Shown here: positions 1 to 32,991 of the stretch, piece after piece | Numbering within the stretch: position 1 is the stretch's first letter | Layout of the letters: every line of letters begins with the position of its first letter | NCBI GenBank assembly: GCA_900088475.1 | Contig: FLMG01000825.1 | Location: forward strand, 1 to 32,991 | Reading direction: 5' to 3' | DNA length: 32,991 nt | From: Hyphochytrium catenoides | Taxonomy: Eukaryota > Protista > Hyphochytriomycota | Translations under genes and position numbers: made by a program | Notes under the pieces: model-generated | What the model saw: only the letters and a program-made list of their open reading frames with translations | Databases searched by the model: none | What the model was told of the DNA's origin: nothing

Positions 1-84
1 CTAGGTGGTGGGAGAGGAAGTGCAAGAAGGGAGGCAGGGGAGGTGCAGACAGCTCAAAAGAAGAAAAGCCTTGGATGTACTGAC

Positions 85-286
85 GGCATGGTCGTAGCTG
101 TTATTTGTGAACGTCCTCACTAACTGATAAAGAGAGTTCGGCGTGTTCACGAGGATAATGTCGCCTGGTAAGCCGCAAGAATGCAGGGGAGAGAGATTGT
201 TGATAGTGCGAGGGGAGAGAGGGGAGAGAGGGAGAGAGAGAGAGAGAGAGAGAAAGAGACAGAGGTAGAGAGAGAGGGAGAGAGAG

Positions 287-326
<40 letters not shown>

Positions 327-462
327 AGAGAGTGTGTGTGTGAGAGAGAGAGAGAGATAAAGAGAGTGAGATAAAGAGAGTGAGAGAGAGAGAGAGAGAG
401 AGAGATAAAGAGAGAGAGATAAAGAGAGTGAGATAGAGAGAGAGAGAGAGAGAGAGAGATAA

Positions 463-528
<66 letters not shown>

Positions 529-1306
529 NNNNNNNNNNNNNNNNNNNNNNNNNNNNNNNNNNNNGGGGGGGGGGGGAAGAGGGGAAGAGCGAGCAAAAGA
601 AACATCGAGGAGGAAAGAAGAAGATATGAAAAAGAAGTGAACAGGCAACAAGGGTCCGTGTAAGAGCCGCCGCAATAACCTGGCAGTACCCGCTGGGCAG
701 CAAGCTCTGCCGCCTCCCGGTCCCTCTTAGAAGAGCTGTCAAGGAGAGACCGCAACGAAAAGAGAGAGCGAAAGAGTGAGAGAGGGGGAGAGAACCCTTA
801 TCCACTGCTCTAGCGCTGTAGTCTAGTGAAAAGGAGGCTCCCCGAAAAGGAAAGGACGAGATGAAGCAGGAGGAAGATGAAGTCGCGCGAGCCAAAGTCA
901 CTAGAGTAGGCGCCGAAGACAGAGAAACCCTGAAAAGAGTGACACGCACAACTATGTAGATGACAAGAGGACGCTCGACTTGGAGAGAGCAAAGGAGAGA
1001 GCAACGGATGGGAGATACTAGAGACGGCAGGAGAAAGAGCGAGCCAGGGCGCCTGGAGAGGAAGGATTGCCAGTAACAGGATGAGTGAGCCTCACTTCCC
1101 ACGTACCTTGCGACTTCATCCTGGTTGATATAGAGGCTGTCAGGAACCAAGAGCTTGGCTAGAGAGTTCACGGAGGAGCCAAGGAGAGACGCTGCGGCGG
1201 CAGAAGACACTGGCCCGGAGTTTGCCGTCCAAGCCGCATGCAAGCTCTCCCCCTGTTCCCGCGCCTCTCTCTCATCGTCCTGCTCATCTATCTCCTTCCT
1301 CCCCAT
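85..1306 (-). CDS. Permuted papain-like NlpC/P60 (YiiX/YebB/LRAT-like) protein, 5' part; gene continues beyond window start
   Basis: Exons 1306-1107, 735-680, 164-85 join in frame at GT-AG junctions: MGRKEIDEQ...EVAS|SSKRDREAAELAAQRVLP|GDIILVNTPNSLYQLVRTFTNNSYDHA. 'LPGDIILV...YDHA' matches the N-terminal PGD strand plus catalytic His pattern of permuted NlpC/P60 enzymes. The catalytic Cys would lie outside the window. Confidence 0.6.
205..528. repeat. (GA)n/(CT)n compound microsatellite inside intron 2 of the NlpC/P60-like gene
   Basis: Directly visible AG runs interrupted by ATAAAG and GT units; explains the spurious SLSL ORFs. Confidence 0.95.
529..564. other. Assembly gap (36 N)
   Basis: Run of N between the GA repeat and a poly-G tract. 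Confidence 1.
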
Positions 1307-1917
1307 GGCCAGGACTACGGAAGCTTGTAGCTCATCACAGGACGAAGACGTGAGGAGAGGCGTTCCAAGCTGCTCTCTTTCAACTCATCGTGGAGTTCTC
1401 CTTGTCTCCCCTTCCTCTCTCTTCAGCCCTATGTTCCGACGGTCACTAGAGTGTCGCTTCCCACTCCGTCGCCTGCCCGCCCGTCTCTGGCTGTCTCCGT
1501 AGTTCTATCTACCCACGGTGTCTGTCTCCGTCTGCAGCAATCTCTTTCTCTGTCTGCTGCATTCTCACTTCCAGTGGCGCGATGTAAATCCCTCTGTCTC
1601 CCCGGACGATATCTCTCGGCCTGCCGTGATGTCTATCATCTATGATCTCCTGCCCACTCTGATTCGCAAGCATCAGAGCCGCTAACGGTCGTCTAGCGTC
1701 AGTAAGATCTGAAGGAGAAAGCTTCAGAATGCAGAGATGAGAAGTGAAGACCGAAGACTGAAGACTGAGCTGAGCTTCAACACCTCGCTCTACTTCGCGG
1801 TCGGTCTGCCGTCCGTCTCGGATCCATCTACATCCGCTTTACTCTCTCCTGACGGCGCTCCGGGAGTCGGGTTTAGAGGTGTAGGGCTGCGGGGCCTGTC
1901 TTACAAGGAGTGGACAG

Positions 1918-4395
1918 ATGGCACGGGCGATCCCTACCGCGAATCTGGTCCGCAGCGCTTTGTGCCTCACTACAGGTCTTCAACATGACGACCTCTCTTT
2001 CCCTCGTCGCTCTCCTCCCTCTCCCGCCCTCATTCTCTCTCTCTCCCTATCTCTGTTTCATTGGTTATCTCTCTCTCTGCATGAGGTTCTTACTGTCCAA
2101 TGCACCTTCCTTCCCTCGTAGTTCCCTATTTTCCATCAGCAGACTTCTACGCCCTCTTGCGCAGTCAGGTGCCCCGTGCTCAGTCACCTCTTGACTCTCC
2201 ACCTCATCTTCTTTGTCTCTTCTCCATGAAGCTTATCTTTCTCTCTTCTCTCTCGCTCTCAGGCGTCACTCTTCTAGAAGCAGCTCCTCTGTATCTCCTT
2301 GTTCCGGGCAGACCTGCACACGCTAACTTCTTTCTTCTCACCTTCCTAATCAGCCAAATGCCGGCCGAGCCCTACGATGTTTATCTTCCCTGGTCTAGAG
2401 TCTCGACCCTGGTGGGAGCTTAGCTCTTTCAGTTGGGCGGCGGAGCTCAAAGAAAAGTTCCCTATCATTAAGGTAAGAGCACGTTCGGAGCTAGCGCCTA
2501 GCCAGAACCGAGCGTCTTTGATACTCTCTTTTACTAGCCGCTGGATGCCTTATCTCTCATCACACACTCTCTCTCTCCATCGACTTCTCTTGTTCTCGAC
2601 ACGTCTCTCTCTCTCTCTGATGTGTCTGTCTTATATCAACCAAAGACCTTACTTTTAGTCTCCCTCTTCGCACACACACTCTCTCCTTAGTCTCCCTCTT
2701 TGGTCTTGACCCTTGTTCTTTGCAGTCTTATCTGTCTTCTTAGCTAGCCCATTCCGTAACGCCTATAAGCGACTGTCTACAACTGTCTTGTGTTAGCCAG
2801 AACCATCGGATGCTTCTTGTCATTCGGCTCCAGTCAGCCGATTTTGCTTGCCCCTCTCTCTTTGTCTTTTCCCTTTGTCTTCTCGATCACCTAGTTGAAT
2901 ATCTCACCTGCCAAAACGGTCTGTCTTTCCACATCCTACCACGCGCGCTATTTACTGTCTCTCAAGGTGTCTCTCAGACTCCCTCTGCTCACTAGTTTCT
3001 ATCAGTAGTGTTTGTGCTTTCCCTCTGGCTTCGTCTCTTTCTTCCCGCTCTTCTCTTTCTCCTGCTGTTTCTCTCTCTCTCTCTATTTTCTCCCAGTTTG
3101 GTACATCTGGTGCCCTCTGATTGACCCTCCTCTCCCTTCGTCGTGCGTTGCAGGATGAGTATTTGGCTCTCCGTGAGCGCCACAAGGCCCAGTCTGACTA
3201 CCAAATGAAAGCCGATGAACACCAGCTCCATGCCGGAGATTGGGACTGGCACTCGTTCTATCAAAAGGTGAAAGACGCATCTGAGCTCGCGTAGGAGGTG
3301 CAGGAGAGAGAAGACTACATAGCCGAAGAGGGAAGGTAGTGAAAGACAGGAACAGGCTGAGAAAGAGTCGTTTCCCTTAGCGCTGACGCCTCCACTAGAT
3401 CCTCTTCTTCCGCTAATTTTAACTGCGCACTTTGTGTTCGCTTTGCTAAACCAATAGGGAGTCAAGCAGGATAAAATGAGTGAGCTCTGTCCTCTCACAA
3501 GCGCCGCTCTGGAGAGCATCCCAGGACTGATGACAGGCGTTCCCTTTGCCTATTCCTTCTTCTCCACCTTAGGACCCAAGGCAACACATCACTCCCTACG
3601 ACTATCCTCCTTATCTTGGTTTACCCGACTAGGTTACTGCATTATCTATACCTCGCGACTTCTAGCATTATCTTCATCCCGTGCTGAAAGCCAGGCAGCA
3701 CTGCATTAGAGTCCTCTGAATAGCGATGTCGTTCGTTCGTAGCGCTTTCTCCACTTTACGCATATTTCTCACCTTGATCATGACTGACGTACGGGTACTG
3801 CTATACTGTTTCCCATGCTATTGCAGTCGAGCATCCCGGCTCACTCCGCCCCCTGCAATATAAGGGTGCGCTGCCATCTTCCCCTCATAGTCCCGCCGGC
3901 AGAGTGTGGCCTGAGGGTCGGGGAGGAGGTGAGACACTGGGAGGAAGGTGTTCCTTTGCTTTTTGATGGTAAGGCTCAATCTGATCTCTGCTTCATGTGC
4001 CTGGATGGCTTCCCTGTAATGTTTGGTCAACGTTAAGTGCGGTTAGTCGTTAGCCTGGAGTTGATGGCCCAACAGCGCTCAAACTCGGACCGCCTTGCTT
4101 GACAAGTCCAAAACACTAGAGCGTCTTTCTACTTCTCAAAGCTGTGTGGACTACGTCCCACGCTCTCTGTTCCCTTTGCAAGACAGTAACACACCACGTG
4201 CCCCTCATGTTCTACTTCTCGCTCCTTCCTGCTTTGTTAGATGCATATGACCACGAAGCGTGGAATGACTCTCCGGATGGAGAGCGAGTAGTCCTTCTTT
4301 TTGACGTTTGGCATCCAGATCTGGTGCAAGAAGAGAGAGTGGCGATGCAAGACATGTTCCAGAAGGCCAGGGACAAGGGTTGGCTCAGAGGATGA
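1918..4395 (+). CDS. Aspartyl/asparaginyl beta-hydroxylase-domain 2OG-Fe(II) dioxygenase (~236 aa)
   Basis: Exons 1918-1975, 2354-2472, 3154-3267, 3458-3580, 3827-3968, 4241-4395, all phase-consistent. Motifs: PSPTMFIFPGLESRPWW, GDWDWHSFY, CPLT, FFSTLGPKSSIPAH, RVRCHLPL, HWEEG, LFDDAYDHEAWN, RVVLLFDVWHPDL. The first exon is less certain; an alternative uses ATG 1737 plus an extra exon at 2122-2168. Confidence 0.9.
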
Positions 4396-6113
4396 AGCCC
4401 AAAACATACAGCCTACCTCTGTACGGCAGGGTAGTTCCAGTTATCGGGACAGGTCTCGAAAAAGGGAGACAAGTTGTCTACGTCCATGCTACTGCTCCTT
4501 CCTCCCAACAGTGCCAACAGAGCCAAAGATTAGAGTTGGCGCACCTCGCTGCTCCCCAGTCGCCTGGAGGAAGGGGCGTCATATCAGAGCCTCTTATCAT
4601 AAGGAGTTGAGGCAAATATAGCGCCGTCCTTCCTGAGATCGCGACCTAATTCAACCCTGTGACACCAAGAGCAGGAGAGAACAATAGGCATTCCGAGTGC
4701 AAGTGCCAGTGCATGCTTGCTCGACATATGATTTTGCTCTTTCACCTTCCACCGCGAAGCATAGCGTTAGCACTTTCTCTATTAGCACAGGTTTTTTCTT
4801 CAACTTCCTTCGTTAGAACGTGAACTGGTACCTCGCTCTTTAGAAACCAAAAAATGTTTTCCCGTCATTTTACTGACCCGCCATCGAGCCACCTGTCTAT
4901 CTCTCATGCATCTCAACTCACCCTTCTGCATTATCAGCTCTTCCTCCTCCAGTCCTTTGTCTCTTCTTGTCCTTTCTATTCTCTCTCTTGCATTAGCTCT
5001 GGGACAGTGTATCCCTATGAGGCGCTCCTCTCGTCCTCCTTCTTGGCGTACTTCGTAGGTACAGGACGGCAGCTGCTGGTTAGAGTGGGCAGTCCTTGTT
5101 CACAGTTTATCATAGAGTTCAACACGATAATCTTGTTTCTTTGATGGTGACAGGAGAAGTAGGAGAAGAAACAGGTATTAGTCTTCCCCACCTTTTCTGT
5201 CCTCAAACCTGCTCTCTTCTTATCATCTCCCTGACGAGGAAGCAACGATTGTTATTGGCGTCGTCGGGCCGGATTCTTAGGACCACCCTTATAGTTTATT
5301 TCAAGTTCTTAGTACTGTTAGTGCTGCTGCTACCGATGAAGGCTTGGACGATAGATAATATTATGCTGCTGTTGCGCTGCCCTGCGTATTATGAAAGGCA
5401 GAACGCCTGCTTCTTCCCGTCCCATTCTGCTGTGTTTTGACGCCACAGAGAGCCCCAGCAGCAGTAGGGCAAGAAAAGACCCTCATCTTAAGTGATCCTC
5501 TTCTTCTTACCTCAAGTCTTTTGCCGTAGAGAGTAGTAGGGTGCAGCCCAGCCCGAGTATATAGAGATCTCTTTCTCGTTTTCCTCCAAATCGTCATCCT
5601 CCTTCCCCTCAGACAATAGCTGCGCGTAGCTGATACGCCTCCCTTCGCCTAGTTAGTTGAGCCTTCCTCCACCCACGCCTAAGTAGCACCATTGATGATC
5701 AAAGAGCATCACCTTGAATCAGACTATGAAGGGCAGGCAGTGGTCGGGATCACCGGCGCCTCCTCTCTCCTCAATCACCAAGCCGAGCAGCAGCCGCAGC
5801 AGCAACAGAAACAAGCAAACAAGTGTCCCCCCCCCCAACCCCCCCAATCATATAGCCATTATTCCGAATGTCACAGTCATAGATGAGGTTCATTCGATAT
5901 CCTGTTTGTTTAGATTCCGAATGAGTGACTCTTGTAGGAGTAACGGCCTTTGGTCCTTCCCAACGGCCGTCACTCATCGGCCCCTCACCAGACTGACCAG
6001 ACCTACTACTGGCCGCCTTCTCATCCTAACAGCCCAGCACTGGCGACCAGATGGCCGTGGCTGGTTGCTGGACGACGACCTCCTCTGTCCCGTATGATCT
6101 CTCTTCTCCGTCC

Positions 6114-6138
6114 CTCTCTCTCTCTCCTTCCTCTCTCC

Positions 6139-6177
<39 letters not shown>

Positions 6178-6188
6178 CTCTCTCTCAC
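6114..6188. repeat. (CT)n microsatellite
   Basis: Visible CT dinucleotide run. Confidence 0.9.
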
Positions 6189-6278
6189 TCTTTCTTTCCC
6201 TTCCTGTGGGTATGTGGTTGTTTCTCTTCTTCTCAAATCCACTACTTGACGATCAGTTGTTCTGTCGGCTCCTCCTCG

Positions 6279-6339
6279 GCAGCATTCCTCTTCCTCTGCA
6301 GCATTCCTCTCCTCCTCTGCAGCATTATCCCTCTCCGCT
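6279..6339. repeat. Three imperfect 19-21 nt tandem units starting GCAGCATT
   Basis: gcagcattcctcttcctct / gcagcattcctctcctcctct / gcagcattatccctctccgct. Confidence 0.8.
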
Positions 6340-7184
6340 GCTGCTCAGATGCTGATATGTGGCTGGGCTCCGCATCGACGAAAGTGGTCTTGGGCTGCTG
6401 TGGATGAGAGAACAAGCAGGTGAGGTTAGAAATAGAGCGGAGCGAAGAAACCGCCGCTCATCATGGACCGATAATAATAATGTAAATGATCACTAGTCTA
6501 CCTGATATATTAGCTAAAAGCAGCAACAACACTGCAGTCACCTGGCCTCAACTTCTCTTTCAGAGGGTGCTCCTGTTCATCACACTCCTATTACTACGCC
6601 CTTCGTCTCTTCTGCAGTCCAAGCTCTAACGGCTGAAACAGGTTGAAGGGAGAACAAACATAACAGCAACAACAGCCCAATTATATCCAGCAAGCCTGGA
6701 AGTATGTTCTTAATCCATCTCTTACGTGCAGATCATTGTTATGATCCATTTTTTTTGTCATCTTCTTTATCAGTCGTTGAATGTTAGACCAACGGGCGCT
6801 GGGGCAGTGTGGCATACGGTAGAAGAGTTCTTGAAGGCTAGCAAATGATGGACTCCGGGCATTTACTAGGAACATAAGGTAGGATTAACAGAGTATACGT
6901 AAGGGAACAGGACGCCTTAACCCTGTCAACAACAGTAACTCTTATTAGCCGACAAGGGGGAAGTGCTAAGAGACTGTCACTAGAAATGCCAAAGACCGCG
7001 GATATGGAAGATAAATAGACGTATCAATCATTATAAGGATAACGTAATAGTACTCTTTCTATGGTACAAGCGAATCTACAGAGGAGCATCAGCTGCTCCT
7101 ATTATTATCCTGCCACCGCATTGTGTCGGTCGGACGCGGGGAGGGATAGTTCTTAAATAGCTGAGATAACTTTGCACATTTTGT

Positions 7185-8255
7185 TTAGGCCGCCACTGGC
7201 CCACCACTGAACATCATCTGCTGTTGGGAGTATGCGACAGGGTAAGCTGGACCCAAGGAGCTCGGGCGTGCCATGAAGGGCGGCGAGACAGCGGTTGAAG
7301 AAACCATAGAGGAGGCTGGAGACGAAGACGCTAGAGATGGGAGCATGGCCGATGCAGCAAAGCCTGGATAGAGTCCATCCGCCTTCCTCATTGGCATACT
7401 ACCCTGGAGACTAACGAGCCTCGCTTGAGGAGACGGTGAGATTTGACTGACAGCTGGAGAGCTTTTGGCCATAGTTCGCTGCTGAAGCTCGCGGATGGAG
7501 GGGAGGCGAGGCTTGGCCGCTGGGGAATTAGAGGAGTGGAAGGCTTGGAGCTGAGCGGGAAGAGAAGTTTGTTGCGGAAGATGCACCTCTACCGGCTGAA
7601 GCATTGGTCTCGAGTGATGCTGCACTGTAGGCAAGAAGTGTGGGCTTCCATTGCCTCCCATAAATGTGGCGACCGGGCTGGCCCCAGCTTGACTGTATCC
7701 GTGGTAGAAAGGACTCATCATGTGGCTTTGCACAGTAGTAGGAGCTTGGCCCGCAGAAGGGGAGGAAGAAGATGAAGCTTCTACTAGTTTCCAGCCTTCC
7801 TTCGAAAGAGGAAAGTGCCGCACGCAGACGCCCTTCCTCTGTGCGCTGTTGTTGCAGCCGCTGACAATGCAGCGCTTTCCCCCGCCATGAAGGACACACC
7901 GCCCTCCAGGTCGGGCACCGCTGGTGCAGCCTGCAACGGAGCAACGCCGCCCACCTCCGTGTGCAATGCAAAGACCTCTTGTTCTGACCTTACTAAGGCA
8001 TCCGGGCACAGAACATGCTCTGGAGCGGTTCTTCAGGCTTCTGCGGCCGCTAGAGCTTGATCGTGCAGGCGTAGAGCTGCCACTGCTGCGCTGGGAGAGA
8101 GTCTCATCGTCCTCCGCCGCTGAAGAGGAAGACCCTGTCTCATGTCGCTGCGACACTTCTTCCATCTTCAAAGCGGTCAAGCTCTTTTGCTCTTCCTCTT
8201 GCTGCTTCTTGGTCATTTTCTTCCCATTGGCACCCTTGCTGCTCTTCTCTGCCAT
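7185..8255 (-). CDS. WRKY19-like zinc-finger repeat protein (356 aa), putative nucleic-acid-binding regulator
   Basis: Uninterrupted ORF from ATG 8255. Three tandem repeats: CSVPGC..GLCIAHGGG, CSVAGC..GRCVLHGGG, CIVSGC..GVCVRHF. Basic/Ser-rich N-terminus and low-complexity P/S/Q/M C-terminus. No WRKYGQK motif. Confidence 0.85.
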   Translation of the reverse strand: MAEKSSKGANGKKMTKKQQEEEQKSLTALKMEEVSQRHETGSSSSAAEDDETLSQRSSGSSTPARSSSSGRRSLKNRSRACSVPGCLSKVRTRGLCIAHGGGRRCSVAGCTSGARPGGRCVLHGGGKRCIVSGCNNSAQRKGVCVRHFPLSKEGWKLVEASSSSSPSAGQAPTTVQSHMMSPFYHGYSQAGASPVATFMGGNGSPHFLPTVQHHSRPMLQPVEVHLPQQTSLPAQLQAFHSSNSPAAKPRLPSIRELQQRTMAKSSPAVSQISPSPQARLVSLQGSMPMRKADGLYPGFAASAMLPSLASSSPASSMVSSTAVSPPFMARPSSLGPAYPVAYSQQQMMFSGGPVAA

Positions 8256-8787
8256 TGTATGCAACTCAAAGTGGTGGGAGGCTGCTACCTTGGCTCAGGT
8301 GAAGAAGAAAGAGCACACAGCAATGCGCGCAGGCGGGCGGCGGGTAATGAAGGGAGCTTTGGCTGTGCGAGTCCCAATCAACAAGTGAATTGGCGTGTGA
8401 GAGGGGAGAGGTTAGGGACGGCGACGACTATTGATGGTGATGGGACGTACTAGATGTTGCGTGATAGAGGGAAAGCGCTAACCAACTTACTTCCTAACCT
8501 TCTGGTGAGACTCTACTCAGCCAACAGCCCTGTCAGTTCTATCTCTTGTTAGGTGATAATGATGGCATTTGTGAGAGTGGTGTCAAAGCAAGCAAGGATA
8601 GATAGATAGAGGTCGTACAGAGAAGCGCTGAGGGGAGGAAAAGGGGTAGCCAAGAGGCAAGCTCTCTGCATCCAAAAGTAGCCTTTGACCCATTCTCCCT
8701 GCTCCTTGTCCGCCCTGGTTTTCTGATGAGAGCCAACCTTCATTCCTGCTTCCCCTACACTATAAGGATAGATAGGCCTGAGTGAGG

Positions 8788-8913
8788 GGAGAAAGAAAGA
8801 AAGAACGAGAGAGAGAGAAAGAGAGAGGGAGAAAGAGAGAGAAAGAGAGAGAGAGAAAAAGAAAGAGAGAGAGAGGGGAACAAAGAGAGAGGGAGAAAGA
8901 GAGAGAGAGAAAC

Positions 8914-8944
<31 letters not shown>

Positions 8945-8952
8945 AAGAGAGA
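8788..8952. repeat. GA-rich compound microsatellite (GAGAGAGAAA-like units)
   Basis: Visible purine tract, CT-rich on the - strand, inside a probable 5'UTR intron (9074-8778). Confidence 0.9.
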
Positions 8953-10983
8953 TGATGATGATGATTGGCAGGATCTGTTGCCTTGCTAAGCGGATCGGCT
9001 CTCAGCGACTCCTCTCTGAGGAGAGAGAGAGAAGAGGAAGACGGCTCCGTAATATTTCTGCCGTTTTTTCTCACCTGTAGACAGTCCTTCGAAGAGGATT
9101 AACGCTCTCAAGTCAAACGCAAGCCCTGAGAACCTGATCGATCCTCGGGTTAGCATCATGTGTTTGATATACCCCTCTCCTTGATAGTGATTTATCTGTG
9201 TGTCTATATTTGATGTCAATGAGTGGGTGAGAGCCAGTGAGTGTGTAAGGTGGACTCTGTCCCCCCTTCAAAAGAATGAGGTGGTTGGGTGGGGGGAATG
9301 GCCTGAAAAATTTATCCTTGGGTTCTAGGGAATTATTCAGCCTCCTTCACATCTGCTGCTGGTGATACAGAGGACCCCAACCCCATCTTCTACCCCACCC
9401 ACCTTGAACTGTAAAATGAGGTAGCTCTGAAGTGCAGGATGGGTGGTCAAGGGATCAAATGCTCTTGGGCCCTATCTACAAGCAGGGAGGACCTGATCGA
9501 GGAAGTTACAGTACTGTAAACTATCGGAGACCCCCCGTCTTGTTGATGTCCCCGAATAGGGGTGAATGTAGCGATCTAGCCGCTTACCCCCTCGTCTCGT
9601 CAGGAACGGTTTGGTGTTCATTTTCCTTTTGGCTCTGATGCCATCGTCCGAAAGTTAATTTAAGAAAGGAGGTAAGATCTGGGTTGTCCAGTGTTTATCT
9701 TGGGGGTTCGGACCACATTTGGGCTTGGCTGTCACATCAGAAGAAGGGAAAATGTGCTAGTGGAGGACGAACCAGGGATGAGGACACATTTCAGCAGACC
9801 CATCGCTTATAGTCGTACTGATGATGAGTACCTATATTCGGGTCCTTCTAGTGCATTGAAGCTCTCTATGACCATAGTTTACAAACCTATATTGGGATTC
9901 ATCTCTTTTTTCGGATGGCTGTATCAGAGGTGACGCTGTCCTCTGAACACCACATGTTACAGATAGAAAGAGAGCCTAGCACAACCAGCTCATCATCTCG
10001 CTCCTCCTCTCACCTCTACTTTGAAAGCCATTGGCTCCTTCACGCACCGAACCTCTCTCTTCTTAGCAGGACTAGCCAGTTTCTCTTTGGACTTGGATGT
10101 GGTGGCTGATCATGGCATTGTATCTTTAGAGTGGCTGGAGGGTCGGAAGTTGCTGGAGCATTATTGTCCGTGGTATGTGTATGCATGGCCTTGTCGTGCT
10201 ACAGTGTCAGGTACACATTGCACAAAAAGCCACTCATCAGCCTGAAAATTTGCCTTTCTTCCCTGGTGGATCATCTTGACTGAGCCCAAGTGCTTTTGTT
10301 TTGTACTTCTATTCAACTTCCGTCAAAACGATCGGGAGTTTACCTACTTCTTGGTCTTGTTGTGGTCATGGCCCGGCTAGTGTACAGAACTGAAGGATCA
10401 GCACTGCTTCACCTGCGGGAAGGATCGTAGTCTCGTCACCTCTTCTTCTTCCTCTGTCTTGTCCAATAACCTTACAGTAGTTTGCAAGATAACTCTACCA
10501 CTTCTTGGTATCTATCCTGGAAGTGGTCACCCTGTCTCTTCTCGTCTCTGCCTCTCTCTTGCCTCTTCATCACCATTTTTCTTGCTCCATTCTTGCCTCC
10601 ATCTCTCTCTCGCTCTTCGACTTTTGGCTTGTTTCTGATCGGTAGTCAAAGCTCATACAGATCTTTTGGGCCACCTTGATAGCTCAATACCTCTTTATTG
10701 ACATGTTGTCAGCACTTTGACAGGGAAAAAAAGATCAATTATAGTGTATTTGACACAGAGGACAGCATTACGAGTACAATTCACTGCATTGATATTCCTC
10801 CCGTTGTCAAAATGGTGTCATTTTACCTTACTCTTCTTATTTCAAAGTTGTATTTGCATTTATATTTTGGCATACAAATTCGGGATGAAAGTGTTACAGC
10901 AGTTTCTCTTTTATGAAGTTGTAACGACTCCGAGGAGAGATCTTCTGCCAAAGGTCAGCAGCGTCTCCTCTTCTTCAGTGATG

Positions 10984-11078
10984 GCAGGCAGCAGACAGAC
11001 AGGCAGACAGGCAGGCAGGCAGGCAGGCAGGCAGCAGACAGACAGGCAGACAGGCAGACAGGCAGACAGGCAGGCAGA
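10984..11078. repeat. (GGCA)/(GACA) compound tetranucleotide microsatellite
   Basis: ggcaggcagcagacagacaggcagacaggcaggcagg... Confidence 0.9.
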
Positions 11079-11397
11079 AGAAGGTGGTGGCCGCGGAGCG
11101 AAGACAAGCAACAAAAAGAGTGAACAACAAAGCTGACTGAAGACTGGACGCAGGATGAGGAGAGAAAAGAAGAGAAGAGGGAAGAAAGCAGATTTATCCA
11201 TTGACTTGCTGCTGCGTCTTTCACTGAAGAAGTGTAACCGCCTTCCGAATGATGGGGAATGACCTGCCAACGATCGCCAACAAGAAAAATATCTTCGACA
11301 GTGAATTAGTTCGAACAGGACCAACCATTGACAAAAGCTGTCAAGGATAAGCAACAACTGCCCGCCAGCCAGACCAGAGCCAAACCACAACCTTGGC

Positions 11398-12239
11398 GTC
11401 CCCTGCGTTCAACATGGAGGTTCCTGTTGACAGGGACTGGATCGTCATTGTTTGACGTCTATCTGCCTTTTTAACATCAGTGTTCGCTCGCTTCACACAA
11501 GCCATACTTTTGTCGCAATATCAGCCTATGACCTTCTCTGTCGGTACTACTTGACACCGGCGGCAGTGAACGTTGATGGAAGGTGTAAGTAAGGTGGTGG
11601 TTTTCGTACGCATTAACTTCCAGTCGATCTGCGACAACCGCCACGTGTCTTGACTAATAACGTAGGGCCGTTCCTTTTGGCATCACTAAGTCTGAAAGCA
11701 TGAATGATCATCAGTCTCCTCTTCCTAACCGTCAGGCTAAGTCTAACGGCCCTTCACGTGAAGGAACGACTCTGATTTCTTTCCGTTGACGGCGGTTTGC
11801 ACCAGCTAGTCTAGAAGCCATAATTATCAGGTGGACGAGCTGTATGAAGCCGCAATGCAGTTCGTAGAGTCCTTCTATCCGATCGTTCCTCTAGCCCTAG
11901 TAACTATCTAAGCATTATTGCCGAGAACTGCCTAGTGAGAGTCTGGCCTCTGCGGCTACTAGGGACTTGAAAGTTGAAAGGTACTGTCAGTACGTATGTG
12001 TCTCTTCTGTCTTACCATCTTACTCTTTCAAAGAGTTATGATCAGCAAAAGCCAGCAAATCATCAGCGCCGTGGTATCAATAAGCCCTAGATCGTCAGCC
12101 CCTTCTTACGGTTCTGCGGTGATTTGGAACCCAACAACTTGCCTGTGCTTGATTCTTCATATAACATTGTCTTTGTTCCTTCTACCTAAAGTACCGCCAA
12201 TAGACCAATAGCATCCTCTTGAGAGTCTCAGAAGATGCT
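11398..12239 (+). ncRNA. Candidate structured non-coding RNA of unknown family
   Basis: Series of 8-14 bp stems with G-U pairs on the + strand and no credible ORF (see findings). Confidence 0.35.
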
Positions 12240-12489
12240 GGATGATCCACAAGTAGCAGTGCTAGTAGGGTGATGGAGTCGACAGATACCTTACAAGCGA
12301 TCATCTCTTCAGAAGATTAGATGGATTGACTGCCGGCAACGTGGACAGGTTTATGGCTAGAACAGTCTTAGAGGCGTATGAGAATAGGAGTTAATGTGTA
12401 TGGAAGAGTTGCATTCTGTAAATATCACGCCAGGATTTAGGTAGTATTCCCAGATCCAGTTCTACACTGCCATCAGGCGTGGTCGCTGT

Positions 12490-15144
12490 TCACTTCTCCG
12501 TAGCTGGTTGTGGGAACAGTTGCTCTACGAAGCGGTTGGCCAGGATCCCATGAGGATCCACCACCCTGCAGAAAAGAACATTGTTCCACAAGAAAGGAAC
12601 TGTTAATCAAACGCAGCGAATCTCCAACAACCCATAGAACCGAGAGGTTCCAAACAACATGAACTAGGTAAAAGGAGGACGATAGCATAGAAGATGGAGG
12701 TACCAAGCAGAGAGAGAGAGAAAAGAAGCACCTTCGGATATCATTGTAAGCTGAAACCGGTAGAAGGTTGTGGTAGTACTGGCGGAAGGATTCTAGCTCC
12801 TCTGGGTCACTGGGGAGCTCAAGCTTGGCCCAGTGTACCTTCCCGTTATACTTCTTGGTTAGCTCCAAGAACACTTGAGAGTACCGCTGAAATCTACGCA
12901 AATAGAGTTAGCTTGAGGGGTAGAGAGCACAGTGGAGATAAAGAGACTGAGCGAGTTAGACTAAGTCCAATATCTTTAAGCAGGAGGGCTTATAGGGGTA
13001 GTAGGTAGGCCTCAAGACCACAGAGGTTTGCCATTCCACGCCCAAAAGTGAAAAGATGGAGCCAATGAATGAGACAAAGATAAGGCCAATGGGAGGACAA
13101 TGAAAGGGGCAGAACGAGAAAGAGCGGAGGAAGGTAATCCTGCGATAAAGGCTCACTCTCTGGTTATTTTCTGCCTCATTTCTTGATCTTCGGTAGGAAG
13201 ATACATTATGATTCCAACCCAGCTAAAGACCTCCGCCTCGTTGGAGGAAAAAGCAGGGGAGAGAGCGCTCGTACTCCGTGCTGTCCATCTCTGCTCTATA
13301 GGACCAGGAGCAGGGATCCTCCTTTTATTTATCTCGCCAAGAAGCTCTCGCACAAACTCAAGATCTTTGCCATTTGGCTCTTCAATCGTCCCCGTTGGAA
13401 TGGCAACCTCCAACACCCACTGCTCTCCTCCACAGTCAAAGCCTAGTATGCTATTGCTGTCTGCATACCTCTGAACTTGCGAGCCTCTCCAGAAAGAGAC
13501 TTCTGCTTTGTTAATCCTCTTGACGTGCTCCACTGATAGGGGCGAATGAGAAAGAAGAAGATCTCGATACCCAGTGAAGGTCAACTGCTCGACCGATGAG
13601 TGCTCAGGAAGTACCTCTGACAGCAGAGCCTTCATTTCTTCTAAAGCAGAGAGTGAAACCTCACCTTCGACACCTTCCTTCTCTCCATTGTAAGGGTTAC
13701 TTTCTACTACGATAACGTCGTTGGTGTAGGGATAGTAGAGGTACTTGACGTGTCTAGTAGAGGCGAGTCTCTCTGCGTGCTGCTTCTTTAACTCTTCGAG
13801 CGAGCATACGGAAGTCTTTTCTTCCAACTTATGCTGTGCGACACAGCGTAGTTTGAGACGTGTCACCACGCCTAAGGAGCCAAACGCACATTTCACGAAA
13901 GAGAAGTCTTCTTGACCTTCTCTCTCTCTCCCTGGGAGAAAAGGTTGATCTGCTGAGAGGACTACCTTCCCTAACGCAGGAGTAACCAGCTCTATCTCCA
14001 CAATCTGCTCTTCAATTGGAGAAATTGTTGCACCGGTGCCGTGGCAACCTGCTTGAGTCACACCTCCAAGCTGCTGTTCGAAGATTGAAGCTAGGTTCTC
14101 GAACGAAAGTCCTTGCTGGAGAAGCTCTCCCGCAACATTGCCCACCAGAGCGCCAGCCTGAAGACGAGCGTTGATATCTGATTAGCAAGGTTATGAGGTG
14201 GAAAAGCATGAGAAGAAGACAGAAAGCGAGAGGGAGATGGAATGCTCAATAAGGGAGAAGCAAATGGTGAGAGCGATGAGTGAAATGAAGAAATGAAGAG
14301 AAACATCGAGCCAAAGAGAGATAGAGAGGAGCTGAGAGGGGACAGAGAGAGAGAGAGGAAAGAGAGAAAGCGACCGGCAGAACACAGAGAGACATCGGAA
14401 GAGATAGAAGAGAGACATGTCGTCAGGAGAGGACTTGAAACCCACAAAAGGTGACAGAGGGAAGCCACGGAGAGAAGATGGACCAGAATGAACGCTAACA
14501 AGCCTCGGCTACGATGACAGAGGCTTCGCACCTGGACATCAACCAGCTTATTTTCTTTGTCTATGGAGATAACCTTGTCCAGCATGCCCAGGCCTAGCAT
14601 CCCATCCTCGGAGAAAGAGAGACCGTTTGGGGAGAGGCCGTTCCCAGAACATCGTAGCTTCTTTCTTTCCCTGTGTTTCCTAGCGACAAGGTCTTCCACT
14701 TCCTGAACGGAGTCTGGATAGTAGAGTTCCTTGGGGCGGACCGTATGCGTGCCAGACCAATTGATGAGAACTGTGTCTGTTTGCGTTTGCCTTCCCGCTT
14801 CGCTTGCTCCCTGATCCTCCCGCTTCTCCTCATCATTGGCTATCAGAGACTTTGGCTGTGGCTTGTCGAAAAAGGGTACAAAGTATGCGGCGCCAAGAAG
14901 AGCGGCTCCTGCTACGCCATAGCCCAATCGACTTCTCCAATCTGATACAAACAGAGAGCCAAGGGGCCAGTGAGAGGAGTTGTTCTGGTTGCAATCATAT
15001 CGTCTTGAGGTTACCTGGTGCTTTTCTCTTGATTCCAGCGACCTGATAGCTGAGACATCTGCAGCCTGGATTCTCCACCTCCAGACGGTTTTTACACGCG
15101 AAAGAGCGAGAGGTGGAGCCCCACCAGCCTCGTATGGACCGCAT
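12490..15144 (-). CDS. GLDH: L-galactono-1,4-lactone dehydrogenase, mitochondrial (~592 aa)
   Basis: Exons 15144-15015, 14941-14532, 14157-13157, 12893-12732, 12565-12490, phase-consistent. Arg/Ser-rich presequence-like start MRSIRGWWGSTSRSF. Motifs: NWSGTH, GNGLSPNG, NLASIFEQQLGG, GCHGTGA, ILGFDCGGEQWV, IPAPGPIEQRW, FSWVGIIMYLP, HWAKLE, DPHGIL. Confidence 0.95.
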
Positions 15145-16139
15145 CGCCTTCGCCTCTGCAGCCTGCCGGTCTCCCACACTTTCCTTCAGGTGAACTGTCC
15201 AGGCGAATCCATCTACGCGCCTCTGTCGCTTCTGTGGGAGCTGCTGACAGGTCTTCTCGCAGGTCTTCCGCAGGCAGAGCAGGCGAAAGGATCTACTGCA
15301 TGTCGTTACAAGGCCCCAAAGTCTTCTAAGAATACGATGGCCGCTACTCCTGCTCCTCCCACTTATTAGATTCGGGAGCTACCATGGATATATTCGGCTT
15401 AAGAGCCGTTTGTATGAGAACTCATTCCGCGGCCCCCACTGCATTCGGCACAAAAAGATATTATAGGGTTCTGTCGGACACCCCCGGGAGCAGAGAATGT
15501 TGTTACATCAGAGCTGGACTCTGAAGATATCGTGGACGATGGTAAATGAAAGAACCTCGTCCATCAAGACAGATCGAGGACGGAGCTTTAGACAAGACCG
15601 CTTCAGCCTCAGCCTCCAGCTACGATGAGGCTACTCATCCAATGAAACTCAGAGAGAGAGAGAGAGAGTGAAAGATGCAAAACGATCTGGCGATGCGCGC
15701 CAAGAATAGGGCTAGCTAAGGCGTTAGAGCTTATAGTCCATCATCCAACTGACTTTCTTGGCAGGATAGAAAGCAGTTAATATCGTCTGCGGCGAAGGAC
15801 TAAGGGATGATACCCCTAGGGCACGCTTACCTGCCGCCACAGATGGATGGGGCTGAGCGGGTCTACCGTAAGTATCTTTTTATTAGACCTTACCGACGTA
15901 CTTCGCAACCTCCGCAACTGAACATCTATGCAACCCCTGAAGCTCTCTTTTAAGCTCTAGCGCTCAGATGATAAGAAACAGTCTGAAGCTATACGAAAAG
16001 AGAGCAAAGGACTCCCGAGCGCTTCCAAAGTGTAAAGCGGTCAAGAGCTGAAGTTTAAAAGGAGGAGAGGAGCCAGCAGGGCCACTAAAAGTGGCAAGGT
16101 GGCAAGAAGGGCGCGCAGAGTTCAAGAAAGCAGCAATAT

Positions 16140-17536
16140 TCAGTCTTCCGCGGCGGCTCGTCGAGTCAGTCCGCGGAGGATGCTATGTAGCCCATGCATA
16201 ATCGTATCTACTGGTAGTAAAGCCACCCGGTGCTGGGCAACGCTAGCGCCGCCCTCTGGGCCAGAGCCAGCCACGATGATGTCATACCGTGCCCGAGCAA
16301 TGACCTATCATAAAGGCAAGTGAAACGTGATAAGGCCCATCAGCAGGATTTGCATCGTAGGGGAGAAAACAATGAGAGGGGAAGACTTTCGCACATCCTA
16401 CCTCAAGGGCTGAGAGAGCACAAAGCGCAGTGAGGGCAGCTGGGCATGGAGATGAAGAAGGAGGAGGAGGTGGGAAAGATAAACATGAGCCGCTGCCTCT
16501 TTCACAGGCAGAGCAAGATAAGACAATCAGAGAGAGCAAAATGAGCAGGTAGTCGTGCATCCACCCCCACAGAACCAGAGGTCAAAGCTCTCACCTGATC
16601 AAGCACGAACGAGAAGAGCATAAAGAGGATTATCACGGCGGCGGCATAGCAGCCAAAAGTTGTGTCCTGGGGAATCTCTTCATCTGGATCCACCCCTCTC
16701 CCACCGTAGACAGCGTGGAAATAGCTCATTCGATGTTGTCGAGGCCTCTGTCTCCTTCTGGCCCCCATCTCGCGCTTTTCTCTCTCCCTATCCGCGCTTA
16801 ATCTACGAGACAGAAGGAGCTGATGGCTACGGCTTCGCTCGCTCCAGCGGCTGTCTAGGTTGTAAGTTTGACTTAAAATTTTCATTAAGACTGCGTTCGA
16901 AGCCATCAGGCTGATGTTTGCGCTGTCAAACGTTGCCCGACACAGCGGACACTCGCAACAGAGGGCAGGGCTGTTGGAATCCAGTCGTTTCAGAGTCTGG
17001 AACAAAGGAACGAGGCACTCTCTGCGGCGTTGGAAGGGGCCAACAAGAGAGCAACTGGGTTAGCGTGAGATGAGAACAAGTCCTCGACAAGCCATGATAC
17101 CGAGAGGACAACAAGGAGTCGGTGAAGTTGGAGACCCATCCCGGAGGTGGAGATGGAAGGCGCGACGGTAGACAGACTCTGGATTGGAGCATTCGAGAAA
17201 AGTAAAGACGGAGACGAAGCGGACAGTCTGCTTTTACCAGATAAGTGTCCGAGGGCAGGCAAGGGTTGCTCTCCCCGGGAGTCAAAGTCAAGAACCTCAT
17301 CACGACCAAACTCACCTGTCGAAACAGTGGCCACAAGGAAGCGAGACGGGAGACGTCAGAATCTCCAGACAAACGGCACATCGCAGATCTTCCTCCTCAA
17401 TGGAGGGAAGGGACAGCTTCATGCTGCCACTGGAACTCGGCCCTGCTGCTACCTCTCTCACAGCGATCGTGCTAGAGGGCGATACGACTTCGGGTCCAAC
17501 AGTTGGCATGCTCTCTTGATGCTTTTGGCCCTCCAT
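16140..17536 (-). CDS. RING-finger (C3HC4-like) protein with a C-terminal hydrophobic segment, putative membrane E3 ligase (~270 aa)
   Basis: Exons 17536-17316, 17021-16595, 16304-16140 in frame: CAVCLEILTSPVSLPCGHCFDR|ECL...CPLCR. Hydrophobic stretch CYAAAVIILFMLFSFVL. The last exon is less certain. Confidence 0.8.
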
Positions 17537-18222
17537 TCTTGTCTAGTAGCCTCCGTGCCAGAGGGGCGGCTCAAAGCATAGCTTGCCAGCTGCCTTAGAT
17601 GATCATTGCCACAAGAAGGACATCTCGGACGCCGCTTCTAACGATAAAGGACACCTTCTCCCAGGTACAATTCGTCCGGGCAGAGCCCAACAGTAAACGC
17701 AGCTCGTTTATGTCGGACACTCGTCAATGACTAGAGGTCGTGGCCACCGCACAGTGAGTCTCTGATGGAAAGCTTCAGATTGTCAGCACCGATCCCTATG
17801 TTTCCCAGTCTTCAGAAAGATAGACGCTGAAAGTCTCAAGCGCTCTGTCGCAGCGGCAGAATTCTCTTCGGGGTCCGTCATCGTCGAGCTCCTAATATAT
17901 GACAGAGATATACAGAGCTACCCCAGGGGCAGATGCCGTCGTGCTCTGGGCAGGTGAAGATTTATAAGAAGAACTTTCTTCTTCCCTTGTCATCGGGTTT
18001 CAAGAGTCGCTGATGACGGACTGACCGTGAGCTGAGCTCTGGATATCTCCGTGGGCCATAGAGATCAGTTTATGAAGGGAAGGGATGTCAGGAAGCTGTC
18101 TCTCTTGGTGTCTGCTCGGTGCAAGGGTAGTGTTCGGGCGACTGACTAAGAGAATAGAGGTAGTCTACGCGTGGGGAAGGAGGTAAAGTAGTGGTCTCTG
18201 GGAGTGCGAGACAACCGCCGCC

Positions 18223-18560
18223 GCAGAGCTATGTAGACTCTGCCCAGTCTTAATTGATAGTGCAGTGGTTATGCCCGGAAGTATGTGAAAGCCGTCATTG
18301 CACACTTCATGTTTGTTTGGGGTGTCTGAGCGTCATTTATCGCTCTTAACACTGACCAGACCCGAACAAACCTGATTTGGTCGTAGCTCCGATTGTGCGG
18401 GCGCCTTCCTCCGCCATGTGCGGTGGGAGACGACTCTCATCGTAAGATCTAGTTTCACACCAATCACTCTTTGCTTGTCTATCTTAAGCCAACCCATCAT
18501 GAAAGGGCGACAAGCCCCATCTGTTCACCGCATTGGGGTCCTCTCAATGCGGTGTGAATA
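18223..18560 (+). ncRNA. Candidate structured non-coding RNA of unknown family
   Basis: Consecutive hairpins with G-U pairs on the + strand and no ORF (see findings). Confidence 0.35.
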
Positions 18561-18784
18561 TTGAAGAGCAACCATCCTCAAGAATGAGAGACGTCACATT
18601 CCTTTAGGAAGCCTTATTTTCTTAGAGTTGTCTTGACGCATGAAGCTCTCTGAGTGAGCTTTGTAGGGAGAGAGGGCGTCTTTCTTCCCTCTAGGAAGCA
18701 AGAAAGGAGCCTTATCCACTTCATAAATAAACAGGGCTCGCTAGTGGTCTCCTACTCCTTCGTAGTGTGTCCCTTTTTCCCTAG

Positions 18785-21700
18785 TCAATAGCCTGAATAA
18801 GGCTGGCAATAAGGGACCGTCGTCTCGTCCCATCGGCAGAAGTAGCCCTCCCATAACCTGCAGGGTCAGACGCGGCAAAGGGGGAGAGCAGACATATGGA
18901 GATGGTGGAACAGAGTGTAAGAAGGAGATTGTATGAACGGGAACCGTGGAGACACACGCTGATGCGCTAGGAACAACGGGCCCTTCAAGCGACCAGGATG
19001 AGAGAACCAAGAGCATCATACTAGAACGACGTGACTTAAGAGAAGATAAAGCAACGTTACGCCTCCAAGAAGGACAGCCCGCGTAGTAAAGTCACTAGCA
19101 AGACGTATGCAGTAAAGCCCTACCGTCCCGACGCCTGGAGGAGCAGATGAAGAGGAGATGATAGAGCCCAGGTTGCCTTACCTAATATTCTTGCTCATAA
19201 GGTTAGGGAAGAGCGGCACCCTGGACATCTTGTACTCGTTACTTAGAAAGGGTGTAAGGTCCCTAGACAGAAACGACCAAACTGACGGGGCCGGGCGCCC
19301 GTTTTGAGCTCTGAAAGGAAGAGGTTTGTCAACAAGATGCTCACAAGCAAGGTAGATAGGCCTATTCTCTAAGAGAAAGCAAGAGAAGGGCGGTGCTTGC
19401 CTAGATACTGTCGGCATGGAGAAGTGTAAAGAGCAAGACAGAAAGGGAGAGGGAGGAAGGAGGCTTAGAAGAGGAGAGCAGTCGGTGACAGACAAGGAGC
19501 AGCCATTCACCACGGAGTTCAGAAAAAAGCAATTGTTTACGCCAGTTCAGAGAAGAGGAACAAAAGGTAGGGGTGTGAATACGTTCGCAAGGACCTGAGA
19601 CGGCGCAACAGACGGCGCGACAGCCAGTAAGGTATCTATGGCATGAGGTTGGTGTCGATGCCCATGTGTCGGAAAGAAGAATAAACAAGCCAACGCTGGA
19701 CAACAACCTACCGGGCGAACTCCGAGTTGAAGACAAAAGTTCCGAACTTGCAGGCAAACGTCTGATCTGCGAGGAAGAGGAGGAGGCGCTCGGAAAACTG
19801 GAATAGATGGGGAAACTGACGCTGTATCTGCCATACGCAGTCCAAAAAGAGGAGGAAAACTGGCGAAAACTCGTCAGAGGAGGAGGAGGAAGAGCTTGAA
19901 GATGACGAGAAAGAGGAAGATGACGAGAGGTGTCCGCTGCGGAGAGCAAACTGATGGCCGAAGCTGCACCAATCTTTCTCTACTAGGACCTAAGAGTTCA
20001 AAAGGGTAGTGTTAGCGAGGTATGATAGACTGCACGTGATAGGAAGGAACAGGACAGATGGCTCTACCCAAAAGAGGACGACAGGTAGGTAGCAGAGTAG
20101 CAGATAGCAGGAGAAAAAGAAGAAAAAGAGAAGGGTCATTTATCTGAGACATACGTTTGACATCCAGATAGAACGTCAGAGAGAGGAAGAAGGACAGAGA
20201 GAGATTGAAAGAAAGACAGAGAGAGACCATGAATCCTTCAACCGTGCGATAGTACGGATCGAGCATCAATTGCGCGAGAGAAACCATTTGAGCGGTTCTG
20301 TCCCAGCCATCACTGCAGTGTGTAAGCACTGACTCGCCGCGAGTCTCTAAGAGATCAGCCACTGCCGACGATGCCACCAGAACCTGCGAAAAAATTGTTA
20401 GGATCACAAGCCTTCAATAGACGACAATGGGTAGCGTGCTCTCTGACTGGACACAGAAGACTGTCGAACTAGTTCTTGGACAATGAGGATGCCAATAATA
20501 TGCGAGGGAGATCAATATTGACGGGTCGCGAAAGAAAGCAGGAGGTATGCGATAGAGTTGGAGAACAAGGACTAGCGGGACCCTATATTCATGAACCTAC
20601 ATTCCTGACATGCTTCAGCCATCCCGTGGTGTGCACCCTTAGGTAGAAGTCCTCCTGATGTTGCGCTTGAGGCTGTTATAGAAAAGAAGGACGAGGGAAT
20701 AAGGTCCGCTTTAGATGGCGCCAGCTAGAAGGTCTGGAGCCATGGATAGCAAGGACTCTCACCTGAAAGAGGGCTGTTAAGCCCTTGAAACTCTCCCTTA
20801 GAGCATGGATGTTGTCAATATTCATAAACATTATTCGAGATCCGGGATAGTTGGAAGGCGTCTCTGTGCCCTTCCCCATGGCTCTGTTTCCCACTGACGC
20901 AAGCTGGCTGCGAGCTGCTCAAGAGACACCACCACACATAAGTCAAGAAGTAGGAGAAAAGGAGCACTCTACGGGGCTAAGGAAGGAGAAACAGAGACAG
21001 AGATAACGCCTCCCGTTTCCGCAGCTGAGCTCAGCGAACAAGCGGAGCCAAAGGTTCAGATTACGGCAGTGTGCGAGTATAGAAAGGGCAAGAAGCAAGG
21101 AGGTCCAGGGTCCACTTTTTCACACGTTTTTGTCATAAGGTTGCTAACTTCTAGTTTACGTACCGTCAACGATGGCAAATTCTTTTCCCATGTTCCCTGC
21201 AGCTTTGAGAGTGAAAAGTACCAGTTCTTCGTCCTCCGTGCGTCTCTGTCCCTTCACCCCTACAAGGGGCTGAGCACTGCGCGCCAGCACCGCACCAGTT
21301 CGGGGGTGAACCCAGACAGCAACGGGGAAACGACCCAAAGAGCGGAACGTGGCAGACCGCTGAAGGTGGTTGTCCGTTGCCTGTTAATGAGTAGAGGAAG
21401 AATCTAAGAGGACATTTATGGTTCCATTGGGTCCACAGTGAGATTTCATTCTCAAAATTTTAGAAGCCATAAGAGAAGATTGACTATGGACACTCCCGTA
21501 GACAAGTCTAGAGCAAACATAGAGGGTGACAGAAGAGATAAATAGCAGAAGATTTGTGCATCTGGCCGAAAAGCAACGGTAGGAAGCGGTCTAGCATACA
21601 TATGCAGGCACAACGATTCGCCTTGGATATGTTCTGCACAGTTCAAAGCGCTGATCAAAAATCCTCCAGGAATCAGAAGCAGGCGATAGGAAACCAAGCC

Positions 21701-24700
21701 GCTTGTACTCTTGCTGCATGTTGTATGCACCAACAGGGGAGAGCATTGGGTCTATACAGTGCAGTCACTTAGTTCGGCCAGCGAGAAGACGGACCACATG
21801 TTTCCCGAATGAGTGAGAGAGGGGCAATATTGCGGCACACATGAGCAGCAGCCGACCAAAGTCTTTAGAAGAGCATAAGTGAGGTGAAGAGAAAAGCCAC
21901 GAAAACATATATTAGAGGAGCAGTAAGGGGATATTAGACAAGAAGATAAGTATCATAATGTTATCCCCACCATCTGACCTAAATGCAGGACAAAGAGAGA
22001 CATATTCATAGAAAATGAAGAAACTGCGAGTCCAACCTGCGTAGGAGAAGCAAAAGAGATCCTCAACCCGAGAGGGAAACGCTAGCGCTGATAGGCAGAG
22101 GAAAAAGCGTTGGCAGTGCTCCTCAGAGAGAAATGAGACCACTTTATGCTGTCCATCTTTGCACTGAACAATTACTCTTCTCCCTCTGCCTCTTTCTTTG
22201 GAGAGTGATGAAGACAAGGATGAGGAGGAGAGTGATGAACTCACTGCAACGGGGGTATCGAGCTTTGATACCAACAAAAGAGGAAGGCTCCACCGCACGG
22301 AAGCAGAACCTGGCTGGTGGAATATGCAGCTATACCGTCAAATAAAAAGAGCAAGGTCAGTTCAATGACAGACTAGGACGCTAGCTATTACGTCAAATGT
22401 CGAGAGCGTTGGAGCGGAGGGGAGTAGGGATGTTAAGAAGCGCCTTTTTTACCTACCGCGCTCGCATCTGTCACGTTCAAGAAGAGAGAGAGAGAAAAAA
22501 GGATGCTCACCGGTAATTAGTTAGATAGAGTCGGCCCACACAGTTGGAGTTCCCACTATCGCCAGCTCCCCTTTGGAAGGACGTCCCTTCTACATCAGCG
22601 AAGAGAATCTCCCCTGGCAGTAGGAAGCGCTGGACATCAGCCACTGCGGTTGTGACCGAGGGAGAGAGAGATGAGAGAGGTAGCGATGGCGCATGTTCAA
22701 AGGCAAGATAGACGGGCCTGGGAATGCAGATTGGAGTGGGACGAATTAGAGAAAGACCTCCTCACCAACCTAACGCAGTTTCGTGGCTGTCTCCTCTAAA
22801 GTGTTCTAGTTGCTACATTAATCTTCTTCGGCCTTCTATCTTATCCATTCTTCTTTCGCTTGACTCTTCGTCCGTCTCGTCCAAGAGTCTCGCGACTCTT
22901 TGTCTATCCTGTTTTTGCCCAAGAAGATCACAGATCAGTCTTGACTTTACCTGCCTACTCGTTGGACTCTGCTGGCAAGTTCTTCAGTGGTCATCCCTCG
23001 AACACAGAGCCCATTAACGGCAATCAGGACGTCACCTAGTCGAATCTTCCCGCAAAGTTGGGCAGGGGGAGGGCCTCCGTCCTTCAAGGCGTTGAAGCCA
23101 CTAACAGTGACTGCTTGCAGCTGGGCCTCTATAGGCTCGCTACTTTGTTTGGTTGACTCCATAAGGGTAGCTTCTGCTAAGCCCTGCTGCTCTTTGTCCT
23201 GCCGCCCTTCCGAATTTGGCGGCACATTGCTCTTTGATTGTCTTAGAGAAAGCCCTAGAGAGGGTGCATCAAAGCGGACAACGTCTACGAGGGGGCTCTG
23301 GAAAGACAGCAAACAGTTCAAGTAAGTATGACAGAGAGCTCTTTCTTTTAACCAGACCAATGCATCTGCCGCCCTCGCCTTCTTTGCCTAACGGCCTTAG
23401 AGCAGTTGGACCATCTCTGAATCTGCATTTTATATAAGATGTACTCCATCGGACGGACGTTAGCTAGAGGTAGTGTCCTCGTAGTGCAAAGCATCGCAGT
23501 CGGTCCTCTCTTTCTATCATCTTTGTTCCTTACCTGTTGCCTTGTAGGGTCTCTAAGAATCTCCGCCTGATTGAGGATATCGTTAATGTTGGCAACTCCC
23601 GGTAGGTTCATTAACAACTGCAGACAACCTGCAGCATCTAAGCCCATCAGATCGTCTCTAATGCGGAGAAGGAGGGAAAGACAGAGATAAGGGAGCAGAG
23701 GAGGACCCGGGAAGGTCTTTTGGTCATCTTGAAACAGGCTCTCCTCTTGTTCAAGCGGCTGAAGGCTTCGAAATAGTGCAGACCAAATGTCAACCACCTG
23801 ATGAAGCTCGAACTCACGAATAAGAAGAAGGCGAAGCCTGATTGTCAAGGAATGTTGGCAGAAGACAGATGAGGGTGAGGATACCAGTAGATGTTTCGCC
23901 ATCCTACTCTGCATTGTCCTACCAGCGGTAGCAGTAGAGCTCTGGGTGCGCCCCGAGATGGTCCAGGTGAGCTTGAAGGTCCGGGTCTGCTCGCCTGAGG
24001 TAGACGGAGTGTAGAGCCCGACAAAACGCTATATTCGGATCCTTCCACTCACTCTCCTTCTCTTCGTTGGCCCCTCGTTGTCGTCCATCCTCTAGCTGCT
24101 GGTAGAAAGGAGCCATAAGGCTCATGAGCCTCTCGAAGAGCATAAAGGCGTCTTCCTCCAGATTCAGAGGGCATGAAAGCTCCTCCAGTAACTCTGTTCC
24201 TAGCAACGCAAGCCTAGGAATGACGAAGGTATGTCAAGGTCAAGAGGCCGCACTTTATCTCCTCAGCCAGGCAAACCCTACCGTTCGGTCTCAAGTGGGA
24301 GATCGCACCTCCATTCTTCCCGCTGACTCAAGACGTATACTAATACGCAGAGAAGGTCGTGCATGCCCTGGCGATAGGAAACCTCTGCCAGAGGAAGTCA
24401 ACGAGCGATGCACGAACGGAGGGTCAAGGATTAATGAAGAACCAAGAACCACTGAGAGAGGGCAAAGTGACATCAAATGGGCTAGACAAGACTAAGTGTG
24501 TGTGTGTGTGAGAGAGAGACAGAAGGAGAGGAACCAAGAGTGCGAGAACTAGTGAGAGAAGACAAACATTCTTGCAAACGCCCGCCATGCACCTGGATAG
24601 CTCTTAGCCCATACAAAGAGTACGTTTTTCATGAGCACCAGGAGCGCCGGCTTGTCCTGGAAAAAACTCTCTCCGCCTCTAGGAAACAATCGGTTCACGT

Positions 24701-25535
24701 CCTTCTCTATCTCTTCGCGCAGATGAGCGTCCTGCTAAACAGTAAGAAGTTCAGACGAGAGAGAAGCACATTGTAGAGAAGGAGGGGGCCGGGGATGAAG
24801 TCTGTCTGGAGGCTGAACAAGAGCAGTGCTGGAAGCTAAGCAGGAAGCCAGATCATAGTGAGGAGAAAGAAGACGTCACTACGGACCTCATGAGAGTCTG
24901 GAGCTTGAGACGTAGACTCTCTCTCATAAACAGCTCCATCTGTTCCCTCTATCGACAGTGGGGATGAGCGATCGCGTTAGCATTTGTCCTAGCTGGAGAC
25001 TGCAGGGTGAAAGAGGGTCCCTTCACCCTGCAGTGACATCCACGGAGGGCAGAATCGTATGTCTTTTATCTTTATGAACCTACCATCCTGGGGTATCATT
25101 GAGGCCCTGAGGCTGCGGTAGTACTCCCTCCTCGTCCTCACAGTCTCCAACCACTCTGTAGGCAGCGACGCAAGAGAGAACACGCCCAAGAAGGCTTTCC
25201 ATCCGACCTGCAGAGGAACTCCTTCCTCACCCCCACCTACTTTTGCTTCTTCTTCCATGGCAACTTGACCTTGACTCCTCTCTCACGGCCTCCATACCAT
25301 CGCCAGCATCTCTCGGAGTCCTGCAAATCTCGATATATTTTTACTCTTCAGCTCTATTACGAGTACTTCTGCACGGCTTGTTGTCAGCGAGAAGAGCTGT
25401 TATCTGTTGGACTAGACAGAGATGAGCGTAGGACTCTTGGCCGTCAGGCGGCATATCCTCCTGATGATGATGGCCAAGGTTGAAGCTGAAGACTCTCATG
25501 AAGATCGCCGCGAGGTTTGCCTCTTGCGAATCCAT
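18785..25535 (-). CDS. TBC (Rab-GAP)-PDZ-PH/GRAM-myotubularin phosphoinositide 3-phosphatase fusion protein (~1070 aa)
   Basis: Exons 25535-25494(?), 25396-25298(?), 25207-25084, 24948-24887, 24731-24593, 24384-24309, 24213-23923, 23837-23534, 23297-22951, 22717-22511, 22329-22037, 21751-21600, 21380-21164, 20914-20763, 20672-20601, 20383-20228, 19989-19712, 19310-19182, 18857-18785. All are GT-AG and frame-consistent. TBC: [34 protein letters not shown]: [24 protein letters not shown]: [14 protein letters not shown]. Myotubularin: [63 protein letters not shown]. The first two exons are tentative. Confidence 0.88.
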
Positions 25536-26090
25536 CTCTTCCTTCAACACGACATTTTAATTGTTCTTTTATCTCTTTGCTACATTTTCTCATTATTTCT
25601 CTCAAAGCAAAATCAAAAACCCTTTACGGAGTAGGGACATTATTATATAGTGTTTGCCAAGAGGGGATTTAAGAATGTATATATTAGATAATGGAATACT
25701 TTATGATTTTGATGCTAGTTTTTATGGGATTGTTGATGGTCTATATGGAGAGCAAGCAAGAGCTGGGCATGGCCAGGCCGTCTCAATAGCAGAAAGCTCA
25801 GTCTCCGCCTATCTGAAGCTTCTTGCCACTGTGGGACTTTAGGCCACAAGCTGCATTGTGGACAGAGGATAACAAGGAAGGCCTAGAGCTTCCCCCGCCG
25901 CGGCGCACGCTGGTCAGCCTCTGCCGGAGCCCTTTAGACTAAGTGCATTTGAACCGCCATGAGGGCGAGCTACAGATTGAGTGCTTGCTCGTAGAGAGTC
26001 TTCGGCGGCATCAAAGAGGGCAAGTACGGTTGTCTACCGGCTCATCCCAGGCACAAGGGCAAACCAATATTACGGCTCATCGCTACCGTC
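25536..26090. promoter_or_regulatory. Probable bidirectional promoter region (~555 bp) between head-to-head genes
   Basis: Divergent ATGs at 25535 (-, tentative) and 26091 (+). AT-rich block at about 25550-25745; TCTGAAGCT motif at 25812. Confidence 0.5.
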
Positions 26091-29087
26091 ATGGCAGAGG
26101 TTATTCTTGGCTGTGTTGGCAAGCCTTCCGCAGGCAAGAGCACATTCTTCAATGCGGTGACCGAAGGGAAGGCAAAAGTGGGCAACTTCCCGTTCACCAC
26201 CATTGAGCCGAACACTGGGATTTCCTACTATCGCACTGAATGTGCCTGCAAGAGCAGAGGACTAACAGCACAGTGCAAGCCAAAGTATGGGAAGTGCGAG
26301 GATGGCCTAAGGTAACTTGATGCTTACGTTCACGGCAGGGAGCGAGAGACTTGTCATGAAGCAGGAGCGAGTATGTGTACGGACATGTGAGGCACTTTTA
26401 AATGAGAGTGTCATGGAGCTTCCGAGGAGAGAGATGGAGAGACTGCCCACGATTTACCTAGATGGAGCGGACATGGCAACGGCTAAGAATGGATGTCTAA
26501 GAACTCTTAGCCGGTGATAGGCATGTCACATCCCTCATTGTTCCTTACGTTTGGAAGGAATTGCCGCTTCCGCCTCGCTCTTTGACTCTCTCTTTGTCTC
26601 TCAATTCTCTGACTCTTTCTCGGTCTCCTTCCCTGTGTCGAAAATGTTGGTCCTCCGCCCCTGTCTGGGTGCTCGCCTGCTCAATCACCTCAGGTACATT
26701 GCTATCAAGCTCCTCGATGTGGCCGGTTTGATCCCAGGAGCGTCGGAGGGCGCAGGCCTTGGAAATAAGTTCCTGGATGACCTGAGACACGCCAGTGTGC
26801 TGCTGCATATTATAGATGTTAGCGGGACAACCAATGAGAAGGGAGAGGTGGGTTGAGCTGTCTCTCTCCTGTTATGTTGTACTCCCGCTCTATGTCAACC
26901 TGCGTTCCCAACGTCTTGTGTCGATTGCTGGTCATACAAGTCGTCATGGTCTTCAGTCACATCGCCTGAGGTCTTTTCTATCTCCTCCATCTAGTTCTGT
27001 GGCGTCTGAGCTCTTCATCCGCCGCTTACGTTCTTCTTGGGGTTAGGTGACGGAGGGCTATGACCCCATCAATGACGCCGAGTGGCTCTGGTCTGAGATT
27101 CATGCGTGGGTCTTCAACAATCTTTGGAAGAAGTGGGACTCCATTGTGAGGAGGCACACAGGTAGGGCAGCCCATTGGTCTTTCTCGTCTAACCTCCTTG
27201 TGCTCTCTAGCTACTTCGCTGTCTATATGCATTGTTAACGTCTTGCGCGTGGCCGTTATTCTCATCTTTGTTATCAAGGCCCTCATCCGTACACCCATCT
27301 CACTCTACAATTCGGTCGTTTTTGCTACTTCTTGCTTGCTGTTATCTCTCGGCAGCTACCAAAGCAAGCGCTCTCGACACATTCTCTGCCCAGTTGTCAG
27401 GATACGGGTGTCCGCCCTCACTTATCGCTACCCTTTTGGATAAATTTGGGGCCAAAGAACCCGTTAACTTGCAGGTACCAGCCTGCCGGTTCTCCCTTTT
27501 ACACATCTTGGCTTCTTCTTTTGCCTTGCCTGCGCCTCACATCCCATCTTTGCCTTTCTCCTCGTCAATTGCTATAATTCTCTCCAGGAGTGGACAGAAG
27601 ATGATGTTCGTAGGCTCGTCTCTCTTTTCCTGGAGGTTCGCTTTCCTACGGTCTTAGTTCTTAACAAAAGTGACCAGGGAGGGGATACCGATAAAAACAT
27701 CAGGTGAGCAGGAAAGAGCCTAGCATAGCGGGACTGGTCAATGATAGGGTAAGGGCCCAGTAGGTTATAAACAAGATGAAGGGTCTGGAGAGTGACGGTC
27801 TCGGGGAAGGACTATTCAGCCAAAGAAAGAGGGCATTCGCCTTCCCTACACGGATTTGACCGAGTTTGTCATCAGCCATATGGTAGAGAAGTATGGCGAC
27901 GAGCGCTGTATTGTCTCTTCTGCTGCTGCTGAGGTGATGCTCAAGACAGCAGAGAAGCAGCGAAGGATCAGATATAGACCAGGAGACATGTTCTTCACCT
28001 CGTACGAGGAGGAAGAGGAGGAGAAGGTTAGGAATGGCTACTTTGGCAGTCAAACCACTGCTTAAACGCCCCATTTCATCTCTCGTCTGATTACACTCTA
28101 TCGAACTTTCTCACGCCGTCTCTCTTCGTTCAACCCTTCTGTGCACCTTTGCCAACTGTGCAACCTCTCCACGCTCATCATCTGCGCTCGCTTTCAGGCT
28201 GAGACCCTGGCAAGAGGAGAGGAGTTCAAGCCACCTGGGCCACCACTTATTCCCTCTGAAAAAAAAATCACAAAGCGGCTAGAAAAGTTGAAGGACATGG
28301 TTCTCTATAGATTTGGAAGCACTGGTATGGCAGACTGCAGTTTCCTAGGCTCACATGATTTCTACTGTTAAGTGATTGCATGCCTCTCAGCCTAAGCAAA
28401 TATGCATTATCGTCCGTCTAGGGATCACGATGTGTCCTTCCATGCGAGGTTGCAGCACTTTTGGTCCGCTGCCTGTTACCTCATGTCCCGTTCATCTGGT
28501 CTCCCATCCTCATGTTCTTCTGTCTCTCTGCAGGTGTATGGCAGGCTTTGGAGGCGGCGGTGAAGCTGACTGGGACTGTGGTTGTATACCCAGTCCGATC
28601 TCTTAAGACCTTTGCCACGGAGCCCCAAGGAAAGGGAGTCTTTGGGAACGCGATTCTTGTCAAAAAAGGTAAGAAATCAAAGACATGCCTACAAATTGTG
28701 ATAGGAGGACGGCGGGAGATTCGGCCACATGCATTCTTGGGCTTGGTACATCTTCACTTTGGTTGACAGAGTTATGTTGGGGCTGTCTCTGTTACTGAAC
28801 GTCCGCTTTTTCTCATCTACTGTTGGTTATCCTTCGCTTTTGTGTTATGAGCATTCTGAGGGAATCATCTTGGTTACCTTGTTAGCCTTCTCCCTCTTCC
28901 CTGTTTGCCAGGTACAACTGTACGGGAGTTAGCCTATCTGGTCGACCCTGCAATAGGTCTGAACTTTCATTATGCCGAGGGGGAGGATGGCCGACGACTG
29001 AGCGAAGAGGAGGAAGTGTGGCACAACATGATCATCAAGTTTTCCACGATAGCAACACAAGGTCATAGCCACTCTTCGTTCTCTTAG
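26091..29087 (+). CDS. Obg-family GTPase, Ygr210/archaeal YchF-like subfamily, with C-terminal TGS-like domain (~437 aa)
   Basis: Exons 26091-26311, 26694-26847, 27047-27161, 27356-27474, 27588-27703, 27876-28026, 28198-28324, 28534-28668, 28912-29087, phase-consistent. G1 GKPSAGKS, G2 [11 protein letters not shown]3 [21 protein letters not shown]4 NKSD, G5 [19 protein letters not shown]. Has the Cys-rich insert CAC..C..GKC typical of this subfamily. Confidence 0.92.
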
Positions 29088-29863
29088 GCCCATGCTGGCC
29101 TCTCTTCTCTTCTAGTCCCAGTCCTGATTTGACGTAGATCTACCGTTCATGGACTCTTGAGATTGGTGGGCTGTGGCTCTCTCGCTTCTCTTTCTATGGA
29201 GTTGCCTTCTGTTATCTCCTCATGGACTTCCTCCGAAACTGATGTTTTCTTCAAATCGACCTAAAGATTGTTCTTTCTCCCAAAGACCCTTGCTCTCGCG
29301 CCTCCTTGTCCTCTGCCTTTATGAGGACGCTTCTCTTACGCCTAGCCGTCGCTCTGCACTACATAATCCCTCATTCGACCAAACCTGCTATCTCAGCTCC
29401 GCAGCCTGAGAAGAAGGGGACAGGAGAAGTAAAGAAGGCAATGACCCGTCTTCCTGGGCAATCCAAGGCAAACAATGGAACCATTGAAGGGAGCGACCTG
29501 TAGGTATTGCATTAAACTGGGCGGGAACAGATGGCAGAGGCAAGCATGGACTCAAAAATCAAGAGGGACTGAAGCGCCCAGCAGACGGTCCAATTGGCAA
29601 TTGCTTCTAATAATTTATTCGCATAAAGTGTGCCTTTAGGCATGGAACGATGTTCCTCCTTGACTGAGCAGCATGTCTCCAGTCCTGTGGCCCGTGCTCT
29701 GGTAGAGAGAGGCTCGAGTAAGCTTCGTGACTCTACGCTTCTTCGAAAGCTGAGGGAGAGTCGACGACAGCGTGTCATCTCCTCCCATTCGCCCTCGCTC
29801 CTCCCAATCTCTATAGAACTGTTGCCTAAATAGAGTGCCATGTTAGGTAAAGATGCCTCTCTA

Positions 29864-32800
29864 TCAGGTCGGAAGGAAAGAAGAGGAGAACGGAGGACAG
29901 CAGGATGGGGCCGAAGGAAGAGAGGATAGTGTAGGACATGCAGATCTAGACCTTCTGATGAGATTAAAGAGCCTTGTACAGTCTTCACCGAAATTGAGAC
30001 GTTCCGGTTTCCCATCGTGGACAGCCATAGCATCTTTGCGTTCTATATCCCAGTCCCTTTCCTCAACCGATGGCTCCGTGGCTTTCTCCTTTTTCCTTCT
30101 ACCAGTGGGAGATAAGGTAGGAGCGACACCAGAAGCTGCGGAAGAGGTCTGTAGAGAAGCGACTGCGCAGATCCGAGAGACGAAGGTGTCTGCTCCCATT
30201 CTATGGGCGACGATACCCTGGTACACTGTCAACAGGTCCAGGGACCAGGCAGTAGAAGCGTCCTAATGAGACGAGGAGCAAAGCAGGATCAGGGACCGGG
30301 TTAAGGGAGATAGGGAACCTGGTACACCAATAGTAGAAGACGCAAAGACAATGTAGACAGATATGCATGAGAGAGAGGGACGTACTAGGAGAGAAGACAG
30401 CGAAACAGCGAACTGCGCTTGACAAAGGGACAACCACCTTGTCCCGAAACACCCACAGAAGTCTAGACTCTGAAAATGATAATGAGAGCGCCTACCAATG
30501 TCCTCAGAGCCTTACGCCGGTGAGCAAACGGCTTTTTCTTGAAATAGAGCTCCCTCCATAAGTCCTCTCGTCTTTCCAGCGCCTCAAGGTTCCTGTAAGT
30601 AATTGAATGAGTGCAGCGCTGCCCTTGTACCCGCCTGGAGCCCGTCCCGCAAAATGTCACACTCTAAACATAGTCAAAGTCTTTCCTTGCATCTCTCTAT
30701 CTCTCACAAGCCCTTTGTGCCCCCCATCTACCAGTAGAAAATCTCTCAGCTATGAATCATCATGACCCTTCAACTTACCTCGATGGCGGAAAGCTCTCAA
30801 GATAGCTACCAAGTCTCTTCCAGGCTTTCACAGCTTGTTCTAACGTTGTGAGGGAAGCTGAGAGAACGGGGATAGACTCCACACTGGCACACAGGGCGTC
30901 AGTAACTCTCTCCTCTCCTCCTGGACTATCTTTCTTTTTGGCGGTGATGTGCTCTAGCCCCACTAGACTTCTCGGTGAACAATAAAGTAAGCTTTCCACC
31001 ACATCTTCCTCTTCTGCCTCGTCTTTACGATGCTTCCCTAGCGTTTTCAGTAGCTCTAGGTGCTGGACACGAACACGTACTGGAGTTAGAAGTTCCGCAA
31101 AAAGGGCTAAAGAGGGAGGCAGGCAGAGCGTCATCCAGTGACGGCGAGACAAATAAGACAGAGAGAGACACCGAGGCACGAAGGGTTCACTGCAACTAAG
31201 ACGACAGTAAACACTTACCATCATATGGAGATATGAAACTTCTGGGAGCTAAGAAGAGCAATAGAAGAATTAGCAACTGCACAAAGCGATTGAAACTTGA
31301 TACCAAGTAGAGGCAGAAGCGTGCGTGACAGAGAGTGTATCTCAGCGAAAATAGGATAACATTTGCGGCATAGTCAAAGGTGGGCACATCTGAGGGACAT
31401 CCCCCTGGTGTATGTAGCACAATGGGGTATGGTACGGGAGGGCGATTGGAGCGGAGAGGATGAGAGCAGAATAGTTTAGACAGAGGACAGAGAGAGAGAG
31501 AACAGCACAGAGACAGTGAGATAAAAGCTTGGCGACATTAAGGGCCATGGAAAAGAGGAAGCGAAGGGATAAGAGAGTTGCACGTCGACAGAGGTTGATC
31601 ATGTGAGTGCCAGAAGGTTGAAGAAAACGGTGAGGAAGAAGACGAGGGACCTGCTTCCTTATGCGCCTCAACAGTGTGAAAGCTCCTTCTATGTCATTTT
31701 CCAGTAACAAAGCTTGCACAAGATATTCAACATAAATAACTGTCATGGGGCTGAGATTTCCAGACTTGATTGACGACATCAAGCATTTCCTCGCCTCTGT
31801 AAGGATCTCTTGGTCGCTTCTGAAGCTTTGGCCTGTAACCTGTCCGTCCAAGCCCCAGATACTTCCAAGAGACTCTTCCTGAGAGAGGGAAGCAGTTCTT
31901 CCTCTATCAAAATCGTCCTCGTCACTTTCTTCGTGGTAATATCCATGAAAGGACTTAGGACGCGAAAGAGACTGCCGCCTTCTCTCCATATATACACGGA
32001 GAGAGAGAACGCCGTAGAGCCCAGCAACATCGCAATCGTTCTTAAACTCCTCCTAACAGCGGTAATGATAATGAATAAACAGGAGAAACAGGTAAATATC
32101 AGAGGAGTAAAGCTAGAGCACATGGCAATCAGAGAGTGATACACTATTTCGCGGGGAACTAGACTGATGAATGACAGCGCAACAAGGAGCCAGACCAATG
32201 GCAACTTCTCCTTGAGAGCTGTGTAAGCCTCCTCCGTCATCCCCTGCGCCAGCATAAACTTCACCATCTCAAGTAAGACCCAGCGGTTCTGTCAGGAAAG
32301 AGAAGGAGGATCAGAACAGGGAATGGAGGTGATAGAGAAGCGCACGAACAGCTTTGGATATGGAAGTTCGTGACATGGAAGGAATCACAATGCCCAGTCC
32401 CCATGCTAATCTTCCATTCGGTAGCAAGAGGCAAGCAGAAGTATGCAGGGGGTCATAGGAAAGAAAGAGAACAGCCATCTCGTCTTGTTATATAGAGATT
32501 GGATAGGACAAAGAGGGCGTAGCTCACCTCAAGTGTCTTGTCGGCGAGGTTTTTCCTGAAGAATCGCACAATCTGGTTCTTTGGGACACGAGCTTGCGTC
32601 ATCAACTCCAGGCTGCCCTGAAGCACTTCTCAGCTGTCTGACGTGTCATTCCTCTTTCCCACTCTATTTCCACACCCTCTTTGTCGGTCGCCTACATTCC
32701 CTTTCTCTCCTTATCTGCGCCTGATAGCGTAGTGCTGTGTGTGGTTATGAGCGTTGTCTAGACTTGCTTGTCCACCGGCTTCAGTCCCGTTACCTTTTTT

Positions 32801-32991
32801 CATTCTTATCCATTCAGTTACCCCTTCCTCTCTGTGCCCTCGCTTGTCATGACGCTTCTTCCTCTGACTGTCTCATCTCCTCCTCGCTTGTATCTCTCTT
32901 ATTTCTCTTCCCTCTAAGGCATAGGCACGAGGGATGCCCTACCTGTACGCAATAGAGCCGATTGTGTCTAAAGTCTTTATAAAGTGCCGAC
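29864..32991 (-). CDS. TAF1A (TAFI48)/Rrn11-like RNA polymerase I initiation factor subunit, 5'-truncated by window end
   Basis: Exons >32991-32943, 32617-32528, 32288-32196, 32052-~31640, ~31079-30779, 30592-30496, 30262-29864; the junction across ~31640-31079 is unresolved. Helical protein with segments GSLELM, FMLAQGMTEEAYTAL, YVEYLVQALLLENDIEGA, AWKRLGSYL...RREDLWRELYF, QGIVAHRMG, colinear with motifs I recall from animal TAF1A. Confidence 0.6.

Follow-up and report, generated by a model that had tools for sequence, protein, structure and literature searches.

The switching off of Rab7 and the removal of PI3P run on separate proteins in animals, where TBC1D5 has roles in autophagy besides those in Rab7 inactivation. 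In MTMR5/MTMR13 (Sbf1/2), a DENN-type Rab GEF is fused to a dead myotubularin. The Ins1 motif of TBC1D5 binds the retromer subunit VPS29 (PMC5105194), and VPS29-binding motifs across eukaryotes read NPL, HPL or DPL (PMC7539009). The window analyzed here, 32,991 nucleotides of Hyphochytrium catenoides (contig FLMG01000825.1), carries on its reverse strand a gene for a predicted 1041-aa protein in which TBC RabGAP, PDZ, PH-GRAM and myotubularin phosphatase domains follow one another in that order.

Gene structure and splicing

The predicted coding region spans positions 18785..25258 of the reverse strand, from an ATG at 25258 to a stop codon at 18787-18785, and comprises 17 exons: exons 1-6 at 25258-25084, 24948-24887, 24734-24593, 24384-24309, 24213-23923, and 23837-23534; exons 7-12 at 23297-22951, 22717-22511, 22329-22037, 21751-21600, 21380-21164, and 20914-20763; and exons 13-17 at 20672-20601, 20383-20228, 19989-19712, 19310-19182, and 18857-18785. 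The 16 introns are 85-401 nt long, every one is bounded by GT-AG, and the spliced model contains no internal stop, in keeping with the original prediction that the frame is maintained at every junction from exon 3 onward. The boundaries of exon 2 (24948-24887) may shift by a few codons.

In the model, the TBC and PDZ exons are joined at 23534/23297 in phase 0 (donor CAG/GTAAGG, acceptor TTCCAG/AGC), and the junction at 22951/22717 is in phase 2 (donor GCAG/GTAAAG, acceptor CCCAG/G) and yields VGR/PVYLAF; both junctions are supported by comparison with relatives. Intron 6 (23298..23533, reverse strand), at the TBC/PDZ exon boundary, has a strong donor and a strong acceptor, and relatives align straight across it without a gap and with a linker of similar length. 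A BLASTP comparison of the model with full-length oomycete proteins gave a single alignment over query residues 20-1041 at 35-38% identity, and the match to the family profile (918 bits) is unbroken across the TBC/PDZ junction, which bears out the predicted order of the domains in one polypeptide.

The view that these exons belong to one gene draws on the open frame through 17 GT-AG exons, on this collinear alignment and on the fusions encoded by single ORFs in other organisms. It also draws on the PDZ exon itself, which has no in-frame ATG before the first PDZ strand, runs into a stop right after exon 7 if unspliced and depends on exon 8 for the last PDZ strand, VYLAF. In addition, differences between the haplotypes in the DNA runs are concentrated in the predicted introns (29 of 31 substitutions and all seven indels), even though 53% of the gene span is exonic. 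Taken together, the sequence evidence supports one intact gene for a fused TBC-PDZ-PH-GRAM-myotubularin polypeptide.

A first coding exon had originally been placed further upstream, at 25345..25535 on the reverse strand, and this part of the prediction had to be abandoned. As read from the sequence, canonical splice sites provide no in-frame join between that stretch and the TBC exon. The second haplotype, seen in a DNA run, has 1-base deletions at 25437, inside the stretch, and at 25555, just upstream, together with four substitutions. Moreover, the relatives start only 10-25 residues ahead of the first TBC motif and have no matching N-terminal extension. Thus, coding most likely starts at the ATG at 25258 and not at 25535, and 25345-25535 is probably 5′ UTR or non-coding sequence. 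A variant in which exon 1 extends to 25028 and is joined straight to exon 3 would place a Trp at the TBC1D5 spacing. It was rejected: it needs a non-GT donor, the GGG run there shows no indel in three DNA runs, and its score is no better than that of the canonical model.

The TBC domain and the VPS29-type motif

The TBC RabGAP domain corresponds to exons 1-6 (23534..25258, reverse strand; aa 1-350) and is identified by Pfam pieces and by the family profile. Pfam was run on exon pieces, and homologues and local scripts were used in place of the spliced protein. RabGAP-TBC (PF00566) matches lie at 24734-24552 and 24233-23922, where single exons, being fragments, score 20.7 and 19.9 bits and so fall short of the 25.2 cut-off; the TBC part of the family profile scores 212 bits against the H. 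catenoides protein. Both catalytic fingers, the Arg finger IEKDVNR (24710-24690, reverse strand; aa 88-94) and the Gln finger YRQ (24376-24368, reverse strand; aa 130-132), align with those of TBC1D5 orthologues and of the other members of the fusion family. In the model of a homologue, the TBC fold matches TBC1D22A and Gyp1 (TM 0.62-0.69). The TBC1D5 TBC domain was absent from the results of a PDB sequence search, so the subfamily call rests elsewhere: the first non-fusion matches, from Mytilus, Mortierella, Geosmithia, and Brachionus, are named TBC1D5, as the predicted likeness to TBC1D5 would have it, and in the alignment the TBC1D5 orthologues show NNPLS..W where the fusion family has the motif [DH]PL[ST]...W.Q[FY]F. 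These two observations support a TBC part of TBC1D5 type.

The oomycete members and protein P0060 carry the Ins1 motif in its HPL or DPL form. By contrast, no VPS29-type PL motif was found in the H. catenoides protein in any of the 1958 canonical splice paths tested, and protein P0130 also lacks it. Intron 1 contains an ORF, out of frame, whose sequence RDPLS...W resembles the missing motif; it was set aside because none of the canonical splice paths makes convincing use of it.

The PDZ domain and the C-terminal tail

The PDZ domain (22696..23297, reverse strand) is encoded by exon 7 and the opening codons of exon 8, and its span includes intron 7 (22950-22718). Pfam PDZ and PDZ_6 match at 23297-22950; on the exon piece, PDZ_6 scores 27.0 bits, which equals its cut-off, and PDZ scores 20.0 bits, whereas the PDZ part of the family profile scores 53 bits against the H. 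catenoides protein. The carboxylate-binding loop (GLGF type) reads SLGLSL. The β2-β3 loop holds a 31-aa insert, which was considered as a missed intron; the sequence offers no in-frame GT...AG pair for its removal. In the homologue model, the PDZ domain has a pLDDT of 83-92 and matches PDZ folds at TM 0.74-0.75 (INADL PDZ3, 0.75), and its strand 399-404 is RPLIMSF, matching RPVYLAF of the H. catenoides protein.

The protein ends in a 13-aa tail (18788..18826, reverse strand) whose length and final tyrosine (Y-COOH) are conserved in the family. This tyrosine stands about 13 residues past LW.GYFCR[WF]D in the H. catenoides protein, P0060, P0130, and those oomycete proteins whose sequence extends into the tail, and the three Aphanomyces proteins alone carry an extra final S after it. 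Because the tail is conserved to its last residue, the sequences suggest that the PDZ domain may bind the protein's own C-terminus; in AlphaFold models of two homologues, the tail has a pLDDT below 50 and these monomer models gave PDZ-tail docking no support. The PDZ domain may also serve as a targeting module, as originally proposed, which is one option among others.

The PH-GRAM and myotubularin domains

In the PH-GRAM domain (22037..22717, reverse strand; exons 8-9), a serine-rich loop accompanies the motifs LLPGE and LYLTNYR. The Pfam GRAM models gave no match on the exon pieces; the family profile spans aa 498-1033 in one stretch that covers PH-GRAM, and about 540 columns of the homologue model can be aligned with MTMR2 structures, PH-GRAM and phosphatase included. 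The phosphatase domain (18785..21751, reverse strand; exons 10-17) is recognized by Pfam Myotub-related (PF06602) in six exon pieces from 21764 to 19711 (E-values 7.6e-08 to 2e-32), with 2.7e-22 for the exon bearing the CX5R signature. This active-site loop, HCSDGWDR (20320-20297, reverse strand), lies within HCSDGWDRT at aa 852-860, and CSDGWDR is invariant in 34 family members. The closest solved relatives of the homologue are MTMR2 (E 2.5e-99) and MTMR1, and its model, with an overall pLDDT of 74, matches the MTMR2 fold at TM 0.83, next to 0.69 for TBC and 0.75 for PDZ. The myotubularin part is predicted to be catalytically competent. IEKDVNR, YRQ, and HCSDGWDR are all present and conserved in the family, and the catalytic sites are thus complete in sequence, as had been proposed.

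Distribution of the fusion

More than 40 full-length oomycete proteins in public proteomes, together with an Atlas cluster of 67, have the fusion architecture, so the unstudied stramenopile homologues that had been foreseen do exist; at least two deep lineages from metagenomes also carry it. The entire fusion is encoded by one uninterrupted ORF in L002 (2935-6042) and by one uninterrupted ORF in L003, and a Saprolegnia ORF runs from TBC through PDZ and GRAM into the phosphatase, the greater part of which it includes. The H. catenoides protein falls outside both the Saprolegniales clade and the Peronosporales clade, and the closest protein-library match to one exon of its gene is 66% identical. 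Both fingers are exact in the H. catenoides protein, P0060, and every aligned oomycete member. P0130 has kept the architecture, lost the Arg finger and replaced YRQ with YRR.

The architecture thus characterizes a conserved family of oomycetes and related deep lineages. The original claim of its novelty holds in that no paper describing it was found: the fusion goes unmentioned in myotubularin and TBC surveys, in an oomycete phosphatome paper and in papers on TBC1D5/VPS29 evolution. It is weakened in that public proteomes already contain the proteins, labelled with generic names such as “Phosphatidylinositol-3-phosphatase,” “Myotubularin-related protein 2,” and “SET-binding factor 2.” The last of these, which some oomycete entries bear, is an automatic misnomer.

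Proposed function and alternatives

We think it probable that this gene produces a 1041-aa enzyme in which a TBC1D5-type GAP and a competent myotubularin, together with PDZ and PH-GRAM domains, form a predicted dual off-switch for Rab7 and PI3P. The TBC part would switch off Rab7, and the phosphatase would strip the 3-phosphate of PI3P/PI(3,5)P2 on the same endosomal membrane. A single enzyme would then erase the two marks that keep retromer and other Rab7/PI3P effectors membrane-bound. Since most family members keep the VPS29-docking HPL/DPL motif, the site of action would be retromer-coated endosomes; in H. catenoides, from which this motif is missing, targeting may rest on PH-GRAM and PDZ. 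The two activities and their joint action are deduced from family membership.

It is also tempting to extend this model for the family as a whole to a retromer-docked coat-removal enzyme, although we regard so detailed a scheme as rather unlikely. Such an enzyme would bind VPS29 through HPL/DPL, switch off Rab7 and remove PI3P, and its PDZ domain would capture its own C-terminal tyrosine tail, either as an autoinhibitory latch in cis or as a head-to-tail dimer in trans. The fused myotubularin would then remove the PI3P needed by SNX-type partners, both coat anchors would be lost together, and the PDZ-ligand pairing of animal MTM1/MTMR2 with separate PDZ proteins would have become internal.

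A different division of labor, which seems improbable, is that the protein is mainly a PI3P phosphatase and that its TBC domain is no working GAP but serves to bind a Rab or retromer or to target the protein to them. The loss of both fingers from P0130 within an unchanged architecture suggests that GAP activity is dispensable in parts of the family, and the VPS29-docking motif that the family keeps is itself a targeting element; however, the exact conservation of the fingers in the H. catenoides protein, P0060, and every aligned oomycete member points to selection on GAP catalysis. To a Rab other than Rab7, and a route such as autophagosome or phagosome maturation in place of retromer endosomes, we attach an equally small probability. 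The substrate specificity of a TBC domain is unreadable from its sequence, the PL motif is missing from the H. catenoides protein, and the autophagy roles of animal TBC1D5 would fit such a route, but TBC1D5 orthology and the conservation of the VPS29 motif in most members argue against it.

It is very unlikely that the locus yields, in place of or beside the fusion, a TBC-only product through retained intron 6, whose frame stays open for 61 codons to a stop at 23350-23348, and a PDZ-myotubularin product driven by an internal promoter, with a small first exon lying within this intron. In favor of two products, intron 6 is purine-rich and exon-like, differing in composition from most other introns of the gene, a crude codon test scores it like the exons, at 0.216 bits per codon (other introns, about −0.07 to −0.7), and an ATG followed by a GTCCGT donor could in principle splice in frame to 23297. 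This test, however, is circular and responds chiefly to purine content, the donor and acceptor rank with the best of the gene, relatives align gap-free here, and the fused order is conserved, with a single uninterrupted ORF in three other organisms (over most of its length in Saprolegnia).

The conservation of the fusion in oomycetes and in deeper lineages related to them is a Rosetta-stone argument for placing Rab7 inactivation by TBC1D5 and PI3P removal by a myotubularin in one functional step. The fusion provides a simple system in which joint clearing of endosomal Rab and lipid marks can be tested, and genome-editing tools exist for Phytophthora sojae and other oomycetes. It also corrects automatic names in oomycete proteomes, “alpha-1,3-mannosyltransferase” as well as “SET-binding factor 2.”

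Comparison with known systems

The nearest counterparts are the oomycete entries (for example, Saprolegnia parasitica SPRG_16905; Phytophthora nicotianae, P. cactorum, and Pythium oligandrum; P0189, P0161, P0162, and P0158), which share the domain order, the catalytic motifs and the tail ending in Y. The H. catenoides gene differs from them in its 16 introns, its 31-aa PDZ insert and its lack of an HPL/DPL VPS29-type motif. TBC1D5, the retromer-bound Rab7 GAP of animals and fungi, belongs to the same TBC subfamily and has the dual Arg/Gln fingers. Its Ins1 N/H/D-P-L...W motif recurs in most members of the fusion family and not in the H. catenoides protein. In the fusion protein, the TBC domain is followed by PDZ, GRAM, and phosphatase in place of the long disordered tail of TBC1D5. 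With the active myotubularins MTM1, MTMR1, and MTMR2, the fusion has in common PH-GRAM and a phosphatase with CSDGWDR; their C-terminal coiled coil is absent from it, and the protein ends 13 residues past the catalytic domain. MTMR5/MTMR13, like the fusion, link a Rab regulator to a myotubularin within a single polypeptide. By contrast, Pfam scans of the exon pieces and of homologues gave no DENN match, the active site is intact, and the fusion protein would pair a GAP, not a GEF, with a phosphatase predicted to be live, not dead.

Gene model and domain order

The fusion gene occupies the minus strand of an intron-rich eukaryotic locus. Our predicted model comprises 17 exons running from an ATG at 25258 to a stop at 18787-18785 and encodes a product of 1041 aa; all 16 introns are GT-AG and range from 85 to 401 nt. 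Pfam scans of stop-free exon pieces on this strand placed RabGAP-TBC at 24734-24552 and 24233-23922, PDZ/PDZ_6 at 23297-22950 and Myotub-related in six pieces between 21764 and 19711, with the active-site exon of the myotubularin at 20389-20228 (2.7e-22). The catalytic motifs of the original prediction were all located where it had put them, namely the TBC Arg finger IEKDVNR (24710-24690), the Gln finger YRQ (24376-24368) and the phosphatase loop HCSDGWDR (20320-20297).

The window sequence is reproduced by contigs of three DNA runs, and one run contains a second haplotype with 31 substitutions and 7 indels within the gene. Exons make up 53% of the gene span, and the predicted introns hold 29 of these substitutions and every indel; of the two changes that fall in exons, one is synonymous and the other is G157E. 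Because the variants are clustered, this bias is supportive of the model and does not amount to a formal test; intron 6 carries none of them. The gene had originally been drawn from 25535, with a first exon at 25535-25345. This exon is unlikely to be coding: upstream of 25258 the second haplotype shows four substitutions as well as single-base indels at 25437 and 25555, and the relatives begin near the first TBC motif.

At the exon-3 acceptor (24736), a second haplotype in DNA run X2 alters the A of the AG. The acceptor has a NAGNAG arrangement, with another AG 3 nt further downstream whose use would preserve the frame with the loss of one Gln. A similar pair occurs at the exon-12 acceptor (20917/20914). 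About 830 bp separate the ATG from a divergently oriented plus-strand ORF (26091-26315). Its beginning, GKPSAGKST...FPFTTIEPN, is a P-loop GTPase motif characteristic of Obg/YchF-like ATPases.

A conserved family of fusion proteins

A search of 1.84 billion representative proteins, with the final large myotubularin exon as query, did not recover the window's own protein but returned five cluster representatives that also bear TBC and PDZ domains. A full-length search from one of these representatives found PF00566 together with PF06602 in more than 40 proteins of oomycetes (Phytophthora, Pythium, Globisporangium, Lagenidium, Peronospora, Bremia, Plasmopara, Hyaloperonospora, Saprolegnia, Achlya and Aphanomyces), as had been guessed for unstudied stramenopile homologues, and the same pair of domains recurs in an Atlas cluster of 67 members. 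The architecture is already in public proteomes, labelled with generic or wrong names, which makes the window gene a new and divergent addition to an existing but uncharacterised family. The fusion is unmentioned in myotubularin surveys, TBC surveys, an oomycete phosphatome paper and papers on TBC1D5/VPS29 evolution. A quick tree places the window's protein and the metagenome protein P0130 outside a well-supported group of P0060 (another homologue), Saprolegniales and Peronosporales; this placement is only indicative, since the tree is unrooted and its branches are long.

Five long Phytophthora models (P0164, P0166, P0169, P0172 and P0173; 1479-1559 aa), named alpha-1,3-mannosyltransferase, carry extra glycosyltransferase domains (PF00534, PF13439 and others). 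Neighbouring genes have probably been merged in these models, since other entries from Phytophthora are about 1085 aa long and stop at the conserved Tyr.

The spliced protein scores 918 bits against the family profile and aligns with the oomycete proteins in a single collinear alignment (aa 20-1041, about 37% identity). The predicted in-frame passages from TBC to PDZ and from PDZ to GRAM are upheld at the sequence level, as the window's protein matches its relatives residue for residue across both: ...LRDPTRQQ| and the following 15 residues correspond to ...LHNPMLEASKDVDVVKF..SLGLVL, and VGR|PVYLAFEH to VGKPLFIAFAH. The sole break in the alignment is a 31-aa loop insert within the PDZ domain, which interrupts no exon junction; this hydrophilic insert, in the beta2-beta3 loop (about 23213-23121, minus strand), is missing in all relatives examined. 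The PDZ exon is also tied to its neighbours, because it has no in-frame ATG upstream of its first strand, its frame meets a stop directly past exon 7 unless spliced, and its final strand is coded by exon 8. Moreover, the whole fusion is a single unbroken ORF in two metagenome organisms (L002, 2935-6042; L003, 1001-4138), and in Saprolegnia parasitica one ORF runs from TBC through PDZ and GRAM into the phosphatase, covering most of the latter.

The main alternative is that retention of intron 6 yields a TBC-only product, with a separate transcript for the PDZ-myotubularin part. Read-through of intron 6 offers 61 open codons, and the minus-strand introns flanking the PDZ exon, intron 6 (23533-23298) and intron 7 (22950-22718), are rich in purines and in A on the sense strand, with pyrimidine fractions of 0.44 and 0.39; in most of the gene's other introns, which are pyrimidine-rich, this fraction is about 0.6-0.73. 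Conservation of the fusion makes such split products unlikely as the only outcome.

The TBC part and a VPS29-type motif

Outside the fusion family itself, the TBC part best matches mollusc, rotifer and fungal proteins named TBC1D5, which supports the resemblance to TBC1D5 proposed earlier. Directly before the Arg finger, the family has a motif, [DH]PL[ST]...W.Q[FY]F, that aligns to NNPLS..SPWNRFF of TBC1D5 orthologues. The NNPLS..W segment is Ins1, found among human TBC proteins in TBC1D5 only, whose residues N140-P141-L142 and W150 bind VPS29 (PMC5105194); the motif is kept across eukaryotes as NPL, HPL or DPL (PMC7539009). The PL motif is missing from the window's protein, as none of 1958 canonical splice paths across the first three exons yields it.

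Inside intron 1, an out-of-frame open stretch (25022-24927, minus strand) consists of RDPLS, 23 residues, WSCL and a stop, similar to the missing DPL...W segment; it could be a matter of chance, a relic of an ancestral exon or an alternative exon. In the GC-rich metagenome lineage of P0130/P0202 (locus L003), the TBC-PDZ-GRAM-myotubularin order is retained and the phosphatase site is intact. Both catalytic fingers of its TBC part are gone, however, the Arg finger being lost and YRQ replaced by YRR, and the PL motif is missing as well.

Possible function and comparison with known systems

The phosphatase half of a homologue is nearest to MTMR2 and MTMR1 (E 2.5e-99). An AlphaFold model of the Saprolegnia homologue (34 sequences, pLDDT 74) gave TM scores of 0.83 against MTMR2 (PH-GRAM and phosphatase), 0.75 against PDZ domains and 0.62-0.69 against TBC domains.

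What is established for the predicted protein is the order of its domains, the intactness of its catalytic motifs and the conservation of both. TBC1D5 is a Rab7 GAP on retromer, and active myotubularins are 3-phosphatases of PI3P and PI(3,5)P2. From these roles we infer that the TBC part would switch Rab7 off and the phosphatase would remove PI3P on one and the same endosomal membrane, and that effectors dependent on both the Rab7 and the PI3P mark would then be released.

The chain ends 13 residues past the catalytic-domain motif LW.GYFCR[WF]D, in a tail that is unstructured in monomer models. The window's protein, P0060, P0130 and those oomycete proteins that extend into the tail have Tyr as their terminal residue; three Aphanomyces proteins add a final Ser. 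Because animal MTM1, MTMR1 and MTMR2 end in PDZ-binding motifs, it is possible, by analogy, that the built-in PDZ domain binds the conserved C-terminal tail of its own protein.
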